A stretch of DNA of 64,000 bases from SAR202 cluster bacterium (GTDB lineage: Bacteria > Chloroflexota > Dehalococcoidia > Lucifugimonadales > UBA6927), in NCBI GenBank assembly GCA_022447855.1, contig JAKUTX010000008.1, positions 3,987 through 67,986 of the forward strand. The letters are read 5' to 3'. Below the pieces are notes generated by a model. That model was given only the letters and a program-made list of their open reading frames with translations. It was not told the origin of the DNA and searched no databases. Position 1 is the stretch's first letter; the number at the start of each line of letters is the position of its first letter. The translations under genes were made by a program, and so were the position numbers. Shown one piece after another: positions 1-64,000 of the stretch.

Positions 1-647
1 GTATAACCTACTAACGAAACTACTGGTATCCCATTTTCCTGCTGCCGTCTTTGGCGGTACTGTTGACGTCTTTTTCTCACATCTTCTATATTTTTACGTA
101 ATCTTTGAATACTGTTCCGAACAAGTCTTCTATCGGTCTCAATCTGAGTCTCTCCAGGTCCACGAGTTCCTATTCCTCCACCCAATCGCTCTAAATGACT
201 CCACTGACCAGCTAATCTTGGAAGCAAATATTCCTCTTGGGCCAATCGAACTTGAATTCTACCCTCTTTGGTAATCGCCCTCCTAGCAAATACATCCAAA
301 ATTAATGCAGTCCTATCAATTACTTTTACTCCAGTTTTAGAAAGTGCCAATTCTAAATTCTGCTGCTGAGTAGGACTTAATTCATCATCACAAATTAGTG
401 TATTCACATTTTTTTGAACAATAATATTTTCTAGAACTTTCAATTTGCCTTTACCAACATATGTATTTGTTGGAGAATTCAAGTTTTGCAATTCCTGACC
501 AACTACGCTTGCACCTGCCGACCTAGCAAGATCTCCCAACTCTAGCAGTGAATCTTTCGCAACCCACTTACTTTTGTTACGAAGCTTAATACCCAAGAGG
601 AATGCTCTTTCTTTTACTCTTAAGTTATTTATAGTTCTTCTAGGCAT
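1..647 (-). CDS. hflX: GTPase HflX, N-terminal part (3' end lies beyond the left window edge)
   Basis: Not in the ORF track. My translation of the minus strand from the ATG at 647-645 gives MPRRTINNLRVKERAFLLGIK...DRTALILDVFARRAITKEGRIQVRLAQEEYLLPRLAGQWSHLERLGGGIGTRGPGETQIETDRRL, the HflX N-terminal/linker signature. Confidence 0.8.
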   Translation of the reverse strand, partial: MPRRTINNLRVKERAFLLGIKLRNKSKWVAKDSLLELGDLARSAGASVVGQELQNLNSPTNTYVGKGKLKVLENIIVQKNVNTLICDDELSPTQQQNLELALSKTGVKVIDRTALILDVFARRAITKEGRIQVRLAQEEYLLPRLAGQWSHLERLGGGIGTRGPGETQIETDRRLVRNSIQRLRKNIEDVRKRRQQYRQRRQQENGIPVVSLVGY

Positions 648-685
648 CTATGTATCTACAGATTTTAAACAAATTAATTGGAAAT

Positions 686-1855
686 TTATTTGTTCGGCAA
701 TTCAAATGCTCTTAGACGGTCCAATCCCAACTTGATTTGGTCATCGGTAGTAGTAATCGACAAGCGAATATATCCCTCCCCGAAACTCCCATAACCTGAT
801 CCAGGTGTTACAACCACATCACATTGCTCTAAAAGTAAACTTGTGAACTCTGCGGAGGTAAAACCATCAGGTATCCGAGCCCACACATATAAGCTAGCCT
901 TAGGATCATCAACATGCATACCTATGTCGCGAAGAGTCTGAATAATTAAATCTCTCCTTGATTGATATACACGATTCCTATTATGGATTTCATCCTGAGT
1001 CAAATTCAACGCTTCTATCGCCATATGTTGTATGGCTTGAGGAACTCCTGAATCCAAATTGGATTTTACAACCATTAATGCTTCTATCATTTCAGCATTT
1101 CCTACAGCCATGCCCACTCTCCATCCAGTCATATTAAAACTTTTTGACAAAGAGTGGAATTCCAGTCCAGCTGATTTAGCTCCATCATTTTGCAAAAAAC
1201 TAACAGGCTTATAATCATCATAGGCAACTTCTGAATAGCATGCATCATGCATTACCGGAATATTATATTTTTGAGAAAAACGAACTACTTCTTCAAAATA
1301 GTTCAAGTCTGCAACGGCACCAGTTGGATTGTTAGGGTAATTCAACCACATCACTTTGGCAGCTTCCGAAACATCTGAAGGGATTCGTTCCAAATCGGGT
1401 AACCATCCATTCTTTTCAAATAAAGGCATCCACTCACACTCCCCCCCTGCAAACCAAGTTCCTACAGAATAAACTGGATATCCTGGGTCTGGAACCAAGG
1501 CAATATCTCCAGGATCAATGAAACAAAGTGAAGCATGACCAATTCCCTCTTTTGCACCTATTAGAGGCAAAACTTCGGTGTCAGGATCCAAAGAAACAGA
1601 AAATCTCTTTTCATACCATTCTGCGATCGCCCTGCGGAATTCTGGCAATCCATCCGTTTCCGGATACCTGTGATTAGGTGAATCAAGTGCCGTCTTCCTC
1701 AACTCATCAATTACAGGTTGAGGAGTCGGTATGTCAGGATCTCCTATTCCAAAGCTCACCACATCAATACCTTGAGCTTTTTTCTCCGCAATTTTCCGGC
1801 TTATTTCAACAAATAAATACGGTGGAACTTTATCAATTCTGTTAGCTAATTTCAT
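686..1855 (-). CDS. dapL: LL-diaminopimelate aminotransferase (class I PLP aminotransferase)
   Basis: 389 aa. Has NYPNNPTG and the SLSKSFNMTGWRVG PLP-lysine motif. The N-terminus (RIDKVPPYLFVEI) is typical of the DapL type. Lies directly next to dapF. Confidence 0.8.
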   Translation of the reverse strand: MKLANRIDKVPPYLFVEISRKIAEKKAQGIDVVSFGIGDPDIPTPQPVIDELRKTALDSPNHRYPETDGLPEFRRAIAEWYEKRFSVSLDPDTEVLPLIGAKEGIGHASLCFIDPGDIALVPDPGYPVYSVGTWFAGGECEWMPLFEKNGWLPDLERIPSDVSEAAKVMWLNYPNNPTGAVADLNYFEEVVRFSQKYNIPVMHDACYSEVAYDDYKPVSFLQNDGAKSAGLEFHSLSKSFNMTGWRVGMAVGNAEMIEALMVVKSNLDSGVPQAIQHMAIEALNLTQDEIHNRNRVYQSRRDLIIQTLRDIGMHVDDPKASLYVWARIPDGFTSAEFTSLLLEQCDVVVTPGSGYGSFGEGYIRLSITTTDDQIKLGLDRLRAFELPNK

Positions 1856-1956
1856 GATTCCCCTATCAATAGAAAATAAAACTTAGTTTTAATTCATTAC
1901 TTAAAATCTCTTATTAAAGAAACATCCTATCCGAGACACAAAGAATCGTAAAGGTC

Positions 1957-2817
1957 CTACGGCTGTAATAACCATTCACCTTCGAAAACTGTATCAATAG
2001 GGCCTTCCATTTCTACATTCCCTTCACCTGACCATCTAATAATCAAATTACCTCCAGGGAGAGAAACAATCACTTCATCATCTACCATCCCAAGTAAATG
2101 TGCTACCACTGCTACTGCACATGCGCCTGTACCACAAGCCTGGGTGATTCCAGATCCTCTTTCCCATACACGAACATCAAGGCTGGTCCTACTGATGAAA
2201 TTCACTACTTCAAAGTTAACTCTATTTGGAAACATATGATGATGTTCAATAATTGGACCAATATCAAGTAAATTAAATTTGTCTATCGGTTCTTCTACAA
2301 ATGCAACCGCATGAGGATTACCCATAGAAACACAGGAGATTTTTAAATTGTTATGATTTATAACTACTGGATATTCAAGTAATGGCTCATCAGAAGAGAA
2401 ATTTTCCACCTTGACTGGAACCTGTGAAGGAGACAATACAGGCAATCCCATTGAAACCCGAGCACCAATCATACAATTATGTTTAATGATAGGAAAAACT
2501 GAAAGTATCCCTGCTCCAGTTTCAACAACAACTTCCTTTTGTGAAATACTAATTGCTCCACAAGCCTGAGCAAAACCAACTAAACAGCGTATCCCATTTC
2601 CACACATTTCACCTTCACTACCGTCTGAATTAAACATACGCATGCGAATATCCCCAGTTTCGGAGTCTAATAACAAAATTAAACCATCCGAGCCCACACC
2701 TTTATGCCTATCACTGATATCTATGGAAAGACTACCCCAATTTTCTTCTTGTAAATTTCGAGCGTCTATAAACACATAATCGTTTCCGGCACCATGCATT
2801 TTGGTAAATTTGATCAA
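1957..2817 (-). CDS. dapF: diaminopimelate epimerase
   Basis: 286 aa. FTKMHGAGNDY start. Both catalytic Cys motifs are present (NSDGSEGEMCGNG and ACGTGACA). Confidence 0.9.
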   Translation of the reverse strand: MIKFTKMHGAGNDYVFIDARNLQEENWGSLSIDISDRHKGVGSDGLILLLDSETGDIRMRMFNSDGSEGEMCGNGIRCLVGFAQACGAISISQKEVVVETGAGILSVFPIIKHNCMIGARVSMGLPVLSPSQVPVKVENFSSDEPLLEYPVVINHNNLKISCVSMGNPHAVAFVEEPIDKFNLLDIGPIIEHHHMFPNRVNFEVVNFISRTSLDVRVWERGSGITQACGTGACAVAVVAHLLGMVDDEVIVSLPGGNLIIRWSGEGNVEMEGPIDTVFEGEWLLQP

Positions 2818-2882
2818 ACACCACCACCATGAGTAAAATAGTCACAGTATTTTATCATAAAACACTAAAATCTCTGAATGAT

Positions 2883-3818
2883 TCAGTCAGATTTATGGCT
2901 TAGAATCCAGTTTCTTGCAAATTCAATCGCTAAATCAAACGACTCAGTTGAATCAAACCAGTTTATTCTCTTATCATCCAGTCTAAACCAATTATATTGG
3001 CCTCTAGCAAATCTATGTGTAGCAAATTTTATCCTCTCCACAGCAGTATCTAATGATAAGTCTCCATGTATATAAGATAGTAACTCTCTATATCCTAAAC
3101 TAGACATCGAGGGCAAATTTTCATCAATCCCATCATTGAGTAATGTTCGAACCTCTTCAATCCAACCAGAATTGATCATAAAATCCACCCTTTGATCAAT
3201 CTTCAAATATAATTGATCCCTGGGTAAAGTTAGTCCCACAATAAGAATCCTATTCCAAGGCTGATCATTAGTAGAAATAAACCGTCCTTTCTGAGGATGA
3301 ATTTTAAAAAATTCCTCTTTTTCAATTGCCCTAACAATTCTTCTAGGATTTTTAGGATCAACTTTTTCAAATGCATCCATACTCAAATCTTTTAAAATGT
3401 CCAACAATTCCTCTACAGAAAATGAATACAATTGGGATCTGCGTTCGTCGTTTGGTGGTACATCAGAAATATCCCAATTTTCCAATAAGCCCCAAATATA
3501 CTGACCAGTACCTCCAACCAATATTGGCAATTTCGATTTAGAAAACACAGCATTGATAGAAATTATGGCATCATTCTTAAATTGCGCTAAATTGTATATT
3601 TTCTTAGGGTCAACAATATCTACTAAATCATGCTCTATCAATTTTCTAGTATTAATATTGGGTTTAGCAGTACCTATATCCAAACCCTTATACACTTGCC
3701 TACTATCGGCACTAATAATTTCACCATTCAATTGCGAAGCAAGTTCAATGGAATATTCAGTCTTACCAACACTGGTAGGCCCTACTACTACAACTAATGG
3801 AAAATCTTTTGTGGTCAC
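2883..3818 (-). CDS. miaA: tRNA dimethylallyltransferase
   Basis: 311 aa. P-loop GPTSVGKT, then SADSRQVYKGLDIGTAKP. Its start overlaps the tpiA stop by 1 nt. Confidence 0.9.
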   Translation of the reverse strand: MTTKDFPLVVVVGPTSVGKTEYSIELASQLNGEIISADSRQVYKGLDIGTAKPNINTRKLIEHDLVDIVDPKKIYNLAQFKNDAIISINAVFSKSKLPILVGGTGQYIWGLLENWDISDVPPNDERRSQLYSFSVEELLDILKDLSMDAFEKVDPKNPRRIVRAIEKEEFFKIHPQKGRFISTNDQPWNRILIVGLTLPRDQLYLKIDQRVDFMINSGWIEEVRTLLNDGIDENLPSMSSLGYRELLSYIHGDLSLDTAVERIKFATHRFARGQYNWFRLDDKRINWFDSTESFDLAIEFARNWILSHKSD

Positions 3819-4612
3819 TAGACTAAAACATCCGAATCATTTTGTTTGTTAACAATTTTAACAATTTCAGAAAATAATTTTGCATTTAAACTGTTAGACC
3901 CCACTAGTACCCCATCTATCGCAGGAATTGAAACAATTTCCGAAACATTGTCTACAGAAACACTCCCACCATAAATCACCCGTATATCATTAGAGAACGT
4001 CTCACCAAAAATATCACTAAGAATTCGTCTAATCTGAAATGTGATTTGTTGTAAATAATGTGTTGATGCAGGGATTCCTGTGCCAACAGCCCACAAGGGT
4101 TCATAGGCTACTATTAAAGAGGATACATTAATTTTTTGCGTTTTGGTTAGTATGGAATTGAGTTGATTATCAATATATTCAATGGATTTGCCTGAATCAT
4201 AAACTTCTAGCGGTTCCCCAACACACAAAATTGTATTTAACCCGATAGAATGCGCGCGTATACATCTCTCTGCAATAGTAGAATCAGTCTCATAATAAAA
4301 ATTCCTTCGTTCACTATGGCCTAAAATAGTATAATCACAAAATTGTGATAGCATTTCAGCTGAAATTTCTCCAGTAAATGAACCATTAACATTGTTAGAA
4401 ATGTTTTGCCCTCCTAACAATAGAGAACTATTCATTTCAGATACAAAAGTCGCTAAAGAGTCTATATATAGGGATGGAGGGAAAATTACAACTTCAGTTT
4501 TTTTTGAAAATTCTGAAGTCATTGCATGAATTTGCGTAAAAATTTCTAGGGCTTCATGGAAATTTAGGTTCATTTTCCAATTACCACCAACAAATGGAGT
4601 ATTCATAATCAC
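3818..4612 (-). CDS. tpiA: triose-phosphate isomerase
   Basis: 264 aa. GGNWKMN, GHSERR, AYEPLWAVGTG and IYGGSV motifs. Confidence 0.9.
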   Translation of the reverse strand: MIMNTPFVGGNWKMNLNFHEALEIFTQIHAMTSEFSKKTEVVIFPPSLYIDSLATFVSEMNSSLLLGGQNISNNVNGSFTGEISAEMLSQFCDYTILGHSERRNFYYETDSTIAERCIRAHSIGLNTILCVGEPLEVYDSGKSIEYIDNQLNSILTKTQKINVSSLIVAYEPLWAVGTGIPASTHYLQQITFQIRRILSDIFGETFSNDIRVIYGGSVSVDNVSEIVSIPAIDGVLVGSNSLNAKLFSEIVKIVNKQNDSDVLV

Positions 4613-4632
4613 CTATACATATTATAATATTT

Positions 4633-5826
4633 TTATATTTTTAATGCTTCGAGTGCCGGCATTTGTCTTTCGGATAAAAAGTCTAAGGAAGCCCCTCCTC
4701 CGGTAGAAACATGGGAAAACTCTTCTAATAATTGCATTTTTTCAACTATATCAGCTGTAGATCCACCACCAACAATCGTGGAAATAGACTGGTTTAGAGA
4801 AGAAATTGCTTCTGCAATAGAAATTGTCCCATTACTGAATCTTTCATCCTCATATACACCCATTGGACCATTCCAAAAAATCGTATTAGCTCTTCTAAGC
4901 CTCATAGAGAAGTTTTTTACAGTCTTCGGACCAATATCCATTACCCTACCCTCTTTAGGTATGGATTTAATTGAGACAATTTTTACATTTTGTTCCTTCT
5001 CAGGGATTTCTACTTTAACATCACTAGGTAAAATTAATTCGCATTTTTTTGCATCTAGAGTTTTTAAAAACTCTTGCAATAGATCCAAACTATCTGCATC
5101 TATAATTGACTGCCCTACTTCATATCCTTTTGCTTTCAAAAAAGTTGCTGCCATACCTCCTCCAATCATCAAATAATCCGCTTTCTTAGAAATGCTTTCT
5201 ATTACTTGAATCTTATCAGCAACTTTTGCTCCTCCCATTACAGCTACGAATGGATTTTTCGGTGAAGACATCAACTTCTGCAACACTTCTATTTCCTGCA
5301 TCATTAAAAATCCTGGCATAGATGGTAAATAATTTGTTACTCCCACCGTCGAAGCATGGGAACGATGTGCTACACCAAAAGCATCATTAACAAACAAATC
5401 AGCTAACGAAGCTAAAAAAGAGGAAAATTCATCTGAATTTTCCTCTTCCCCAGGATGGAATCTTAAATTGGGTAGCATTAAAATTTCACGAGATTTTAAC
5501 TCCTGAACACACTGGGTCACATGCTCAAAGTCAAAATGCTCTAATTTCTTAACAGATATTCCTAACAAATCAGAAAATCTATCTACAATAGGTTTTAAAT
5601 CAAAATCTGTATCATACTTTCCTTTTGGACGTCCAAAATGTGAACACACAATAATTGAACAATCATTATCAAGCAAATAATTTATTGTAGGAATACTAGA
5701 GAGTATCTTTAAATCACTTAACACTTTAGTAGGGCCCATAGAATACGGGACATTAAAATCCACTCGTATCAAAACTTTCAAGTTTTTAATATTAAAATCA
5801 ATGAGTCTATTTTTTGGATTCAACAT
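4633..5826 (-). CDS. pgk: phosphoglycerate kinase
   Basis: 397 aa. RVDFNVP, SHFGRPKG and STGGGASL motifs. Confidence 0.95.
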   Translation of the reverse strand: MLNPKNRLIDFNIKNLKVLIRVDFNVPYSMGPTKVLSDLKILSSIPTINYLLDNDCSIIVCSHFGRPKGKYDTDFDLKPIVDRFSDLLGISVKKLEHFDFEHVTQCVQELKSREILMLPNLRFHPGEEENSDEFSSFLASLADLFVNDAFGVAHRSHASTVGVTNYLPSMPGFLMMQEIEVLQKLMSSPKNPFVAVMGGAKVADKIQVIESISKKADYLMIGGGMAATFLKAKGYEVGQSIIDADSLDLLQEFLKTLDAKKCELILPSDVKVEIPEKEQNVKIVSIKSIPKEGRVMDIGPKTVKNFSMRLRRANTIFWNGPMGVYEDERFSNGTISIAEAISSLNQSISTIVGGGSTADIVEKMQLLEEFSHVSTGGGASLDFLSERQMPALEALKI

Positions 5827-5842
5827 CTAGTATCTCTGGGAT

Positions 5843-6856
5843 TTACTTAATTCCATTATCAATAATATTGTTAACGTATGAAGATGCGATCTCAAGTTTT
5901 TGGCTATCTTCAAAAATTTCCTTTAAACCCTTTTGACACTGGGATTTATAATCCTCTAACAAATTGAAACTTTGATTTTTTATATCCAAGTCTTCCAATA
6001 TTTCACGGATTGATACAACATCTGATGATTCTAATACTCGTTTGAAGAAAATATCTCCCAATTTTCTTTTTTCACTTATTGAAGCCTTCGACATACCTAG
6101 AACTACAGGTAGAATTTTCTTTTTATTGAGCAATTCAATATCAGATCCATCTGCCCAAATAATGTTAATATCTGTTGCAATCTGCAGCGCTATACCAAGG
6201 GCATTTCCACAAGATGAAATAACGTTTAATTTCTCAGGGTTATTAGAATTTATAATATATCCTAATTGAAGCGCACACGAGAAAACCGACCCCAATCGAT
6301 CGCCAGACATCTGCAAATAATTTTGTATATTCATATCAATTGATTCTTGAGCTTCAAGATCCAAATATCTTCCCTCACATGCCTTTAAAGTAGCCTGATC
6401 CAAAATGCTGAGCATCTGGAAAATATTTTCTGAAGGATATCCATCTTCGTGCATTTGTAATATTGTCAATCGTGCTAATGCATGGAGACCATCTCCAGCA
6501 TTGATTGCTTGCGCCGGCCCCCATAACCACCAAACAGTATCGCGACCATTTCTCGATGGATTCCCAGATTGGATATCATCATGAATTTGTAAAAATTTGG
6601 AAATCATTTCAATAGAAACAGCAGGCTTTATTGCATCCTTAATTTGTCTGGAGGAAGCCAATAAACACAATACACCAAAAGGATTGGATATCAGCTCATT
6701 ACCCTTAAGAACTTCATCATTACCCACTGACAACTCTTCAACAGAATCATTCCATCCCATTTGATATTCAATAATTCTATAAAGAGGTAATTCTCTTTCA
6801 TTAATCAAATCCCGAAGTTTTTGGTCAACAATCTGATTTAAGTCTTCAACGTGCAT
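5843..6856 (-). CDS. polyprenyl synthetase-family protein with degenerate Asp-rich motifs
   Basis: 337 aa. LQIHDDIQSGNPSRNGRDTVWWLWGPAQAINAGDGLHALA aligns to the first Asp-rich block (LIHDDLxD...RRG..T.H..G...AIxAGD). The second block reads GIALQIATDINIIW instead of FQxxDDxxD. Confidence 0.55.
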   Translation of the reverse strand: MHVEDLNQIVDQKLRDLINERELPLYRIIEYQMGWNDSVEELSVGNDEVLKGNELISNPFGVLCLLASSRQIKDAIKPAVSIEMISKFLQIHDDIQSGNPSRNGRDTVWWLWGPAQAINAGDGLHALARLTILQMHEDGYPSENIFQMLSILDQATLKACEGRYLDLEAQESIDMNIQNYLQMSGDRLGSVFSCALQLGYIINSNNPEKLNVISSCGNALGIALQIATDINIIWADGSDIELLNKKKILPVVLGMSKASISEKRKLGDIFFKRVLESSDVVSIREILEDLDIKNQSFNLLEDYKSQCQKGLKEIFEDSQKLEIASSYVNNIIDNGIK

Positions 6857-6866
6857 TCAATTTCCT

Positions 6867-7505
6867 TTATTTTATAAATCCACTACCTAGGAATTCTTCA
6901 AGTTTTGACCTTGGAATTGATGCTTCCCTTAACAAAACCCAAGGTTCAGAAGTAACATCTAAAATAGTCGACGGTTGGAATTCTCCTTTTTTAGTTGGAT
7001 GTTCGACTATAAAATCGATCTCGTCACCAAATTCTTCATATATAGACTTTGGGTCGTTAAATGGAGGTTCTCCACTCCTATTAACACTCGTCCCTGTGAT
7101 AGCAGAATTCATCCTTTCAGAAATTGCCCGGGGAATTGGATGGTCAGGTAAACGCAGTGCCACCGAAGGTAATCCTCCGCTTACAATTTCTGAAACACCA
7201 GGGGTTTTTTTTACAATTAAAGTCAATGAGCCGGGCCAAAATTCATTTACAAGTCCTATGACATCATCATTTATTCCATCAGCGTAATCATTAATTTGTT
7301 GAACACTGCCTAACAACAGCGGAAGAGCCTGACTTTCACTTCGTCCTTTAATTTGAAAAACTTTTTCTACCGCGCTATCAATCGAAGACAAAACAGCAAG
7401 TCCATATATTGTATCTGTAGGGATAGCAATCAAGCCACCATTTTCAAGAATATTCGCGACTCTATCCAAATCAAAAAAAATGTTTCGTTCATTGAATCCA
7501 GACAT
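6867..7505 (-). CDS. tsaC: L-threonylcarbamoyladenylate synthase (Sua5/YrdC/YciO family, YrdC domain only)
   Basis: 212 aa. IAIPTDTIYGLA, then the LRLPDHP and SVNRSGEPP motifs of the YrdC fold. Confidence 0.85.
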   Translation of the reverse strand: MSGFNERNIFFDLDRVANILENGGLIAIPTDTIYGLAVLSSIDSAVEKVFQIKGRSESQALPLLLGSVQQINDYADGINDDVIGLVNEFWPGSLTLIVKKTPGVSEIVSGGLPSVALRLPDHPIPRAISERMNSAITGTSVNRSGEPPFNDPKSIYEEFGDEIDFIVEHPTKKGEFQPSTILDVTSEPWVLLREASIPRSKLEEFLGSGFIK

Positions 7506-7592
7506 TCAATTATTACTCCATGAGAGTGTTAGTGTATTATACAATGAATCAATCTCAAACATACTAATCTCACAAAGAGAATTTTTAAATCC

Positions 7593-9155
7593 ATGGCTCC
7601 GTCAAGATCAACAATTCACAGTGAAACAATCTTCATAATAGACTTTGGATCTCAGTACAGTCACCTGATTGCGAGAAGAGTAAGAGAACAGAATGTCTAT
7701 TGTGAAATAATCCCCCACACTACTTCTTGGGAATCAATTGGATCCAATTCTCCAAAAGGAATTATTTTGTCTGGAGGACCTGCGAGTGTATATGATGATA
7801 ATTCTCCCCGAGCGCCTGAATGGGTATGGGAGAAAGGAATACCAGTTCTAGGAATTTGCTATGGAATGCAATTAATGGCCCACCAATTGGGTGGGAAAGT
7901 CCTACCTGCAACAGAAAGGGAATTCGGACATGCAATCTTGAATCAAAACTCTGGAGACAACTTACTGTTTTCCGAGCTTCCTGATTCACTTCCAGTATGG
8001 ATGAGTCACGCTGACCGCATCTCACAAACCCCACCTGATTTCCACCCAATAGGCAACAGTGAAAATTCCCCCATTGCTGCAATGTCTAATGGTAACAGTA
8101 TGTATGGAATACAATTTCACCCTGAAGTAGCTCATACTCCTAATGGGTCTCAAATCATTGATAATTTCTTAAGAAAGATATGCCATTGCGAGGGGTTATG
8201 GACAGCCGGAAATTTTATTACTGAAAGTATTCAAAGAATTAAAACTCAAGTCAAAAATGGAAAAGTAATTTGTGCTCTATCAGGTGGTGTTGATTCTTCA
8301 GTTACTGCAGCTCTAATCCACGAAGCAATTGGCAAACAACTACACTGTGTTTTTGTTGATAATGGACTCATGAGACTTGAAGAACCCGAAAGAGTTATAG
8401 ATGTGTTCAACCGAAATTTGGATATCCAAATCATCCATTCAAAATCTGCATCTTTATTCCTTTCAGATCTCAAAGGAGTAACAGATCCAGAACAAAAAAG
8501 AATGATAATAGGCAAAAGATTTATCAAGGTTTTCGAAGACGAGGCTACCAAATTAGGCAAAGTTGATTTTCTTGCTCAAGGAACTCTCTATCCTGACGTA
8601 ATTGAAAGTGAAACTGCAGAATCAGGAACCTCGGCAAAAATCAAAACCCATCACAATGTTGGAGGACTACCTGAACACATGGAATTGGAATTGGTTGAAC
8701 CTCTAAGATATCTATTTAAAGATGAGGTTCGAAAAATTGGATTGGGGCTCGGCCTCCCTGAAGAAATGGTATTCAGACAACCATTTCCTGGGCCGGGACT
8801 AGCAATCAGAATAATGGGAGAGGTAACAGAAAACAAACTACATACTCTTCGACTTTCTGATTGGGTAGTAATGGATGAAATTAAGAACAACAATCTATAC
8901 AACGAACTCTGGCAAAGTTTTGCAGTTTTACTTGAAACTCGTACAGTCGGAGTAATGGGAGATGAAAGAACCTACGGAAACGTAGTTGCAATAAGGGCTG
9001 TTACAAGCGAAGATGCAATGACATCGGACTGGGCTCGCATACCCAATGATGTTTTAGCAAAAATGAGTAATAGAATTGTTAACGAAGTCCCCAATGCAAC
9101 CCGAGTGGTATACGACATTACCAGCAAACCACCTGGAACAATTGAGTGGGAATAA
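7593..9155 (+). CDS. guaA: GMP synthase (glutamine-hydrolysing)
   Basis: 520 aa. GATase domain (GICYGMQL, HPE) plus the ATP-PPase SGGVDSS motif and the C-terminal PPGTIEWE. Confidence 0.95.
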   Translation: MAPSRSTIHSETIFIIDFGSQYSHLIARRVREQNVYCEIIPHTTSWESIGSNSPKGIILSGGPASVYDDNSPRAPEWVWEKGIPVLGICYGMQLMAHQLGGKVLPATEREFGHAILNQNSGDNLLFSELPDSLPVWMSHADRISQTPPDFHPIGNSENSPIAAMSNGNSMYGIQFHPEVAHTPNGSQIIDNFLRKICHCEGLWTAGNFITESIQRIKTQVKNGKVICALSGGVDSSVTAALIHEAIGKQLHCVFVDNGLMRLEEPERVIDVFNRNLDIQIIHSKSASLFLSDLKGVTDPEQKRMIIGKRFIKVFEDEATKLGKVDFLAQGTLYPDVIESETAESGTSAKIKTHHNVGGLPEHMELELVEPLRYLFKDEVRKIGLGLGLPEEMVFRQPFPGPGLAIRIMGEVTENKLHTLRLSDWVVMDEIKNNNLYNELWQSFAVLLETRTVGVMGDERTYGNVVAIRAVTSEDAMTSDWARIPNDVLAKMSNRIVNEVPNATRVVYDITSKPPGTIEWE

Positions 9156-9176
9156 AGTGAATGGAATCTATAACTG

Positions 9177-9716
9177 ATGAAAAAAGTATGGATTTTCAGC
9201 GGTATCCCAGCATCTGGGAAAACTACTACTGCAAAAGAATTTGCAAAAAAGTTTCCTAAGGCTGCTTTAATAAGTAGAGATGACTTGCAAGACCAAATTG
9301 TCTCAGGCAATGTACGTCCAAATGCTTTGCCAAAAGAAGAAGCTTGTTTCCAGACCGATATGAATATTCGAAACCAATGCGCTTTAGCTCAATCCTACCT
9401 ACAGCATGGTTTTATACCAATATGTGACGATGTGGTAGGAGAAAATCAGTTAGCTATATACAAAGAATTACTCAAGAATAATCAAATTCATCTTGTTACC
9501 CTTAATCCACATTTAGATTTGGCAAAAAAAAGAGATAAACAGAGAAATAATGAATCACGATTTTATTTTCAAGAAAGCCAAATTAAAAGGGGTGAACTAT
9601 TACAAAATTTAGTATTAACTGTATCCAATCAAGGTCTATGGATTGACAATTCAACAATATCTGTAGAAGAGACCGTTGATTATATACTTAAAAATGTAGA
9701 GAAATGTATTGTATAG
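9177..9716 (+). CDS. P-loop kinase/ATPase (AAA_33-like)
   Basis: 179 aa. Walker A SGIPASGKTT near the N-terminus. Small kinase-like size. No further assignment possible. Confidence 0.6.
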   Translation: MKKVWIFSGIPASGKTTTAKEFAKKFPKAALISRDDLQDQIVSGNVRPNALPKEEACFQTDMNIRNQCALAQSYLQHGFIPICDDVVGENQLAIYKELLKNNQIHLVTLNPHLDLAKKRDKQRNNESRFYFQESQIKRGELLQNLVLTVSNQGLWIDNSTISVEETVDYILKNVEKCIV

Positions 9717-9749
9717 GAATACGTATGAAAAAATTCAATGAGGTTCAAA

Positions 9750-10136
9750 ATGCAGACACTAAGTAAAACAGCATTTGCTGAATATATTACTGAAATTGCA
9801 TTAAGTGTATATGATTTCCACGAACGATTTAATCTTCCTGCAGTAGATTCTTCGAATAATGAAGAATTAGGTCTTAAAATCCTAAGAGATAGACTTGTAT
9901 TGTTGAATGAGGAAATTGGAGAACAAGCTTGGGAACTCAATCGCAGTAGATTTAATGAAGCTGTTGAGGAGTCAGCAGATGTTGCATTCATTGCTATAGG
10001 TACATTATGTAGTCTTGGAATATTGGCAAAATCCGCAGCAATTTCTGTTAAAAACAATAACGACTCAAAATCAAGTTCAACTCATCATATCGATTCAAGA
10101 TCAGGAAAGCTAATCAAAACCAAAAACCAATCATGA
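9750..10136 (+). CDS. MazG-like all-alpha NTP pyrophosphohydrolase family protein
   Basis: LLNEEIGEQAWEL...EAVEESADVAFIAIG is the EExxE...ExxD pattern of MazG-like enzymes. I prefer the ATG at 9750 because a GAGG lies 6 nt upstream. The stop overlaps the purD start (ATGA). Confidence 0.5.
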   Translation: MQTLSKTAFAEYITEIALSVYDFHERFNLPAVDSSNNEELGLKILRDRLVLLNEEIGEQAWELNRSRFNEAVEESADVAFIAIGTLCSLGILAKSAAISVKNNNDSKSSSTHHIDSRSGKLIKTKNQS

Positions 10137-11404
10137 AAATTCTCATTATAGGAAACGGAGCGCGCGAACATGCGATTGGATGGAACCTCTTCAATAGTCC
10201 ATCCAACCATGATATTTTCGTTGCCCCTGGAAATGCAGGCACCAATCAGTTTGCAAAAAATGTTGAAATAGATTCAAACAATATTCCTGAATTATTAGAT
10301 TTTGCAAAATCTCTTCCTGCAGATTTAACCATTGTAGGTCCAGAAATTCCTCTATCAAACGGAATCGTAGATGAATTTCAAAAATACGAATTACCAATTT
10401 TCGGACCATCAGCTAAAGCTTCTATGATTGAAAGTAGTAAATCTTATGCAAAAAGAATAATGACCTCCGCCGGTGTTCCTACCGCCAAATCACAAGTATT
10501 CACATCTCAATCAAAAATAACAGAATTCTTGACAAATTGTTCTGCTCCTGTAGTGATCAAAGCTGATGGCCTTGCCGCAGGCAAAGGGGTGATCATAGCG
10601 CAATCAAAAGAAGAAATTGATAATGCAATTACAGAAATGTTTGTAAATAGATCTTTTGGCGAAGCTTCAGACAAAGTACTCGTAGAAGAATTCCTAGAAG
10701 GAAATGAAATTAGTATTTTTGGGTTTGTTGATGGAGAAAAAGTTTCTTCATTAGTTCCAGCATGTGACTACAAAAAAATATTCGAAAACGATCTTGGACC
10801 TAATACTGGTGGAATGGGAGCTTATAGCCCCCCTCCAATTTGGTCTAAACAACTTGAAAATTCAATCAGAGAATCTATATTCTTACCTGTTGCTAAGGAA
10901 TTAGTAAATAATCAAAACCCTTACAAAGGGTTGCTTTATGCTGGATTGATGATCACTAAGAATGGTCCTATGGTTATTGAATTTAATTGTAGATTCGGAG
11001 ATCCTGAAGCACAAGTAATTCTACCCAGAATGAAGTCAGATCTTGCGAAATTATGCCTTGATATCGCTAACGGCAATCTCATCCAAAACCAACCTATAGA
11101 ATGGGATCCAGATCCAGCTGTGACTGTTGTAATAGCAAGTGGAGGTTATCCCGAAAATTATACAATTGGACATGAAATTTCTGGACTAAAAAAATCAACA
11201 AATCAAGTCATGGTCTTTCATGCAGGAACACAATTAAATCAAGATGGGAAAATTGTTACTTCTGGCGGAAGAGTCCTGTCGATTACGGCTAAAGGTTCAT
11301 CTTTTGAATCAGCAAGAAATTTAGCCTATACAGAAATTGAATCAATCAATTTCAAAAATGCCTATTACAGAACAGATATAGCCTCAAAAATATTAGAAGG
11401 TTGA
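10133..11404 (+). CDS. purD: phosphoribosylamine--glycine ligase
   Basis: 423 aa. MKILIIGNGAREHA start and ATP-grasp core (VIKADGLAAGKGV, EFNCRFGDPE). Confidence 0.95.
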   Translation: MKILIIGNGAREHAIGWNLFNSPSNHDIFVAPGNAGTNQFAKNVEIDSNNIPELLDFAKSLPADLTIVGPEIPLSNGIVDEFQKYELPIFGPSAKASMIESSKSYAKRIMTSAGVPTAKSQVFTSQSKITEFLTNCSAPVVIKADGLAAGKGVIIAQSKEEIDNAITEMFVNRSFGEASDKVLVEEFLEGNEISIFGFVDGEKVSSLVPACDYKKIFENDLGPNTGGMGAYSPPPIWSKQLENSIRESIFLPVAKELVNNQNPYKGLLYAGLMITKNGPMVIEFNCRFGDPEAQVILPRMKSDLAKLCLDIANGNLIQNQPIEWDPDPAVTVVIASGGYPENYTIGHEISGLKKSTNQVMVFHAGTQLNQDGKIVTSGGRVLSITAKGSSFESARNLAYTEIESINFKNAYYRTDIASKILEG

Positions 11405-11412
11405 TAATCGAG

Positions 11413-12597
11413 ATGAAAAATATTCTAGAGAATTCTATAAATTCAGGCTCCTTAATATTGCCAACCGACAAGAAATTTTCCAGTATCGTAGATTTATCTA
11501 AAACGTTAGCAAAACTCTCAGGAAATCAATTTTCTATTAAAAACGAAGATAGAAAATCTGATGAATTACTAAAAATGATTGGAATACCTGAGCACTTAGT
11601 TTTTGTGATCATAGATGGACTTGGAATGAACATTCTCAGAAATTTAGACTCTAATAACTTTTTAAACACAAACTTAAAATCAGAATTACTAACGGTTTTC
11701 CCTAGTTCTACACCTGTCGCACTTACTAGCTTTTCCACCGGGCTTTGGCCTTCGGAACATGGAATCACTAATTGGTTCACTTATCTACCAGAAATAAACA
11801 AAGTTTCAACCATTATACATTTTTCCACCAGAGCAGAAGGCAAAAACCTTGCTGAATTTGGGCTTACGCCAAAAGATGTATACAAATTTTCTTCTATCAT
11901 CGAAAATTCTACATACGATGCGAAATCTATTCTACCCTCATACATCGCAAACAGTGAATTCTCTCTACATTGGCAAAGTCCTTCAATTCCGTACGAAAAA
12001 TTCTCCGATGGTATAAATATCACGATAGACCAAATTAAACGCGCAAAAAACAGATCTTTTACACTTCTATATTCGCCTATTGTTGATGCAACAGCACATC
12101 AAAAAGGGGTTTATCACGAAGACACAATAAAAGCAGCTCAAAAAATCAACAATGAACTCGATCGATTGTATTCGACTATAAATGGACAAGCCAAAATAAT
12201 AGTTACTGCTGATCATGGCCTATTAGACATCCCTAAAAACAAGATCTTTACTATTCCGAACAATGAACTTAAAAAGTGTATAAACAACGAGCCTTGGGGA
12301 GATATGAGAGCAGTTTTCTTTGATGTTAAAAAATCGAAAACTGAAGAATTCCAAAATTTACTATTGAAATCCACTAAGGAAAATTTTGCCTTATTAACTA
12401 TTGATGAAGTAGTGGAAATGGGTTTATTCGGACCAAATCAATTTTCTTCAATAGCGAAATCTAGAATTGGTACACATTTAGCAATTTCACTTGGGGAATC
12501 AATAATTTCATATAAAGAAGCTCCTTATGAGAATATGGTCGGTGCACATTCAGGTATTACTCCTGAGGAATTATTTGTCCCTTTAATAATTGCTTGA
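11413..12597 (+). CDS. alkaline-phosphatase-superfamily phosphodiesterase/nucleotide pyrophosphatase-like protein
   Basis: VIIDGLGMN metal site, FPSSTPVALTSFSTG (nucleophile Thr region), DATAHQKG and VTADHG. The track ORF starts at a TTG at 11401; the ATG at 11413 is preferred. Confidence 0.6.
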   Translation: MKNILENSINSGSLILPTDKKFSSIVDLSKTLAKLSGNQFSIKNEDRKSDELLKMIGIPEHLVFVIIDGLGMNILRNLDSNNFLNTNLKSELLTVFPSSTPVALTSFSTGLWPSEHGITNWFTYLPEINKVSTIIHFSTRAEGKNLAEFGLTPKDVYKFSSIIENSTYDAKSILPSYIANSEFSLHWQSPSIPYEKFSDGINITIDQIKRAKNRSFTLLYSPIVDATAHQKGVYHEDTIKAAQKINNELDRLYSTINGQAKIIVTADHGLLDIPKNKIFTIPNNELKKCINNEPWGDMRAVFFDVKKSKTEEFQNLLLKSTKENFALLTIDEVVEMGLFGPNQFSSIAKSRIGTHLAISLGESIISYKEAPYENMVGAHSGITPEELFVPLIIA

Positions 12598-12662
12598 AAT
12601 TGGATATATTAAATAGTATCTAATATTTAATATATAACCAAAAACTTTAATAGGAGATTTTT

Positions 12663-13118
12663 ATGCCGTTAGTAGGTGTTGTAATGGGAAGTGCGTCTGA
12701 CAAAGAGCTTGTGCAAAACACTGTAGATGTACTTGACCAAATGGGAATAGAAAATGAAGTCATAGTCGCGTCTGCGCATCGTACACCAGAGAAAGTTGCC
12801 GAATATGGAAAGACTGCGCGCGATAGAGGGATTGAAGTAATCATTGCAGCCGCAGGAGGATCTGCAGGTCTTCCTGGAGTGTTAGCATCTTGGACCACCT
12901 TGCCAATTATTGGTGTACCTCTTCCTTCTAGTGATCTCGGTGGAATTGATTCGCTGCATGCGATAGCTCAAATGCCTCCTGGAATTCCCGTTGCATGTGT
13001 GGCTGTCGGATCATGGGGAGCAAGAAATTCTGCATTCCTTGCAGCCCAAATCTTAGGATTACACCACGAAAAAATCCGCCAAGCTTATGACCAATACCGA
13101 GAAAACATGAAAAAATAA
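12663..13118 (+). CDS. purE: 5-(carboxyamino)imidazole ribonucleotide mutase
   Basis: 151 aa. VGVVMGSASD, ASAHRTPE, AAAGGSAGLPGV. RBS TAGGAG upstream. Confidence 0.9.
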   Translation: MPLVGVVMGSASDKELVQNTVDVLDQMGIENEVIVASAHRTPEKVAEYGKTARDRGIEVIIAAAGGSAGLPGVLASWTTLPIIGVPLPSSDLGGIDSLHAIAQMPPGIPVACVAVGSWGARNSAFLAAQILGLHHEKIRQAYDQYRENMKK

Positions 13119-13121
13119 ATT

Positions 13122-14411
13122 ATGATTGAACGATATTCAAGACCAAAAATGAAAAAAATTTGGTCTGATGAAAACAAATACAACAAATGGTTGTTAGTTG
13201 AAATTGCCGTATGTGAAGCTTGGACACAAGAGGGTATTATACCCGAATCAGACATGGCCAAATTAAGGAATGTCAATTACGACCCAATAAGATTGAAAGA
13301 AATCCTAGACATTACCAAACACGATATGACTGCATTTTTGCGATCAATTACAGAAAAAATTGGTCCTGAAGGAAGATGGCTACACCTTGGACTGACTACA
13401 AGCGACGTTTGGGATACAGCTACAAGTCTCCAGCTTATCGAAGCAGCAAATCTTTTAGAAAAAGAATTAGACATTCTAATTGATAAACTTTCAGAACTAG
13501 CAACTAATGAACGTCACACTCTAATGATTGGCAGAACACATGGGGTGCATGCTGAACCTATAACTTTTGGACTGAAGCTTGCAATTTGGTGGGACGAAAT
13601 GCGCAGAGCCAAATTAAAACTTCAACAAGCAAAAAACTCAATTTCTGTTGGAAAACTTTCTGGCCCAGTTGGTACTTACGCGACAATACCTCCAAATTTA
13701 GAAACTAAAGTATGTGAAATTTTAGGTATTCAGGCAGCACCAGTATCCAACCAAATTGTCCAAAGGGATAGGCACGCTCATTTTGTCACAACACTAGCAT
13801 TGATCGCATCTTCTCTAGACAAATTTGCAACAGAGATACGAGGAATGCAGCGTACTGAAGTTCGAGAAGTTGAAGAACCATTCTCAGAAGGTCAAACCGG
13901 GTCATCATCAATGCCACATAAACGTAATCCAGAATTGACTGAACGTGTATGTGGGCTAGCACGTTTAATCCGAGGACATAGTCTCGCATCTATGGAAAAC
14001 GTTGCCTTATGGGGTGAACGTGATATCAGCCATTCATCCGCAGAACGCATTATTCTTCCCGATTCATGTTTGGCATTAGACTACATGCTTAGTATTTTCA
14101 ATCATGTGATGTCAGGTATTAGAATATATAGAGATCGAATGCTTGAGAATATTGAGTTGACTCACGGACTAGTTTTTTCACAACGTGTAATGCTAGAACT
14201 AGTTGAAAAAGGAATTTCTAGAGAAAATGCATATGAAATAGTCCAATCAAATGCTTCTTTAGTTTGGGAACAACAAAAGGATTTTCGAGATCTCATTTCA
14301 AATGATGCAAGAGTCAAAGCTAGTTTGAGCAAAGATGAAATTTTGGAAATATTTAATTACAATTATTACATTAGGTATATCGACGAAGTCTTTGACCGTC
14401 TAAAAATTTAA
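13122..14411 (+). CDS. purB: adenylosuccinate lyase
   Basis: 429 aa. MIERYSRP start and the GSSSMPHKRNP signature loop. Confidence 0.95.
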   Translation: MIERYSRPKMKKIWSDENKYNKWLLVEIAVCEAWTQEGIIPESDMAKLRNVNYDPIRLKEILDITKHDMTAFLRSITEKIGPEGRWLHLGLTTSDVWDTATSLQLIEAANLLEKELDILIDKLSELATNERHTLMIGRTHGVHAEPITFGLKLAIWWDEMRRAKLKLQQAKNSISVGKLSGPVGTYATIPPNLETKVCEILGIQAAPVSNQIVQRDRHAHFVTTLALIASSLDKFATEIRGMQRTEVREVEEPFSEGQTGSSSMPHKRNPELTERVCGLARLIRGHSLASMENVALWGERDISHSSAERIILPDSCLALDYMLSIFNHVMSGIRIYRDRMLENIELTHGLVFSQRVMLELVEKGISRENAYEIVQSNASLVWEQQKDFRDLISNDARVKASLSKDEILEIFNYNYYIRYIDEVFDRLKI

Positions 14412-14435
14412 ATTGATAAAAGTTATGGAGTGATC

Positions 14436-15311
14436 ATGAGCGTTTTAAGAGAGAGTCCCCTACCAAATTTATTATATAGAGGAAAGGTAAGAGACACACA
14501 TTCAGTCGACGAAGATTCATTATTAATGATTGCAACTGATAGAATCTCTGCATTCGATGTAGTACTACCAACTGCAATTCCAGAAAAAGGAGCCGTTTTA
14601 AACCAAATATCATCATTTTGGTTTGAAAAAACTGCTCATATTATTCCAAATCATTTTCTACACCTTGCATCAACAGATTCCAAACAAGATCTGCCAATCG
14701 ATGTAGCCAGACGTGGAATGATTGTTCGAAATGCAGAAAGAATAGATATTGAATGCATTGTCAGAGGTTATATCACCGGATCAGCTTTATCTGAGTACAA
14801 AAAAACGGGTCTGGTGAATGGTGAATCTATGCCAGATGGACTACAAGATGGTGACATGTTCCCAACACCACTTTTTACTCCTACAACCAAGGCTGATGAA
14901 GGACATGACGAAAACATGTCTATTGCCGAAGTCGAAGAAATGGTTGGTAAGGATTTAGCTGACAAACTCGCAGAGGTTTCGATTTCTGTATATGAATATG
15001 CAAGAGATTTCGCTACCCAAAAGGGAATAATTATAGCTGATACAAAAATGGAATTCGGTCTTATAGATGGCAAATTACATCTAATCGACGAATTATTAAC
15101 TCCAGATTCAAGTCGTTTCTGGAATGCAGATGAATATTCCCCTGGAAAATCACAGCCAAGCTATGACAAACAATTTGTTAGAGATTGGCTTGATACTCAG
15201 GGTTGGGATCATGAACCTCCAGCCCCCGAACTTCCAGATGATGTAGTAAATCGAACCACCGAAAAATACATTGATGCGTATAACAAGTTGACAGGACGCC
15301 AACTTGTCTAG
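14436..15311 (+). CDS. purC: phosphoribosylaminoimidazole-succinocarboxamide synthase
   Basis: LLYRGKVRD, ATDRISAFD and IADTKMEFG motifs. ATG at 14436 preferred (GGAG 5 nt upstream) over the GTG at 14430. Confidence 0.9.
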   Translation: MSVLRESPLPNLLYRGKVRDTHSVDEDSLLMIATDRISAFDVVLPTAIPEKGAVLNQISSFWFEKTAHIIPNHFLHLASTDSKQDLPIDVARRGMIVRNAERIDIECIVRGYITGSALSEYKKTGLVNGESMPDGLQDGDMFPTPLFTPTTKADEGHDENMSIAEVEEMVGKDLADKLAEVSISVYEYARDFATQKGIIIADTKMEFGLIDGKLHLIDELLTPDSSRFWNADEYSPGKSQPSYDKQFVRDWLDTQGWDHEPPAPELPDDVVNRTTEKYIDAYNKLTGRQLV

Positions 15312-15345
15312 AAAATAACTATAAATACATTATTTATGGGATTCT

Positions 15346-16035
15346 ATGACTTCAAAACCTACTAAAAAACAGCAACGCCTCACGCCTACGCAAGCTCGAG
15401 CCGCAAGAAGATCTCGAAAGCAGAGTCGTGGAAAATTTATTCGTTATGGTGGAGCGATACTAATAGTCGCAATAGCGCTCTTGCTTATTCTGAGTCTGAT
15501 ACTACCTGGATTACCAATTGGTACTGGCTCTACTGGAGATTCAGAAACTGGAGTAAATCTTAATCCATTCGACAACACTCCTGAAGGTAGTTGGATCAAA
15601 ATTGAAAACCAAGGACGTGACCACATTTTCCCTGATACTGAACATCCCGATTACAACTCCTATCCAGCGACTTCAGGATGGCATTACAATATGCCTATAG
15701 CCCCAGTCCGTTGGGGAGTCCACGAAAAAATAATCGAAGACGAATATCGTCTGCATAATCTTGAACATGGAGGAATTGCAATTCATTACAATTGTGAATC
15801 AACTAATGAAGAATGTCAGAATTTAATTGTGTCATTATCCCAATTTGTTAATCAAAAAGTTAATGAAGAAAGGTTTGAAATCATTCTCTCTCCTTATGAG
15901 AATATGGAGTCGAAAATAGCATTAACTGCATGGGATTACATCGACAAATTCGAAACATTAGACCTTGATCGTATCAATGCCTTCATCAAAGCCCACCACA
16001 ATTCTCGGAATGCACCTGAGTGGCCTGCAAGATAA
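15346..16035 (+). CDS. DUF3105-like membrane-anchored protein
   Basis: 229 aa. Basic N-terminus, one TM helix (GGAILIVAIALLLILSLIL) and a HNLEHGGIAIHYNC motif, which I recall as typical of DUF3105. Confidence 0.5.
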   Translation: MTSKPTKKQQRLTPTQARAARRSRKQSRGKFIRYGGAILIVAIALLLILSLILPGLPIGTGSTGDSETGVNLNPFDNTPEGSWIKIENQGRDHIFPDTEHPDYNSYPATSGWHYNMPIAPVRWGVHEKIIEDEYRLHNLEHGGIAIHYNCESTNEECQNLIVSLSQFVNQKVNEERFEIILSPYENMESKIALTAWDYIDKFETLDLDRINAFIKAHHNSRNAPEWPAR

Positions 16036-16050
16036 AGAATTTAACACCAA

Positions 16051-16299
16051 ATGTTCCTAGCAAAAATTTATATCAGCTTCAAATCATCTGTAAATGACCC
16101 AGAGGGCAGTACAATTCAATCTGGTCTTGCACAATTAGGGTTTGAATCCGTTACATCTGTTAGATCAGGAAAATATTTTGAGATCAAAATTTGCGAAACA
16201 GAGAAGAAAATTGCATCCGAAAAAATTCAAGAAATGTGTGACAAACTTTTATCAAACCCAGTCATAGAAACTTACAAGTTCGACCTAGTTTCTATATAA
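16051..16299 (+). CDS. purS: phosphoribosylformylglycinamidine synthase subunit PurS
   Basis: 82 aa. Size and the VNDPEG...GF..V..VR.GK.FE pattern match PurS. No purQ or purL nearby. Confidence 0.85.
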   Translation: MFLAKIYISFKSSVNDPEGSTIQSGLAQLGFESVTSVRSGKYFEIKICETEKKIASEKIQEMCDKLLSNPVIETYKFDLVSI

Positions 16300-16318
16300 G
16301 CACTAACAAAATTTTAAA

Positions 16319-16918
16319 TTACCCAGTAATTGTACCCTTTGTACTTGGAATCTCTCCAGATCTACGTGGATCAATATCCAGTGCAAACCTCATTGCCCTT
16401 GCCAACGCCTTAAATATTGCTTCGGATTTATGATGGTTATTAACACCTGAGATCAATCGTACATGCAAATTAAATGCACCTTCTCTAGCCATAGATTCTA
16501 GAAGATGTTCAATTAAATCACCGCTCAAACCACCTAAATCAACATGGCCAATTTCAGTATTTAACACCGAATATCCTCTACCTCCAAAATCAACCACTAC
16601 CAAAGCTAAAGCTTCATCAAGAGGTACATATGAGTGTGCCATACGATTAATCCCTTTTGCATCACCTACAGATTGCCTAAGAGCCCTTCCAAGAGTTATT
16701 CCTACATCTTCTACTAAATGATGATATCCCAAATCTATATCACCAGATGCCTCAACTTTAACATCCATTAATCCATGTCTAGATAGCTGAGCAATCATAT
16801 GATCCAAAAATGCATTACTAGTATTTATCTTATATTGGCCTGTTCCGTCTAAATTTATTTCTACGGAAACATTAGTTTCATCTGTTTTCCGTTCAATTTT
16901 TGCTTTTCTACTAGTCAT
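16319..16918 (-). CDS. hisB: imidazoleglycerol-phosphate dehydratase
   Basis: 199 aa. RKTDETNVSVEINLDG, DHMIAQLSRHG and HHLVED motifs. Monofunctional, with no N-terminal phosphatase domain. Confidence 0.95.
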   Translation of the reverse strand: MTSRKAKIERKTDETNVSVEINLDGTGQYKINTSNAFLDHMIAQLSRHGLMDVKVEASGDIDLGYHHLVEDVGITLGRALRQSVGDAKGINRMAHSYVPLDEALALVVVDFGGRGYSVLNTEIGHVDLGGLSGDLIEHLLESMAREGAFNLHVRLISGVNNHHKSEAIFKALARAMRFALDIDPRRSGEIPSTKGTITG

Positions 16919-16940
16919 TTTTCAACACTCCATAATTAGA

Positions 16941-16950
16941 TTAACACATT
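16941..16950. repeat. left copy of the 10-bp direct repeat TTAACACATT flanking the his-operon insert
   Basis: An exact copy recurs at 17958-17967. Together they bracket the composition-shifted, ORF-poor segment. Confidence 0.6.
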
Positions 16951-17957
16951 GAATATCCGAAACTCCATACAATATCAGGGTCCCTCATTCCATATCATGC
17001 CCTATCACCACCATTTCGAGTACCTTCATCCTTAGAAGATTTGCGTCGCTGTAAACAGCCTCGCGCGGAGTTAGGTACATCTTGAGGTACATTCTGTGGT
17101 AAAAATCTAATTTTCGGTTAAATTGTGGTCAGGTTTTCTAGCTTCCAGTTGGCTGGGTTTGGGTGGTTTGTAAGTATTCATTGTATTACTGGTGGAGAGG
17201 GTATGTCTTAGTGATTGTGGTTTGTTGTAGTGGATACGCGTGACAGTTCAGAAATTATAAAAAAGGACGGTGCAACTAGTGGTTAGCCTGATGAGGGCTA
17301 AAAGATGACGGTCTACCACAGGACAAGAAACCTACTCTTGGGATAACCACAGATTCAGTTCCTAAAAGGCAGGCCGATAGCCACGTCACAACGTCCCATA
17401 TAGAAGTATATCATCCATAAAGCCATATACAAAAGGGACGGTGTAACAGTGGTTATGCGTGTCACAACGTCCCAAAGAGGACGCATCACAACGTCCTTGT
17501 ACAAGATAGCATATTTATAAAAGGGGCGTGTATAATCCGACCATTATGAGAAAATTTCTATTTATTGTGGGTGTGCCTTTCATAGGTTTTATTTTGTGGT
17601 GTGTTGGCTTAGCTCTCATTATGGCGCACATTGTTCAGAAGAATCCGAACCTCTTTGTACTAGCATTGGTATATACAGGTTTAGCGATTGCAGGGACTGT
17701 ATTCTTTACTAGAAAGATTCTTAAAAAAGCCGGTTACTCCTGAGTAGTGTTACTGCTCCGTGAGAGACTGAGAATGTGGACGGAAAACGTTCTGAAGTAG
17801 GGAATAATTTCCTGATTGATAACCGTGATAGTTACGCGAGCACTACCCTACTGGACGTCCTCTTGCAAACCGCTGTACTATCGCTTACATTACGGATATA
17901 GCGTGAGACTTTCATGCTGTTTATAAGCCACGGTCTCCGAGTGTTCTCGATTTCTTC
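16951..17957. mobile_element. candidate non-autonomous insertion (about 1 kb) between hisC and hisB
   Basis: Flanked by the 10-bp direct repeat. Removing it leaves a 38-nt hisC-hisB spacer that keeps the GGAG before hisB. G+C is higher than its surroundings: by hand count, 59/120 at 17281-17400 versus 19/60 at 16861-16920. Many GGACG/CGTCC hairpins. No transposase. Confidence 0.35.
17546..17743 (+). CDS. small two-TM membrane protein encoded inside the insert
   Basis: 65 aa from the ATG at 17546: MRKFLFIVGVPFIGFILWCVGLALIMAHIV...LFVLALVYTGLAIAGTVFF, two hydrophobic helices. TATAAT at 17531-17536 lies just upstream. Opposite strand to the his genes. Confidence 0.35.
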   Translation: MRKFLFIVGVPFIGFILWCVGLALIMAHIVQKNPNLFVLALVYTGLAIAGTVFFTRKILKKAGYS

Positions 17958-17967
17958 TTAACACATT
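17958..17967. repeat. right copy of the 10-bp direct repeat TTAACACATT
   Basis: Identical to 16941-16950. Lies 6 nt from the hisC stop codon. Confidence 0.6.
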
Positions 17968-17973
17968 AGAAAA

Positions 17974-19053
17974 TCAGACCAAACGTTTTAACACACTAAT
18001 CATCCGATCAGTTTGTGCAGGCGTACCAATTGCCGTCCGGAAACAGTTTCTTAATGATTCATTATTAAACGTACGCACAAAAATACCTTCGCTTTCCAAG
18101 CCACTTACAACAAAATCTTTTTTGTATTCTTTTACTTCACACAATATATAATTCCCACTTGAAGGGACAGGTTCCAAACCATCAATATCAACTAATAAGC
18201 TAAACAACCGATCTCTTTCATCTACTATACTTCGAACATTCTTTAGCAAAAACGCAGAATCATCAATAGAGGCAATCAATGCGTCTTCGGCAGTTACACT
18301 TAAATTGTATGGTGACTTTATATCCATTAAATGGTTGACCAAAATTGGGCTCATAATTCCATATCCCACTCTTAATCCTGCAAGCCCGGCCCATTTACTC
18401 ATAGTTCTAAGTATCACCAAATTATCAAACTCATCTATTAAATCCGCAAAGGTAAAATTGCAGAATTCATAATAGGCTTCATCCAAAACTACAAGAACAC
18501 CAGTATCAAGTAATGACCGTATTTCAAATTCCGAAGCCATATTTCCTGTAGGATTGTTTGGAGAAGCAACAAATATTATCTTTGTACGATCATTGATTGT
18601 TTTAAGAGCATCTTCAATATCAATTCCAAAACTGCTATCTCGCCTAGACAACTGAACTTCAGCTTGGTAAATCCTCGCACAAAATGCATACATCCCAAAT
18701 GTTGGTTCAAAATCCAAAATATTGTCTCCTGGTTCCACAAATAATCTGAACAACAAATCAATCAATTCATCACTTCCCGCTCCTGCGACCAAACAATCTT
18801 GGGGAAATCCAGTATATTCACTTAATTTATTACGAACTTTTCTTTGTAAAGGATCCGGGTAAACATGAACGGCAGAATTCGACACTACTTCAGAAACTTT
18901 CCCCGAAGGGCCATAAGGATTCTCATTACCATTTAATTTAATGATTTGATCAATTGGTATACCTGCTTTCTCCGCAAGCATTTCTGGAGGATCTACAGGA
19001 TCATATGAAGTGACATTACGCAAATGAGGTTTAATTAAATCTTCTATACTCAA
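17974..19053 (-). CDS. hisC: histidinol-phosphate aminotransferase
   Basis: 359 aa. LNGNENPYGPS, SPNNPTG and RTMSKWAGLAGLRVGY (PLP lysine) motifs. Confidence 0.9.
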   Translation of the reverse strand: MSIEDLIKPHLRNVTSYDPVDPPEMLAEKAGIPIDQIIKLNGNENPYGPSGKVSEVVSNSAVHVYPDPLQRKVRNKLSEYTGFPQDCLVAGAGSDELIDLLFRLFVEPGDNILDFEPTFGMYAFCARIYQAEVQLSRRDSSFGIDIEDALKTINDRTKIIFVASPNNPTGNMASEFEIRSLLDTGVLVVLDEAYYEFCNFTFADLIDEFDNLVILRTMSKWAGLAGLRVGYGIMSPILVNHLMDIKSPYNLSVTAEDALIASIDDSAFLLKNVRSIVDERDRLFSLLVDIDGLEPVPSSGNYILCEVKEYKKDFVVSGLESEGIFVRTFNNESLRNCFRTAIGTPAQTDRMISVLKRLV

Positions 19054-19069
19054 TTCTTTCTCCTATTTA

Positions 19070-28648: not shown

Positions 28649-28760
28649 GGATCGGAATAACTACGGTGCATGACGGTAACATACGACACTTGGATTTAGC
28701 ACAGATCCAGTCCGTTACATCTTTTGCATAAACAAAGCCCCTATCGTTATGCACCGATCC
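28649..28760. ncRNA. candidate structured RNA/repeat element closed by a split terminal helix
   Basis: GGATCG(28649-54) plus GTGCAT(28666-71) pair with ATGCAC(28749-54) plus CGATCC(28755-60). Internal hairpin TGGAT-9nt-ATCCA (28691-28709). Contains the 21-mer shared with 61844-61864. Strand unknown. Confidence 0.3.
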
Positions 28761-28804
28761 TAACTAACTAGTTTGATGCAATGAAGTGACGAAGTAAAAC
28801 CGAC

Positions 28805-28999
28805 TTAATTTGCAGCAACCATATCCTGCCCACAGCACATCGGAGACTTAATTTTCCCATCGCCATTGGGACATTCAGCAACTGCCACTATTGAGCCATC
28901 ATCCTTAGTAATTTCCTTGTGTTCAAGAGATGTACCACACTTACCGCACGTTACATCACCAACTTCCATACCACAATCTGAACAACTATAATTAGCCAT
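28805..28999 (-). CDS. small Cys-rich metal-binding protein (zinc-ribbon / desulforedoxin-like C-terminus)
   Basis: 64 aa from the ATG at 28999 (GGAG upstream): MANYSCSDCG...CGKCG...ECPNGDGKIKSPMCCGQDMV. The CCG(E/Q)DM tail resembles desulforedoxin. The 146-aa track ORF is an artefactual extension across two tRNA genes. Confidence 0.6.
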   Translation of the reverse strand: MANYSCSDCGMEVGDVTCGKCGTSLEHKEITKDDGSIVAVAECPNGDGKIKSPMCCGQDMVAAN

Positions 29000-29033
29000 G
29001 ATGAACTCCTTACAAGTTTTGATTATATTACGG

Positions 29034-29062
29034 AATTTATTATTTTCAGTGATACATGTCAA
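29034..29062 (-). promoter_or_regulatory. possible sigma70-type promoter for the small Cys-rich gene
   Basis: On the minus strand: perfect TTGACA (29062-29057), a 17-nt spacer, then TAAATT (29039-29034). A TATAAT also lies at 29027-29022. Confidence 0.3.
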
Positions 29063-29111
29063 TATCTGAAAACAGCTATTTTGACTAAATGCATAAATAA
29101 ACAAATAAATG

Positions 29112-29184
29112 CGCGCCAGAAGGGATTCGAACCCCCAACCCTCAGTTCCGAAGACTGATGCTCTATCCGTTGAGCTACTGGCGC
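29112..29184 (-). tRNA. tRNA-Arg (anticodon UCG)
   Basis: Hand-folded cloverleaf. Acceptor GCGCCAG/CTGGCGC, D arm GCTC-AACGGATA-GAGC, anticodon stem TCAGT/ACTGA with loop CTTCGGA, T loop TTCGAAT. CCA is not encoded. Confidence 0.85.
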
Positions 29185-29202
29185 AAAAAATCATACATAT
29201 GA

Positions 29203-29280
29203 TGGGGTGAGCGAAGGGACTCGAACCCTCGATCTTCAGGGCCACAACCTGACGCCTTAACCAACTTGGCCACGCTCACC
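29203..29280 (-). tRNA. tRNA-His (anticodon GUG) with encoded G-1 and CCA
   Basis: Hand-folded. G(-1)+GTGAGCG/CGCTCAC+C73, anticodon stem TCAGG/CCTGA with loop TTGTGGC, T arm GAGGG-TTCGAGT-CCCTT, 3' CCA present. Confidence 0.9.
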
Positions 29281-29362
29281 ACTATATAGGCATTCTAGCA
29301 CCAGCAAAACATATGGTCAACGAATCAAAAAATTTAAACATAGACTTTCAGAAATTAAAGTT

Positions 29363-30877
29363 CTAGTTTTTATTATCAAAACTATTCTTAATTAATTGCA
29401 CAAATGTACGAACCGCGACTCCTGTAGCACCATTAATTTGAATGCCGGAATTTTTTGTCACTTTACTAGTTCCAGCAATATCTAAATGAACCCATGAGGA
29501 ATCTTTTGCAAATTCTCCAATAATCATAGCCCCTATAATTGATCCTGCTCCACCTGTACCAATATTGTTAATATCAGCTACATTACTTTTATATTGCTCT
29601 GCATATGCATCAGCCATAGGTAACTGCCACATATCTTCTCCAACTTCATTACCAGCACAAATTACTTTATCCGTCCATTCTTGATTATTCCCAAATGCTC
29701 CAATAAATTGATCTCCCAAGGCTACAGAAATTGCACCAGTTAGAGTTGCTACATCTACAATTTTAGAAATTTTTAATGAAACTGCATATGCCATAGCATC
29801 TGCAAGAACTAAACGTCCCTCAGCGTCTGTGTTACCAATTTCAATAGTTTTCCCATCCATTGTATTTACAACATCTCCTGGCCTCTGAGCTGACCCTCCA
29901 GGCATATTTTCAGTGGCTGGTACAATTCCAATCACATTTGCATTTAAACCCAACCTGGCAATCGCCTTTATAGTCGCTATTACTGCTGCCCCTCCAGCCA
30001 TATCTCCTTTCATAGATCTCATGCCTGAGGCTGATTTAATATCCAATCCTCCACTATCAAAAGTAATCCCTTTTCCTAAAATACCAATTGTTTCAGAGTC
30101 CTTCCGTTGATCAGAAAAATAACGCATTACTATAAATTTTGGAGGTTCGCTACTCCCCATAGACACACCTAACAATGCACCCATACCTAAATCAAGCATT
30201 TCTTTCCGATCAAGAATTTCTACAGATAAATTGTCTGAAAAGGATTCCAACTCTTTTGATAGCAAAGCCATCTTAGTAGGAGTCATATGGTTTGGAGGAT
30301 CATTTACCATATCACGAGCAAAGTTTACTGATTCAGCTATAATCAAGCCTGAGTTAATCCCCTGCTCTATTAAATCTTTATTTCGAAAGCCAATCAAAAT
30401 AAACTTAGTCACTGCATGTAATTTAGAATTATCAACCGATTTGTACTTTCCAAATTTGTACAAACCTAGTAAGGCAGCTTCTGAAGTCAATTGCCCGAAG
30501 ACAAAATCGTCAAATATTTCAAATACCTTTGGAGAAGACAAAATCGATATGGTTTCAATTGTTTTTATGTTGCTAAGCTTTCTAAAATTTTCAGCAAGCA
30601 AATTTCGAAAATGTTTAGAATCCAACTTTGCAAGTTCTCCGCAACCTAAAATCGCAACCCTCCTAGACTCTATATAGCCCAAAGTATGAACAATAGTCAT
30701 TGAGCCAAAATCTGTGTCAATCTCTCCATTTTTCAGCATATTTGAAATTTCATTATTTAACTGACAATCTAGATCTAAATAATTATCATCAAGCTTTTTT
30801 TGGTTAGCAAATACAAAAATTAGTAAAACATCCGTTTTTACAGTTTTAGCCTCAATTTGAACAACATCAAAATTCAT
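29363..30877 (-). CDS. pepA: leucyl aminopeptidase (M17 family)
   Basis: 504 aa. GKGITFDSGG, NTDAEGRLVLAD and ATLTGA motifs. Confidence 0.9.
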   Translation of the reverse strand: MNFDVVQIEAKTVKTDVLLIFVFANQKKLDDNYLDLDCQLNNEISNMLKNGEIDTDFGSMTIVHTLGYIESRRVAILGCGELAKLDSKHFRNLLAENFRKLSNIKTIETISILSSPKVFEIFDDFVFGQLTSEAALLGLYKFGKYKSVDNSKLHAVTKFILIGFRNKDLIEQGINSGLIIAESVNFARDMVNDPPNHMTPTKMALLSKELESFSDNLSVEILDRKEMLDLGMGALLGVSMGSSEPPKFIVMRYFSDQRKDSETIGILGKGITFDSGGLDIKSASGMRSMKGDMAGGAAVIATIKAIARLGLNANVIGIVPATENMPGGSAQRPGDVVNTMDGKTIEIGNTDAEGRLVLADAMAYAVSLKISKIVDVATLTGAISVALGDQFIGAFGNNQEWTDKVICAGNEVGEDMWQLPMADAYAEQYKSNVADINNIGTGGAGSIIGAMIIGEFAKDSSWVHLDIAGTSKVTKNSGIQINGATGVAVRTFVQLIKNSFDNKN

Positions 30878-31018
30878 TTCCCCTCCAATTTTTTCCTCAA
30901 TAACCTTTTCTTATATATTAAACACATTAATATTCAATCTGAGTTCAAATTACTTTACGTAAGCCTACATTCATTCTGATATAATTGCACCAGATTAAAT
31001 CTCTAATTGAGGTGTTAT

Positions 31019-32308
31019 ATGGGTAATTCTAATTCTCAACGAACTCAAGAAGAATTAATACAAATGGCCCAACTTTATTTTCCTGGCGGATCTACAGGAA
31101 ATAATACCCCTCCCCATTTACTTATAAACCAAGGTTCAGGAAGTAAAGTGTGGGATGCTGACGGAAATGAATATATAGATTATTTAATGGGTTCTGGCCC
31201 AATGATACTTGGCCACGCACATCCAGAAGTAACTGAAGTAGTCCAGGAGCAAGTTGCAAAGGGTACGACATTTTTTGCAAATAATGAACATGCAATTTTG
31301 CTTGCTGAAGCAATAGTGAAATCCGTCCCCTGTGCTGAAAATGTACGCTTCACTAGTAGTGGATCAGAAGCAACATTATATGCTATGAGAGCAGCTCGGT
31401 CCTATACAAGAAAAAATAAAATATTGAAGTTTGAAGGTGGTTTCCACGGAATGAATGATTACTCTTTAATGAGCATGATGCCCAAAGAGCCAATTCCATT
31501 TCCGCAAGCTCTACCCGACTCTTCTGGAATTCCTAATTCTGTACGTAATGAAATGTTAATTGCACCTTTTAATGACATCAATCTCACCACTGAAATTATT
31601 AACGAAAACGTTTCTGATATTGCAGGCGTTATAGTGGAACCACTACAAAGATTGATTCCTCCTGAAAAAGGTTTTCTGGAAGGACTTCGTGAGATAACAT
31701 CCTCTTACGGAATACCTCTAATATTTGACGAAATCGTTACAGGATACAGACTAGCCTATGGTGGAGCACAAGAATATTACGGTGTAACACCCGACTTATG
31801 TACTTTGGGGAAAATAATTGCAGGTGGGTATCCTCTAGCCATGATTGCTGGAAAAAAACAATTTTTAGATCATTTTGATCCACAAAATTCTAAAGGTCCA
31901 GATTACCTGCCACAAATTGGAACATTAAATGGAAATCCAATTGCTGCAGTTGCTGGACTGAAAACCTTAGAAATCCTCCGGCGCCCAGAAAGTTACAAGC
32001 AAATTTTCAAAGTTGGAAACATTTTAATAGATTCATTAAACCAACTCTTCAAGCAATCAGACATCCCCGCTCAAATCATTGGAGAACCTCCAGTATTCGA
32101 TATTTTCTTTACGTCAAATAAAATTACAGATTATCGATCAAGCCAACATGCAAACAAAGAACTTCTAATGAGATTCAATGAATTATTATTGCAAAAGAGA
32201 ATTTTCCGAGGTGATACCAAATTCTACACATCTCTTGCACATACTGATGAAGACATCTCAAAGACAATAGATGCATTTGCATTCGCAATTAAAAATCTTA
32301 GGGGATAA
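31019..32308 (+). CDS. class III PLP aminotransferase (glutamate-1-semialdehyde aminomutase-like family)
   Basis: SGSEATLYAMRAAR, FEGGFHG, DEIVTGYR and TLGKIIAGGYPLA (PLP Lys). ATG at 31019 with GAGGTG upstream. Not necessarily a true HemL. Confidence 0.85.
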   Translation: MGNSNSQRTQEELIQMAQLYFPGGSTGNNTPPHLLINQGSGSKVWDADGNEYIDYLMGSGPMILGHAHPEVTEVVQEQVAKGTTFFANNEHAILLAEAIVKSVPCAENVRFTSSGSEATLYAMRAARSYTRKNKILKFEGGFHGMNDYSLMSMMPKEPIPFPQALPDSSGIPNSVRNEMLIAPFNDINLTTEIINENVSDIAGVIVEPLQRLIPPEKGFLEGLREITSSYGIPLIFDEIVTGYRLAYGGAQEYYGVTPDLCTLGKIIAGGYPLAMIAGKKQFLDHFDPQNSKGPDYLPQIGTLNGNPIAAVAGLKTLEILRRPESYKQIFKVGNILIDSLNQLFKQSDIPAQIIGEPPVFDIFFTSNKITDYRSSQHANKELLMRFNELLLQKRIFRGDTKFYTSLAHTDEDISKTIDAFAFAIKNLRG

Positions 32309-32480
32309 CCACATTTTAATCACCTAGATTGATTTAATCCGTATCAAATTATCAATTTTGTATGTATTTTCATATTGACGAAGCCCACTTTTGGGGGATA
32401 GTCTTTAATTAGTTTCCGCTAGTTATTCTGGAACCTCACCAAAAATCTCTTTGTATATTTTGCCAAAATGGAGTTTAACA

Positions 32481-33317
32481 GTGAATCTTGGAAGTACATC
32501 TATAAATCTTGTTAGTGATGGAACTATGCTAAAAGACGGAGGATCAGTATTCGGTCAAATCCCGAAAACTGAATGGAGCCAACATATCACTCCTGATAGG
32601 AACAACCGAGTTAGACTGGGAATTAATTGCATGCTCATCCAAACCCCTGATGCAAACATACTAGTCAACGCAGGAACAGGATCCAAACAATCTGACAAAT
32701 TAAAAGATACTTTTGGTTTGACTGGAAACAAATTACTTAAAGGTCTCAGATCATTCGGAATTACTGCACGTGATGTGGATATTGTTATACTAAGTGATTT
32801 ATTTATTGAACATGGTGGAGGATGTACAAAAATGGATCGATCAGGCATGGCAGTCCCAACTTTCCCTAAAGCTCGTCATATTGTTCAAAAATCATCTTGG
32901 GAAGATGCACAGAATCCTAACGACCGATTTAATAACAGATTTAACCCGGAAGATTTTCTTCCTCTACAAGAAAAAAACCTAATCGAAATAATCGATGGTG
33001 ATACTGAAATAATTCCTGGGGTGAATATAAAAGTTACTAACGGGCCATCAATTGGACACCAAATAGTGCTCGTTGAGCGTGGAAGTGAAAAAGTAGCCTT
33101 TCTAAGCAACCTGATACCTACACCAATGCATTTAATGCCCAATTATATTGCTGCGTGGGACATGGACCCCAATAACACATTACTAGAAAAACAAAAAACT
33201 CTGACAAATGCTGTAAAAGATGGTTGGTTGGTTGTTTTTGGCCATGCCACAGAACACCCTGCAGGATACATTAGAGAAAGAAATGGCCGAGCTGAATTCC
33301 TACCTGTAGCCGTATAA
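32481..33317 (+). CDS. MBL-fold hydrolase-like protein with degenerate metal motif
   Basis: Overall lactamase_B-like layout, but the HxHxDH position reads LSDLFIEHGGG. GTG at 32481 preferred (GGAG 7 nt upstream); the track ORF starts at 32451. Confidence 0.55.
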   Translation: MNLGSTSINLVSDGTMLKDGGSVFGQIPKTEWSQHITPDRNNRVRLGINCMLIQTPDANILVNAGTGSKQSDKLKDTFGLTGNKLLKGLRSFGITARDVDIVILSDLFIEHGGGCTKMDRSGMAVPTFPKARHIVQKSSWEDAQNPNDRFNNRFNPEDFLPLQEKNLIEIIDGDTEIIPGVNIKVTNGPSIGHQIVLVERGSEKVAFLSNLIPTPMHLMPNYIAAWDMDPNNTLLEKQKTLTNAVKDGWLVVFGHATEHPAGYIRERNGRAEFLPVAV

Positions 33318-33330
33318 TTTTTTTTCATCC

Positions 33331-34650
33331 CTAATCGTTAGCATTCAAGATTTCAACCATCAATACATTTTCTGTTAAAGATATAATCTCCACATCTCTA
33401 ATTTGATTATGAAGTCTACTGCTTGAAAAACATTCAACGCGTAAATAGTCTTCAGTTAGTCCAGTCCATTTTAATGCTGATCCTACTTCGGTACATTCTT
33501 CCCATAACACTACTCGTTGCTCACCAATAAGGTTTTCTCTATATAATCTCTCTTTAACTTTTGAAAGATTCATTAGTTTTTTCATTCTAGTAGATTTAAT
33601 ATCAGAAACAATTTGGTTATCAAAATATTGGGCTGAAGTCCCTGGTCTTATAGAATAAGGAAAAACGTGTAATGAAGAAAAATCAATTTCATTACATAAT
33701 TCAAAAGTGTCTTGAAAATCATTGTCTGACTCGCCAGGAAAACCAACAATTACATCTGCCGTAATAGAACTGTTCGGAATTTGGTCCTGAATCATTTTAA
33801 TTGCATCAAAATACTCTATTGAAGTATATCTTCTACGCATTTTAGCAAGAATCAAATCGCTCCCACTCTGTAAAGGCATATGGAAATGCGGACAAACTCT
33901 TTCATTTTTGCAAATCGACAAAAATTTTTGATTAATATCTTGAGGCTGAAGAGAGGATATTCTAAGCCTTTTCAAATTCGTTTCGTCCAAAATCCTTTCT
34001 AACAAGCTATTCAGATCACAATTATCAAATTCAAATCCATAAGAACCTAACTGCGTGCCCGTAAGAACAATTTCATTGTACCCACCTTCAACAAAATCAT
34101 TAATTTGACTGAGAATAATATCTGGAGAGATACTTCTCTCTCTACCCCTAACTTTCGGCACAATACAATAAGCACAGACTTGATCACAGCCTTCTTGAAT
34201 CTTAACCATTCCCCTTGTACGAGAAATCCTTGGGGTCAAAACCTGAGACAAATCCGAACCTGTTGTGCAAGGAGTTAAATCATGCGCCACCAGCTCTTTA
34301 ACAAAACCTATTATTTTTGGCTTTTCTTTATTACCAATCACCAAATCAATTTCGGACAATTCTTTTAACTCATTCTCCGCTCTTTCTGCATAACAACCAG
34401 TAACTATTATCTTACAATCAGGTCGTTTTCTTCGGACAGATCTAATCGCCTGTCTTGCTTTCTTGTCAGCAACGTGAGTAACAGTACATGTGTTGATTAA
34501 ATAAATATCCGCATCCTCTAATGAATCAGTAATTTGGAATCCTGAATTAAGAAATTGGGCAGATAATTCAGTAGTATCCGCTTGATTAAGTTTACAACCA
34601 TGAGTTTGAAAATATACTGATGGAGTTGGATGTGAAACTATTGATGTCAT
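33331..34650 (-). CDS. mtaB: radical-SAM methylthiotransferase, MtaB-like (MiaB/RimO family)
   Basis: 439 aa. N-terminal UPF0004 Cys triad (HGCKLNQ...NTCTVT...TGCY), radical SAM motif CDQVCAYC, C-terminal TRAM-like region. Confidence 0.75.
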   Translation of the reverse strand: MTSIVSHPTPSVYFQTHGCKLNQADTTELSAQFLNSGFQITDSLEDADIYLINTCTVTHVADKKARQAIRSVRRKRPDCKIIVTGCYAERAENELKELSEIDLVIGNKEKPKIIGFVKELVAHDLTPCTTGSDLSQVLTPRISRTRGMVKIQEGCDQVCAYCIVPKVRGRERSISPDIILSQINDFVEGGYNEIVLTGTQLGSYGFEFDNCDLNSLLERILDETNLKRLRISSLQPQDINQKFLSICKNERVCPHFHMPLQSGSDLILAKMRRRYTSIEYFDAIKMIQDQIPNSSITADVIVGFPGESDNDFQDTFELCNEIDFSSLHVFPYSIRPGTSAQYFDNQIVSDIKSTRMKKLMNLSKVKERLYRENLIGEQRVVLWEECTEVGSALKWTGLTEDYLRVECFSSSRLHNQIRDVEIISLTENVLMVEILNAND

Positions 34651-34755
34651 TATTTACCTCATTAAAATGATTATAAATTATTTCATCCTATATCCCAAGC
34701 GTCCAATACGAAGGTTATGGTATAATTCAACTAGTTTTTATTTTAGGAGATCTCA

Positions 34756-35991
34756 ATGAATCAACGGGTTTACGTTACAGGACTTGGTGCGGTTAGTCCC
34801 GTTGGTTTAGACTTAGATTCTACCTGGGAATCACTCATACTCGGAAAATCCGGAATTAATCAAATTTCATCCTTTGAAACTTCGGAGTTGCTAACTACAA
34901 TCGCTGCGGAAATTACAGATTTTGATCCAATTGGTATTTTAGGATTGAAGGAATCAGCGAGAATGGATCGATTTGTACAACTTGCATGTGTTGCCAGTCT
35001 CGAGGCTGTATCCAACTCAAATCTTGAAATCAATTCTTCCAATTGCAATAGAATTTCAGTAAATATCGCCAGCGGAATAGGTGGCATTATAACTCTTTCA
35101 GAACAAATCCAAGTTATGGATAGTCGAGGACCTAGAAGAGTAAGTCCATTTTTGGTGCCAATGATGCTTCCAGACATGGCTTCTGGGCAAGTATCAATGT
35201 TACTCGGCGCAAAGGGACCAAACTATAGTGCGGTATCAGCTTGTTCAAGCAGTGCCGATTCCATTGGACTTGCATTAGAATCAGTTCGAAGAGGAGACGT
35301 AGACATAGCTATTGCAGGTGGCGCTGAAGCAGCTATTTGCCCAATTGGCATTGCTGGGTTCAGTTCTTGTAAAGCTTTGTCAAAACGTAATGAAGACCCG
35401 CAAAAAGCTTCTAGGCCATTTGATGCAGAACGTGATGGGTTTGTACTTGGCGAAGGGGCAGGCATATTGATTTTGGAAAGTGAATCTAGTGTTTCACAAC
35501 GTGGTGTCGAGCCCATAGCAGAAATTGCTGGATATGGATCTACCGCAGACGCACATCATATCACTCAACCTGCACCAGAAGGTGAAGGAGGTGCACGTGC
35601 AATGCAATTGGCTCTCAATCAAGCTAAAACTCAACCAAGGGATTTGTCATATATTAACGCTCATGGAACCTCAACTCCTCTTAATGACAAATACGAAACA
35701 ATGGCAATGAAAACTGTTTTGAAAGAAAACTCATATGACATCCCAATTAGCTCAACGAAATCAATGACTGGGCATTTATTAGGAGCCAGTGGAGCATTAG
35801 AGGCTGTAATATCAGTAATGTCTATCAAAAACTCAATAATCCCTCCTACAATCAATTTAGATAATCCGGATATTGAATGTGATTTGGACTATACACCACA
35901 CGTGGCAGCCCAAAAACCGATATCTGCGGTAATGAGTAACTCTTTTGGTTTTGGTGGACACAATGCTTCTTTAATTTTTCGATCTTGTTAA
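34756..35991 (+). CDS. fabF: beta-ketoacyl-ACP synthase II
   Basis: 411 aa. Active-site SACSSS, HGTSTP and SFGFGGHN motifs. Confidence 0.95.
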   Translation: MNQRVYVTGLGAVSPVGLDLDSTWESLILGKSGINQISSFETSELLTTIAAEITDFDPIGILGLKESARMDRFVQLACVASLEAVSNSNLEINSSNCNRISVNIASGIGGIITLSEQIQVMDSRGPRRVSPFLVPMMLPDMASGQVSMLLGAKGPNYSAVSACSSSADSIGLALESVRRGDVDIAIAGGAEAAICPIGIAGFSSCKALSKRNEDPQKASRPFDAERDGFVLGEGAGILILESESSVSQRGVEPIAEIAGYGSTADAHHITQPAPEGEGGARAMQLALNQAKTQPRDLSYINAHGTSTPLNDKYETMAMKTVLKENSYDIPISSTKSMTGHLLGASGALEAVISVMSIKNSIIPPTINLDNPDIECDLDYTPHVAAQKPISAVMSNSFGFGGHNASLIFRSC

Positions 35992-36028
35992 GCAACGCAA
36001 ATTAATATTCCAACCAAATTATCTGGGA

Positions 36029-37717
36029 TTGTGTGAAAATTTGAAATTCTGGAAATTCAAACCGAATGTACCTACTGAATTATCTCAAAATCTAGGATTA
36101 GATAGTTTCTCTGCACAATTACTATTCAATCGTAAAATTGAAACCTTAAAACAAGTTGAAATATTTTTGAATCCCAATCATGATTCACTAATCAATCCAT
36201 ATGATTTGCCAGAAATGGAATTAGCAGTAGAAAGAATCAAAACTGCTCTGGAAAACAATGAATCCATAGGGGTTTTCGGAGATTTTGATGTTGACGGGAT
36301 TTCCGCCACCGCAATATTGCTATCAACATTGAATGACTTTGGAATTTCTGCTTTCCCTTACATCCCCAACCGAGTTTCTGAAGGGCATGGCCTAAATCGA
36401 AAATCATTAGATTATTTCAAATCAAAAAATGTTTCTTTAATTATTACTGTCGACTGCGGTACAACAGACTTAGATGAAGTGTCTAATGCAAAATCCATGG
36501 GAATAGATGTAATTATTACAGACCATCATCTACCATTAGAATCCAGACCTAATTCTGCAGCACTCATCAATCCAAACTTGCCAGAATCTAACTATTCGAA
36601 CAAAAACCTCACTGGATCAGGTACAGCTTTTAAACTAGCTACCGCAATATACAATTCATTTAAAAAGCCTATTCCAAATACACTAATTCAATATGCTGCT
36701 TTAGGAACTATTTCCGATGTAGGAATTTTGAATCCCGAAAATAGATTCATCGTTTCTGAAGGAATTACTCAAATGCGAAATACACAATCAATTGGACTAA
36801 AAGCTTTGGCTGAAAAAAGTGGTACAAATCTAAACACAATTACTTCTCAAGATGCCGCATTCAAACTTATCCCAAGGTTAAACGCTCCTGGAAGACTTGA
36901 AAATGCAATTATTGCACTTGAAATACTTACAACTACCGATGAAAATACCGCTCACAAGGTTGCGATTGAACTAGAATCCTTAAATGAAAAAAGGAAATCT
37001 ATGACCTCGAAATCAATATTCCAAGCGCGAAATCAAACAAAATCTAATCAACTGGAAATTGATATTCAGGAAATAATAATTGTTCAACATAATGATTGGC
37101 ACCCTGGTATTATAGGTTTAATTGCTAATCAGCTTTCTGAACAATTCTCTAAACCCGCCATTGCCATTGCAACTAATGGGAAAAATAGTAAAGGTAGCGC
37201 CAGAAGTGTTGTCGATTTTAATATCATTGAGGCTCTAAAGGAATGTTCCGACATTCTTACAAAATTTGGAGGTCACTCAAAAGCCGCCGGGTTTACTATT
37301 GATGAAACTTTCATCCCAGAATTAATCAAAAGATTGGCTAACACTTCAAATAAAAAACACTCATCCGAAAGTAAAAGCAAGTTTGAAATAGAATGTACAA
37401 CTACTGTAAAAGAAGTAATTAATCATTTCGAATTCATTTTATCTTTAGAACCGTTTGGACCCGGGAACCCAACACCAATTTTTCTATCGCAAAGGATGAA
37501 AGTAATAAATGCTAAAACCGTTGGGCATACAAAAGATCACTTAAAAATGACACTCTCTGACAATGAAAAATACTATGACTCAATTGGTTTTGGACTGGGG
37601 AACTTAATTGGTCAATCAAATGGATACATCGACATAATTTATCAAATAAGTGAAAATACTTGGAACGGAATGACAAACTTTCAACTTATCATTAAAGATT
37701 TCGTCAAATCAGAATAA
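36029..37717 (+). CDS. recJ: single-stranded-DNA-specific exonuclease RecJ
   Basis: 562 aa. DHH-family motifs GDFDVDGISA, ITVDCGT, ITDHH and GGHSKAAG. Confidence 0.9.
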   Translation: MCENLKFWKFKPNVPTELSQNLGLDSFSAQLLFNRKIETLKQVEIFLNPNHDSLINPYDLPEMELAVERIKTALENNESIGVFGDFDVDGISATAILLSTLNDFGISAFPYIPNRVSEGHGLNRKSLDYFKSKNVSLIITVDCGTTDLDEVSNAKSMGIDVIITDHHLPLESRPNSAALINPNLPESNYSNKNLTGSGTAFKLATAIYNSFKKPIPNTLIQYAALGTISDVGILNPENRFIVSEGITQMRNTQSIGLKALAEKSGTNLNTITSQDAAFKLIPRLNAPGRLENAIIALEILTTTDENTAHKVAIELESLNEKRKSMTSKSIFQARNQTKSNQLEIDIQEIIIVQHNDWHPGIIGLIANQLSEQFSKPAIAIATNGKNSKGSARSVVDFNIIEALKECSDILTKFGGHSKAAGFTIDETFIPELIKRLANTSNKKHSSESKSKFEIECTTTVKEVINHFEFILSLEPFGPGNPTPIFLSQRMKVINAKTVGHTKDHLKMTLSDNEKYYDSIGFGLGNLIGQSNGYIDIIYQISENTWNGMTNFQLIIKDFVKSE

Positions 37718-37728
37718 TCTGAAGCAAC

Positions 37729-38595
37729 TTATTGTCTTCGTCTCTGTGCCCGTGAAGAATCTTCAACCGGTATATCGAAATTAAAAATTCCTCTCCACCC
37801 TCGATCAAAATTCCACCTTCCTTTAATCAATATCAAAGGAATTGTGATACATAAAATTGCCAGCGAAATAAAATGTGCTTCCTGCAATCCAAAAATCCAG
37901 ACCTTATCAACCCTCAATAATTGAATCAAGAATCTTCCGATTGCATACCAAGAAAGTGTTAAGGCAAATATCATGCCAGACGGAGAAATTTTCCCCAATA
38001 ATCTCCAAACAAAAAACAACCCTATCATAACCCAGAAAATTTCCAATACAATTACCGGATGAACCCAAGCATTAACCCCTCCAGAAGCCTTGCAAAATGC
38101 TGCATTGGACATGAGAGCAGTCCAAGAGAATGAATACCATGCTTCAGAATTTGTTGCACAATGTTCTCCGTTAACAATATCTCCTATCCGTCCAATAGCT
38201 ACAGTATATAGAACCGCTGGTGCAGCCAAATCAGCTAGCTTCCCAATCGGTAATTTGGCCCATTTTGCATACACTGCCCCTCCAATAAATCCTCCCAATA
38301 ACCCTCCCCATAGTCCAATACCACCTTTCCAAATGGCAAAAATTGACAATGGATTATCTGAATAATAGCCCAAATTATCTACCACATGAACTAATCTAGC
38401 ACCTATAATTCCACCAATAATTGCAAATGAAGCAACTGTGTAAACATCATCAGAATCAAGTTCAAAAAGTGGCGCCCATCTTCCAACTAAAAACACAGCC
38501 ATTAAAATCGCAACAGCAGCGAAAAATCCATGCCAACTCAAAACAAAATCTCCTCCCAACAACAACAAATTGGGAGGAATGCCAATTTCAATCAT
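37729..38595 (-). CDS. lgt: prolipoprotein diacylglyceryl transferase
   Basis: 288 aa, polytopic membrane protein. WHGFF, ARLVHV, GGLLGG and GRIGDIVNGEH motifs. Confidence 0.85.
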   Translation of the reverse strand: MIEIGIPPNLLLLGGDFVLSWHGFFAAVAILMAVFLVGRWAPLFELDSDDVYTVASFAIIGGIIGARLVHVVDNLGYYSDNPLSIFAIWKGGIGLWGGLLGGFIGGAVYAKWAKLPIGKLADLAAPAVLYTVAIGRIGDIVNGEHCATNSEAWYSFSWTALMSNAAFCKASGGVNAWVHPVIVLEIFWVMIGLFFVWRLLGKISPSGMIFALTLSWYAIGRFLIQLLRVDKVWIFGLQEAHFISLAILCITIPLILIKGRWNFDRGWRGIFNFDIPVEDSSRAQRRRQ

Positions 38596-38708
38596 ATAGC
38601 CACCTAAAAGAAGTATTTTCTATAACAAGCTTAATGTAGCCTAATATCACGAAAGGAAAGTGTCAAGAAATCAATCAAGTGTATTTTGACTATCTGATGT
38701 AATAACTA

Positions 38709-39662
38709 ATGGCAACAAATCAGTTAAAACTCACAAACACCTCTACCAATTTAAATCACCATATGAAAATGTTTTTAAATTTCATGCACGTGGAAAGAGG
38801 TGCGTCTTCAAACACCATCGCTGCTTATCAAAACGATTTATCCCAATTTTCTAACTTCTTAAAATTACAACACCAACCTGATTTTATTCATTGGGAAAAA
38901 GTACATGCTAAACACATATCTGAGTTTATGATCTTCCTACAGGATAGAGGATATTCAGAAACATCCAGATCAAGAAAATTGGCATCAATTAAATCATTCT
39001 TTTCTTTTTTACTAAATGAGGGAATAATCCCAGAAGATACATCAATTGACCTTAGTTCACCTAGGTACTCACCTACTTTACCTCATCACATTTCTGTAAG
39101 CTCAATGAACAAACTTTTAGAACTCCCAAAACTAGCGAAGCCATCTGACAAAATGCACCTAATCCTTCGAAATCACTCAATGCTGGAATTAATGTATGCA
39201 ACAGGAATTAGAGTTAGTGAAATGACTAATCTTAATCTTAAAGATCTTAATATTTCAGAATCGTATCTTCGAGTAATTGGTAAGGGAAACAAAGAACGCA
39301 TCTTGCCAGTATATTCCGAAGCTCTTTCATCCGTTGAATCATGGATTCAAGCGGGTAGAGTCAAAATCTTGGGCCATAAATTTTCCAACGCATTATTCCT
39401 TAATTCAAGAGGTAATAGATTAACTAGGCAAGGATTCTGGACGATTCTCAAACACGAGTCAGAACGGGCAGGAATTTCAGAATCTGTTACACCTCATACT
39501 ATTAGACATAGCTTTGCTACCCATTTACTCCAAGGAGGCGCATCATTGCTGCATGTTCAATCACTGTTGGGACATTCAAGTATTTCAACAACTCAAATTT
39601 ATACACATTTGACTGACGAACATGTAAGATTAGAGTATCATAAGGCTCATCCGAGAGCGTAA
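38709..39662 (+). CDS. XerC/XerD-family tyrosine recombinase
   Basis: 317 aa. SAM-like N-domain. Catalytic ATGIRVSE, HTIRHSFATHLL and LGHSSISTTQIYTH. Flanked by housekeeping genes. Confidence 0.85.
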   Translation: MATNQLKLTNTSTNLNHHMKMFLNFMHVERGASSNTIAAYQNDLSQFSNFLKLQHQPDFIHWEKVHAKHISEFMIFLQDRGYSETSRSRKLASIKSFFSFLLNEGIIPEDTSIDLSSPRYSPTLPHHISVSSMNKLLELPKLAKPSDKMHLILRNHSMLELMYATGIRVSEMTNLNLKDLNISESYLRVIGKGNKERILPVYSEALSSVESWIQAGRVKILGHKFSNALFLNSRGNRLTRQGFWTILKHESERAGISESVTPHTIRHSFATHLLQGGASLLHVQSLLGHSSISTTQIYTHLTDEHVRLEYHKAHPRA

Positions 39663-39693
39663 AACACATCAAAACAGAAAGTGAAGTGCCAAT

Positions 39694-40047
39694 ATGCCAA
39701 GCAAAGGTCATAAGATAGCTGCTAAACAATCAAAGCTTAATAGCAGACGCCGAAGAGCAAAGTCTCAACGCCAAGGCAGTTCTCCTGACGAAACTTTCGC
39801 CGTTACAAATCCAAATATCAACAATGATCAAACAAAAGAAGTTCAGCAAATTGAAACCAACGAACCCACTCTACAAAATGAAGAGTCTATACAAGCATTA
39901 CCTGCAAAAAGTTCGCCCGTAAATAAAAAATCATCAAGTGTAAACGTTTTAAGTTCGAATTTCCTTGCCGGTGAATTGAGACAAATAGGATTTTTGTCAG
40001 TTTTAATGGCTATAATTTTAGCAGCACTGACATTTGTTTTGAATTAA
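39694..40047 (+). CDS. hypothetical tail-anchored membrane protein
   Basis: 117 aa. Basic N-terminus (KLNSRRRRAKSQRQ), low-complexity middle and a single C-terminal TM helix (IGFLSVLMAIILAALTFVL). Confidence 0.4.
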   Translation: MPSKGHKIAAKQSKLNSRRRRAKSQRQGSSPDETFAVTNPNINNDQTKEVQQIETNEPTLQNEESIQALPAKSSPVNKKSSSVNVLSSNFLAGELRQIGFLSVLMAIILAALTFVLN

Positions 40048-40054
40048 AAACAAG

Positions 40055-41947
40055 TTGGCTACAATGCCCAAACAAGATCCACAAAAGGTAGCTTCGCACA
40101 AAATTAACCTTAAACAAAGCTTTCAAAGTAGTTTAAACAAATTGCCGAAGTCCTCGGGTGTATACTTGATGAAAGACGAATCAAACCAGGTAATATATGT
40201 TGGAAAAGCATCAAACCTGCGGAATCGAGTAAGCTCCTACTTCCAATCATATTCAAGACATGATTTTAAAATACGGACTTTGGTTTCCAAGATTTCACGT
40301 TTCGAGACTATTGTTACAGAATCAGAGCAAGAAGCTTTAATTCTAGAATCCAATTTGATCAAAGAACATCAACCAAAATATAACGCACGCCTAAAAGATG
40401 ACAAAAGCTACCCTTTCATAAAAATAGATGTTTCAGAGCAATTTCCACAAGTTTACATTACTAGACGAGTTAACAAAAAAGATGGGGCAAGATATTTTGG
40501 ACCTTATGCCAATGCTGGAAGTGTAAGAAAAACACTTAAATTACTTAAAAAACTCTTTCCTTATAGAAGTTGCACAAAAACAATAACTGGATCTGATGAC
40601 AGAGCTTGTTTAGACTTTCATATCGGAAGGTGTGTAGGACCGTGCATTGGAGCGGCTGATAAATATGATTATAAAAATGTCATAGACCAAGTAATTTTGT
40701 TTTTAGAGGGCAAAACTAATAAAGTCGTTAAAAATATTCAACAGAAAATGCTACAAGCTTCTAATTCACTTGAATATGAGAGTGCCGCTGTATATCGTGA
40801 CCAACTTAAAAGCATAGAAAATCTCCAGGAAAGCCAAAAAGTAGTTACATTAAATTCTGACAATTATGATGCGATCGCAATTGCACAAAATCAAAATGAA
40901 TCTTGGGTAGAAGTTTTTTTTGTTAGAGAAGGCAAATTGATTGGACGAGACAATTTTTCGATGACTAGCAATTTGAAAACTCAACCAAGTGAATTGACCG
41001 CGGCATTCATCAAACAATTTTATCTGAATTCAACAGCAATCCCAAAGCTTATCCTAATAAAACAACCAATTGATGATGAAAAGACTATTGCAGATTGGCT
41101 TAGTATTAAAAGTTCTCAAAATGTTCAATTTCACATACCAATAAGAGGTAAAAAAAGACAACTGCTTAAAATGGTTTCAGATAATGCAAACAATGGATTG
41201 AATCAACTGTTAATAAGAAGATCTACGGCTCAAAAAAATGTAAATTCTGCATTAAGCGAAATCCAAGAATCACTCCATCTTCCAAACATTCCGAAAAGAA
41301 TCGAATGTTACGATATTTCAAATATTAGTGGGACTAACCCTGTTGGTAGTATGGTAGTTTTTGAAAACGGTTCCCCAGCACCAAACAAGTACCGTCGTTT
41401 CAAAATAAAAAACATTCCTGGTATCGACGACTACTCAATGATGCAAGAGATGCTTGAAAGAAGATTTAAAAGGCTAAATGAATCTACATCTGACAACATT
41501 AGCTCAGATCAAAACTGGAAAACCATGCCTGACTTAATAGTAATTGACGGAGGCAAAGGTCATCTAACATCTGCGCTAGAAGTATTACTACATTCTGGTC
41601 TAAACGAACTATCAATAACAAGTTTAGCAAAAGAAAATGAAGAACTTTTTGTGCCTGAATCTCCTGAACCAATTATCTTACCAAGGGATTCCCAAGGTCT
41701 TTTCCTTTTGCAAAGATTACGAGATGAAGCTCACCGTTTTGCAATTACGTTCCATCGACAACTTAGATCTCAAAAAAGTCTAAAATCAAAAATTGACGAT
41801 GTTCCAGGAATCGGGCCCAAGAAAAGAAAGCTATTGATCAATCATTTTGGTAGCATGAAAAACATACAGAAATCATCAATTGAAGAAATCTCATCCTTAC
41901 CCGGAATAAATAAAAGTTTGGCGAAGACTCTACTGGAATTTTTGTAA
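40055..41947 (+). CDS. uvrC: excinuclease ABC subunit C
   Basis: 630 aa. GIY-YIG (GVYLMKD...VIYVGKASNLRNRV), UVR domain, endonuclease domain and C-terminal (HhH)2. The start is either TTG 40055 or ATG 40064. Confidence 0.95.
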   Translation: MATMPKQDPQKVASHKINLKQSFQSSLNKLPKSSGVYLMKDESNQVIYVGKASNLRNRVSSYFQSYSRHDFKIRTLVSKISRFETIVTESEQEALILESNLIKEHQPKYNARLKDDKSYPFIKIDVSEQFPQVYITRRVNKKDGARYFGPYANAGSVRKTLKLLKKLFPYRSCTKTITGSDDRACLDFHIGRCVGPCIGAADKYDYKNVIDQVILFLEGKTNKVVKNIQQKMLQASNSLEYESAAVYRDQLKSIENLQESQKVVTLNSDNYDAIAIAQNQNESWVEVFFVREGKLIGRDNFSMTSNLKTQPSELTAAFIKQFYLNSTAIPKLILIKQPIDDEKTIADWLSIKSSQNVQFHIPIRGKKRQLLKMVSDNANNGLNQLLIRRSTAQKNVNSALSEIQESLHLPNIPKRIECYDISNISGTNPVGSMVVFENGSPAPNKYRRFKIKNIPGIDDYSMMQEMLERRFKRLNESTSDNISSDQNWKTMPDLIVIDGGKGHLTSALEVLLHSGLNELSITSLAKENEELFVPESPEPIILPRDSQGLFLLQRLRDEAHRFAITFHRQLRSQKSLKSKIDDVPGIGPKKRKLLINHFGSMKNIQKSSIEEISSLPGINKSLAKTLLEFL

Positions 41948-41963
41948 GTAATTCAACTTAAAC

Positions 41964-42815
41964 TTACTTTTGTAAATTGTCCTGAATTTTATTAGTAAAA
42001 GGTTTAAGTAAATTGGTTAATTCCAACGGGAGTACATATTTTGTTGACTCACCTGCTCCTATTTCTCTAAGTGTTTCAAAATACTGCAAACTCATAGTGT
42101 TAGACTCAAGATTTTTTGCTACCTGAGAAATTTTATCTAACGCAGAACTGTGACCCTCAGCCCTTAAAACCTCAGCCTGCTTTTGACCTTCTGCAGTAAG
42201 AATATCAGCCTGCTTCTCACCTTCTGCTCTTAGAACTGCAGATTGCTTTTCTCCCTCTGCAACCGTAATGGCAGCCTGTCTAGTCCCTTCAGCTTCGGTA
42301 ACTGCCGCTCTCCTAAAGCGCTCTGCAGACATCTGCCTATTCATTGCTTCTTGAATATCCGCAGCAGGCTCCACTTCTCTAATTTCTACTTGAGTAACCT
42401 TAATCCCCCAACGGGTAGTAACATCATCCAACTTTTGCCGAAGCTCTTCATTAATTCTATCTCTTTGAGACAAAACATCATCAAGAGGAATCTCTCCTAT
42501 CACTGCCCTAAGAGTAGTTGTCGCAATACCAATCACAGCACTGTGATAATCCACAACTTCAAGTACAGCGGATGAAGCACTATCTTCAGTGACTCTCATG
42601 TATACCAAGAAATCTATATCAATTGGAGCATTATCTAAAGTGATATTTGTCTGACGAGGAATGTCTAAAACCTCTTCCCTTAAATCAACTCTTTCCTGTC
42701 TTTGAATAGGCCAAAATAATAAGTGAAATCCAGGTTTTCTCATTCCAGAAAATTTTCCTAATGTGAAAACCGCCATACGTTCATATTGTGAAACTACATT
42801 TATAAAATTTCCCAT
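41964..42815 (-). CDS. SPFH/band-7 (stomatin/slipin-like) protein
   Basis: 283 aa. SPFH core (ERVDLREEVLDIPRQ...TLDNAPIDIDFLVYMRV). C-terminal Ala/Glu repeats AEGEKQSAVLRAEGEKQADILTAEGQKQAEVLRAEG. Confidence 0.85.
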   Translation of the reverse strand: MGNFINVVSQYERMAVFTLGKFSGMRKPGFHLLFWPIQRQERVDLREEVLDIPRQTNITLDNAPIDIDFLVYMRVTEDSASSAVLEVVDYHSAVIGIATTTLRAVIGEIPLDDVLSQRDRINEELRQKLDDVTTRWGIKVTQVEIREVEPAADIQEAMNRQMSAERFRRAAVTEAEGTRQAAITVAEGEKQSAVLRAEGEKQADILTAEGQKQAEVLRAEGHSSALDKISQVAKNLESNTMSLQYFETLREIGAGESTKYVLPLELTNLLKPFTNKIQDNLQK

Positions 42816-42823
42816 GACAACTC

Positions 42824-43192
42824 CTAATAATTCACTATATCATCTACAATTAATTGGAATTCCTCAACTCGCCTAGTACAAATAGGAACACCCATCTCTT
42901 TAGCTATAGATCCTAACAACAAAATGTCATGATCTAAATCAGTATGTAGATTTAATTGAATTGCAGCATTTTTAGCTGCGGCTGCAGAAAGCATTACTAA
43001 TTCAGTCAAATTTATGATGCTTTGATATACAATTTCTGTACGTCTAGTGATTGTTTCTTTATTCCAAAGATCAAAAATTGTATGAGTAGAAACATACGCT
43101 GAAATTTCATCAGATAATAAACGATCAACAATTGACAATGCACCACTATCTCCTTGACCAAAATCTTCAAACAATGTTTTATCAAGGAGCAT
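42824..43192 (-). CDS. PIN-like (VapC-like) domain protein, atypical
   Basis: 122 aa from the ATG at 43192 (AGGAG 7 nt upstream). MLLDKT...(first Asp) and DHDILLLGSIAKEMGVPICTRRVEEF resemble the PIN ends, but the last acidic position is Arg. Confidence 0.45.
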   Translation of the reverse strand: MLLDKTLFEDFGQGDSGALSIVDRLLSDEISAYVSTHTIFDLWNKETITRRTEIVYQSIINLTELVMLSAAAAKNAAIQLNLHTDLDHDILLLGSIAKEMGVPICTRRVEEFQLIVDDIVNY

Positions 43193-43194
43193 AA

Positions 43195-43575
43195 TTATTC
43201 TCCTGCACCCAACCAATCATTGTCTCTCTTTCCAAAAGATTGCTTCAATATTCTTGTTGATTCTTCTGGAGTCAACTCAACAGGGGCACCAATTGGTTGA
43301 GAAGATTGCATTTTTAAATATGGATCATCCCAAAGAGATCTCTTTCTATTACTCTCTTCTTCCTCTACCAGAGTAGAATCTGAAGTAACATCAACTTCCA
43401 AGTTTAGTGTTTTCTCAAGAGCATGTTCAATAAATTCACGCATTGGCATTCGAAGTTCCAAAGCCCTAGATTTTGCAGCTATATACAATTCCTCTCGTAT
43501 AGATGCATAAACTTGCCTAGTTTCATATTCCACTTTTCTTTTAGCCATATCATCACCAAAAACTTCTAATGTCAT
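43195..43575 (-). CDS. ribbon-helix-helix (CopG/Arc-like) putative antitoxin/regulator
   Basis: The segment YASIREELYIAAKSRALELRMPMREFIEHALEKTL fits a strand-helix-helix layout. Alternative start at 43548 (MAKRKVEYE). The stop lies 2 nt before the PIN-like start. Confidence 0.5.
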   Translation of the reverse strand: MTLEVFGDDMAKRKVEYETRQVYASIREELYIAAKSRALELRMPMREFIEHALEKTLNLEVDVTSDSTLVEEEESNRKRSLWDDPYLKMQSSQPIGAPVELTPEESTRILKQSFGKRDNDWLGAGE

Positions 43576-43607
43576 CAGTTTACTCTATCTGCTATTATAT
43601 TCACATT

Positions 43608-44756
43608 ATGAAAATAGTCATAGCTCCAGATTCATATAAAGGCAGTATTTCCGCGCTTAATGTTGCTCGATCTGTAGAAAGTGGAATCAAAAAAGTTCTA
43701 CCTAATGCGGAATGTTCAATTGTACCAGCTGCTGATGGAGGAGATGGAACCCTCGAAACTTTAGTAGAAGGATCTAATGGTAAAATTCGTTCATCAGAAG
43801 TTACAGGTCCATTAGGAGAAAAACGAAATGCGAACTGGGGAGCTCTGGGTGATGGCAAAACCGCAGTAATTGAAATGGCTCTTACTTCAGGCCTGGCTCT
43901 CGTCCCTGAAAACCAATTAGATCCTCTTAATGCAACAACTTTTGGGTTAGGTGAAATTATTTCTGATGCTCTCGAAAATAATTTCAGAAAATTCATCATT
44001 GGGATAGGAGGTAGTGCCACCAATGATGGCGGTGCAGGAATGATCCAAGCACTGGGAGGAAAATTACTCGATTCAAATGGTCAAGAATTAACTCACGGTG
44101 GAGCATCTTTAATACATCTTGATCAAATAGATATTTCCACCCTCGATTCAAGAGCAAAAGATTCTGATTTTCTAATTGCATGTGATGTGAACAATCCTCT
44201 GTGCGGGCCAGAGGGCGCTTCAGCAATTTACGGACCACAAAAAGGATCCACTCCTGAAATGGTAAAACAACTTGATAAAGCTCTTTTTCATTATGCAAAA
44301 ATCATACGTCGCGATCTAGGAATTGACATTAACTCAATACCAGGATCTGGAGCTGCAGGCGGATTGGGGGGTGGATTTGTAGGGTTCCTAAATGGAAAAT
44401 TGCTTCCTGGAGTAGACATAGTGCTTGATTTCATTAATTTAGATGACCAACTAAAGGATGCTGATTTGGTAATTACTGGTGAAGGAGCAACAGATCAATC
44501 TACAATTTTCAATAAAGCCCCTATCGGTATTGCCAATCGAGCTAAAAAATTTGATATTCCTGTAATTTCCATCTCAGGATCGCTAAACGAAGGTTTTAAA
44601 GAAGTTCACAATCATGGTATTAATGCCTCATTTTCTATAATTAATGCTCCAATGACTTTAAATGAAGCAACTGAAAATGCATCGGATTTAATCGCATCAA
44701 TTAGTGAGGAAATCATTAGAACATTAAAATTAGGAAAACAAATTTTTACAGAATAA
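43608..44756 (+). CDS. glxK: glycerate kinase
   Basis: MKIVIAPDSYKGS start, ADGGDGT and ITGEGATDQST motifs. ATG at 43608 preferred over the track start at 43569, which overlaps the RHH gene. Confidence 0.9.
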   Translation: MKIVIAPDSYKGSISALNVARSVESGIKKVLPNAECSIVPAADGGDGTLETLVEGSNGKIRSSEVTGPLGEKRNANWGALGDGKTAVIEMALTSGLALVPENQLDPLNATTFGLGEIISDALENNFRKFIIGIGGSATNDGGAGMIQALGGKLLDSNGQELTHGGASLIHLDQIDISTLDSRAKDSDFLIACDVNNPLCGPEGASAIYGPQKGSTPEMVKQLDKALFHYAKIIRRDLGIDINSIPGSGAAGGLGGGFVGFLNGKLLPGVDIVLDFINLDDQLKDADLVITGEGATDQSTIFNKAPIGIANRAKKFDIPVISISGSLNEGFKEVHNHGINASFSIINAPMTLNEATENASDLIASISEEIIRTLKLGKQIFTE

Positions 44757-44788
44757 AAACAGAGTTGGCGCATGCACCAACTCTGTTT
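44756..44788. terminator. bidirectional stem-loop between convergent glxK and glnK
   Basis: AAAACAGAGTTGG-cgcatgca-CCAACTCTGTTT, a perfect arm of 12 bp or more with A/T runs on both sides. Confidence 0.6.
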
Positions 44789-44807
44789 AATAAAGAAGGC
44801 TAATTTT

Positions 44808-45152
44808 TTACAGAGCCGCTTCTCCGGACTCCCCAGTTCTGACACGAATGGTATCTGATACAGAACTCACAAAAATCTTCCCGTCTCCAATTTCTCCAGT
44901 CTGTGTTGCAGAAACTATTGCATCAATAACAGCATCTTTTTTGTCGTCAGATACTACTGTCACCAACAAAGTTTTAGCCACAGTAGAACGAGTAGTTGCT
45001 TGACCACCTCTTCCAACTATTACCTCAACCCCTTTTTGCTGTCCTTGACCGGTAACATTTTGATAATTAAATCCAGTCACACCCACATCTAACAGAGCGT
45101 TTGTGACAGCACTAACTCTTTCCGGTCTGAATATTGCCTCTATTTTAAGCAT
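44808..45152 (-). CDS. glnK: P-II nitrogen regulatory protein
   Basis: 114 aa. MLKIEAIFRP, TGEIGDGKIFV and IRVRTGE. Directly downstream of amt. Confidence 0.9.
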   Translation of the reverse strand: MLKIEAIFRPERVSAVTNALLDVGVTGFNYQNVTGQGQQKGVEVIVGRGGQATTRSTVAKTLLVTVVSDDKKDAVIDAIVSATQTGEIGDGKIFVSSVSDTIRVRTGESGEAAL

Positions 45153-45188
45153 TTCTTCACCTCTCTATTAAGTTGATTGTATAAAATC

Positions 45189-46430
45189 CTAATCGGCTCC
45201 ATCACCAACTGATGCCTGCTCTCCATGAGACGCCAAGTCCAATCCCATATCTTCTTCAGCCTCAGAAACTCTCAATCCCAAACCAGGAATCTTATCAAGA
45301 ATATACAAAATTATTATTGTGGCAACAGCGGAGTAAACCAAAGTACCTAATACGCTTACAGCCTGAATTCCAAGTTGCTCAAGATCACCATGTTCGACCA
45401 GACCTAGATAATCATCACCAGCAATAGCAGTTACAGTGAAAATTCCAGCAGCCAAAGCTCCCCATATTCCACCAATACCATGAACTGCAAACACATCTAG
45501 AGCATCATCTAAGCCAGTTCGATGAATCAATTCTACAGCGATAAAACATAATACTCCTGCACCAAATCCAATGGCTAATGAACCCATAACCCCTACAGCA
45601 CCAGCTGCTGGTGTTATAGCAACCAAACCTGCAACTGCTCCAGTCGCTACCCCTACTGCTCCCATTTTCCCAGTCCTAATCATTGAAATCAGGCCCCATG
45701 TGAGGGCGGCGGCGGCGGCGGCAACATTAGTAACTAAAAACGCATTTACTGCACTATTATCAGCTGTTCCAGCAGACCCAGCATTAAATCCAAACCATCC
45801 AAACCACAATATTGCAGCACCTAGAACCACATATGGTACATTGTTGGATTGCAAGCCAGGATTCCTTCTCTTACCTAATAACCACGCTGCTGCTAATGCA
45901 GCTATACCTGCATTAATATGGATTACAGTTCCTCCAGCAAAATCTAATGCCCCACGGCCATCACCTAGTTGGCTAATCCAACCACCACCCCAAACCCAAT
46001 GAGTAACTGGTGAATACACTACTGTACTCCAAATTACTAAGAATATAAGATATGTTGAAAACTTAAATCTTTCTACGAATGCGCCTGTAATTAGAGCAGG
46101 TGTAATAATTGCAAACATCATTTGAAAGGTCACATCCAACAATGTCCAATCTCCAGAACCATCAAATGGCACGTTTTGGAGACCAACCATTGAAAATCCA
46201 CCAATAAAGTCATTTGCACTTCCACCATCATCAAACGCAATACTAAATCCCCACAAAACCCACACAATACTTACAACTGCAATAGAAACAAAACAGTACA
46301 TTATTGTGTTAACTAAATTCTTTGCCCTTACTAATCCGCCATAAAAAAAGGCTAGACCAGGGGTCATAAAAAAAACTAAAGCTGACGCAGTCAGCATCCA
46401 GGCAATTTTTCCTTCCATTTTTCCCTCCAT
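45189..46430 (-). CDS. amtB: ammonium transporter
   Basis: 413 aa, polytopic. DFAGGTVIHINAG, GWFGFNAGS and DVFAVHGIGGIWG signatures. Confidence 0.95.
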   Translation of the reverse strand: MEGKMEGKIAWMLTASALVFFMTPGLAFFYGGLVRAKNLVNTIMYCFVSIAVVSIVWVLWGFSIAFDDGGSANDFIGGFSMVGLQNVPFDGSGDWTLLDVTFQMMFAIITPALITGAFVERFKFSTYLIFLVIWSTVVYSPVTHWVWGGGWISQLGDGRGALDFAGGTVIHINAGIAALAAAWLLGKRRNPGLQSNNVPYVVLGAAILWFGWFGFNAGSAGTADNSAVNAFLVTNVAAAAAALTWGLISMIRTGKMGAVGVATGAVAGLVAITPAAGAVGVMGSLAIGFGAGVLCFIAVELIHRTGLDDALDVFAVHGIGGIWGALAAGIFTVTAIAGDDYLGLVEHGDLEQLGIQAVSVLGTLVYSAVATIIILYILDKIPGLGLRVSEAEEDMGLDLASHGEQASVGDGAD

Positions 46431-46551
46431 ATATTAGACTAATCACTTAGTCAGGTATTGTTCAGACTATTCTGCCAGAATCTACAAGAGAAAATGTTAA
46501 TCAAATGTAAAATAGGTGTTTCAAATTTGTAAACAAATTCATTCTGAAACC

Positions 46552-47310
46552 TTATTCAGTTGGCAATCCCTGCTCAACAAGAATCAAATGAACATCTCCA
46601 GGACCGTGAACTCCCTGAATCATGATATTCTCAATATCTCCAGATCTACTCGGACCGGAAATTAAATTCATATATCCATTTTTTGAACCAGAGACTATTT
46701 GATATCTTCGAATTGCAAAAAGTTCATCCAAAGATCTTACTACTTGACCTAGGAAAACAATGGCGACATGGACAGGAGGAGCCAGGGATACTAACCTACT
46801 AACCCCTGTTTTTGGAATTACTACAACTGTTCCAGTTTCAGCCACAGCAAAATCACATCCAGTGATTCCAACATCTGCAATTTTTGCCACCGAACGAAAA
46901 TATTGTTCTTTTTCATTTGGGTCTAAATTAATTTGGTCGTCGCTTTTCATCTTACAAATATCTATTCCTCTGCCAGACAAAAGACCATCCAATTGCATTA
47001 AATTAACTGCTTGTTCATTTGTACAAACTATTGATTTACACTCAATTTGGTTCAATATATTATTTAAAACTTCCCTGGCTCGACTCACATCTGAAACTTT
47101 ATAAGTATTCCACCCTTGATTTTGAGCATTTCCTTCAAATTCATTTATCAAGTTCACAGCATTTTCAATAGAATCAGTCATTGCATCACGATATCCAGGT
47201 TCCGGATTAGTAAAAAACTGTTCTTTTTTTACATCAAAATCTGAATCTGAGACACGTCCAAGGGCATTTTTTACTCTATCTAAAAATTTCGTCTTTAATT
47301 TTTGATCCAT
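46552..47310 (-). CDS. lutC: lactate utilization protein C (LUD domain)
   Basis: 252 aa. LUD-domain pattern (DVGITGCDFAVAETGTVVV...SGPSRSGDIE). Last gene of a lutA-lutB-lutC order. Confidence 0.8.
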   Translation of the reverse strand: MDQKLKTKFLDRVKNALGRVSDSDFDVKKEQFFTNPEPGYRDAMTDSIENAVNLINEFEGNAQNQGWNTYKVSDVSRAREVLNNILNQIECKSIVCTNEQAVNLMQLDGLLSGRGIDICKMKSDDQINLDPNEKEQYFRSVAKIADVGITGCDFAVAETGTVVVIPKTGVSRLVSLAPPVHVAIVFLGQVVRSLDELFAIRRYQIVSGSKNGYMNLISGPSRSGDIENIMIQGVHGPGDVHLILVEQGLPTE

Positions 47311-47318
47311 AATTATCC

Positions 47319-48743
47319 CTATCTATTTTTTAATTTCCAAAGTCTTCGGAAACTAACTTTTGCAGGAATGGGAAAAGTCCTATATTCTGTCCAGCCTGAT
47401 AAATAGCCCGGAAGTTTTTTCAATCTTCCATTCTTTGAAAAAGGCAACAATATAACCCTCAAAAATTTCACGGAAAATCCCATCAACAATGGATTGCCTG
47501 CAATCTTTGAAAATCCTTTCATAAATCCTCTTTCGAAAACCGAAGAACTTTGAGTATCCAAATCATTATCACCTTCAGAAAGTTTTCTTCTTAAATGTAA
47601 TAACATCCTGGGAATATTAATTTTTACTGGACAAGCCTCATGGCAAGCACCGCATAAACTAGATGCAAAAGGCAAATCCTTAGCTTGCTTTAAATCTGTC
47701 AAAACAGGGGACACAATTGCTCCAATTGGTCCTGGATATACCCATCCGTATGAGTGTCCTCCCACTTTTCTGTATACAGGACAAGCATTCATACATGCTC
47801 CGCATCTAACACATAGTAAAGCTTCTCGTAACTCTGGATCTGACAATAATTTTGAGCGTCCATTATCAACTAATACTAAATGGAATTCCTCCGGACCATC
47901 TTCATCATATGAGCTTCTTGGTCCATTAATTGTAGTTACGTAACTTGAAATCCATTGACCAGTCGCAGAACGTATTAGCAACCTCAACAATGTACTTAAT
48001 TCATTCATTGTAGGAACAATCTTCTCCATACCAGTTACAGCGACATGAATTTTAGGCATAGAAGTACACATCCTGCCATTGCCTTCATTGCTTACCAACG
48101 CTACAGTACCAGTTTCCGCAACTACAAAATTCGCCCCAGTAACACCCATATCAGCTTGAAAAAATTTTTCCCTCAATTGGGATCTCGCGACTCCAGCCAA
48201 TTCATTTACATCAGATGACTTAGCAGCCCCCAATTTCTCAGAAAACAAATCAGCCACATCACTCCGATCCTTATGCATCGCCGGTGCAATTATATGAAAT
48301 GGAGTTTCATCTGCAAGTTGAATAATATATTCACCCAAATCAGTCTCAATAGGCTCAACATTATTTTGCTCCAATTTGGAATTCAAAGACATCTCTTCCG
48401 ACAGCATACTTTTACTTTTTATAACAGTCTTTACATTCTTAGATTTCGCCAACTCCACCACATAATTTGCAGCCTCGTCAGCATCACTAGCCAAATAAAA
48501 ATTTCCACCATTAGCAACTACTGCTTGTTCCAAAATCTCAATATAAAAATCAAGATTCTCAACAGTATGTTCTCGAATAGATCTTCCGTGTTCTCTTAAA
48601 TCTTCCCAATTATGAGTAGCAGAACCAGCTGCTATTCTTCTAGAATGAAATCCTTCATACAAAGCATTCAAATTAGCCTGTATTTTGGAATCATTCAAAG
48701 TATCTAATGCAATATCTCGAAATTTTTCTGTTACTGGTTTCAT
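47319..48743 (-). CDS. lutB: lactate utilization iron-sulfur protein LutB
   Basis: 474 aa. LUD domain plus two 4Fe-4S motifs, CVRCGACMNACP and CGACHEACP. Confidence 0.9.
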   Translation of the reverse strand: MKPVTEKFRDIALDTLNDSKIQANLNALYEGFHSRRIAAGSATHNWEDLREHGRSIREHTVENLDFYIEILEQAVVANGGNFYLASDADEAANYVVELAKSKNVKTVIKSKSMLSEEMSLNSKLEQNNVEPIETDLGEYIIQLADETPFHIIAPAMHKDRSDVADLFSEKLGAAKSSDVNELAGVARSQLREKFFQADMGVTGANFVVAETGTVALVSNEGNGRMCTSMPKIHVAVTGMEKIVPTMNELSTLLRLLIRSATGQWISSYVTTINGPRSSYDEDGPEEFHLVLVDNGRSKLLSDPELREALLCVRCGACMNACPVYRKVGGHSYGWVYPGPIGAIVSPVLTDLKQAKDLPFASSLCGACHEACPVKINIPRMLLHLRRKLSEGDNDLDTQSSSVFERGFMKGFSKIAGNPLLMGFSVKFLRVILLPFSKNGRLKKLPGYLSGWTEYRTFPIPAKVSFRRLWKLKNR

Positions 48744-48782
48744 CGAATCTCCAACTACTTACAACTCATTTGTAGATTTATT

Positions 48783-49529
48783 TCAGCCTAACCTATCGTG
48801 CAAAATTTCCGCAAAATGCATTACTTTTATCTTATCTCCTGCTTTCTCAATCCCTCCGCGTATATGCATCAAACAACTAGAATCTACCGAAGTCAGGATC
48901 TCCGCTTTTGAATTTCGCAACGCATGGATCTTATCACTCAACATTGCACCAGAAATCTCAGGAAATTTTACTGAGAATGTCCCACCAAATCCGCAACAAA
49001 CATCTTCTTGATCAAAATTAACCAATTCAACGTTTGATAGAGACCCCAACAAAGTAAGAGGCTGATTTAAAATATTCAATTCACGCAACGCATGACAAGC
49101 CTGATGATATGCGATTTTCAAAACACCTGAAGGAGAATTAGGAGAAACAAATTGATTCAAATCATCAATTTTCAACACGTTAAAAATAAAATCACTCAAT
49201 TCAAAAATTCTTGGCGAAATTTGCTCCCATTCTCTTAAAGCCGCATCATCATCTTTTAAGATTTCAGCATAAAATTTGCTAACCATTGCGGCACATGAGC
49301 CTGAAGGCAAAACAATATATTCAGAATCACTAAAATCTTGAAGAAATTTTTTGGCTAATGGTTTTGAATCATTCCAATAACCCGAATTAAACATTGGTTG
49401 ACCACAGCATGCTTGACCCTTAGGAAAGTCAACTTCAATACCTAATCGATTCAAAATTCCAAATGTGGATTCACCAATTTTTGGATAAAATTGATCAACA
49501 ATGCAGGTAACAAATAGTGAAGCTTTCAA
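48783..49529 (-). CDS. lutA: (Fe-S)-binding CCG-domain protein LutA
   Basis: 248 aa. Two CCG-type Cys motifs (ACCGQP, VCCGFGG). Confidence 0.85.
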   Translation of the reverse strand: MKASLFVTCIVDQFYPKIGESTFGILNRLGIEVDFPKGQACCGQPMFNSGYWNDSKPLAKKFLQDFSDSEYIVLPSGSCAAMVSKFYAEILKDDDAALREWEQISPRIFELSDFIFNVLKIDDLNQFVSPNSPSGVLKIAYHQACHALRELNILNQPLTLLGSLSNVELVNFDQEDVCCGFGGTFSVKFPEISGAMLSDKIHALRNSKAEILTSVDSSCLMHIRGGIEKAGDKIKVMHFAEILHDRLG

Positions 49530-49555
49530 AATTCACTCCTCTAAAACTACCGTCA

Positions 49556-49813
49556 CTATGTGACTATATAAATGCCCCTAAGCATAAAACCAACAATCCA
49601 GGAAGCAAGGAAAACAGGACCAGATGCAAAAAGCCAACCCTCAAAACCCTGTCTAGGTGCACCTTTACGCCACATGTAAATCAAATGTAAAACCATTCCT
49701 AACGTCAATATTCCTAAAGATTCAGCAGTTACTCCTAAGATTAATCCTAGAATCAAACCCGCAGAAGCCCAAAGTATAGGGGAATTAAATATTATGGCAC
49801 TTATTATTCGCAT
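49556..49813 (-). CDS. small hydrophobic membrane protein
   Basis: 85 aa with 2-3 predicted TM helices. Upstream of lutA on the same strand. Confidence 0.4.
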   Translation of the reverse strand: MRIISAIIFNSPILWASAGLILGLILGVTAESLGILTLGMVLHLIYMWRKGAPRQGFEGWLFASGPVFLASWIVGFMLRGIYIVT

Positions 49814-49897
49814 TGGGGATTAGGATACAATGTAAACTCACATGACGCAATCATGTCGCAAAAATTTCTATATATTCTATTTATAAGGTGAAATAAG

Positions 49898-50737
49898 GTG
49901 GGAATTCATATAAATCGATGGCAAAAAATTGTCCAACAACATCACGAACAATCAATCAAAGCACAGAAAAATTCATTATTTGCTGAGCCTAAGGATTTTT
50001 GGAAACCATTAACTGGTTTCTTTACTCAAGATCCAACTAGAACCTCGGATCCTGAAATTAATGCATTGCTAACTTACATTAAAGAAAATGACACAATCTT
50101 GGATGTTGGTGGCGGTGCTGGCCGATTAGCGCTGCCTATAGCACTAAAAAGTAAACACGTTAACATTGTTGACCCTAGCAAAGGAATGTTAGAAACATTA
50201 ACTAATACTGCCGAAAAGTTTGATATCACAAACATTCATACTACTCATTCAGAGTGGTTAGATACAAATGCAAAAACCGCAACGGTTGTTATTTGTGCTC
50301 ATGTTGTTTATGGCATATTTGAAATCTCGGAATTTATTGACAAGTTGTCATTACATGCTGATAGAGAAGTAATTTTGTTAGCTTTTGATGCTCCTCCAAT
50401 TTCATGGTTATCACCATTTTGGGAATTTGTATACAAAGAAAAAAGAGTAGCCGTTCCTGCATTGAAGGAACTTATGAATATTTTATGGGAAAAGAATATT
50501 TTCCCAGACATTGAAATGATTCAACCAGCTGAAGGCAAAAGACGACAAAGAGGTTACGATAACATAGAAGTTGCGGTAGAAAAAATTGCTCCAAGGATTT
50601 TTGTTTCTAAAGGAACTCCCCAAGAAAAAAACCTACAAAAAGCTATAAAAAAGTTAATGGTCGATACTGGGAATGGCTTAGAAATGATCGATAAAGGCCC
50701 AGAAAGGCATCTAGCAATTATTAGGTGGCTAACCTAA
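49898..50737 (+). CDS. class I SAM-dependent methyltransferase
   Basis: 279 aa. Motif I ILDVGGGAGRLALPIA. GTG start with AAGGTG 7 nt upstream. Confidence 0.75.
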   Translation: MGIHINRWQKIVQQHHEQSIKAQKNSLFAEPKDFWKPLTGFFTQDPTRTSDPEINALLTYIKENDTILDVGGGAGRLALPIALKSKHVNIVDPSKGMLETLTNTAEKFDITNIHTTHSEWLDTNAKTATVVICAHVVYGIFEISEFIDKLSLHADREVILLAFDAPPISWLSPFWEFVYKEKRVAVPALKELMNILWEKNIFPDIEMIQPAEGKRRQRGYDNIEVAVEKIAPRIFVSKGTPQEKNLQKAIKKLMVDTGNGLEMIDKGPERHLAIIRWLT

Positions 50738-50814
50738 GTTTAGGTATAAACAAAATTTTGTTAATTTTGTTTATACTAATATGACTTGAAATCGAAAAAT
50801 TTGCGGAGGAAATA

Positions 50815-51852
50815 TTGACCACTCCAATTTCTAATCCTTCAGAAATACTAGAATTTAATGAATATATCGATGTGATAAATCACTTCATAGATAGTGGTTG
50901 GACTGATGGTTTACCAATTATACCTCCCACTCAAGAATTAGTTGATAATTTTATTAATATCTCTGGAAGATCTGCATCTGAAATCCTTGGATCTGAACCT
51001 ACTAGAGGTAGAATTATTACGGTGGAAAAAGCTGCCATAAATTCTGTAATGGCTGGATGTTTACCCGAATATTTCCCTGTAATTATCGCCGCGTGTGAAG
51101 CGATGTGTGAACCAAAATTCAATCTACATGGAATCACAGCAAGTACGATGGGTGCTGCACCTCTTATATTGGTAAATGGTCCGATTTCTAGTAAATTGAA
51201 AATCAATTCTGGTTTCGGGTTATTCGGACCTGGTCATAGGGCAAACGCTACAATAGGTAGAGCAATCCGTCTTATTATAATTAATGCTACAGGCGCCGTA
51301 CCCGGAATTCTAGACAAAGCCACACTCGGTCATGCGGGGAAATATACTTGGTGTATCTCTGAATCGGAAAGTATTAGTAATTGGGATCCTTTGCAAGTTG
51401 AAAGAGGATTCGACAAATCTCAAAGCACTGTTACTCTATTTGCTGGATTATCTCCGATTCAAATTCAAAACCACGAAAGTAATTCTCCCCAAGGCATTGT
51501 CCAATCTTTTAAAGATGCAATGTTTACTTCTGGTAGTGGTCAGGAAGAAATCATAGTAATCCTCCCAGGTCAACATATGGGTCATATTACAAAATCCAAT
51601 TGGTCTAAAACTAAATTGCAGCAATGCTTTTATGATTCAACAATCAAACAAAATGATATAGAATGGAACAAAGCTTACGCCATGAGGGATTATATACCGG
51701 ACCCAGAATCACCTAAATCCGTAACTAGGTCACCCGAGGGAATTACTATTGTCCCAGCGGGTGGAGAAGCTGGTGGGTTCGCGCAACTTATTCCGCTTTG
51801 GGGTGGCGGGTCAAGCTCACAATCAGTGACTAAAGAAATACTAATCAATTAG
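50815..51852 (+). CDS. conserved-looking hypothetical protein (partner of the selenoprotein gene)
   Basis: 345 aa. TTG start with GGAGGA 5 nt upstream. Distinctive blocks WTDGLPIIPPT, HGITASTMGAAP and GPGHRANATIGRAIRL. No family I can name. Confidence 0.6.
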   Translation: MTTPISNPSEILEFNEYIDVINHFIDSGWTDGLPIIPPTQELVDNFINISGRSASEILGSEPTRGRIITVEKAAINSVMAGCLPEYFPVIIAACEAMCEPKFNLHGITASTMGAAPLILVNGPISSKLKINSGFGLFGPGHRANATIGRAIRLIIINATGAVPGILDKATLGHAGKYTWCISESESISNWDPLQVERGFDKSQSTVTLFAGLSPIQIQNHESNSPQGIVQSFKDAMFTSGSGQEEIIVILPGQHMGHITKSNWSKTKLQQCFYDSTIKQNDIEWNKAYAMRDYIPDPESPKSVTRSPEGITIVPAGGEAGGFAQLIPLWGGGSSSQSVTKEILIN

Positions 51853-51861
51853 GAGCATTTA

Positions 51862-52392
51862 ATGACTACCAAAATTAAAGTATTGAATCCCACTGTAAAA
51901 CCAATTTCTGAAGCTGGATTCCTTGCAAAACGACCTTCAAACTTAAAAGGTAAAAATTTGGGTCTTTTAGCTAATGGGAAAGAAAATTCTGAAGAATTGC
52001 TAGCATCAATTTCTGAAGTACTCTCAGACCATTTCGAATTCGGATCAATTATTAAAAGAAATAAAGGAAATGCTTCCAGGCCTTGCCCTGATAATTTAGT
52101 AGAAGAAATGGCAGAAGAGTGTGATGTAATCATAACTTCTAATGGTGACTGAGGTTCCTGTTCTTCGTGCAGTGTGTACGACGCCGTCGCATTTGAAAAA
52201 CTCAATGTTCCAGCTGCAGTAATTTGCACCGAACCATTTATATCTAGTGGAAAAGCAATGCTAGAAATTGTAAATCTTCCCGAATATCCTATGGCAATTG
52301 TTCCTCATCCAATAGGAAGTTTAAGCAAATCTGAATTGCGGGAAATGGCTATGAAAATAGCTCCTGAAATCATACAAATTTTGACAGACTGA
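51862..52392 (+). CDS. putative selenoprotein with U-G-S-C motif (TGA at 52150-52152 read as selenocysteine)
   Basis: Track ORFs 51862..52152 and 52174..52392 are in one frame, separated by a single TGA. Read-through gives ...ECDVIITSNGD-U-GSCSSCSVYDAVAFEKL... (176 aa). AGGAG lies 6 nt before the ATG. A hairpin follows the TGA. Confidence 0.7.
52165..52181 (+). promoter_or_regulatory. candidate bacterial SECIS hairpin
   Basis: UCGUGC-AGUGU-GUACGA, a 6-bp stem with a 5-nt G/U-containing loop, starting 13 nt after the UGA. Confidence 0.4.
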
Positions 52393-52402
52393 CCTTCAAA
52401 AA

Positions 52403-52687
52403 TTAGTCTGTTGAAAACCTTTGAGATTCCGGAGGCGTAGCCCACAATTCTTCAGCGCCTTTCATAGCCACAGATCGTTCTGGACTTCCTTTCCATTTAT
52501 CATAAATCTCTTCATTTTCCCAAATTACTAATGAAGTAATTTGGTTCGGATCTGATAAAGAATATAATGTACGTCGATGAACAAAACCTGGAGCCTTGCT
52601 TTGAGCTTCTCCATTTCCCTTTAACAAAGTATCTGCTTTTAAAAAGCAATCATTTTTAGCCCAATGATGAGTCAAAACACCTATCAT
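52403..52687 (-). CDS. ABM (antibiotic biosynthesis monooxygenase)-like small protein
   Basis: 94 aa. Ferredoxin-like pattern with SLVIWENEEIYDKWKGSPER, typical of ABM/Dabb domains. Confidence 0.5.
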   Translation of the reverse strand: MIGVLTHHWAKNDCFLKADTLLKGNGEAQSKAPGFVHRRTLYSLSDPNQITSLVIWENEEIYDKWKGSPERSVAMKGAEELWATPPESQRFSTD

Positions 52688-52788
52688 AACTACCTCCTGC
52701 TATTAAGCTAATTAATAAAAGTTTTTCCAATTAATGTAAAGTGATATTATGCTAAACTGAAATCATAAAAATTGCACTGGAGGAATTA

Positions 52789-53874
52789 ATGCCCACTCTA
52801 ACTGAACATGATATGCAACGAATTGCGTTTTCAATTCTTCACGCAGCAGGTGCACCAGAAGCACATGCAAAAACTGTAAGTGATCATTTGTCCTTGGCTA
52901 ATTTGTCAGGTCATGATTCACATGGATTTATAAGAATAATGCAGTATATACGTGATATTAAAAACGGAGGAGTTGTTCCCGATGCCAATCCTGAAACTGT
53001 CTTAGATTTCCAAGCGATTGCGCAATTAGACGGGAAAAAATCTTTTGGCCAAGTTGCAATGACTGCTGCAACAAAACTTGCAATTGAAAAAGCAAGAAAA
53101 TTTGGTATAGGAATGATCACAGTTAAAAACCTAGGCCATACTGGTCGCATAGGAACATATAATGAAATGATAGCCAGAGAAAACATGGTAGGACTAGTAT
53201 GTACTGGTTTTGCAGGAGCCAGTCAGGGAATCGTTTCCCCATTCGGAGGAAAGACAGGCAAACTAGGAACAAATCCAATTTCCTACACATTCCCTTCTGA
53301 TGAAGAAGGACCAATATTGCTAGATATGGCTACGAGTGTTGGAGCTGAAGGAAAACTTAGAGTATATAGAGCCAGAGGCCACGATCTTCCAGATAAATGG
53401 GTTTTAGACAGTGAAGGCAATCCTAGTGAAAATCCAAACGATTTTTACGAAGGAGGCGCAATTTTACCTGTCGGAGGTCTAGCAGGTGGCCATAAGGGAT
53501 TTGGGTTAGGTATGGTTGCTACCATATTGGGAGCAGTAATGGCAGAAACTGGTGATGACTCTGAAGGAACTGGAAGTATTTACGATGGTGGCGATGGTGG
53601 AATTAATGGATCGACCGTAATTGCAATCAATGCCGAAGCACTAGGACCAATCGATGAGACTAAGAAACGAATTAGCAACTTTGTGAAATTCTTAAAGGAT
53701 GTCGAACCAATGGATGGATCCGAAGGAGTCTTATATCCTGGTGAAGTAGAAATAAGAAACAGAGTTAACAAACGTGCATCAGGAGTCGAAATAGAAGACG
53801 CTACTTGGAATCAAGTTTGCGAACTAATTGATGAATATAATGTACGCGCAGAACTAGAACCTCTCCCAAATTAA
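52789..53874 (+). CDS. Ldh_2-family (malate/L-lactate/sulfolactate dehydrogenase type 2) oxidoreductase
   Basis: 361 aa. SGHDSHG, LGTNPIS and GGHKGFGLG motifs. Confidence 0.85.
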   Translation: MPTLTEHDMQRIAFSILHAAGAPEAHAKTVSDHLSLANLSGHDSHGFIRIMQYIRDIKNGGVVPDANPETVLDFQAIAQLDGKKSFGQVAMTAATKLAIEKARKFGIGMITVKNLGHTGRIGTYNEMIARENMVGLVCTGFAGASQGIVSPFGGKTGKLGTNPISYTFPSDEEGPILLDMATSVGAEGKLRVYRARGHDLPDKWVLDSEGNPSENPNDFYEGGAILPVGGLAGGHKGFGLGMVATILGAVMAETGDDSEGTGSIYDGGDGGINGSTVIAINAEALGPIDETKKRISNFVKFLKDVEPMDGSEGVLYPGEVEIRNRVNKRASGVEIEDATWNQVCELIDEYNVRAELEPLPN

Positions 53875-53896
53875 ATTCCCATAATTTTATAGTCGT

Positions 53897-53940
53897 ACAA
53901 AACACAACTCACTTTTTCAAGTGAGTTGTGTTTTGTTTAA
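53897..53940 (+). terminator. rho-independent terminator
   Basis: ACAAAACACAACTCAC-tttttcaa-GTGAGTTGTGTTTTGT, a perfect 16-bp stem followed by a T-rich tail, 22 nt after the stop. Confidence 0.8.
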
Positions 53941-54275
53941 AAAGATACACATCCGAATTTTTTAAGCATATATATCAAATAATTTAGTGTATGAACTTGA
54001 AAAACTATTACATAGATTCTTTTTAGAAGATTTAACTATCAAAACACGAAAGCAAAAATTCCTACATAAATTCCTATATGAGAAATATTGTGACGAAATA
54101 TGTTCATAAAATATAAATACTATACTAATAAATCCATTATTTTATATAAACCGAATTATTCATCCATAAATAATTTATAAATCTATACTAAATTTTTGCA
54201 AATGCATACACTTCATTGTAGAAAATGTGTATACTTCTAAAGGCCAAAACATTAACACTACAAAGAGAGGCAAAT

Positions 54276-55250
54276 GTGAAAACAGTTAGAAATATTTCAA
54301 ACCTTTTGAATCTGAACCCATTATTGGCAGTAGTTTTATTAATAGTCACAGTTCTAGCTATTATTACTTCTATCCCTGGGTGTTCTTCAGACTCGGAATC
54401 CGAAGAAACTAAAGTTAGTTCTGAAAATCCTATAACAGTCATTGACGCCCTAGGGCAAGAACTTTCATTTACTTCGGTTCCTGAAAAAATCGCTACAATA
54501 AGCCCTACTGCAACAGAAATGTTATACGCAGCTGGAGGAACATCAATTTTAAGAGATCGTGCTTCAAATTTCCCTTCTGAGGCTGCTTCACTACCAGACG
54601 TAGGTAGTGCATACAATCCATCAATAGAAACCATAATGAGTACTCAACCAGATTTAGTGATTATTGAGGCATTAACTCAAGCAAGGTTCGTGGGACCTTT
54701 AAGCCAGTCTGGACTCAAAGTATTAGCTGTAAAAGCTGAAACTAAGGAAGATATCATTAGTGGAATATCAAATCTGGGAACTATATTAAATACTGAAAAT
54801 ATAGCTAATAAGAAAACTGAAGATATTGTTGAAAGATTGGATGCCGCCAAAAGCGATGACGATAGAAGTGTTTTGATTCTTATTTCCGATCAGGACCAAA
54901 GTCTTTACGCTGCCCGTCCAGAATCTTATACTGGATTAATAGCTGAACTCGTGGGATTACATAACAAAGCTGAAGGGTTACCTGATTCAGGACCATTCCC
55001 CGGGTTTGCTCTAGTATCCCCCGAATTTATTTTAGGTGCTGATCCTGATATCATTTTGACAATTAGTCCTGCACCAGAGCCTGCTCCTAGATTGTCGGAC
55101 TCTATTAAACGTATACCTCCTTTTGCGAGATTGACTGCAATTCAACAGAATAATGTATTCGAAGCAGACGTGACCTTATTTCTACAATCCCCTGGACCAC
55201 GAATCGTTGATGCAGTAGAATTTTTAGATCAGAAGGTGAATTCTAACTAA
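54276..55250 (+). CDS. iron-chelate/cobalamin-type ABC transporter substrate-binding lipoprotein
   Basis: Signal peptide with lipobox IPGC. Periplasmic-binding-protein type 2 pattern (PEKIATISPTATEMLYAAG...PDLVI). GTG at 54276 preferred (AGAGAGG upstream). Confidence 0.8.
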   Translation: MKTVRNISNLLNLNPLLAVVLLIVTVLAIITSIPGCSSDSESEETKVSSENPITVIDALGQELSFTSVPEKIATISPTATEMLYAAGGTSILRDRASNFPSEAASLPDVGSAYNPSIETIMSTQPDLVIIEALTQARFVGPLSQSGLKVLAVKAETKEDIISGISNLGTILNTENIANKKTEDIVERLDAAKSDDDRSVLILISDQDQSLYAARPESYTGLIAELVGLHNKAEGLPDSGPFPGFALVSPEFILGADPDIILTISPAPEPAPRLSDSIKRIPPFARLTAIQQNNVFEADVTLFLQSPGPRIVDAVEFLDQKVNSN

Positions 55251-55256
55251 CAATTT

Positions 55257-56228
55257 ATGCAAATATCAGTCCAATATTTTATCTTAGGGTTAATTATTTT
55301 TGGTTTGGTTCTAGTAGGGATTTTTACAGGACCATCAGATTTTTCAATAAAAGAAATGTTTGATGGGTTACTAAGAAAAAATGATCACATCTCTCAAGTT
55401 ATTATATGGGATATGAGAATTCCCCGAATATTAGCAAGCATAATAGTTGGTAATTGTTTAGGACTTGCTGGAGTGTTGATACAGTTATCTACCAGAAGTT
55501 CTCTAGGAGACCCCAATCTATTTGGAATAGGTGGAGGTGCCGCAATATTCATTGCCGCTGGATTTGGAGGATTATTTGTAATTAGTAGTTTCTTTTCTCT
55601 AATTGGTTGCATTATTTCATCAACATTAGTTGCACTAGGACTATCAATGTTAATTTCAACTCCTAACCTTTCTGCCACAAAACTTGCATTAATGGGTATA
55701 GCTGTTGCCGCTCTTACAATTTCAATTGGAACAGCAATAATTTCTCACGGGAGAGTTTTTCCTTCTCAGATCATTGGGTTAGTTTCAGGATCCTTCAGCT
55801 CTAGCAACTGGGAAAATGTTTTTTATCTTTTAATTATTTTTTGCATATGTTTCGCAATCTCAATATGTCTGGCAAGAAAATTTTTTGCAATAATGCTAGG
55901 CGATATTCTCACAAAATCCTTAGGAGTGAATCCTATAAAAATCAGATTGTTCGCCATGACAATTGTAGGAGTCCTTTCCGGAGTCTCAGTTTTTTCAGGA
56001 GGCATAATTGGATTTGTAGGATTAGTTTCGCCTCATATTTCTAGAAGGTTATTTGGGAATTCAACGATAAACTTAATAATAAGTTCCTCAATAATTGGAG
56101 GATTAATCACATTATTTGCTGATCAATTAGCGCGTCTATTATTCGCCCCTTCAGAACTTCCAGTAGGTCTAGCAACAACAATTTTAGGTGCCCCAACAAT
56201 GATGTATCTAGCTTTAAAAGTAAAATGA
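55257..56228 (+). CDS. FecCD-family ABC transporter permease
   Basis: 323 aa, polytopic. RIPRILASIIVG, LGDPNLFGIGGGA and GFVGLVSPHISR motifs. Confidence 0.9.
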   Translation: MQISVQYFILGLIIFGLVLVGIFTGPSDFSIKEMFDGLLRKNDHISQVIIWDMRIPRILASIIVGNCLGLAGVLIQLSTRSSLGDPNLFGIGGGAAIFIAAGFGGLFVISSFFSLIGCIISSTLVALGLSMLISTPNLSATKLALMGIAVAALTISIGTAIISHGRVFPSQIIGLVSGSFSSSNWENVFYLLIIFCICFAISICLARKFFAIMLGDILTKSLGVNPIKIRLFAMTIVGVLSGVSVFSGGIIGFVGLVSPHISRRLFGNSTINLIISSSIIGGLITLFADQLARLLFAPSELPVGLATTILGAPTMMYLALKVK

Positions 56229-56833
56229 CGATAACAATTAAAAATTTAACCGTTGAATTAGAAGATATAAAAATATTACATAATATTTCAATTCAAATAC
56301 CCATCAAGTCATTTACCTGTATTTTGGGTGAAAATGGGGCTGGAAAATCAACTTTATTACGTGTAATTGCTAATGACATTTCTGACTATTCTGGATTCAT
56401 ATCAAGAATCAAGGAAACAGATTTAGTATACCTCCCTCAAAACATAGAATCTCCTCCATTTTTAACTGCATCCGAGATAGTTTCTTTAGGTTTCTACAAT
56501 TCCAAATTCACAAAGCAAAAAGTTACTCATCTTTCAAACGAATTAATTGAAACATGTGGAATCTCAAAGATAAAAAATCAACTTTTTGAAAATATCTCAT
56601 CAGGAGAAAAACAACGAGTATGGATCGCATTTGCACTTGCACAATCTAAAGATTTCATATTAATGGATGAACCACTTTCATCCGTAGATACTGATTCAAG
56701 AAAAGGTTTCTACGAATTACTCAAAGGGATCGTAGAGTCAGGGAAAACCATAATCCTTGTAAGTCATCACATTGAAGATGTGACTATATACGCAGACAAT
56801 ATAATCAGACTTGAAAAAGGATGCGTTGTCTGA
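56225..56833 (+). CDS. ABC transporter ATP-binding protein (compact)
   Basis: 202 aa. Walker A GENGAGKST, signature SSGEKQR, Walker B ILMDEP, H-loop VSHH. The start overlaps the permease stop (ATGA). Confidence 0.9.
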   Translation: MTITIKNLTVELEDIKILHNISIQIPIKSFTCILGENGAGKSTLLRVIANDISDYSGFISRIKETDLVYLPQNIESPPFLTASEIVSLGFYNSKFTKQKVTHLSNELIETCGISKIKNQLFENISSGEKQRVWIAFALAQSKDFILMDEPLSSVDTDSRKGFYELLKGIVESGKTIILVSHHIEDVTIYADNIIRLEKGCVV

Positions 56834-56896
56834 AATTTTGCCTCAACGTATATATTAAAATAAAATAATGAAAAATTTTGAAAGTGATATAGTTTT

Positions 56897-57922
56897 TTGA
56901 GTAACCCAAAAGTTGGATTTTTACTAATGAATATTGGAACTCCTACGGAGCCAACAATTTCAGGATTAAGAACCTACCTAAAAGAGTTTTTATCTGACCC
57001 AGATGTTATTGATGTACATCCAATTTTACGATGGTTAATTGTAAATTTACTCGTTGTACCATTTAGACCACATAGGATACTACATCAATATCAGAGTGTA
57101 TGGATGAAAGAGGGATCACCTTTAATGGTAAACTCCAAAAATTTCGTAGAGAAAATTTCTTCAAAAAACCCTGAATTTAAATTTGAAATTGGAATGCGCT
57201 ATGGGAAACCCTCGATAAAAGATGCGTTAATAAATCTTCAAAATTCTAAAGTGGAAAAGGTAGTTTTAATTCCTATGTTTCCACAATTTGCACAAGCCAC
57301 ATCAGGATCATGTGTGAAAAAGGCAATTGAGTTAATGCATGAGCTGAAAATCAATACTCCCTATGAAATAAAAAAACCATTCTATAATGAAGAATGGTTT
57401 ACTGAGTGTATAGCAAATTCTATTGAAGAATCAGAAGCATACAGAGACTCTGATCTTCTGCTATTTAGTTTTCACGGTTTGCCAGAAAGACAGATCAAAA
57501 AAATGGATCCTTCGAATCAATATTGCTTAAACAATATTGATTGCTGTGAAAGTAATTCCCCATTTAATGAAATGTGTTACAAATTCCATTGCCATACAAC
57601 CGTAAAAAAAGTTGTAAATAAACTAAAAACTAAGAAACCTTATCAGATAGGATTTCAAAGCAGATTTGGTCTTGATGCATGGATTAAACCCAACACAACA
57701 GATGTGATTGAGTCGTTACCAAAAGAAGGAATCAAAAAAATATCAGTCGTTTGCCCGGCATTTGTATTTGATTGTCTCGAAACTTTAGAAGAAATTGCTA
57801 TAAGAAATAATGAATATTTTGTTGAGGCAGGAGGTCAGTCTCTTAAAATGATTCCAGCATTAAATGATAACGATACTTGGGTTAATAAATTTTATGGATC
57901 AATTAAAAATAAATTTAATTGA
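56897..57922 (+). CDS. hemH: ferrochelatase
   Basis: 341 aa. VGFLLMNIGTP, PMFPQFAQATSGS and FSFHGLPE motifs. Contains a Cys-rich insert, CLNNIDCCESNSPFNEMCYKFHCH. TTG start at 56897 (alternative ATG at 56927). Confidence 0.9.
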   Translation: MSNPKVGFLLMNIGTPTEPTISGLRTYLKEFLSDPDVIDVHPILRWLIVNLLVVPFRPHRILHQYQSVWMKEGSPLMVNSKNFVEKISSKNPEFKFEIGMRYGKPSIKDALINLQNSKVEKVVLIPMFPQFAQATSGSCVKKAIELMHELKINTPYEIKKPFYNEEWFTECIANSIEESEAYRDSDLLLFSFHGLPERQIKKMDPSNQYCLNNIDCCESNSPFNEMCYKFHCHTTVKKVVNKLKTKKPYQIGFQSRFGLDAWIKPNTTDVIESLPKEGIKKISVVCPAFVFDCLETLEEIAIRNNEYFVEAGGQSLKMIPALNDNDTWVNKFYGSIKNKFN

Positions 57923-57943
57923 TCAAACTAGGAGATACTAGAA

Positions 57944-58219
57944 ATGGATTTTCACTCTGTTTCTCTTAAAATTAAAGATAATAAAAAAGTAATCATTAGG
58001 ACGTTAGCATTCTTTTTAGTTTTACGTTCCATACACGGATTTTCAATACTGGCTATTGCATACTTTTTAGGAGTAACCGTTCAGGATCTACGTAATTGGG
58101 AAATTTTCGGGTTCCGAATATATTTTTTGATTATAGCAATCGTCATATTCTTCATGTTTAGACGATATAAAAAAGTGTACAAATGGTGGAAAAACCTACC
58201 AAATCCTGTCAGGGAATAA
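57944..58219 (+). CDS. small membrane protein
   Basis: 91 aa with two hydrophobic helices and a basic C-terminus. Confidence 0.4.
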   Translation: MDFHSVSLKIKDNKKVIIRTLAFFLVLRSIHGFSILAIAYFLGVTVQDLRNWEIFGFRIYFLIIAIVIFFMFRRYKKVYKWWKNLPNPVRE

Positions 58220-58326
58220 ACCAATTATATCGTTAACTTTACAAAAGGACCAACTATTTCAGAACTCCATGGATATATTTAAACTCAGTAGGTTAAATAT
58301 ACTATATAACCAGTAGACAGAAATCA

Positions 58327-59037
58327 TTATTGACTGGCATAGAGCATTACCCTTCGCAGAACACTCTCACCTCTCGCACCAGAAAATTGCAAATCTAAAT
58401 TACCCGCTTTATCAATCAACCTAAAAGAAGGTACACCTTCCACCCCATATTTCTTTGCAATTAAATTCCCTTCATCCCAACCTGTAGGAATCATAAATTT
58501 TTGTTCATTATAAAAGTTTGACGCCTCTTCAAACTCTGAGAGTATTGCTATTCCAAGTACATCTACACCTGACTCCAAGAATTCTAAATACAGTGACTCA
58601 ACCACTGGCATTTCTTTATGGCAATATGGACACCATGGGGCCCAAAAGACCAATAAAATAGGTCTGCCATTTTGATCCAAAACATCAAATTGAGTTTGAT
58701 CGAAAAGTTCTAGTGTAAATTCAGGAGCTGGGTCAAGATCAGGAATTGGATAAGGAGGCGAGGATGGACTATTTGTAGAACCATTCTTAACCTCAGGAGT
58801 AGGATTTGTATTTGAAGCAATTGTAGGAGAAGGAGCAATTGTAGGAGAAGGCGCAGGTGTTGTAGTAGTCTCAAATGATGGAATAATAGTAGCCAAAATC
58901 CCTGATTTTATAGGATCAGATTGAATCATCTCAGAATCATCGATCTTATCAGCTCCATTAGAAGAGTTAGATGAGCAACTATTCAGTAATAACAAAAAAA
59001 GTAATGGTGTAAAAAGGACTATTTTGTTTTTATTCAA
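58327..59037 (-). CDS. TlpA/ResA-like thiol:disulfide oxidoreductase lipoprotein
   Basis: 236 aa. Signal peptide ending LLNSC, Pro/Ser/Thr linker with duplicated APSPTI, thioredoxin motif FWAPWCPYC. Confidence 0.8.
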   Translation of the reverse strand: MNKNKIVLFTPLLFLLLLNSCSSNSSNGADKIDDSEMIQSDPIKSGILATIIPSFETTTTPAPSPTIAPSPTIASNTNPTPEVKNGSTNSPSSPPYPIPDLDPAPEFTLELFDQTQFDVLDQNGRPILLVFWAPWCPYCHKEMPVVESLYLEFLESGVDVLGIAILSEFEEASNFYNEQKFMIPTGWDEGNLIAKKYGVEGVPSFRLIDKAGNLDLQFSGARGESVLRRVMLYASQ

Positions 59038-59087
59038 TTTAACCCCTTAAAAGATTTTAAATACAAGTAATAAATCAAAAATACAAC

Positions 59088-59471
59088 TTAGTTTTTGGTG
59101 GGTCTACTCAAAATATAAATTGTGCCTACCAGAGCTAATGATAATACAGGAATCTTAAAAAATAGCCACCCATAGGGAGCCCAAATTATAGATATTCCCG
59201 TAAATACCCACATCGAACCCAACGAAAACACCTTTGCCTTTAAAGCCATTGAACCAGTCTCTAAGAAATCGCGCACCGTTTCTCCAAAATATTTGTTCTG
59301 GACAACGAAATTATAAAGTTTTTCAGAAGATCGTACAAAAAAAGTGGCAGCCACTATTAACCAAATAGTTCCTGGAAGCCCTGGAACTATAAAACCCACG
59401 ATTCCTAAGGCCAAAAACAATAGGCCCAGAAAAATAAAAATGTAACGCTTTATCCTGCGTAAAAAACCCAT
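59088..59471 (-). CDS. YbaN/DUF454-family inner membrane protein
   Basis: 127 aa. LGIVGFIVPGLPGTIWLIVAATFFVRSS is the YbaN-type pattern. Confidence 0.7.
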   Translation of the reverse strand: MGFLRRIKRYIFIFLGLLFLALGIVGFIVPGLPGTIWLIVAATFFVRSSEKLYNFVVQNKYFGETVRDFLETGSMALKAKVFSLGSMWVFTGISIIWAPYGWLFFKIPVLSLALVGTIYILSRPTKN

Positions 59472-59605
59472 ACTAAATAAAAAACTGCTTAAACTTGAAA
59501 TTTTAACAGACCAAACTACTGACCTGATAATGCCCTATAATCATTATAACAATTGTTAAGTATAATTGTGAGAATTTTTACGAATTCAAATTATTCTACA
59601 GCTTG

Positions 59606-60511
59606 TCAATCTTCTAAAACCAAGCCTAATTCTCTAGCCAATTTCAATGTTTCAATGGCTGTCTTTTCATGTGCTATGTCAACCATACCTCCAAGATACG
59701 ATACCGCAGCCCCTCCAGATTTTCGAACTTCATCCATAGCCTTTATCAAACCTTGGCATTCTTTAATTTCATCCTGGGACGGAGAAAATATTTCATTTAC
59801 CACGGGAACGTGAGATGGGTGAATAACTGCCATTCCGGTGTATCCAATTTCTCTAGATTGAATCGCAAATCGTTTCAATCCATCAATATCTTCTATATCC
59901 TGCCAAAGTCCAGTCACCGGAAAACTTATGCCTGCAGCTTTAGAATCTAACAAAACTTTTGATCTTAAAAACAATGTTTCTAAACCTTCTGGAGTCCATT
60001 TATAACCAACAGCTCTTGCAATATCTCCTCCTCTTCCACCACCCGCACCCATATGAGCAACTCTTCGCGAAACCTTGGCGACATCATATGCAGATAGCAA
60101 TGCATATGCCGTCTCAAGACCCGGATCAATTAAAATAGATCCAACCGGAAGTCCCTTATTCTCTTCCTCAATAGAGAGTAATTTATCCAATATCTCAATA
60201 TCTTTCGGCCCTTCAACCATAGGTAACGAAATAGCATATAAACCTTCTTGAACGATTTTCGACAAATCAAGTTCTGTCATTCTAGAACTTATCGAATTCA
60301 CTCTTACAAAAATAGTCTCACCTTGAGCTGAGAGTTCTCCAATTAGTCTAGAAATAATCTCTCTTGCCACTGGCTTTTCGTCAATAGGGACGGAGTCTTC
60401 AAGATCCAAAATTAGAGCATCAGAAGAATATTTAGGAGATTTAATAATCCAATCTTCTTTATTCCCAGGAATATACAATAGTGTCCTGAGAAGTTTCGGC
60501 TGATATTTCAT
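59606..60511 (-). CDS. HpcH/HpaI aldolase / citrate-lyase beta (CitE)-like acyl-CoA lyase
   Basis: 301 aa. RTLLYIPGNK, ALILDLEDSV and GYTGMAVIHPSHV motifs. Confidence 0.85.
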   Translation of the reverse strand: MKYQPKLLRTLLYIPGNKEDWIIKSPKYSSDALILDLEDSVPIDEKPVAREIISRLIGELSAQGETIFVRVNSISSRMTELDLSKIVQEGLYAISLPMVEGPKDIEILDKLLSIEEENKGLPVGSILIDPGLETAYALLSAYDVAKVSRRVAHMGAGGGRGGDIARAVGYKWTPEGLETLFLRSKVLLDSKAAGISFPVTGLWQDIEDIDGLKRFAIQSREIGYTGMAVIHPSHVPVVNEIFSPSQDEIKECQGLIKAMDEVRKSGGAAVSYLGGMVDIAHEKTAIETLKLARELGLVLED

Positions 60512-60530
60512 AAAACCCTCTGAGAAAATA

Positions 60531-61802
60531 TTATATAATTCCTCTTTTTTCTAAATCAATCAAATCATCAACTTTCAAATTCAGTAACTTCTCAAAAACT
60601 TCCTGATTATTAACTCCTAAAACTGGTGCGCCATCTAAGTCTGGAAGTTCTCCATATGAAAATTTGACAGGGAATCCAGATGCAATTCCTGGAACAGGAT
60701 CTTCGAAAGCCGAACTACGCATGGATAGTAAGGTTTTTCTGTCCCAAAAATGAGAATCTTCTATCACCTCATCAACAGATCGAACTACTCCTGAAGGTAC
60801 ACCATGAATTTCCAATAAATCCAACGCCTTCTTTCTAGAATAAATAGAAAGCGATTTTTGTATCTCCTCTTTGGCATCAGTAACATTTCTATTTCTTTGA
60901 TCAAATGTTGAAAATCTTGGATCAGACAGAAAATCAGGTCGATTCAATGCTTTTGACAACCGTTCCCACTGATCATCACTTGCAACAGTTATAGTAATAT
61001 CCCCATCAACAAGATGATATAAACCCGTTGGGCCTGTACGAGTGCCATTACCTTGTCTCAAAGTTCCTTGCTCATTGATTAATTCTTCTAAATTATCCAT
61101 TAGCATAAGCGAAGTTAACGTATCCATCATTGACACATCAATATGCTGACCTTTTCCGGTTTTATCTCTTTCTTTTAAAGCTGCCAATATAGAATAACAG
61201 GCAAATACAGGTGTAACTAAATCACCAATATAGAATCCAATCCTTGTTGGAGGACCATCAGGATACCCATTAATATCCATTATTCCACTCATTCCTTGAA
61301 TTTGAGGGTCGTGGGCCTTATGAGCTGAATATTTCCCTGTTTGACCATAACCAGAAATTGAAGCATATATGATTTCAGAATTAACTTCAGAAACTTCCTT
61401 ATAACCAAGGCCTAACTTACTCATAGATCCAGGAGAAAGATTCTCAACAAGAACATCAGAATTCTTTGCCAAATCCAAAAACATTTTCTTACCGCACTCA
61501 TCTTTTAGATTCAAAGTAATGCTTTTCAATCCTTGTGAACGTTTCAAAAATCTCGTCGACAAATGTTGGGGGGAAGTTTGAAATTTCTCGTAACCATTTT
61601 GTGTTGCAAAAGGTCCATTACCCCTTACAGGGTCTCCTCTTCCAGGAATCTCTACCTTTATTGCTTCTGCTCCCAATCTGGCCAAATTAACCATTGTATA
61701 GGGACCAGCCAAAAAAACCGTTACACCTAAAACTCTAATGTCTGAAAGCGGGGAAAAAACATGCTCATCACAATCCAAAATAATCTCCTCGAGAAGAATC
61801 AC
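60531..61802 (-). CDS. family III CoA-transferase (CaiB/BaiF)
   Basis: 423 aa. PLSDIRVLGVTVFLAGPY...LGAEAIKVEIPGRGDP N-terminal signature. GTG start. Confidence 0.9.
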   Translation of the reverse strand: MILLEEIILDCDEHVFSPLSDIRVLGVTVFLAGPYTMVNLARLGAEAIKVEIPGRGDPVRGNGPFATQNGYEKFQTSPQHLSTRFLKRSQGLKSITLNLKDECGKKMFLDLAKNSDVLVENLSPGSMSKLGLGYKEVSEVNSEIIYASISGYGQTGKYSAHKAHDPQIQGMSGIMDINGYPDGPPTRIGFYIGDLVTPVFACYSILAALKERDKTGKGQHIDVSMMDTLTSLMLMDNLEELINEQGTLRQGNGTRTGPTGLYHLVDGDITITVASDDQWERLSKALNRPDFLSDPRFSTFDQRNRNVTDAKEEIQKSLSIYSRKKALDLLEIHGVPSGVVRSVDEVIEDSHFWDRKTLLSMRSSAFEDPVPGIASGFPVKFSYGELPDLDGAPVLGVNNQEVFEKLLNLKVDDLIDLEKRGII

Positions 61803-61952
61803 TCAAGATTCTCAATAATGACATACTATCACAGAAAAATGGGGTTACATCTTTTGCATAAACATAGACCCTGAATGATATTTGAATTCATTAAATTGTG
61901 TAAAAGAATCGAAAACAGTTTCGTTCTAGAGATAATTGTATATAATATGAAA

Positions 61953-62127
61953 CACGCCTCTAGTGCTAGGTATAGACTGGCTCTGACTAACGATGGGTGA
62001 TGTCTAGCAGCTAGAGACGTGGGAGGATTTAGATAGATTATACTTTTTTAATTAACACGCCCTTAGAGCCATTGTAGTAGATCAACTTATTACGACGAGG
62101 GCGCAAGTATGACCCTAAAGGCGTGTT
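61953..62127. ncRNA. two tandem long imperfect hairpins (candidate structured RNA or repeat element)
   Basis: Hairpin 1 is 61953-62021: CACGCCTCTAG pairs with CTAGAGACGTG, and TGCTAG pairs with CTAGCA inside. Hairpin 2 is 62054-62127: AACACGCCCTTAGAG pairs with CCCTAAAGGCGTGTT at 13 of 15 positions. Both 5' arms begin with AACACGCC. TATAAT at 61941-61946. Confidence 0.3.
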
Positions 62128-62163
62128 GAGGATATAATATATGTGGTCGATAATTATCTAATC

Positions 62164-63369
62164 CTAGAATAATATTCCTAATTCTTTCAAAATCGCCTGT
62201 GTGCCTTCCAAATCTGAAAGATCTTCCATAGACAAATCAGGAATTGTCATGTCTCCAATAGGATTCAAAAACTTGTGGACTTTCACACCATCAACTACAG
62301 GATATTCATATACCTGACCAGTAAAATATTGTTGAGCTACTGGCGATAGCATGAATTTCAGGAATTTTTCTGCATTCTCTTTATTTGAAGCAGTATTTAC
62401 AATTCCGGCTCCAGCTACCATTATCAAACTTCCTGGACCACCATCATTGAGATACAAATTCCTAGCATTGAAAGTATCACCTTGGTCAGCAATGAACCTG
62501 TGTAGGTAATAATGATTGACCATTCCAATACTAATTTCTTCTTCTGCTGCTGCTGCAACTTGTGGAGTGTTCTTTGGATATACAATTGGCTCATTCGCCT
62601 GAACATCCGCCAACCATTGTCTGGTTTTTTCCTCACCCCATGCGGCTCTCATTCCAGTAATCATAGTCTGGAAAGAACTATTTGTTGGAGCCCAACCAAT
62701 TTTACCTTTCCACTTCGGATCAGTTAAATCCTCAAGAGAAGATGGTAAATCGGAGTCTGCAATTGTAGCAGTGTGAACAAGGGTTCTTGCCCTTCCAGAC
62801 AATCCAACCCATGATCCATCTTTAGGCTTTGCCCAGTCATATGCCAGGTCAGAAATGTCAGCAGGCAATTTCGACAATCTACCTTCAGCAGACATAAAAC
62901 CTAATCCACCTGGATCTTGTGCCCAATAAATATCAGCAGGACTCTTATCTCCTTCTTCTAATATCATCAGTGCTACTGGGAATGTTTTCCCATATTTGAC
63001 CTGAACATCAATTCCGGTAACAGCCTCGAATTGTTCAACCACTGCACCAACTAATTTTTCAGATCGTCCAGAGTATAATACTAGTGAACCAGGATCGGTT
63101 GGAACTTCCTTCACAACTTCAATCTCTTTTTCTACCAATACTGTCTTCCCAGGAACTTCCTTAACAACCTCAACCTCTTTTATAACTTCTACTTCCTTCT
63201 CAACAGGAACTTCCTTAACTACTTCTACTTCCTTTATAACCTCAACCTCTTTGGTTATGACTTCTGGCTCTGAAGAACTATCATCAGAACAAGCTATCAA
63301 AGTCATTGATAGCAAAACCAAGAAAGCTATGGATAAGGACGTAAATCTAATATTTATTTGCCTTAACAC
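62164..63369 (-). CDS. family-1 extracellular solute-binding lipoprotein (Fe3+/FbpA-AfuA-like), orphan
   Basis: 401 aa. Lipobox LIAC, KEVEV repeat linker, then LVLYSGRSEKL...IYWAQDPG...GLSGRARTLV, typical of iron(III)-type binding proteins. No adjacent permease or ATPase. Confidence 0.75.
   Translation of the reverse strand: MLRQINIRFTSLSIAFLVLLSMTLIACSDDSSSEPEVITKEVEVIKEVEVVKEVPVEKEVEVIKEVEVVKEVPGKTVLVEKEIEVVKEVPTDPGSLVLYSGRSEKLVGAVVEQFEAVTGIDVQVKYGKTFPVALMILEEGDKSPADIYWAQDPGGLGFMSAEGRLSKLPADISDLAYDWAKPKDGSWVGLSGRARTLVHTATIADSDLPSSLEDLTDPKWKGKIGWAPTNSSFQTMITGMRAAWGEEKTRQWLADVQANEPIVYPKNTPQVAAAAEEEISIGMVNHYYLHRFIADQGDTFNARNLYLNDGGPGSLIMVAGAGIVNTASNKENAEKFLKFMLSPVAQQYFTGQVYEYPVVDGVKVHKFLNPIGDMTIPDLSMEDLSDLEGTQAILKELGILF
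63100..63267 (-). repeat. in-frame tandem repeats encoding a (K/E)EVEV(I/V)KEVP linker
   Basis: Residues about 35-90 read EVITKEVEVIKEVEVVKEVPVEKEVEVIKEVEVVKEVPGKTVLVEKEIEVVKEVP. The DNA shows the matching periodic aacttc/aacctc units. Confidence 0.8.
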
Positions 63370-63621
63370 TTTTTCTCCTTATATGCATATAGTTTTAATT
63401 TATAAGTATGCAGTAATTAAATTAACATATATACACACTCTTGTAAATAAGTCTATACATTTTATATTTAATGTGTACGCTATTAAATATTATTACTACA
63501 AGCTAAATTCCTATATACAGGCATTATTAGATGCAAGATAAAAATATTTAGAAGTCTAATTTAGAGAGCCCATGTGGTTGATAACTAGTTGGAAGGAATT
63601 TCATTTCATTATAATTTCTAT

Positions 63622-64000
63622 TCAAATCAAATTCTGAACGACTATAACTACTACTCCACCAACAACTAATATCGCACCAAAAACTACTCTTTTGGTAACC
63701 TTCTCCATTTTCTGGAGAAATATATGAGTAAAGATTATTGCCACTAATGGATGCAAAGCAATCAATGGTGATACTTGAACTACTGGAGAGTGAGTAATAG
63801 CAAAATAAAATGCCGTCACTCCCCAGGTCGCAGCGACTCCAGCCAAAACACAAAAGACCAAACCATTCATCCCAAACAAATTTCGATCTTTCCATACATG
63901 TCTATGGAAAATCGTTGATAAAACCGAAGCACCTATAAACATCGATAATGCGCTAACCACTAATGCAGGAACTTCCTCAGAAATTATCAATTTGCCCAAA
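63622..64000 (-). CDS. EamA/DMT-family transporter, C-terminal part (5' end beyond the right window edge)
   Basis: Several TM helices with an EamA-like tail (SPLIALHPLVAIIFTHIFLQEK-like ...RVVFGAILVVGGVVVIV). The ORF is open to the window edge. Confidence 0.7.
   Translation of the reverse strand, partial: LGKLIISEEVPALVVSALSMFIGASVLSTIFHRHVWKDRNLFGMNGLVFCVLAGVAATWGVTAFYFAITHSPVVQVSPLIALHPLVAIIFTHIFLQKMEKVTKRVVFGAILVVGGVVVIVVQNLI

Follow-up and report, generated by a model that had tools for sequence, protein, structure and literature searches.

The histidine operon in this stretch of DNA, which comes from a marine Dehalococcoidia bacterium, raises the question of what separates its last two genes, and how it came to lie there. 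Within the window, by which we mean the whole 64,000-nucleotide stretch that was analysed, the operon is read from the minus strand (called the his strand here) and comprises a hisZ-like gene (22093-23289), hisG (21099-22088), a PLPC-like ORF (Zn-PLPC-like, 20338-21087), hisD (19070-20341), hisC (17974-19053) and the terminal gene hisB (16319-16918), which is convergent with purS. From the hisZ-like gene to hisC the gaps are 4, 11, -4 and 16 nt, and from hisC to hisB the gap is 1,055 nt. These gene coordinates agree with the original prediction, made from the sequence, that all his genes overlap or lie within 16 nt of each other except for hisC and hisB, 1055 nt apart. Both genes beside the long spacer are intact, with hisC scoring 322.6 bits against TIGR01141 (cut-off 276.6) and hisB matching PF00475 with E = 9e-53 and NF002111 with 241 bits (cut-off 231).

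The edges of the spacer carry exact copies of a 10-bp direct repeat, TTAACACATT (AATGTGTTAA on the his strand), the hisB-proximal copy at 16941-16950 and the hisC-proximal copy at 17958-17967, the latter 6 nt beyond the hisC stop codon. The repeat had been placed at precisely these two edges by the original prediction, and it occurs nowhere else in the 64 kb; its two occurrences compare with a chance expectation of 0.40, and two copies were reached in 6 of 100 shuffles. Between them lies an inserted segment of 1,007 bp (16951-17957) without terminal inverted repeats or a recognisable protein or RNA family. Its DNA is compositionally foreign. The G+C content is 42.8% in the insert and 41.9% in the spacer as a whole, which is indeed richer than hisB (37.0%), as had been claimed, and compares with 36.4% in hisC, 36.5% in the window, 37.0% in coding sequence and 14-38% in the other intergenic regions; just 0.9% of 1,007-nt windows in the 64 kb reach the level of the insert. 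The earlier reading that the spacer holds no ORF of 60 aa or more on the his strand also stands, the longest being 49 aa (17355-17504). When one repeat and the interior are removed, a hisC-hisB spacer of 38 nt is left, and the original hisB leader, kept downstream of the insert (16919-16940, minus strand), aligns to the spacer of a sister species. A GGAG at 16931-16928 in this retained leader lies 9 nt before the hisB ATG, so that the predicted spacer length and ribosome-binding distance were both right.

Comparison with relatives decides whether the segment was gained here or lost elsewhere. In L013, a genome contig of the sister species whose HisB and HisC are 87% and 83% identical to those of the window species, synteny is full (hisG, PLPC-like ORF, hisD, hisC, hisB, purS, DUF3105), and the sequence from the hisC stop to the hisB start reads TGA-tttttc-AATGTGTTAA-ccttatgatggagttttaaaat-ATG, a 38-nt spacer with a single 10-mer. 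Two metagenome contigs from the sister lineage, L041 and L042, have a junction identical to that of L013, and the evidence for an empty site thus consists of three independent sister-species contigs, in all of which the single copy is matched by the hisB-proximal 10-mer of the window. Global alignment of the window with L013 opens one gap of exactly 1,017 nt, that is 1,007 + 10. For the window species itself, the uninterrupted junction is expected to read GGTCTGATTTTCTAATGTGTTAATCTAATTATGGAG. Relatives of HisC are sparse, at 99% identity within this species and 83% in one sister lineage, followed by none above 63%; in 12 more distant Dehalococcoidia the hisC-hisB distance is 32-110 nt, and no insert-like sequence was found in these 12 loci. 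The short spacers with a single 10-mer in the sister species, together with those of the outgroups, show that the segment was gained in this lineage by an insertion that duplicated its target, and that this 1,007-bp gain postdates the split from the sister lineage. The empty site and the target-site duplication anticipated by the original prediction are therefore both present, and the case that it had named as refuting, a conserved leader carried as the same segment by all relatives, is excluded by their short spacers.

The reverse history, an ancestral hisB leader or regulatory region that was lost in the relatives by precise deletion between the 10-bp repeats, was also considered. Direct repeats can mediate such a deletion, and only one close outgroup lineage is available. 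We nevertheless give this history hardly any probability, since all 12 of the more distant Dehalococcoidia have short spacers, neither the G+C content nor the hairpin motif of the insert (described below) belongs to the surrounding window, and a gain plus a loss would be needed instead of a single gain.

The insertion is not confined to one assembly. HisB occurs as an identical protein in 137 indexed blocks of the sequence collection, and in the ten longest contexts (L001-L010) the gene order is unchanged, with a hisC-hisB gap of 1,044-1,053 nt. A search with the small spacer ORF returned 11 more contigs (L028-L038), all from this his locus; L028-L037 are 98.6-99.5% identical to the window and L038 is 92% identical. 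Tara was one source of these small-ORF homologues. The insert is found at the same site in all 21 conspecific contigs, full-length and partial, and in the 92%-identical lineage L038, and is thus fixed in the species and in that lineage. With hisB intact, its Shine-Dalgarno sequence kept and its sequence invariant across the population, the insertion is tolerated.

The one organised feature of the insert, at 17255-17505, is a cluster in which three related hairpins occupy 240 nt. In a sliding-window scan, no other part of the spacer folds with significant stability. Taken as a whole, the region folds better on the his strand (z = -4.4) than on the plus strand (z = -3.7). All three units are predicted on the minus strand. 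Hairpin A (17478-17497; MFE -10.6 kcal/mol, z = -3.3) is the third and shortest copy (GGACGUUGUGAUGCGUCC). Hairpin B (17435-17473; MFE -18.4 kcal/mol, z = -4.0) has a 13-bp stem with one mismatch, the 5' arm GGGACGUUGUGAC, a 13-nt loop and the tail UUUUGUAUAU (UUUUG), and looks like an intrinsic terminator as well as a truncated copy of domain C. Domain C (17264-17397; MFE -46.1 kcal/mol, z = -2.6) is a branched structure of 134 nt closed by GGGACGUUGUGAC / GUUGCACCGUCC, after which come a run of six U (17264-17259) and a perfect TATAAT (17259-17254). The arm GGGACGUUGUGAC is common to all three units, and on the his strand a U-run comes after each of them; the 11-mer TCACAACGTCC occurs three times (17386, 17462 and 17486), together with two imperfect inverted partners. 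The sequence of the hairpin unit can be written as GGGACGTTGTGAC...GTTRCACCGTCC. Its motif, GGACGTTGTGA, occurs neither in the remaining 63 kb of the window nor in any related locus, and arrived with the insert. The hairpin cluster, as distinct from the whole insert, is comparable to REP/BIME units and intrinsic terminators in consisting of imperfect 20-40 nt palindromes in non-coding DNA that recur with one arm sequence, each then followed by a U-run. It differs from REP/BIME units in that the motif does not recur elsewhere in the 64 kb of host DNA, the three copies share one orientation, one copy is expanded to the 134-nt branched domain and there is no RAYT-type context.

Whether the cluster is maintained as RNA was judged from population variation. 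The his-strand fold includes G.U pairs, whose counterparts on the opposite strand are A.C mismatches, and G.U to G-C polymorphisms at 17388 and 17315 in domain C keep the pairing on the his strand only. Among seven haplotypes, five substitutions fall in predicted pairs, and at four of these the his-strand bases can still pair, as a wobble or a Watson-Crick pair; fully compensatory pair changes were not found among the seven. Variable sites make up 5 of 138 paired columns versus 10 of 113 unpaired ones. These patterns lend modest support to a constraint at the level of the RNA or of the hairpins on the his strand. A search of the insert with Rfam 15 returned no family, the best match being MDR-NUDIX with 24.2 bits against a threshold of 54.9, and the hammerhead (for a CUGAUGA motif), T-box, riboswitches, HEARO, group I and II introns, Y RNA and 6S RNA were each rejected for want of an Rfam match at E<=10. 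The hairpin arms include a D-loop-like AGUGGUUA, and a UUGUGAU loop recalls the anticodon loop of tRNA-His. A tRNA or tRNA-like origin was rejected, with ARAGORN calling none and the tRNA-His loop of the genome, UUGUGGC, showing no similarity. Of the earlier suggestion that the insert might be a structured RNA gene, the structure itself has held up, in the form of the 240-nt hairpin cluster, but the support from variation is of the wobble type only and no Rfam family matches.

The strand opposite to the his operon carries the one small ORF that merited attention, a plus-strand frame of 71 aa (17528-17743), or 65 aa when counted from the ATG at 17546 (17546-17743). The 65-aa product is hydrophobic, with two predicted membrane-spanning helices that, judged from the sequence, could plausibly adopt a positive-inside topology. 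A Shine-Dalgarno sequence is missing, and searches of 5.8 billion clusters and 1.84 billion representatives found no homologue outside this locus. Its 11 population SNPs comprise 3 synonymous and 8 non-synonymous changes, against a neutral expectation of 23% synonymous, giving a ratio of non-synonymous to synonymous change of about 1 and no sign of purifying selection. Homologues restricted to the same locus, the missing Shine-Dalgarno sequence and the neutral-like SNPs argue against a maintained gene, and the 65-aa ORF is probably not a conserved one. A type I toxin-antitoxin system was rejected as an identification on the same SNP ratio (3 synonymous:8 non-synonymous), the missing Shine-Dalgarno sequence and the lack of a family, although the ORF is hydrophobic.

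These observations bear on the proposal that the insert is a maintained functional gene, a proposal about function and not about entry. It could take the form of a his-strand small RNA, in which domain C would start near 17397, downstream of TTGTAT-16-TATACT, and end at the run of six U, or of a type I toxin-antitoxin-like pair, in which the 65-aa hydrophobic ORF on the plus strand would be matched by antisense or trans-pairing hairpin RNAs. Divergence between the window and L038 is 3-4% at 17201-17743 versus 10% in the left arm, about a 3-fold difference, which together with the structural z scores on both strands, the lower variation of paired columns, the wobble-preserving changes and the plausible ORF topology would suit such a gene. 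The low central divergence is haplotype-structured, however, with most contigs at 0/345 and three at 9/309 or 9/343, and the lack of any fully compensatory pair or Rfam family, as well as the evidence against the ORF, weighs on the other side. A functional gene is improbable in our judgement, with a small chance of being right.

How the DNA entered was approached from its contents and its ends. Searches of all six frames of the insert against Pfam (E<=1) and PHROGs (E<=0.1) returned nothing relevant, in keeping with the earlier statement that it holds no transposase or integrase. An autonomous insertion sequence was rejected, with no transposase ORF or pseudogene in six frames, and so was a decayed transposase, integrase, excisionase or phage gene, with no six-frame Pfam or PHROG signal. 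Among the 59 window ORFs scanned no transposase was found, and the sole recombinase is a housekeeping XerD equivalog (38709-39662). When the first 50 nt of the insert were aligned with the reverse complement of the last 50, the score was 9, with a shuffle mean of 11; including the repeat copies raised it to 11, which is not significant either. GAA/TTC is all that the two ends have in common. The faint inverted match with gaps that had been reported for them is present as described, but at 9-11 versus a mean of 11 it does not rise above shuffled sequence. A third end-like site at 17632-17653 (score 22) was equalled by 15 of 500 shuffles and was dismissed as not significant after four tests.

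One explanation is a remnant of a larger integrative element (a prophage, or a CIME-like ICE/IME relic) that would have integrated at a 10-bp att core through site-specific recombination and then lost its integrase and cargo by internal deletion, so that attL, about 1 kb and attR were left. Terminal inverted repeats are not expected in such a remnant, the direct repeats, each equal to the single copy of the empty site, look like attL and attR, the G+C content is foreign, and arm-type sites might be represented by the repeated 11-mers. Integrase-less remnants such as CIMEs, which are flanked by attL and attR, likewise have direct repeats corresponding to one empty-site copy and lack both terminal inverted repeats and mobility genes. 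Against this, six-frame translation shows no trace of an integrase, even as a pseudogene, or of an excisionase or phage protein; 310-550 nt separate the 11-mer cluster from either end, so that no arm sites adjoin the core; the empty site has no dyad symmetry around the 10-mer; and the target is not a tRNA, a tmRNA, a dif-like locus or another conserved gene end. The insert is also far smaller than CIMEs, and the only tyrosine recombinase in the window is the XerD equivalog. We regard such a remnant as a doubtful explanation with a slim chance of being right.

What defines mobile insertion cassettes (MICs) and MITEs is a pair of terminal inverted repeats that a cognate transposase recognises, and both occur in families. 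Like MIC231 and MITEs, which are non-autonomous derivatives of insertion sequences, especially of the IS4 family, the insert has no transposase, is intergenic and carries passenger sequence. Its size falls within the range of 0.7-3 kb spanned by MICs (PMC6199540), and its duplication resembles the target duplication of about 10 bp that is characteristic of IS4-family cuts (PMC2266710). Unlike MICs and MITEs, it has ends that share nothing beyond the GAA/TTC, was found as a single copy only and has no partner insertion sequence that could be found; a cognate autonomous element was sought without success, as no transposase occurs in the 59 ORFs and the insert ends are absent from viral contigs. 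Terminal inverted repeats having been looked for and found missing, the insert is not filed as a MITE or MIC.

Other known non-coding insertions without terminal inverted repeats are PATEs and group II introns. The insert resembles IS200/IS605-derived PATEs and ORF-less group II introns in its length (about 1 kb or less), lack of terminal inverted repeats, hairpins and lack of an ORF, and differs in that neither of them makes a target duplication and in that its hairpins are central, not subterminal. An ORF-less group II intron was further rejected on the missing Rfam intron match (E<=10) and the presence of the target duplication; the insert begins with GAAUAU when read on the plus strand and with GAAGAA when read on the his strand, not with the 5' GUGYG of group II introns. 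An integron cassette was rejected on its junctions (GTTAAGA and GTTAATC, where GTTRRRY cores would be expected) and on palindromes that are central and not at the boundary, as an attC would be, and to our knowledge IntI does not produce a 10-bp duplication. On inspection of the sequence, the junction and core sequences do not fit an IMEX/dif or CRESS-type origin.

Other copies or a source were then sought outside the locus. Self-BLAST found no second copy in the 64-kb window, related loci contained no insert-like sequence, and BLASTN of the whole insert against phage and plasmid collections gave no match. Scans of viral contigs with the hairpin, the tandem motif, the left end, the inner hairpin and the circular junction returned no copy; a match on the viral contig L040 was discarded as a repeat inside an unrelated G+C-rich coding region. 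A metagenome scan used the left terminus preceded by a non-T base, a design that skips the his locus itself, and its match, L039, consisted of one 20-mer at the tip of a contig beside an adapter-like AAGAGACAG, was at about chance expectation and was set aside as chance or chimera. Protein-space proxy searches with two reading frames, including a 62-aa his-strand frame over the hairpins, revealed no diverged copies. The insert is therefore likely to be single-copy.

The account that we favour, though with slightly less than an even chance, is that the insert was a non-autonomous passenger. It would have landed where both strands had been cut with a stagger of about one helical turn by an enzyme supplied in trans, which could no longer be identified, and gap repair would have produced the 10-bp target duplication. 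Duplications of this length classically arise in that way, as in the IS4 family (PMC2266710). The junctions are perfectly clean, without loss or filler. What remains would now be an immobile relic and not an active element, and the insert is probably inert. This proposal is weakened by the lack of significant terminal inverted repeats, by the searches that found no other copy or relative and by the absence of a transposase from the 59 window ORFs scanned, and the staggered-cut transposases known to us require terminal inverted repeats. The prediction of a non-autonomous or novel type of element thus survives in part: the insert carries no mobility function, but no second copy, terminal inverted repeats or partner was found for it. 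A bolder version, that the insert is the first of a class of non-autonomous mobile DNA that lacks terminal inverted repeats and makes a helical-turn duplication, is a long shot. In that class, the determinant of mobility or maintenance would be the his-strand hairpin cluster with its GGGACGUUGUGAC arms rather than the ends, and mobilisation would be due to an enzyme not yet linked to such elements.

The main competitor to the staggered cut is illegitimate, microhomology-mediated integration, either of circular foreign DNA through a shared AATGTGTTAA or by a template switch during replication, in which foreign DNA would have been copied before re-entry 10-13 nt upstream, leaving the shared sequence on both sides. 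It needs no transposase, terminal inverted repeats or element family, and so explains the absence of terminal inverted repeats and accounts for the status of the insert as a single-copy orphan. On the his strand the element ends in TTC, immediately inside the hisB-proximal repeat, and in the sister species these same 3 nt stand directly before the 10-mer, so that the original duplication may have been 10-13 bp, and this match would fit a microhomology at re-entry or a shared core of 13 bp. The window's own hisC-side flank is TCT and not TTC, however, and the 13-bp reading would need two later substitutions. Events at 10 bp of homology are also very rare, the donor sequence was not found in the searches made, and the junctions are as clean as in enzymatic transposition. 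We consider this route possible but unlikely, and retain the staggered cut in trans as the preferred reading. As a mobile element, the insert matters only if further copies turn up, and it is currently a single orphan relic.

The consequence for hisB depends less on how the insert arrived than on what a transcript from hisC would meet. Between the hairpin cluster and hisB lies a C-rich, G-poor and essentially unstructured stretch (17100-17260, minus strand) with a plus-strand GC skew of +0.48, in which 120-nt his-strand windows starting at 17080-17160 reach an MFE of just -1.6 to -5.8 kcal/mol; by its composition it may resemble a Rho-utilisation (rut) site. RNA from the his strand would thus run through three hairpins, each with a U-run, and then through about 160 nt of C-rich unstructured RNA. 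From these hairpin and U-run units and the C-rich tract, read-through from hisC is probably reduced, and transcription from hisZGDC would probably be attenuated or terminated inside the insert. A consensus terminator scan called none at the hairpins, whose loops exceed the limit of the scan; the loop and stem geometry of hairpin B and domain C falls outside its consensus. Expression of hisB would then proceed by residual read-through or from a promoter in the hisB-proximal 300 nt of the insert. Candidate promoters are the TATAAT at 17259-17254 and AAGACA-18-TACAAT at 17209-17180, and promoter-scan matches of this kind occur at the chance density for this A+T-rich genome. A hybrid promoter across the hisB-side junction was rejected because TTGTAT and GTTAAT stand 21 nt apart, a spacing that does not suit a promoter.

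The locus offers an unusually clean, natural split of an operon for which the filled and the empty allele are both known at base-pair resolution. Although 1 kb of foreign DNA with terminator-like hairpins now precedes it, the essential hisB gene has remained intact and without variation, and how it is expressed after the split is directly testable in marine metatranscriptomes.

Within the 1,007-bp insert between hisC and hisB (16951-17957), divergence is unevenly distributed, being about 3-fold higher in the left arm (16951-17200) than in the centre. The copy of the insert in L038, a lineage of 92% identity, carries a 12-nt tandem duplication (TTGTGGTCAGCT) at 17122/17123, and the window itself contains a tandem AGGTACATCTTG/AGGTACATTCTG at 17073-17096. 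Four independent metagenome contigs (L032, L033, L035 and L036) all start inside the insert at 17159-17171, a SNP-dense, G/T-rich stretch. This common break points to heterogeneity among strains, or to a repeat, that confounds assembly. Nextera adapter sequence remains at nt 1-46 of the public assembly contig L011, and in the metagenome contig L039 (nt 1190-1227) the adapter-like AAGAGACAG adjoins the only 20-mer outside the his locus that matches the left end of the element.

The hisB-side junction, taken as the 10-mer of the flanking direct repeat together with the element's first 10 nt, was compared with TTAACACACTAATCATCCGA, located at 17988-18007 within the 3' end of hisC. The two are 80% identical, so that the target 10-mer has another near-copy only 30 nt away from where the element inserted; this is probably due either to chance or to target preference. 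Among the 59 window ORFs scanned, the sole recombinase is of the XerD type (38709-39662, plus strand; TIGR02225, 330.7 bits against a cut-off of 329.6). Its gene is flanked by lgt and uvrC and looks like a housekeeping gene. Elsewhere in the window, a 290-nt intergenic region with a G+C content of only 13.8% (25776-26065) separates an unannotated 318-aa ORF downstream of it (24819-25775) from a two-component system. The region lies upstream of that system's response-regulator gene.

The last gene of the his operon, hisB, converges with purS, with only 19 nt between them (16299-16319); hisH, hisA, hisF and hisIE are absent from the 64-kb window. HisZ-like and HisG genes occupy 21099-23289 on the minus strand. 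The HisZ-like protein scores below the cut-offs of both TIGR00443 and TIGR00442, and has no anticodon-binding domain. The usual partner of HisZ is a short-form HisG; the HisG encoded downstream of the HisZ-like gene is the long form, 329 aa in length, with the HisG_C regulatory domain.

Between hisG and hisD, the operon encodes a 249-aa Zn-dependent phospholipase C-like protein (20338-21087, minus strand; Pfam E = 1e-9), which matches no NCBIfam model and whose ORF extends 4 nt into the start of hisD. The ORF keeps this position in all 13 of the 13 Dehalococcoidia relatives covering the region, with 39-78% identity. This protein is a candidate for the histidinol-phosphate phosphatase, an enzyme otherwise missing.

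Follow-up and report, generated by a model that had tools for sequence, protein, structure and literature searches.

Canonical intrinsic terminators are compact hairpins, the loop measuring about 3-10 nt and the U-tract about 7-9 nt, and the toxins of type I toxin-antitoxin systems usually count fewer than 60 residues with one transmembrane helix. The gene context of the MDR-NUDIX RNA motif (RF02918) presumably differs from that of the cassette described below. Reused, 'putative mobile' promoters are recognized by a homologous upstream region standing before non-homologous genes (PMC3575422). The locus compared here with these systems is an insertion of 1,007 bp that separates hisC from hisB in a marine SAR202/Dehalococcoidia genome, seen in a 64-kb stretch of DNA that was analysed as a whole (the window). 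Its repeated GGACG/CGTCC hairpins form the core, both conserved and strand-specific, of a gene cassette of 1 kb in the histidine operon. The insertion and its surroundings comprise:

16951-17957: lineage-specific insertion of 1,007 bp between hisC and hisB
17974-19053, minus strand: hisC, flanking the insertion
16319-16918, minus strand: hisB, flanking the insertion
16941-16950: direct repeat TTAACACATT, hisB side
17958-17967: second copy of the same 10-mer, hisC side
17100-17250, minus strand: C-rich, G-poor stretch with repeated ACCAC motifs (from GC skew and sequence)
17744-17957: insert tail with a 7-bp helix and the GGACGTCC palindrome, not conserved

The original prediction had been right to call this an insert: the hisC-hisB spacer of relatives measures 38 bp, and the empty sites of L001, L039 and L040, whose HisB is 87-90% identical, contain one copy of the repeat (…TTTTTCAATGTGTTAACC…). 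The insertion is found at the identical place in 21 of 21 contigs of the window's population, as well as in a 92%-identical variant (L026), and is thus real and fixed in the lineage; its direct repeat of 10 bp may extend to 13 nt. A fixed, non-coding-rich insert of 1 kb is conspicuous because long ORFs cover an estimated 91% or so of the window and the median gap between genes is 36 bp; the hisC-hisB spacer of 1,055 bp is its largest non-coding gap, followed by one of 368 bp. The surrounding genes belong to his and pur biosynthesis, and the plus strand shows a GC skew of +0.48 at 17100-17299. Hidden genes were rejected, as the six-frame segments of the insert had no Pfam match, and folding of the entire insert was uninformative. 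The tail bears no likeness to the second locus described below or to any other fetched sequence.

The GGACG/CGTCC array itself is real, with every motif of the original prediction lying where it had been placed. The pentamers are about 18-fold enriched (nine in the 1,055-bp spacer, for which the remainder of the window predicts 0.5; Poisson P about 4e-9) and six of the nine copies cluster in 17265-17496, yet they are not independent, because they sit in duplicated units (an 11-mer present three times and a 17-mer present twice). The thrice-repeated motif TCACAACGTCC stands at 17386, 17462 and 17486, with no other copy in the 64 kb, and would be the arm common to three duplicated units. The predicted long-range helix (17265-17276 with 17385-17396), the local hairpin (17435-17447 with 17461-17473), the 6-bp hairpin (17478-17483 with 17492-17497) and the nested TTAGCC/GGCTAA hairpin (17283-17301) all hold, the first three being designated hairpins B, A and C:

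17265-17397, minus strand: hairpin B, closing stem GGGACGUUGUGAC (17397 to 17385) with GUUGCACCGUCC (17276 to 17265)
17283-17301, minus strand: small hairpin within B, UUAGCC-CUCAUCA-GGCUAA, invariant in all copies
17252-17264, minus strand: U-rich run UUUUUUAUAAUUU, following hairpin B immediately on its 3' side (UUUUAUAGAAAUU in the second locus, L052)
17435-17473, minus strand: hairpin A, GGGACGUUGUGAC, 13-nt loop, GUUACACCGUCCC; -17.2 kcal/mol on the minus strand, -15.0 on the plus strand
17431-17434, minus strand: U-run UUUU, directly 3' of hairpin A; 3-5 U in all copies
17478-17497, minus strand: hairpin C, AGGACG, 8-nt loop, CGUCCU; changed in the second locus

A 261-nt stretch folds more stably than its dinucleotide shuffles on both strands (z = -3.7 on the plus and -4.4 on the minus strand), none of 200 shuffles being equally stable. 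The roughly 108-nt interior of hairpin B is predicted to fold into a three-way junction; the small hairpin within it, being invariant, is uninformative on pairing. A 37-aa minus-strand ORF inside B was rejected as a gene, since indels break it in L052, and a hammerhead was dismissed, CUGAUGAG lying in a hairpin loop, not in a junction, with no match to a ribozyme model.

The second locus, L052, lies between rpiB and an SDR gene with an 18-bp direct repeat at its flanks, and carries the same core of about 350 nt (353 nt) at 83% identity. The core and the elements at its two ends are as follows:

17199-17551, minus strand: conserved core, aligning with L052 4795-5164 at 83% identity
17199-17255: upstream block GGGTATGTCTTAGTGATTGTGG…GTAGTGGATACGCGTGACA, kept in L052
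17516-17536, plus strand: promoter-like box TATAAAAGGGGCGTGTATAAT with TATAAT, ending 9 nt before the ATG at 17546
17546-17743, plus strand: small orphan ORF of 65 aa with two hydrophobic segments, a predicted membrane protein

Within the core are found the upstream block, hairpins B, A and C, and the TATAAT box 9 nt before the ATG, and its conservation reaches exactly to the ATG and the first codons. Outside 17199-17551 the two cassettes are unalignable, the small ORF and the outer flanks included. The upstream block is 100% identical between the window and L026, against 92% on average. Less remains of the tail, which the original prediction had joined to the array: its helix (17796-17802 with 17846-17852) and the palindrome GGACGTCC at 17853-17860 exist, but they are no part of the element, being absent from the second locus and struck by population variants without pattern. 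No dispersed copy beyond the two loci was found by blastn, nhmmer and a covariance model in the window and 60 loci, the covariance model covering about 160 kb of related loci (about 220 kb in total with the 64-kb window). The direct repeats of the two loci give no evidence of a common attachment site, as their likeness is limited to CATTA/ACATTAG and is oppositely oriented with respect to the cassette.

The second locus retains the helices of hairpins B, A and C. Comparison with the window shows changes in 10 of 126 paired columns and in 22 of 113 unpaired ones (Fisher P = 0.013), and seven of the nine stem pairs that changed remain standard pairs. Five between-locus changes in the stems of hairpin B are compatible with pairing (G·U to or from G-C three times, C-G to U·G once and U·G to U-A once); its broken pair belongs to a sub-helix that re-forms as UACG/CGUA, and 38 consecutive bases of its interior are identical. 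In hairpin A of L052/L051, one U-A pair has become U·G. Hairpin C reads AGGAACG/CGUUCCU in the second locus, one base having been added per arm to give an extra A-U pair, and one 'broken' and one 'kept' pair scored there are an alignment artefact of this inserted base pair; in L026 the basal A-U of C has turned into G·U on the minus strand. Compensation between copies, on which the original prediction had staked its RNA, takes the form of wobble-compatible changes and of one whole base pair gained in C; two-sided covariation is thin, with classical two-sided substitutions at none of the pairs in the only two diverged lineages compared.

Furthermore, 10-11 positions in the helices read G·U on the minus strand and hence A·C on the plus strand, no real A·C being present on the minus strand, and the consensus folding energies amount to -47.6 and -24.0 kcal/mol on the minus strand and to -38.4 and -19.8 kcal/mol on the plus strand. 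Three results thus favour folding of the minus strand, that is, the his-operon sense: the steadier stems, the changes that keep pairing, and the G·U asymmetry. The multi-helix RNA originally proposed is supported in part, for hairpins B, A and C, kept as they are in an independently located, 83%-identical copy with pairing-preserving changes and wobbles that point to the minus strand; the original description was of the plus strand and included the unconserved tail helices.

The alternative offered at the time, an array of sites for a dimeric protein, is not supported by the same comparison, and its wider form is very unlikely, namely that the motifs serve in duplex DNA as operators or decoys, bound by a regulator or by an RNA polymerase factor that recognises GGGRCG(G)TG beside the box. 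Six 12-13-bp copies of the motif, three per orientation, do occur in the 270 bp directly upstream of or overlapping the box, and the motif is part of a box that precedes four different genes. The arms, however, are 8, 13 and about 108 nt apart, a spacing that varies between copies; two units may be fused, as in L059; the symmetric insertion in C alters the half-site; the G·U/A·C asymmetry would be meaningless for duplex sites; and the cassette is without a regulator gene.

An origin of the array without any function of its own was likewise considered, in which a promoter segment (TATAAAAGGGRCGGTG…) underwent tandem and inverted duplication, was shared by descent or recombination, and had its arms kept complementary by template-switch repair. 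The 5' arms of hairpins A and B are indeed paralogues of the promoter-like box TATAAAAGGGGCGTGTATAAT, the units are bounded by 13-22-nt direct repeats and vary in number through unequal crossover, and L059 is a natural variant with two units fused into one hairpin. In the window's population the SNP density of the hairpins (2.6%) about equals that of the flanks, and one template-switch event could account for the base pair inserted in C. Such an origin is nonetheless unlikely, since template switching leaves unexplained why all of the roughly ten wobbles favour one strand, why the stems change less than the loops, and why a 353-nt core stays at 83% identity amid unalignable cassette flanks.

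As the best explanation, put forward tentatively and from sequence comparison, the array may consist of RNA hairpins of terminator type, arranged in tandem on the strand opposite the small ORF. In this view a small gene cassette that carries a promoter was put between hisC and hisB, the array is its conserved core, and the selected structures would form on the minus strand, in the sense of the his operon and antisense to the cassette ORF. The RNA would run through hairpin C, hairpin A with UUUU, and hairpin B with UUUUUUAUAAUUU, and A and B would be tandem terminator-type, 3'-end-forming or stabilising stem-loops; we infer that they terminate or stabilise transcripts. The transcription so targeted would enter from the upstream host gene (hisC, or the SDR gene in the second locus) or start near the 5' end of the ORF, and the transcripts would run antisense across the small ORF. 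Along these lines, the hairpin strand is co-directional with the adjacent upstream host gene at both loci, and on the minus strand a G+C-rich stem is followed immediately by a U-run (…CCGUCCC-UUUU in A and …CCGUCC-UUUUUUAUAAUUU in B), an arrangement kept in the second locus. All four copies of A and B at the two loci keep at least four U after the G+C-rich stem base, with the L026/L034 variants (three U after hairpin A) as an exception, and a hairpin-less promoter-proximal copy in L052 has lost its U-run. Hairpin A ranks 4th of the 58 hairpin-plus-T-run candidates in the window, and its stability matches that of the window's obvious intrinsic terminators.

Several points weigh against terminators. 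The compact form is not reached, with a loop of 13-14 nt in A, an interior of about 108 nt in B and U-runs of 3-6, and a consensus terminator scan of 16800-18100 returned none. The U-runs are the complement of the promoter-like motif TATAAAAG and may be conserved for that; the interior of B is conserved beyond the need of a terminator; the plus strand folds well too; and template-switch correction in quasi-palindromes could hold the arms complementary without function. Efficient terminators would moreover sever hisB from the rest of the his operon, although the population in which the insert is fixed is an abundant one; a sigma-70 promoter scan gave fewer sites than shuffled sequences, none of them conserved, and no convincing replacement promoter for hisB.

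The other end of the core concerns the genes that it precedes. The sequence GGGCRTGTATAAT stands before four different genes in these genomes: block and box together stand in front of the window ORF, the ORF of L052 and, in L045, a GNAT gene, where a related block lies directly upstream of a hairpin-less copy of the box, and the box alone precedes a 74-aa gene in L045. A homologous upstream region is thus found before non-homologous genes, as in reused promoters. The ORFs of the two cassettes, of 65 and 69 aa, have two hydrophobic segments each, and neither matches a PHROG or Pfam family. Homologues of the window ORF were found in its own population only (5.8e9 clustered proteins; 1.8e9 representatives), and its second hydrophobic helix is similar to the N-terminal one of a zinc-ribbon protein of 69 aa in L045.

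This setting also recalls a type I toxin-antitoxin system, and a short regulatory RNA on the minus strand, divergent from or antisense to the small membrane-protein gene, would fit it in several respects. The ORFs are short, strongly hydrophobic orphans that differ between the loci beside a conserved non-coding core, whose conservation extends just to the ATG and the first codons. On the minus strand, hairpin C is closely preceded by a conserved TATG(C/A)TATCTTGTACAAGG that contains a -10-like hexamer, and two hairpins with a U-tail are a typical small-RNA layout. That layout, with C as the 5' hairpin, CCUCUUU as linker and A as terminator of an RNA controlling the ORF, is doubtful, and such an RNA is on the whole improbable: no match to a minus-strand promoter consensus occurs at the right place, at neither locus does the putative RNA pair with the ORF mRNA, by duplex energy, better than shuffled sequences do, and any overlap in cis would be just a few bases if the mRNA were leaderless from the TATAAT box. 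The window ORF is almost neutral, with a nonsynonymous:synonymous ratio of 9:4 among population variants, the second-locus ORF has relatives without hairpins, and some members of the small ORF family carry zinc-ribbon tails, unlike known type I toxins.

Two further readings concern the mobility of the cassette. It is extremely unlikely that the hairpins are single-stranded DNA signals of a mobile or replicating element (a transfer origin, single-strand origin or recombination site), possibly tied to the insertion of the cassette. Strand-specific hairpins tolerant of G·T are typical of such sites, long direct repeats (10-13 and 18 bp) flank the cassette at two loci, and a cassette that encodes no enzyme would need moving in trans. 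The hairpins, however, are central and not terminal; the cassette termini share no sequence and have no inverted repeats; no relaxase, Rep, integrase or transposase is apparent nearby; phage, plasmid and viral collections gave no match; and each locus is stably inherited. A distant blastn of the whole insert against phage and plasmid collections gave no match, and pattern scans of viral contigs yielded nothing or chance matches (L037, a coding repeat; L038, a coding region; L062, GC-rich). We infer that RNA, and not single-stranded DNA, is what folds. More speculatively, and decidedly improbable as a whole, the two loci might represent a family, as yet undescribed, of small cassettes that carry a promoter and enter the streamlined genomes of marine SAR202 between closely packed genes, with exceptionally long and variable target duplications of 10-18 bp that preserve the neighbours; B with its three-way junction, together with A and C, would then be no plain terminators but a new functional RNA class that controls the membrane protein or takes part in cassette mobility.

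The cassette shows orphan small-protein genes with their own promoter-like region slotting between essential genes without damage, and its core is a compact, conserved, strand-specific predicted RNA structure without a database description. If the hairpins are terminators, the operon has been split by the insertion and hisB would have to come under different control; should they instead be an RNA for regulation or mobility, they would constitute a new RNA family in a globally abundant, uncultured ocean lineage.

Compared with intrinsic terminators, the array has the G+C-rich stem base with a direct U-run on one strand only, an energy of A equal to that of obvious terminators, and two such structures in tandem; it differs in the 13-14-nt loop of A, the structured interior of about 108 nt in B and the short U-runs, in its position inside an operon upstream of hisB, and in a conservation far past the need of a terminator. 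With type I systems such as hok/Sok and tisB/IstR-1 it shares a short hydrophobic orphan ORF and a better-conserved, structured non-coding region on the opposite strand with terminator-like ends, whereas the ORFs here have two segments and 65-69 aa, one of them is near-neutral, and relatives carry zinc ribbons or are without the RNA module. The Infernal search against Rfam that had been suggested as a check returned no family at the gathering threshold in the insert, Rfam 15 giving two tRNAs only in the whole window at that threshold; nothing in the insert reached E < 0.01, and at E <= 10 only a sub-threshold MDR-NUDIX appeared. This motif matches at corresponding positions of the two loci, scoring 24.2 bits for the window and 21.4 bits for L052 where its gathering score is 54.9, and shares hairpin C, the CCUCU linker, the inner GUUGUG/CAUAAC and ACCACU, but the second hairpin of the model lacks its outer stem here; a literature search for its name returned nothing.

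Integron attC cassettes are similar in being small, inserted between genes, and equipped with an orphan ORF and a strand-specific hairpin that an extrahelical or mismatched base makes imperfect; unlike them, the present cassette has its own promoter-like box, hairpins upstream of the ORF and flanking direct repeats of 10-18 bp. The attC cores R''/R' (RYYYAAC / GTTRRRY) are absent from the arms (GTGTAAC / GTCACAA on the plus and TTGTGAC / GTTACAC on the minus strand), and so is the G|TT cassette boundary, the junctions being GTTAAGA and GTTAATC. MITEs and REP/BIME repeats resemble the element in being non-autonomous, with a target-like duplication and modular hairpin units of variable number, but neither the window insert nor L052 has terminal inverted repeats, the length of the duplication varies (10-13 against 18 bp), and each locus holds a single copy. 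With the reused 'putative mobile' promoters (PMC3575422), finally, the locus has in common one upstream region (the block with TATAAAAGGGGCGTGTATAAT) standing before non-homologous genes, namely two small ORFs, a GNAT acetyltransferase and, in part, a fourth gene; it departs from them in that this region carries an internal hairpin array of about 270 nt and travels in a cassette between long direct repeats.

The array lies in the spacer between hisC and hisB, which at 1,055 bp is by far the widest of the intervals separating long ORFs in the window (next 368 bp, median 36 bp). hisD, hisC and hisB are the flanking ORFs on the minus strand, and purC, a DUF3105 gene and purS, on the plus strand, converge on them. 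By its HisB relatives the bacterium belongs to SAR202/Dehalococcoidia. In the three closest lineages found (L001, L039 and L040; HisB 87-90% identical) the same spacer measures 38 bp, and it is short in more distant Dehalococcoidia as well. Alignment of the junctions with the empty sites gives an insertion of 1,007 bp. A direct repeat edges it, AATGTGTTAA when read in the direction of the operon, which may be 13 nt long and occurs once in the empty sites. The position is identical in 21 of 21 contigs with identical HisB or small ORF, and in the 92%-identical variant L026. A 249-aa ORF stands directly upstream of hisD (20338-21087, minus strand); the corresponding position of the syntenic L039, the hisG-hisD interval, holds a 249-aa gene whose domain is Zn-dependent phospholipase C-like, a passenger unusual for a his operon. 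The features of the insert are as follows.

16951-17957: inserted cassette between hisC and hisB
17199-17551: conserved core
17265-17397, minus strand: hairpin B, GGGACGUUGUGAC pairing with GUUGCACCGUCC
17435-17473, minus strand: hairpin A, GGGACGUUGUGAC pairing with GUUACACCGUCCC
17478-17497, minus strand: hairpin C, AGGACG pairing with CGUCCU
17516-17536, plus strand: promoter-like box (TATAAT)
17546-17743, plus strand: small ORF of 65 aa

The hairpin array is real, and its structure goes beyond chance. As described in the original prediction, TCACAACGTCC occurs three times (17386, 17462 and 17486), with no further copy in the window, and the paralogous blocks were recovered as a 17-nt pair, AAAAAGGACGGTGCAAC and AAAAGGGACGGTGTAAC. 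The recurrence of GGACG/CGTCC was likewise borne out, with nine occurrences in the spacer, for which the remainder of the window predicts 0.5 (P about 4e-9); these are non-independent events because the copies stem from duplicated units. The 261-nt array is more stable than 200 of 200 shuffles on both strands (z = -3.7 plus, -4.4 minus). It belongs, moreover, to a larger entity than had been seen at first, namely the non-coding core, conserved and strand-specific, of a small-gene cassette that has been inserted.

A scan of the metagenome collection with a hairpin-arm pattern designed to exclude the window's own copies returned one contig, L044, whose proteins led to the longer contigs L051 to L061. 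The element at this second locus, ≈ 930 bp, lies between the convergent genes rpiB and SDR (short-chain dehydrogenase). A perfect direct repeat of 18 bp, AAGGCTAATGTTCCATTA, borders it on either side (L052 4575-4592 and 5507-5524) and includes the stop codons of both neighbours. The window core, 17199-17551, and L052 4795-5164 are 83% identical and share four parts in this order.

Part 1: a 60-nt block
Part 2: TATAAAAG, after the 60-nt block
Part 3: hairpins B, A and C, in that order
Part 4: GGGC(G/A)TGTATAATCCGACCATTATGAGA, after hairpin C

Outside the core, no alignment between the window and L052 was found in the left 200-250 nt, the small-ORF body or the tail. Close to each end of the second cassette (L052 4719-4741 and 5440-5462) lies a copy of a 23-nt direct repeat, AT(A/C)AGTGGTCAGATAAGTGGTCA; of GTGGTCAG, the window has one copy at about 17125-17132, and L026 carries it as a tandem duplicate through a 12-bp insertion. 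The perfect 10-bp palindrome CTTGTACAAG between hairpin C and the promoter-like box (window 17496-17505) is kept in the second locus and shows two changes in the variants L026 and L034. In L055 (200-260), a low-coverage contig that may be chimeric, the end of an lhgO-like gene lies at a distance of 10 nt from the midpoint of B.

Stem changes were compared across both loci and the population variants. Those in B read U·G<->C-G, G·U<->G-C and C-G->U·G, that in A reads U-A->U·G, and the base of C in L026 reads A-U->G·U. An A inserted in one arm of C is matched by a U in the other (AGGAACG/CGUUCCU), and the B sub-helix CGG/CCG re-forms as UACG/CGUA following indels. Pairing between copies is mostly kept, and columns differing between the loci are fewer in paired positions (10/126) than in unpaired ones (22/113; Fisher P = 0.013). 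On the minus strand, G·U occurs in at least one copy at 10-11 helix positions, each of which would be mismatched as A·C on the plus strand; the sole apparent minus-strand A·C is an alignment artefact of the pair inserted in hairpin C. For the consensus, the minus strand has folding energies of -47.6 kcal/mol (B) and -24.0 kcal/mol (C+A), against -38.4 and -19.8 on the plus strand. Because RNAalifold yields no pair with substitutions on both sides, the structural case, based on two diverged lineages, is good but not conclusive. Of the two proposals made in the original prediction, a multi-helix RNA or an array of sites for a dimeric protein, the former gains from the strand bias and the fewer stem changes; duplex operator sites are very unlikely, since the distance between arms varies, the insertion in C is symmetric and the two strands differ in their mismatches. 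In hairpin A, the loop AUAACCAC (minus strand; 17449-17456) is perfectly complementary to GUGGUUAU inside B (17343-17350), a segment invariant in all copies for which B's own UAACCAC (17279-17285) also competes; a contact between the A loop and the B interior, or an alternative fold, is possible.

The 5' arms of hairpins A and B are paralogues of the promoter-like box, and therefore the array looks, by its sequence, like a tandem and inverted duplication within a reused promoter region. The number of units varies: in L059 (1300-1400) a 185-nt deletion has fused B and A to a single hairpin via 22-nt repeats. Such paralogy and variation would also fit a functionless duplication product, an improbable reading that leaves the strand bias and the lower substitution rate in stems unexplained.

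The array probably consists of terminator-like or antisense RNA hairpins. On the minus strand, UUUU follows A and UUUUUUAUAAUUU follows B; at least four U directly follow the G+C-rich stem base in 4/4 A/B copies of both loci, the L026/L034 variants, with three after A, being the exception, and a promoter-proximal, hairpin-less paralogue in L052 has lost its U-run. By energy, hairpin A ranks 4th of 58 hairpin-plus-T-run candidates in the window. In both loci the strand that folds runs in the same direction as the host gene next to it on the upstream side (hisC in the window, SDR in the second locus), so that minus-strand RNA is expected by read-through alone. In the favoured, though tentative, reading, A and B are tandem terminator-type or 3'-end-stabilising RNA stem-loops, which would act on transcription running antisense over the small ORF of the cassette. 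The weaknesses of this reading are that the U-runs are short and at the same time match the complement of TATAAAAG, that the conservation of B exceeds what a terminator requires, and that no replacement promoter was identified for hisB, downstream of the hairpins. A consensus scan calls no terminator at A or B because the loops are large and the B interior is long. At ≈ 53,875-53,935 the window has an intrinsic terminator of textbook form, AACACAACTCACTT…AAGTGAGTTGTG, which is bidirectional, each strand carrying T-runs; further clean ones lie near 44,760 and 38,540. Between hairpin B and hisB, the minus strand of 17100-17250 is strongly C-rich and G-poor (plus-strand GC skew +0.48) with repeated ACCAC motifs, resembling a Rho-loading region in composition only.

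The small ORFs of the window (65 aa) and the second locus (69 aa) encode mutually different proteins with two hydrophobic segments each, and protein and family searches placed neither in a known family. A divergent or antisense small RNA made of C, a linker and A as terminator, regulating the small membrane protein as in type I toxin-antitoxin systems, would suit the gene layout and the conservation ending just within the ORF; it is nevertheless unlikely, as neither a promoter nor pairing was found for it, the window ORF is near-neutral (nonsynonymous:synonymous 9:4) and hairpin-less relatives exist. A third type of locus (L045-L050) has relatives of the 69-aa ORF, 89% identical, without hairpins and with the same TATAAT-to-ATG segment. 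One of these contigs, L045, has the 60-nt block and TATAAAAGGGGCGTGTATAAT (2190-2256), hairpin-less, upstream of a GNAT acetyltransferase gene, and on the downstream side of that gene (2800-2950) the stop codon is followed by GACATCC…GGATGTCATAGCAT…, a tail shared with the small-ORF cassette of L052/L051; this arrangement suggests cassettes with common ends and exchangeable cargo. The small proteins are modular: the second helix and KILKK of the window ORF (17677-17728) resemble the helix at the N-terminus of a zinc-ribbon protein of 69 aa in L045 (4766-4975; 81% over 52 nt), and the cluster member P0132 (98 aa) joins the two-helix protein to a zinc ribbon at its C-terminus, similar to the one in the 69-aa neighbour.

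As to known systems, no Rfam family reaches its threshold over the array; MDR-NUDIX scores 24 and 21 bits at homologous positions of the two loci against a gathering score of 54.9, and the sole matches at the gathering threshold in the window are two adjacent tRNA genes (29112-29279, minus strand). That the array marks a new RNA or cassette family is a small possibility. Neither attC cores nor terminal inverted repeats nor dispersed copies were found in the window insert, the second locus or related loci, and single-stranded DNA signals belonging to a mobile or replicating element are a most improbable explanation. In the two loci here the direct repeats measure 10-18 bp and leave the genes on both sides intact, which is unusual for insertion sequences. 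The promoter-like region of the cassette qualifies, in operational terms, as a reused promoter (PMC3575422).

What the first reader, a model, noticed from the sequence alone, without database searches (positions are those of the whole stretch)
49898..52392. Methyltransferase, 345-aa unknown and selenoprotein form a compact operon of unknown function
- Three co-directional genes each have a strong RBS: a SAM methyltransferase (49898-50737), a 345-aa protein I cannot assign (50815-51852; blocks WTDGLPIIPPT, HGITASTMGAAP, GPGHRANATIGRAIRL), and the U-G-S-C protein.
- The U-G-S-C gene starts only 9 nt after the 345-aa gene's stop.
- This tight coupling suggests the two act together, possibly as a redox enzyme with its Sec-containing partner.
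- The neighbours (lutABC upstream, ABM-like and Ldh_2 genes downstream) hint at small-organic-acid metabolism. That link is only positional.
Basis: inference. Interest (0 to 1): 0.6.

Follow-up and report, generated by a model that had tools for sequence, protein, structure and literature searches.

The report
Orphan selenoprotein with its obligate partner
The 345-aa unknown protein and the UGSC selenoprotein are a widespread, almost always adjacent or fused pair whose chemistry is unknown, so one of the ocean's most abundant orphan selenoproteins now has a testable partner, while the methyltransferase is only a local neighbour.

Summary
There are three co-directional genes, and the 345-aa gene (P345) and the UGSC selenoprotein gene lie 9 nt apart. 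The in-frame UGA at 52150-52152 is followed by a conserved, covarying SECIS hairpin.

- **Pairing.** The conserved unit is two genes, not three. In 80 species genomes, 67 of 86 P345 copies have a UGSC gene within 400 bp on the same strand, and its Sec codon is TGA in 71 of 72. In 80 metagenome loci chosen through Cys-type UGSC, 74 have P345 adjacent and none is a clear exception.
- **Fusions.** About 40 of the top 150 P345 cluster representatives are fusions. These are UGSC-P345, P345-UGSC, or a thioredoxin-fold CxxC domain joined to P345.
- **Annotation.** P345 matches no Pfam, NCBIfam or PDB entry. C82 and R149 are nearly invariant.
- **UGSC relatives.** UGSC is a known orphan family. It looks like a remote relative of the Sec-bearing segment of the Stickland reductase subunits GrdB and PrdB, with Sec aligned on Sec.
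- **Thioredoxin link.** Thioredoxin or thioredoxin reductase genes flank the pair in a few genomes.
- **Most likely function (inferred).** A two-subunit thiol/selenol reductase of unknown substrate.
- **Neighbours.** The methyltransferase, ABM and Ldh_2 genes are conserved only in close relatives.

The parts
50815..51852 (+). P345: a 345-aa protein of an unannotated family and the proposed catalytic or substrate-binding subunit. Key conserved residues are D31, G81-C82, N144, R149, C180 and E183.
   Evidence: It has no Pfam or NCBIfam hit and no PDB sequence hit. The AlphaFold2 model has pLDDT 84 and pTM 0.87, with no significant PDB fold match. The family has 6649 cluster representatives at E<=1e-3.
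51862..52392 (+). UGSC-family selenoprotein, 176 aa including Sec97, with the motif U97-G-S-C100-S-S-C103.
   Evidence: It matches PF24696 at 1.1e-49 and NF041046 at 135 bits against a cut-off of 125. Weak hits to GrdB and PrdB models recur across the family. hhalign places Sec on Sec of PrdB-like proteins.
52150..52152 (+). In-frame UGA read as selenocysteine (Sec97).
   Evidence: The codon is TGA in 71 of 72 homologous genes and TGC in one. The reading frame is conserved on both sides of it.
52165..52181 (+). SECIS hairpin: stems at 52165-52171 and 52175-52181 with a GUG loop, starting 13 nt after the UGA.
   Evidence: The hairpin is predicted in nearly all 71 homologues. On alignment A2, 5 of 9 pairs show changes on both sides and 85% of cells are paired, against 18-57% when slid. 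No Rfam family matches it.
51851..51861 (+). Junction between the two genes. The AGGAG ribosome-binding site overlaps the P345 stop codon, and the spacer is 9 nt, an arrangement compatible with translational coupling.
   Evidence: Read directly from the sequence.
49898..50737 (+). Class-I SAM methyltransferase. It is a neighbour, not part of the conserved pair.
   Evidence: It gives only generic methyltransferase hits. It is adjacent to the pair only in close relatives. Related methyltransferases lie 1.6-3 kb from the pair in L005 and L090.
50744..50776 (.). Perfect 14-nt inverted repeat (GTATAAACAAAATT, 5 nt, AATTTTGTTTATAC) between the methyltransferase and P345. It may be a terminator or an operator.
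   Evidence: Found. The consensus terminator scan did not call it.
52403..52687 (-). ABM-domain protein of 94 aa, convergent with the UGSC gene and 10 nt from its stop. It is a clade-specific neighbour.
   Evidence: It matches PF03992 at 1e-5. It lies convergent with UGSC in L001 and L002 as well, where P345 sits 2.6 kb away. In L081-L084 it lies 2.5-5.5 kb from UGSC.
52789..53874 (+). Ldh_2-family oxidoreductase of 361 aa. It is a clade-specific neighbour.
   Evidence: It matches PF02615 at 2e-101. Among the 80 species-genome loci it is found next to the pair only in L003.

Best explanation
**Shown.** P345 (50815-51852) and the UGSC selenoprotein (51862-52392) are the two parts of one conserved module. 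The two genes are almost always adjacent and are often fused into a single polypeptide. They occur across many bacterial phyla and in haloarchaea.

**Inferred: how it works.**
- The module is a thiol/selenol-dependent oxidoreductase.
- P345 is a family with no annotated relatives and carries the substrate site. That site is probably built around the nearly invariant Cys82, Arg149, Glu183, Asn144 and Asp31. Cys82 sits at the N-terminus of a helix in the model.
- UGSC is predicted to be a small flavodoxin-like alpha/beta domain. Its Sec97-x-x-Cys100 dyad lies at a helix N-terminus.
- That dyad would resolve a covalent or oxidised intermediate on Cys82 or on the bound substrate, ending as a Se-S bond.
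- The Se-S bond would then be re-reduced by thioredoxin or a similar dithiol.

**Unknown.** The substrate is not identified. Gene contexts differ between clades and suggest small-molecule catabolism, with different paralogues possibly taking different substrates.

**Not part of the module.** The methyltransferase, ABM and Ldh_2 genes.
For: **Pairing.**
- 67 of 86 P345 copies in 80 species genomes have UGSC within 400 bp on the same strand.
- 74 of 80 loci chosen through Cys-type UGSC have P345 adjacent. The other six are too short on at least one side to decide.

**Fusions among the top 150 representatives.**
- Nine are full-length UGSC-P345 fusions.
- About 20 more are UGSC-P345 fusions cut at the TGA by gene callers.
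- Four are P345-UGSC fusions.
- Sec-containing fusions of 530-539 aa also occur inside genomes.
- The fusion P0321 models confidently as one unit, with pLDDT 93.4 and pTM 0.93.

**Redox role.**
- U/C-x-x-C is invariant in alignment A4.
- The Sec codon is TGA in 71 of 72 genes.
- Eight of the top 150 representatives matched the AhpC/TSA-like N-terminal region of P0280 in place of UGSC. Pfam confirmed AhpC/TSA in the two that were scanned, P0280 (motif CATC) and P0306 (motif CPTT).
- Arthrobacter carries the operon trxB-trxA-P345-UGSC.
- Roseovarius carries P345-UGSC-trxB.
- A trxA-like gene lies 0.4-1.2 kb downstream of UGSC on the opposite strand in L004, L005, L007 and L008.
- A trxB gene lies near the pair in L163.
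- A DsbA-like gene lies upstream in SAR202 relatives.

**P345 site.** G81 and R149 are 100% conserved, E183 99%, C82 and N144 98%, and D31 96% in 131 diverse representatives.

**Homology of UGSC to selenoprotein B.**
- 13 of 31 UGSC proteins hit the GrdB model TIGR01917, the best at 4.5e-6. The GrdF, GrdH and PrdB models are also hit, and no other family recurs.
- hhalign against marine PrdB-like proteins gives P=0.002 with Sec on Sec. Controls give P about 0.4.
- GrdB carries a UxxCxxC motif (PMC13188914). The window protein reads UGSCSSC.
Against: - No biochemical data exist, and the substrate and reaction are unknown.
- Neither P345 cysteine is absolute. C82 is Ala in 4 of 145 copies, including three Sec-type fusions. 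C180 is Val in 19.
- In the Vibrio europaeus and Sporomusa termitida fusions the UGSC-like domain has lost its redox motif (GDMGTS), yet P345 keeps both cysteines. The redox dyad is therefore dispensable in some lineages.
- Thirteen of the 86 P345 copies have no UGSC within 6 kb: seven Poribacteria loci and six Dehalococcoidia loci.
- Thioredoxin-system genes are near the pair in only a minority of loci.
- The homology to GrdB and PrdB is weak and far below the family cut-offs.
- I could not read model coordinates, so the proximity of Sec97 to Cys82 is untested.
Confidence: 0.55

Rival explanations
1. Stickland-type mechanism. P345 plays the role of PrdA or GrdE by binding and activating a substrate. 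Sec97 of UGSC attacks the substrate carbon directly and cleaves a C-N, C-S or C-O bond reductively through a selenoether. Cys100 then releases the product by forming a Se-S bond.
For: - UGSC is the closest, though remote, relative of the Sec-bearing segment of GrdB, GrdF, GrdH and PrdB, with Sec aligned on Sec and the same UxxC(xxC) motif (PMC13188914).
- Sec is used almost exclusively, in 71 of 72 genes.
- PrdB likewise needs a tightly bound partner, and the U151C variant is inactive (PMC11229817).
- Glycine reductase is also fed by thioredoxin (PMC13188914), and trxB and trxA flank the pair in some genomes.
- In one soil clade the pair sits between an NDMA-dependent alcohol dehydrogenase and a short MetE-like thiol alkyltransferase. 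That arrangement would fit cleavage of a keto-thioether.
Against: - P345 shows no similarity to PrdA or GrdE. No Pfam or NCBIfam hit appears for any of 54 members even at E<=10, and hhalign of P345 against PrdB-like proteins gives P=0.19.
- No pyruvoyl-type self-cleavage is shown.
- A generic thioredoxin-fold CxxC domain can replace UGSC in fusions. That fits an electron-donor role better than direct catalysis.
- Cys-type UGSC is common in organisms that lack Sec.
Confidence: 0.2
2. The chemistry is not redox. P345 is a cysteine-dependent hydrolase, isomerase, racemase or dehydratase. The UGSC domain is a structural or regulatory subunit whose selenol/thiol dyad only senses or gates activity.
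For: - The Vibrio and Sporomusa fusions keep the UGSC-like fold but have lost U/C-x-x-C, while P345 keeps C82 and C180.
- Other fusions also have degenerate motifs, namely P0330 and P0296.
- Poribacteria keep P345 with no UGSC nearby.
- Neighbouring genes are mostly catabolic enzymes: amidohydrolases, aldolases, CoA-transferases and aconitase X.
Against: - U/C-x-x-C is invariant in the great majority of copies, and Sec is maintained at a high decoding cost.
- A CxxC thioredoxin-fold domain substitutes for UGSC.
- Thioredoxin-system genes lie in the same operons in Arthrobacter and Roseovarius.
Confidence: 0.12
3. One reading: the methyltransferase, P345 and UGSC form one three-gene operon acting in a single pathway linked to small organic acids through lutABC, ABM and Ldh_2.
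For: - The three genes are co-directional and have ribosome-binding sites.
- The same gene order is kept in the 86%-identical lineage.
- Related methyltransferases lie within 3 kb of the pair in L005 and L090.
- ABM is also convergent with UGSC in L001 and L002.
Against: - Among 80 species-genome loci, a methyltransferase homologue is found only in L005, an ABM homologue only in L001 and L002, and an Ldh_2 homologue only in L003.
- The flanking genes are heterogeneous.
- A 77-nt gap holding a perfect 14-nt inverted repeat separates the methyltransferase from P345.
- lutABC is on the opposite strand.
Confidence: 0.08
4. Artefact: the TGA at 52150 is a true stop codon, so the region holds two small unrelated ORFs or a pseudogene. 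Public gene calls show exactly this, with pieces of 96 aa and 72 or 44 aa.
For: Public annotations split the gene in two.
Against: - The TGA is conserved in 71 of 72 orthologues across phyla, with the protein conserved on both sides.
- A covarying SECIS hairpin follows it.
- Full-length Cys-type homologues exist.
- The Pfam model spans the whole protein, residues 7-175.
Confidence: 0.01

Closest known systems
UGSC family (seleno)protein (Pfam PF24696, NCBIfam NF041046): the 'UGSC-containing protein' of Zhang and Gladyshev
   Same: - The window protein is a full member. It scores above both curated cut-offs, has the U-G-S-C motif, and uses Sec.
[quoted passage not shown]
   Different: [quoted passage not shown] They record only a fusion with an unnamed domain, 'Unknown_1', shown as an image I could not read (PMC2398784, PMC1976440, PMC13188914).
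- New here are the obligate partner family and the recurring weak similarity to GrdB and PrdB.
- The predicted fold is flavodoxin-like rather than thioredoxin-like. That prediction comes from a model of a homologous fusion, not of the window protein.
Selenoprotein B of the Stickland reductases (GrdB, GrdF, GrdH and PrdB) with their pyruvoyl partners GrdE and PrdA
   Same: - Both have a small Sec subunit with UxxC(xxC) at the equivalent position. The surrounding element is also shared: a beta-strand, U-x-x-C, a helix, then E..(I/V)P and a second beta-strand.
- Both need a tightly associated second subunit.
- A thioredoxin-system link occurs in some operons.
   Different: - UGSC is 176 aa, against about 240 aa for PrdB and about 436 aa for GrdB.
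- Its scores are far below the family cut-offs, 16.9 bits against 602.
- The partner P345 is unrelated to GrdE or PrdA by every sequence test I ran.
- No GrdA, GrdC, GrdD, PrdC or PrdH family hit appears among the flanking genes scanned.
- The hosts are largely aerobic or facultative marine and soil lineages and haloarchaea, not amino-acid fermenters.
Thioredoxin-fold redox partners fused to or encoded beside their client enzymes, such as Trx/Msr and AhpC/TSA-like domains
   Same: - A U/CxxC dyad sits at a helix N-terminus.
- An AhpC/TSA-like CxxC domain replaces UGSC in some P345 fusions.
- trxA and trxB neighbours occur.
   Different: - UGSC is not thioredoxin-like in the model. Its strands and helices alternate, and its best fold matches are lumazine synthase and CheY-like domains with TM about 0.5.
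- The client, P345, is an undescribed family.

Membership tests
UGSC family (PF24696 / NF041046) | Profile score above the curated cut-off over the full length | tested here: met
   PF24696 scores 169.4 bits against a cut-off of 25, covering residues 7-175. NF041046 scores 135.1 bits against a cut-off of 125.
UGSC family (PF24696 / NF041046) | U/C-G-S-C motif | tested here: met
   The window protein reads GD-U-GSCSSC at residues 95-103. U/C97, G98 and C100 are invariant in 31 aligned members.
Bacterial selenoprotein gene (Sec recoding) | In-frame UGA conserved among orthologues, with coding conservation downstream | tested here: met
   The codon is TGA in 71 of 72 genes, and tblastn alignments run across it.
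Bacterial selenoprotein gene (Sec recoding) | SECIS stem-loop a short distance downstream of the UGA, with G and U in the apical loop | tested here: met
   The hairpin lies at 52165-52181 with a GUG loop, and the loop starts 19 nt after the UGA. Five of 9 pairs show compensatory changes. The expected spacing and loop rule are from my own knowledge of bacterial SECIS models and were not checked against a paper here.
Bacterial selenoprotein gene (Sec recoding) | Sec machinery (tRNA-Sec, SelA, SelB, SelD) in the same genome | not testable with these tools
   The 64-kb window has no tRNA-Sec. The rest of the genome is not available.
Selenoprotein B family (GrdB/GrdF/GrdH/PrdB; TIGR01917, TIGR01918, TIGR04483) | Profile score above the family cut-off | tested here: not met
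   TIGR01917 scores 16.9 bits against a cut-off of 602. TIGR01918 scores 13.5 against 65. TIGR04483 scores 12.7 against 300. UGSC is a remote relative at most.
Selenoprotein B family (GrdB/GrdF/GrdH/PrdB; TIGR01917, TIGR01918, TIGR04483) | Sec in a UxxC(xxC) motif at the homologous position | tested here: met
   hmmsearch and hhalign put Sec97 on the Sec of marine PrdB-like proteins. hhalign gives P=0.0019, and controls give P about 0.4. The GrdB motif UxxCxxC is from PMC13188914.
Selenoprotein B family (GrdB/GrdF/GrdH/PrdB; TIGR01917, TIGR01918, TIGR04483) | Pyruvoyl proprotein partner (GrdE or PrdA) encoded alongside | tested here: not met
   The adjacent partner is P345. It has no Pfam or NCBIfam hit at E<=10 in any of 54 members. 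Whether P345 forms a pyruvoyl group cannot be tested here.
Thioredoxin-like fold (the literature's suggestion for UGSC) | Thioredoxin fold topology | tested here: inconclusive
   In the AlphaFold2 model of the homologous fusion P0321, the UGSC domain has alternating strands and helices. Its best PDB matches are flavodoxin-like folds (lumazine synthase, TM about 0.5, E about 4e-3) and not thioredoxins. The window's own UGSC protein was not modelled.
Three-gene operon (methyltransferase + P345 + UGSC) | The methyltransferase is conserved alongside the pair | tested here: not met
   A methyltransferase homologue appears in 1 of 80 species-genome loci and is not adjacent there. It is adjacent only in the nearly identical contigs and the 86%-identical lineage.

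The most novel reading that the evidence does not exclude
P345-UGSC is a previously unrecognised class of selenol-dependent reductase that brings Stickland-type chemistry into aerobic marine and soil bacteria and haloarchaea. In that chemistry Sec attacks a bound substrate and cleaves a C-N, C-S or C-O bond reductively. The Sec module would be derived from the GrdB/PrdB lineage, while the substrate-binding subunit has a new fold. The many paralogous pairs in SAR202, Rokubacteria and related groups would then be a diversified toolkit for breaking down recalcitrant small organic molecules.
Probability: 0.2. Interest if true: 0.85.

Novelty: new variant of a known kind. Interest (0 to 1): 0.62.

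Why it matters
[quoted passage not shown] It has been listed as of unknown function since 2007-2008 and still is in a 2026 review (PMC1976440, PMC2398784, PMC13188914).
- The results show that UGSC is half of a two-protein, often fused, module whose other half belongs to a very large family with no annotation.
- They also show that UGSC resembles the Sec-bearing segment of GrdB and PrdB.
- Together these turn an orphan into a testable enzyme system.
- Cultured hosts carry Cys-type versions that are easy to express: Arthrobacter sp. ERGS1:01, Roseovarius sp. THAF8, and possibly Paracoccus versutus, where the UGSC partner was not checked.
- The finding also flags a systematic annotation error, because the gene is split at the Sec codon in public records.

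Tried and rejected
**Annotating P345 (no result).**
- Pfam and NCBIfam scans of P345 and of 54 family members, run up to E=10, gave no recurring hit.
- A PDB sequence-profile search gave nothing.
- Foldseek of the P345 model against the PDB gave no match at E<=1e-3. The best hits had TM of 0.25 or less: class-I fumarate hydratase, IRG1/PrpD and cyanuric acid hydrolase. I treat these as non-informative.
- hhalign of P345 against marine PrdB-like proteins gave P=0.19, so I rejected the idea that P345 matches the N-terminal part of selenoprotein B.

**UGSC (limited result).**
- PDB sequence searches with UGSC alone and as a profile found nothing relevant, and no GrdB or PrdB chain was matched.
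- The Pfam scan of 31 UGSC members at E<=1 returned no hit to any glycine or proline reductase family. Only the NCBIfam models did.
- Rfam has no family matching the SECIS hairpin.

**Looking for a conserved third gene (none found).**
- 138 flanking ORFs from the 80 species genomes hit 130 Pfam families, and no family was hit more than 4 times.
- Thioredoxin-system neighbours are real but in the minority.
- A four-gene cluster (NDMA-type alcohol dehydrogenase, UGSC, P345, MetE-like) is confined to one soil clade whose members are closely related, so its count is inflated by relatedness.
- ComA-like genes lie near the pair in Arthrobacter and Natrinema but in none of the 160 other loci.

**Other limits.**
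- Fe-S binding by U/CxxCxxC was considered and set aside, because the third cysteine is not conserved (G, S, W, A, R and N variants).
- Figure S1A of the 2008 paper, which shows the 'Unknown_1' fusion, is held only as an image. I could not check whether Unknown_1 is P345 or the NifU-like domain.
- Model coordinates are not exposed, so inter-residue distances could not be measured.


Full report
**1. What is in the window.** The region holds three co-directional genes on the + strand.
- A class-I SAM methyltransferase lies at 49898-50737. It has a GTG start and gives only generic Pfam and NCBIfam hits.
- A 345-aa ORF, here called P345, lies at 50815-51852. It has a TTG start with GGAGG 5 nt upstream.
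- A UGSC-family gene lies at 51862-52392. Its ribosome-binding site overlaps the P345 stop codon, and only 9 nt separate the two genes.
- Read through the TGA at 52150-52152, the UGSC gene is one 176-codon frame (…SNGD-U-GSCSSCSVYD…). It matches PF24696 (1.1e-49, residues 7-175) and NF041046 (135 bits against a cut-off of 125).
- The window is nearly identical to a Tara Oceans Chloroflexi metagenome-assembled genome, GCA_002727595.1. The encoded P345 is 99% identical. There the UGSC gene is annotated as two fragments of 96 and 72 aa.

**2. The UGA is a selenocysteine codon.**
- In 80 loci from one-genome-per-species collections, the aligned codon is TGA in 71 of 72 UGSC genes and TGC in one. 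The protein is conserved on both sides.
- A hairpin starts 13 nt after the UGA (window 52165-52181, UCGUGCA-GUG-UGUACGA) and is predicted in nearly all homologues.
- On the 71-sequence alignment A2, 5 of its 9 pairs show changes on both sides. 85% of cells are paired, against 18-57% when the 3' partners are slid. No shuffle out of 500 reaches the observed covariation score.
- The gene's own terminator is an ordinary TGA, so TGA is not generally read as sense in this genome.
- No tRNA-Sec lies in the window, and no Rfam family matches the hairpin.

**3. The conserved unit is the P345-UGSC pair.**
- P345 belongs to a very large family. More than 6500 clusters at 90% identity match it at E<=1e-3, from the 8000 candidates scored. 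A profile search finds 6649 representatives at 50% identity.
- No Pfam, NCBIfam or PDB sequence match exists for the window protein or for any of 54 members, even at E=10.
- In the 80 species-genome loci, 67 of 86 P345 copies have a UGSC gene within 400 bp on the same strand. Four more have one within 0.6-2.6 kb.
- These loci come from Dehalococcoidia, Ktedonobacteria, Methylomirabilota/Rokubacteria, SAR324, Poribacteria, Pseudomonadales, Burkholderiales, Acidobacteria, Dormibacterota, Actinomycetota and Alphaproteobacteria.
- The reverse test used 80 metagenome loci picked only by a Cys-type UGSC pattern. Of these, 74 have P345 adjacent on the same strand, 5 are too short to tell, 1 has room on one side only, and none is a clear counter-example.
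- Among the top 150 P345 representatives, about 40 are fusions.
  - Nine are full-length UGSC-P345 fusions.
  - About 20 are UGSC-P345 fusions cut at the Sec codon by gene callers.
  - Four are P345-UGSC fusions.
  - Eight matched the AhpC/TSA-like N-terminal region of P0280 in place of UGSC. Pfam confirmed AhpC/TSA in the two that were scanned, P0280 (CATC motif) and P0306 (CPTT motif).
- Sec-containing fusions of 530-539 aa also sit beside unfused pairs in single genomes (L025, L051, L058).
- Several loci carry two paralogous pairs.
- The pair also occurs in cultured organisms. Natrinema zhouii, a haloarchaeon, has it. Other haloarchaea have P345 matches on plasmids.

**4. The other neighbours are not part of the unit.**
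- The genes flanking the pair in the species genomes hit 130 Pfam families among 138 ORFs, and none is hit more than four times.
- The lutABC / methyltransferase / P345 / UGSC / ABM / Ldh_2 order is kept only in the nearly identical contigs and in an 86%-identical lineage.
- Related methyltransferases lie 3 kb and 1.6 kb from the pair in L005 and L090.
- ABM is convergent with UGSC in L001 and L002. Ldh_2 follows the pair in L003.
- A perfect 14-nt inverted repeat (50744-50776) lies in the 77-nt gap between the methyltransferase and P345.
- Other contexts are specific to single clades.
  - SAR202 relatives have DsbA-like, HpcH aldolase, P345, UGSC.
  - One soil clade has NDMA-type alcohol dehydrogenase (TIGR03989, above its cut-off), UGSC, P345 and a short MetE-like protein.
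  - Vibrio europaeus and Sporomusa termitida have aconitase X and DUF126 beside degenerate fusions.

**5. What the two proteins look like.**
- The window's P345 models with pLDDT 84 and pTM 0.87. It has no PDB fold match at E<=1e-3, and the best TM-score is 0.25.
- Across 131 diverse representatives, G81 and R149 are 100% conserved, E183 99%, C82 and N144 98%, D31 96% and C180 92%.
- Across 145 copies in the fetched loci, the six residues D31, C82, N144, R149, C180 and E183 are all present in 118. C180 is Val in 19 and C82 is Ala in 4.
- C82 lies between two helices, at the N-terminus of helix 84-97 in the model.
- The natural fusion P0321 (Cys-type UGSC plus P345) models as one compact unit, with pLDDT 93.4 and pTM 0.93.
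- Its UGSC domain has alternating strands and helices. Its best PDB matches are flavodoxin-like folds (lumazine synthase, TM about 0.5), not thioredoxins. Its P345 domain again matches nothing.
- Loops that are poorly predicted in the P345 monomer (residues 131-140 and 161-180) are predicted confidently in the fusion. This is suggestive only, because the sequences and alignments differ.

**6. UGSC and the Stickland selenoproteins.**
- Of 31 UGSC proteins, 13 hit the GrdB model TIGR01917, the best at 4.5e-6. Eleven hit GrdF, nine hit TIGR01918, nine hit PrdB and six hit GrdH. No unrelated family recurs.
- The hits cover the Sec region, for example window residues 81-166 against model positions 331-412.
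- Against marine PrdB-like sequences taken from the supplement of PMC2398784, hmmsearch and hhalign place Sec97 on their Sec. hhalign gives P=0.0019 over 79 columns.
- Controls were not significant. A reversed PrdB alignment gave P=0.42, and UGSC against P345 gave P=0.43.
- GrdB is described as carrying UxxCxxC (PMC13188914), and the window protein reads UGSCSSC.
- All scores are far below the family cut-offs. UGSC is therefore a remote relative of the Sec-bearing segment, not a member of that family.
- Its partner P345 shows no similarity to the pyruvoyl subunits GrdE or PrdA.

**7. Redox context.**
- Arthrobacter sp. ERGS1:01 has the operon trxB, trxA, P345, UGSC. Its UGSC is Cys-type with a NifU-like C-terminal domain, and the trxA stop overlaps the P345 start.
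- Roseovarius sp. THAF8 has LysR, P345, UGSC (Cys-type), trxB.
- A trxA-like gene lies 0.4-1.2 kb downstream of UGSC on the opposite strand in four Dehalococcoidia loci. A trxB gene lies near the pair in one metagenome locus.
- Together with the CxxC-domain fusions, this supports an electron-relay role for the U/CxxC dyad.
- Against a universal redox role, the dyad is lost in the Vibrio and Sporomusa fusions and in P0296 and P0330. Thirteen P345 copies also have no UGSC within 6 kb: seven from Poribacteria and six from Dehalococcoidia.

**8. Interpretation.**
- Shown: P345 and UGSC form an obligate module that is often fused. UGSC is a genuine selenoprotein with a SECIS element. The methyltransferase, ABM and Ldh_2 genes are lineage-specific neighbours.
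- Inferred: the module is a thiol/selenol oxidoreductase. P345 supplies the substrate site (C82, R149, E183, N144, D31). The Sec-x-x-Cys dyad resolves an intermediate and is recycled by thioredoxin-type reductants.
- Rivals are direct Stickland-type attack by Sec on the substrate and a non-redox enzyme with a structural UGSC subunit.
- The substrate is unknown.

**9. Novelty.**
- The UGSC family is catalogued, and the papers I could search call it of unknown function (PMC1976440, PMC2398784, PMC9312934, PMC13188914).
- The 2008 paper notes a fusion with an unnamed 'Unknown_1' domain that may or may not be P345. That figure is held only as an image.
- I found no description of the partner family, of the pairing statistics, or of the relation to GrdB and PrdB.
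- I therefore file this as a new variant of a known kind: a Sec subunit working with a partner subunit in a reductase. The window locus is a typical member of that module.

Noticed in passing
window 50744-50776: A perfect 14-nt inverted repeat (GTATAAACAAAATT, 5 nt, AATTTTGTTTATAC) lies in the 77-nt gap between the methyltransferase and P345. It is AT-only, so the consensus terminator scan did not call it. It could be a terminator or an operator.
   Followed up: partly
window 52165-52181 and alignment A2, columns 19 and 29: The SECIS stem lies inside the codons for residues 102-107. RNA pairing therefore couples amino-acid choices: TGC (Cys103) pairs with CAC/TAC (His/Tyr106), and GGC (Gly103) pairs with CTC (Leu106). 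The third cysteine of UxxCxxC is thus constrained by RNA structure as well as by the protein.
   Followed up: partly
window 51862-52392; loci L085-L090: Public gene calls split the UGSC gene at the Sec codon into a 96-98 aa piece and a 44-74 aa piece. One cluster representative (P0121) carries Trp at the Sec position (GDWGSC), which looks like a TGA read as Trp. Fusion proteins are likewise cut short at the TGA in protein databases.
   Followed up: yes
proteins P0280, P0306, P0313, P0339, P0372, P0378, P0381: These are P345 fusions whose N-terminal domain is AhpC/TSA-like (thioredoxin fold, with CATC or CPTT motifs) instead of UGSC. Pfam confirmed the domain only for P0280 and P0306.
   Followed up: partly
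proteins P0241, P0244, P0246, P0247, P0255, P0265 (about 710-740 aa): These proteins contain two or three matched stretches of the P345 profile and no other Pfam domain. They look like tandem duplications of P345.
   Followed up: no
L094 5323-7008 (Vibrio europaeus plasmid) and L095 5380-7104 (Sporomusa termitida plasmid): These are divergent UGSC-P345 fusions of 561 and 574 aa in which the redox motif has decayed to GDMGTS. In both, unrelated hosts though they are, the fusion lies next to aconitase X and DUF126 genes. Sporomusa also has a LysR regulator gene directly upstream, while Vibrio has a differently annotated helix-turn-helix regulator further downstream.
   Followed up: partly
L032, L033, L039, L041, L047, L052, L054 (Poribacteria): These shorter P345 homologues (315 aa in L032, lacking residues ~282-303) have no UGSC within 6 kb. 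In L032 the neighbours are a 493-aa ORF that resembles MlrC-type peptidases by eye (not scanned) and an aldo/keto reductase.
   Followed up: partly
L096-L175 (soil metagenome loci), for example L099 2881-6946: A four-gene cluster recurs in one Cys-type clade: an NDMA-dependent (nicotinoprotein-type) alcohol dehydrogenase (TIGR03989, above its cut-off), UGSC, P345, and a short MetE-like protein (PRK06520). The alcohol dehydrogenase is found in 22 loci and the MetE-like gene in 14.
   Followed up: partly
L091 4725-5513 (Arthrobacter) and L092 3892-4359 (Natrinema); window 52789-53874: Phosphosulfolactate synthase (ComA-family) genes lie near the pair in an actinobacterium and a haloarchaeon. The window's Ldh_2 protein has a sub-threshold best match to L-sulfolactate dehydrogenase (222 bits against a cut-off of 500). 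This may hint at sulfonate or thiol-cofactor metabolism, or it may be coincidence.
   Followed up: partly
proteins P0126, P0127, P0133, P0145, P0169, P0200, P0208, P0225, P0234; L091 8054-8869: Cys-type UGSC proteins, those with a named source being actinobacterial, carry a C-terminal extension of about 90 aa with its own CxxC motif (PF01106 NifU-like annotated in four of the nine listed). This may be the 'Unknown_1' fusion reported in 2008.
   Followed up: partly
window 58327-59037 (-): A 236-aa predicted lipoprotein with a thioredoxin-like WCPYC motif (TlpA/ResA type by eye) lies downstream. It is not a selenoprotein.
   Followed up: no

Follow-up and report, generated by a model that had tools for sequence, protein, structure and literature searches.

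Does the TGA at 52150–52152 end a gene, or is it translated? Within the 64-kb stretch of SAR202 DNA analysed here (the window), gene callers place one open reading frame (ORF) at 51862–52152 and another at 52174–52392, both on the forward strand. An earlier note, made from the letters of the sequence, had proposed that the two belong to a single gene in which the TGA encodes selenocysteine (Sec) at the first position of a U-x-x-C motif. The comparisons reported below make it very probable that 51862–52392 is indeed one gene, which encodes a UGSC-family selenoprotein of marine SAR202 (Chloroflexota) and which gene callers have split at the UGA.

A single reading frame continues across the UGA

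The two ORFs lie in one frame, and only the TGA at 52150–52152 and seven sense codons (GGT TCC TGT TCT TCG TGC AGT) separate the first from the GTG at 52174. The earlier note had described this arrangement, and coordinates and translation agree with it. Read-through yields a product of 176 codons, ...ITSNGD-U-GSCSSCSVYDAVAFEKLNVP..., in which the UGA is codon 97 (Sec97) and which terminates at the TGA at 52390–52392; the peptide across the Sec position is SNGD-U-GSCSSCSVYDAVAFEK. The codons for U-G-S-C-S-S-C (52150–52170, forward strand) spell a UxxCxxC redox motif that is conserved across Sec and Cys forms of the protein. As read directly from the sequence, a Shine–Dalgarno motif, AGGAG (51851–51855, forward strand), lies 6 nt upstream of the ATG of the complete gene and overlaps the TAG stop (51850–51852) of the preceding gene, which encodes the partner protein described below. 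We infer that the two genes are co-transcribed and translationally coupled.

With U replaced by C, the product scored 135.1 bits against the NCBIfam model NF041046, 'UGSC family (seleno)protein' (curated cut-off 125), and 169.4 bits against Pfam PF24696 (cut-off 25), passing both curated cut-offs. The earlier note had named this NCBIfam entry; it exists under that name. The Pfam match covers residues 7–175 and flanks the UGA on both sides.

Alternatively, the TGA could be a true stop, and two small proteins (96 aa, and 72 aa from the GTG at 52174) could assemble a split UGSC domain. Each ORF piece matches PF24696 by itself, and gene callers and GenBank both give two ORFs. MCH2307695.1 (locus tag MK359_05295), which is annotated as a 'hypothetical protein' of a SAR202 cluster bacterium and is found on 154 contigs, matches the N-terminal 96 aa exactly, and C-terminal pieces of 72–74 aa are deposited as well, so that public records hold the UGSC gene in two parts. 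Two separate proteins would, however, leave the GSCSSCS codons untranslated, although these encode the most conserved part of the family. No Shine–Dalgarno motif was found in the sequence upstream of the GTG at 52174, Cys-form homologues are continuous and the hairpin described below is conserved in TGA-containing genes only. We regard a split domain made of two proteins as extremely unlikely, and retain a single gene that is read through the UGA.

Homologues are conserved on both sides of the UGA

Among 5.8 billion proteins searched, about 100 clusters of 96–98 aa end at the TGA position, and full-length forms of 176–293 aa were also retrieved. Full-length homologues from Actinobacteria have an uninterrupted frame and read GD-C-GSC; the UGA of the window gene aligns with their invariant Cys. 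A degenerate DNA pattern for GD-TGA-GSC-S-S-C-S-V retrieved at least 120 metagenomic stretches with the TGA form, from marine, soil and freshwater samples. The pattern used to scan genome contigs contained a Cys codon and yielded Cys-form Actinobacteria only.

Among the matches listed, the TGA is kept in 111 distinct metagenomic sequences. All complete cases continue for 79–87 further open codons after the TGA, and these encode conserved sequence: averaged over 98 distinct relatives, the C-terminal half, after the TGA, is 46% identical to the window protein, and the N-terminal half, before it, 40%. The earlier note had suggested looking in homologues for Cys or TGA at this position and for conservation beyond it, and both were found.

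In diverse Sec and Cys forms, G95, D96, U/C97, G98 and C100 are invariant, S99 is nearly so and C103 is conserved in at least 90%. A group of short Cys forms from Actinobacteria (L011–L090) reads GDCGSCSASAVAD; these proteins have neither the third Cys nor the SVHD peptide, whose codons form the hairpin in Sec forms, and their gene order is reversed, with UGSC preceding the partner. Since the Cys103 codon lies inside the hairpin stem and the short Cys forms (SASA) have lost this residue, a constraint on the RNA may partly account for the conservation of Cys103 in Sec forms. In a 556-aa fusion of UGSC and partner (P0384), GH-C-GASS replaces GD-U/C-GSC; the resolving Cys is lost, which points to continued function with a single Cys.

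A coding hairpin follows the UGA

The earlier note had also placed a hairpin, UCGUGC/AGUGU/GUACGA, at 52165–52181, where a bacterial SECIS element would be expected. The hairpin is present on the forward strand, and ViennaRNA added a closing A-U pair, which gives a stem of 7 bp (52165–52171/52175–52181) and a GUG loop (52172–52174). It starts 12 nt after the UGA, spans +16 to +32 counted from the U of the UGA, and encodes Ser-Cys, Ser-Val and Tyr/His-Asp. Bacterial SECIS elements are hairpins located shortly after the UGA, with G and U expected in the loop; the bSECISearch model, which Zhang and Gladyshev are said to have put forward in 2005, reportedly describes their consensus. Rfam gave no match to the hairpin, and an E-value scan of 52100–52300 returned noise only. 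On the window sequence alone, the fold energy is no better than that of shuffles (z = 0.57), so the significance of the hairpin lies solely in comparison across homologues.

For this comparison, we used the 111 distinct TGA-form sequences among the matches listed, whose flanking composition varies widely. Codons 5–9 after the UGA are nearly frozen: AGU occurs in 111/111 sequences, UGC and GUG in 109/111 each, and the Ser codon of the hairpin is UCG in 95/111 and never AGY. At the two serines that immediately precede the hairpin, TCN and AGY are both freely used. Wobble entropy falls from about 1.8 bits to 0–0.6 bit exactly across the hairpin. Paired cells make up 98.6% in the 111 sequences, compared with 0.8–72% in slid registers that served as controls.

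Pair 18–30 is GC in 99 sequences, GU in seven, AU in three and CG in two, and pair 21–27 is CG in 109 and UA in two. Compensatory double changes are present at these two wobble–wobble pairs, from G-C to A-U (3) or C-G (2) and from C-G to U-A (2); the events are few, amounting to 7 cells at 2 pairs. The covariation score, a check put forward in the earlier note, is 0.079 against a shuffled mean of 0.055 and was reached by none of 500 shuffles. The alternation between Tyr and His corresponds to a G-U/G-C switch in the stem, and the sole systematic break, found in 11 variants with Thr (ACG), affects the outermost pair.

Cys-form genes encoding the same peptide, CSSCSV, provided a control in the shape of the NifU-fused Cys forms (n = 3 independent sequences). 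These have TCG or TCC at the fourth serine, and 3–4 of the 7 pairs form. The 80 best Cys-form loci could not be used in this way because they read CSASAVAD. As judged from the aligned sequences, the hairpin doubles as coding sequence and is conserved in both sequence and structure in TGA forms.

Like SECIS elements of the E. coli fdhF type, this is a small intragenic hairpin that starts 11–12 nt after the UGA and has G/U in its apical loop, about 19 nt after the UGA. Unlike them, it lacks a bulged U and has a stem of only 6–7 bp. Tied as it is to the conserved peptide S-C-S-V-H-D, its sequence is specific to the family and hardly varies.

These data also bear on whether the TGA is a lesion, that is, a Cys codon (TGC or TGT) that has mutated in a pseudogene or been misread in an assembly. 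A single base separates TGC from TGA, and errors do occur in MAG assemblies. Yet the identical 96-aa product is found on 154 contigs from many samples, and the TGA recurs in 111 distinct relatives with the downstream frame intact and conserved. Across these relatives, the freezing of synonymous sites in the hairpin shows that genes with the TGA are under selection in that form. A pseudogene or an assembly error is extraordinarily improbable, and an intact gene with a functional UGA is the reading that we carry forward.

Probable decoding of the UGA as selenocysteine

TGA ends 12 of the 52 window ORFs of at least 150 aa, so the genetic code is standard. Two of these, at 10133–11404 and 17974–19053, are the genes that the earlier note had cited as evidence that TGA serves as a normal stop in the rest of the window and that the code is not reassigned. 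The window was scanned for other TGA-interrupted genes, and none was convincing. The UGSC gene itself stops at a TGA, 240 nt downstream of the Sec-UGA and with no hairpin element attached. One mRNA would accordingly contain two UGAs of opposite meaning, with the hairpin as the sole distinction between them. On the model of established bacterial Sec decoding, insertion at 52150–52152 would be SelB-dependent: the hairpin at 52165–52181 would recruit SelB with Sec-tRNA(Sec), and the UGA at 52390–52392, without such an element, would terminate translation.

A search of the 64-kb window found no tRNA-Sec and, among ORFs of fitting size, no selA, selB or selD, and none of these four lies in the roughly 10 kb past the left edge of the window on the source contig. 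Window ORFs of the size of SelA, SelB and SelD proved to be housekeeping genes instead. tRNA-Sec genes (anticodon TCA) are found close to UGSC in relatives. In two loci (L007, 12403–12500; L008, 6784–6881) the distance is 3.9 kb; their UGSC protein is 65% identical to that of the window, and they share the same arrangement of partner, UGSC and an ABM-domain gene. In a locus of another lineage (L187, 11721–11818), the distance is 2.2 kb. All three tRNA-Sec genes are on the reverse strand, and that of L007 scored 62.2 bits against Rfam RF01852 (gathering score 47). Their neighbourhoods include a NifS-type cysteine desulfurase gene, complete in L007 (13283–14476; TIGR03402, 536.6 bits) and represented by an Aminotran_5 fragment in L187, where a thioredoxin gene also flanks tRNA-Sec. 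These surroundings may constitute a small selenium-handling cluster.

The UGA could instead be read as a standard amino acid, either Trp or Gly by reassignment, or Cys through near-cognate or Sec-machinery misincorporation. The codon is given as Trp (GDWGSCSSCS) in the public records of two 176-aa proteins (P0001 and P0207), which is apparently a translation-table artefact, and Sec machinery was not found in the window. Against such a reading, TGA terminates the 12 well-supported window genes mentioned above, the UGSC gene itself included, tRNA-Sec adjoins UGSC in relatives, and the conserved hairpin has a SECIS-like position and a G/U-containing loop. Decoding as a standard amino acid is very unlikely, and we treat residue 97 as Sec in what follows.

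Fold and possible relation to selenoprotein B

The structure of the family was assessed by modelling P0001, a protein with 51% identity to that of the window and with W at the Sec position, in AlphaFold (pLDDT 89.7, pTM 0.84). The model is a five-stranded, doubly wound beta-alpha-beta domain of the alpha/beta class, in which the Sec position lies between a strand (89–93) and a helix (101–113). This agrees with the strand-to-helix junction that had been predicted for the U-x-x-C motif from the sequence of the window. Foldseek returned weak matches in the PDB (TM 0.45–0.55), namely flavodoxin 5veg, lumazine synthase, LarB/PurE and PTS-IIB, with no thioredoxin fold among them. In terms of this model, the UGSC fold is flavodoxin-like and not thioredoxin-like; the AF2 model of P0001 does not bear out the 'likely Trx-like fold' that had been put forward in 2008 (PMC2398784). 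The UGSC protein would thus be a small flavodoxin-like alpha/beta domain that bears U-G-S-C-S-S-C at the junction of strand 3 and helix 3.

Profile searches with 31 diverse family members gave matches to GrdB for 15 of them (best E = 7e-6), to PrdB for 10, to GrdF for nine, to a generic selenoprotein B model for eight and to GrdH for four; no unrelated family recurred among the profile matches of these members. The matches of the window protein lie in the Sec-bearing C-terminal region of the models (GrdB positions 331–412 of 431). Its scores of 16.9 bits against TIGR01917 (cut-off 602) and 12.7 bits against TIGR04483 (cut-off 300) are both below threshold, and PF07355 gave no match. Scores so far under the family cut-offs exclude UGSC from selenoprotein B; a distant relationship to the selenoprotein B Sec domain, here as a protein that stands alone, is plausible.

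Several features are shared between the two. A UxxCxxC motif has been described for GrdB, GrdF and GrdH (PMC6778437, PMC13188914), and UGSC has one after Sec at 52150–52170. The similarity to selenoprotein B (GrdB/GrdF/GrdH, PrdB; PF07355, TIGR01917, TIGR01918, TIGR04483) is weak, recurrent and restricted to the Sec-bearing C-terminal region. Like selenoprotein B, UGSC is always paired with a second protein. Thioredoxin-system genes, which grd operons contain, are also present in the UGSC operons of some lineages.

Other features set UGSC apart. At about 176 aa, it is shorter than PrdB (about 240 aa) and GrdB (about 430 aa), and the protein that accompanies it is no relative of the pyruvoyl proproteins GrdE and PrdA. 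No grdA-, grdC- or grdD-like genes were present among the annotated window ORFs or the recurrent neighbour families. The hosts also differ: UGSC occurs in SAR202 and Actinobacteria, whereas selenoprotein B reductases have been characterised in anaerobic clostridia. The clostridia with these reductases live anaerobically, while SAR202 and soil Actinobacteria are generally regarded as aerobic.

An orphan partner protein accompanies UGSC

The gene at 50815–51852, on the forward strand immediately upstream of UGSC, encodes a 345-aa orphan protein. Among 39 members of its family, no Pfam or NCBIfam match was obtained, not even a weak and recurrent one. The protein had no sequence match in the PDB, and its confident model (pLDDT 82) had no fold match there (best E = 0.74). 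A pyruvoyl proenzyme like GrdE or PrdA was considered and rejected, as the partner is similar to neither. The family comprises 6,645 clusters at 50% identity, with C82, H105, C180 and E183 invariant and a GWTDGLPxxPPT motif. Within the family (P0327–P0476), some proteins are tandemly duplicated, at about 715 aa, and others are fused to AhpC/TSA-Redoxin domains.

In 52 of the 59 Sec-form loci with enough flanking sequence, the partner gene immediately precedes UGSC on the same strand, and in 77 of 78 Cys-form actinobacterial loci it immediately follows UGSC. Actinomycetes with the Cys-form pair include Nonomuraea sediminis and Arthrobacter sp. ERGS1:01. In-frame fusions of the two proteins occur in both orders (L116, L117, L180 and P0384), and some such fusions have been cut at the TGA by gene callers (P0335, P0348, P0357 and P0352). 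In P0365 and P0391, an AhpC/TSA-Redoxin domain (CxxC or CxxT) is fused to the partner in place of UGSC. Because it is fused to either UGSC or an AhpC/TSA-Redoxin domain, the partner would be expected to work with a thiol/selenol redox domain. Adjacency and fusion argue strongly for a functional link between partner and UGSC.

Genomic surroundings

Convergent to UGSC, on the reverse strand, is a gene for an ABM-domain protein (antibiotic biosynthesis monooxygenase-like; PF03992) at 52403–52687. It is kept beside UGSC in relatives at 92% and 65% UGSC identity, and is listed for 3 of 120 distant Sec loci. The window is otherwise ordinary around the UGSC module, with a LutABC-type lactate-utilisation operon upstream (46552–49529, reverse strand) and genes for an Ldh_2 dehydrogenase, a Peripla_BP_2/FecCD/ABC transporter and ferrochelatase downstream (52789–57922, forward strand); only the ABM gene is retained near UGSC in the relatives of 65% identity.

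Clustering of the neighbours of UGSC loci gave no universal third gene, and the first cluster was rejected as a high-GC shadow-ORF artefact. An Amidohydro_2 gene neighbours UGSC in 50 of 84 Cys loci, and one Sec lineage has NuoF-like (12 loci) and NuoE-like (11 loci) neighbours. The NifU-fused Cys forms (L211–L214) are encoded in operons of thioredoxin reductase, thioredoxin, partner and UGSC::NifU. Thioredoxin/thioredoxin reductase and NuoEF neighbours are limited to some lineages, and the window locus is without them. A gene of the ComA (phosphosulfolactate synthase) family lies near the operons of L211–L214, and the second-best NCBIfam match of the Ldh_2 enzyme in the window is L-sulfolactate dehydrogenase, below the cut-off. 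Together, these two observations may hint at organosulfur metabolism.

Proposed function and significance

Sec97 and Cys100, possibly joined by Cys103, would form a redox-active selenenylsulfide centre at the C-terminal edge of the sheet. With less certainty, we infer that this centre acts on or with the 345-aa partner encoded immediately upstream, and that in other lineages thioredoxin or an NADH-linked NuoEF-like module returns it to the reduced state.

A broader reading is that UGSC and its partner make up a widespread, unrecognised two-component reductase. It would depend on Sec or Cys, act on a small-molecule substrate, receive its electrons from thioredoxin or a NuoEF-like module, and be kin of the Stickland-type 'protein B', either derived from or ancestral to that of glycine/proline reductase. 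On this reading, the reductase would operate in marine SAR202 and in soil Actinobacteria, and the partner family would represent a new catalytic fold. Taken as a whole, we offer it as a tentative proposal, possible and rather doubtful.

The family itself has a history. A UGSC-containing selenoprotein was noted in 2007 (Zhang & Gladyshev; PMC1976440), and in 2008 UGSC was described as a major selenoprotein family of the GOS data, with 255 Sec versus 21 Cys sequences and a fusion to 'Unknown_1' (Zhang & Gladyshev; PMC2398784). That fusion is probably the partner fusion found here. Reviews from 2022 and 2026 still list UGSC as uncharacterised (PMC9312934, PMC13188914). The window protein resembles the described family in motif, length and marine Sec form, and differs from it in nothing essential. 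As UGSC has been in the literature since 2007–2008 and is covered by curated HMMs, the identification made here is correct and already known. What the analysis adds is incremental: a fold of flavodoxin type, a motif and a sequence similarity that recall selenoprotein B, a hairpin with a dual coding role, and the finding that the partner family is both broad and an orphan.

For this genome, the result is chiefly a corrected annotation: as usually happens to selenoprotein genes, the UGSC gene is entered in GenBank as a pair of 'hypothetical proteins'. The result also assigns to SAR202 a selenoprotein family that ranks among the most abundant in the ocean. The observations made alongside it may be of greater use. 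For UGSC, a family without an assigned function since 2007, a selenol/thiol-dependent reductase module is a testable hypothesis, which draws on the obligate and in some cases fused partner, the replacement of UGSC by an AhpC/TSA domain with CxxC in some partner fusions, the thioredoxin-system and NuoEF-like neighbours, and a resemblance to selenoprotein B at the level of UxxCxxC.
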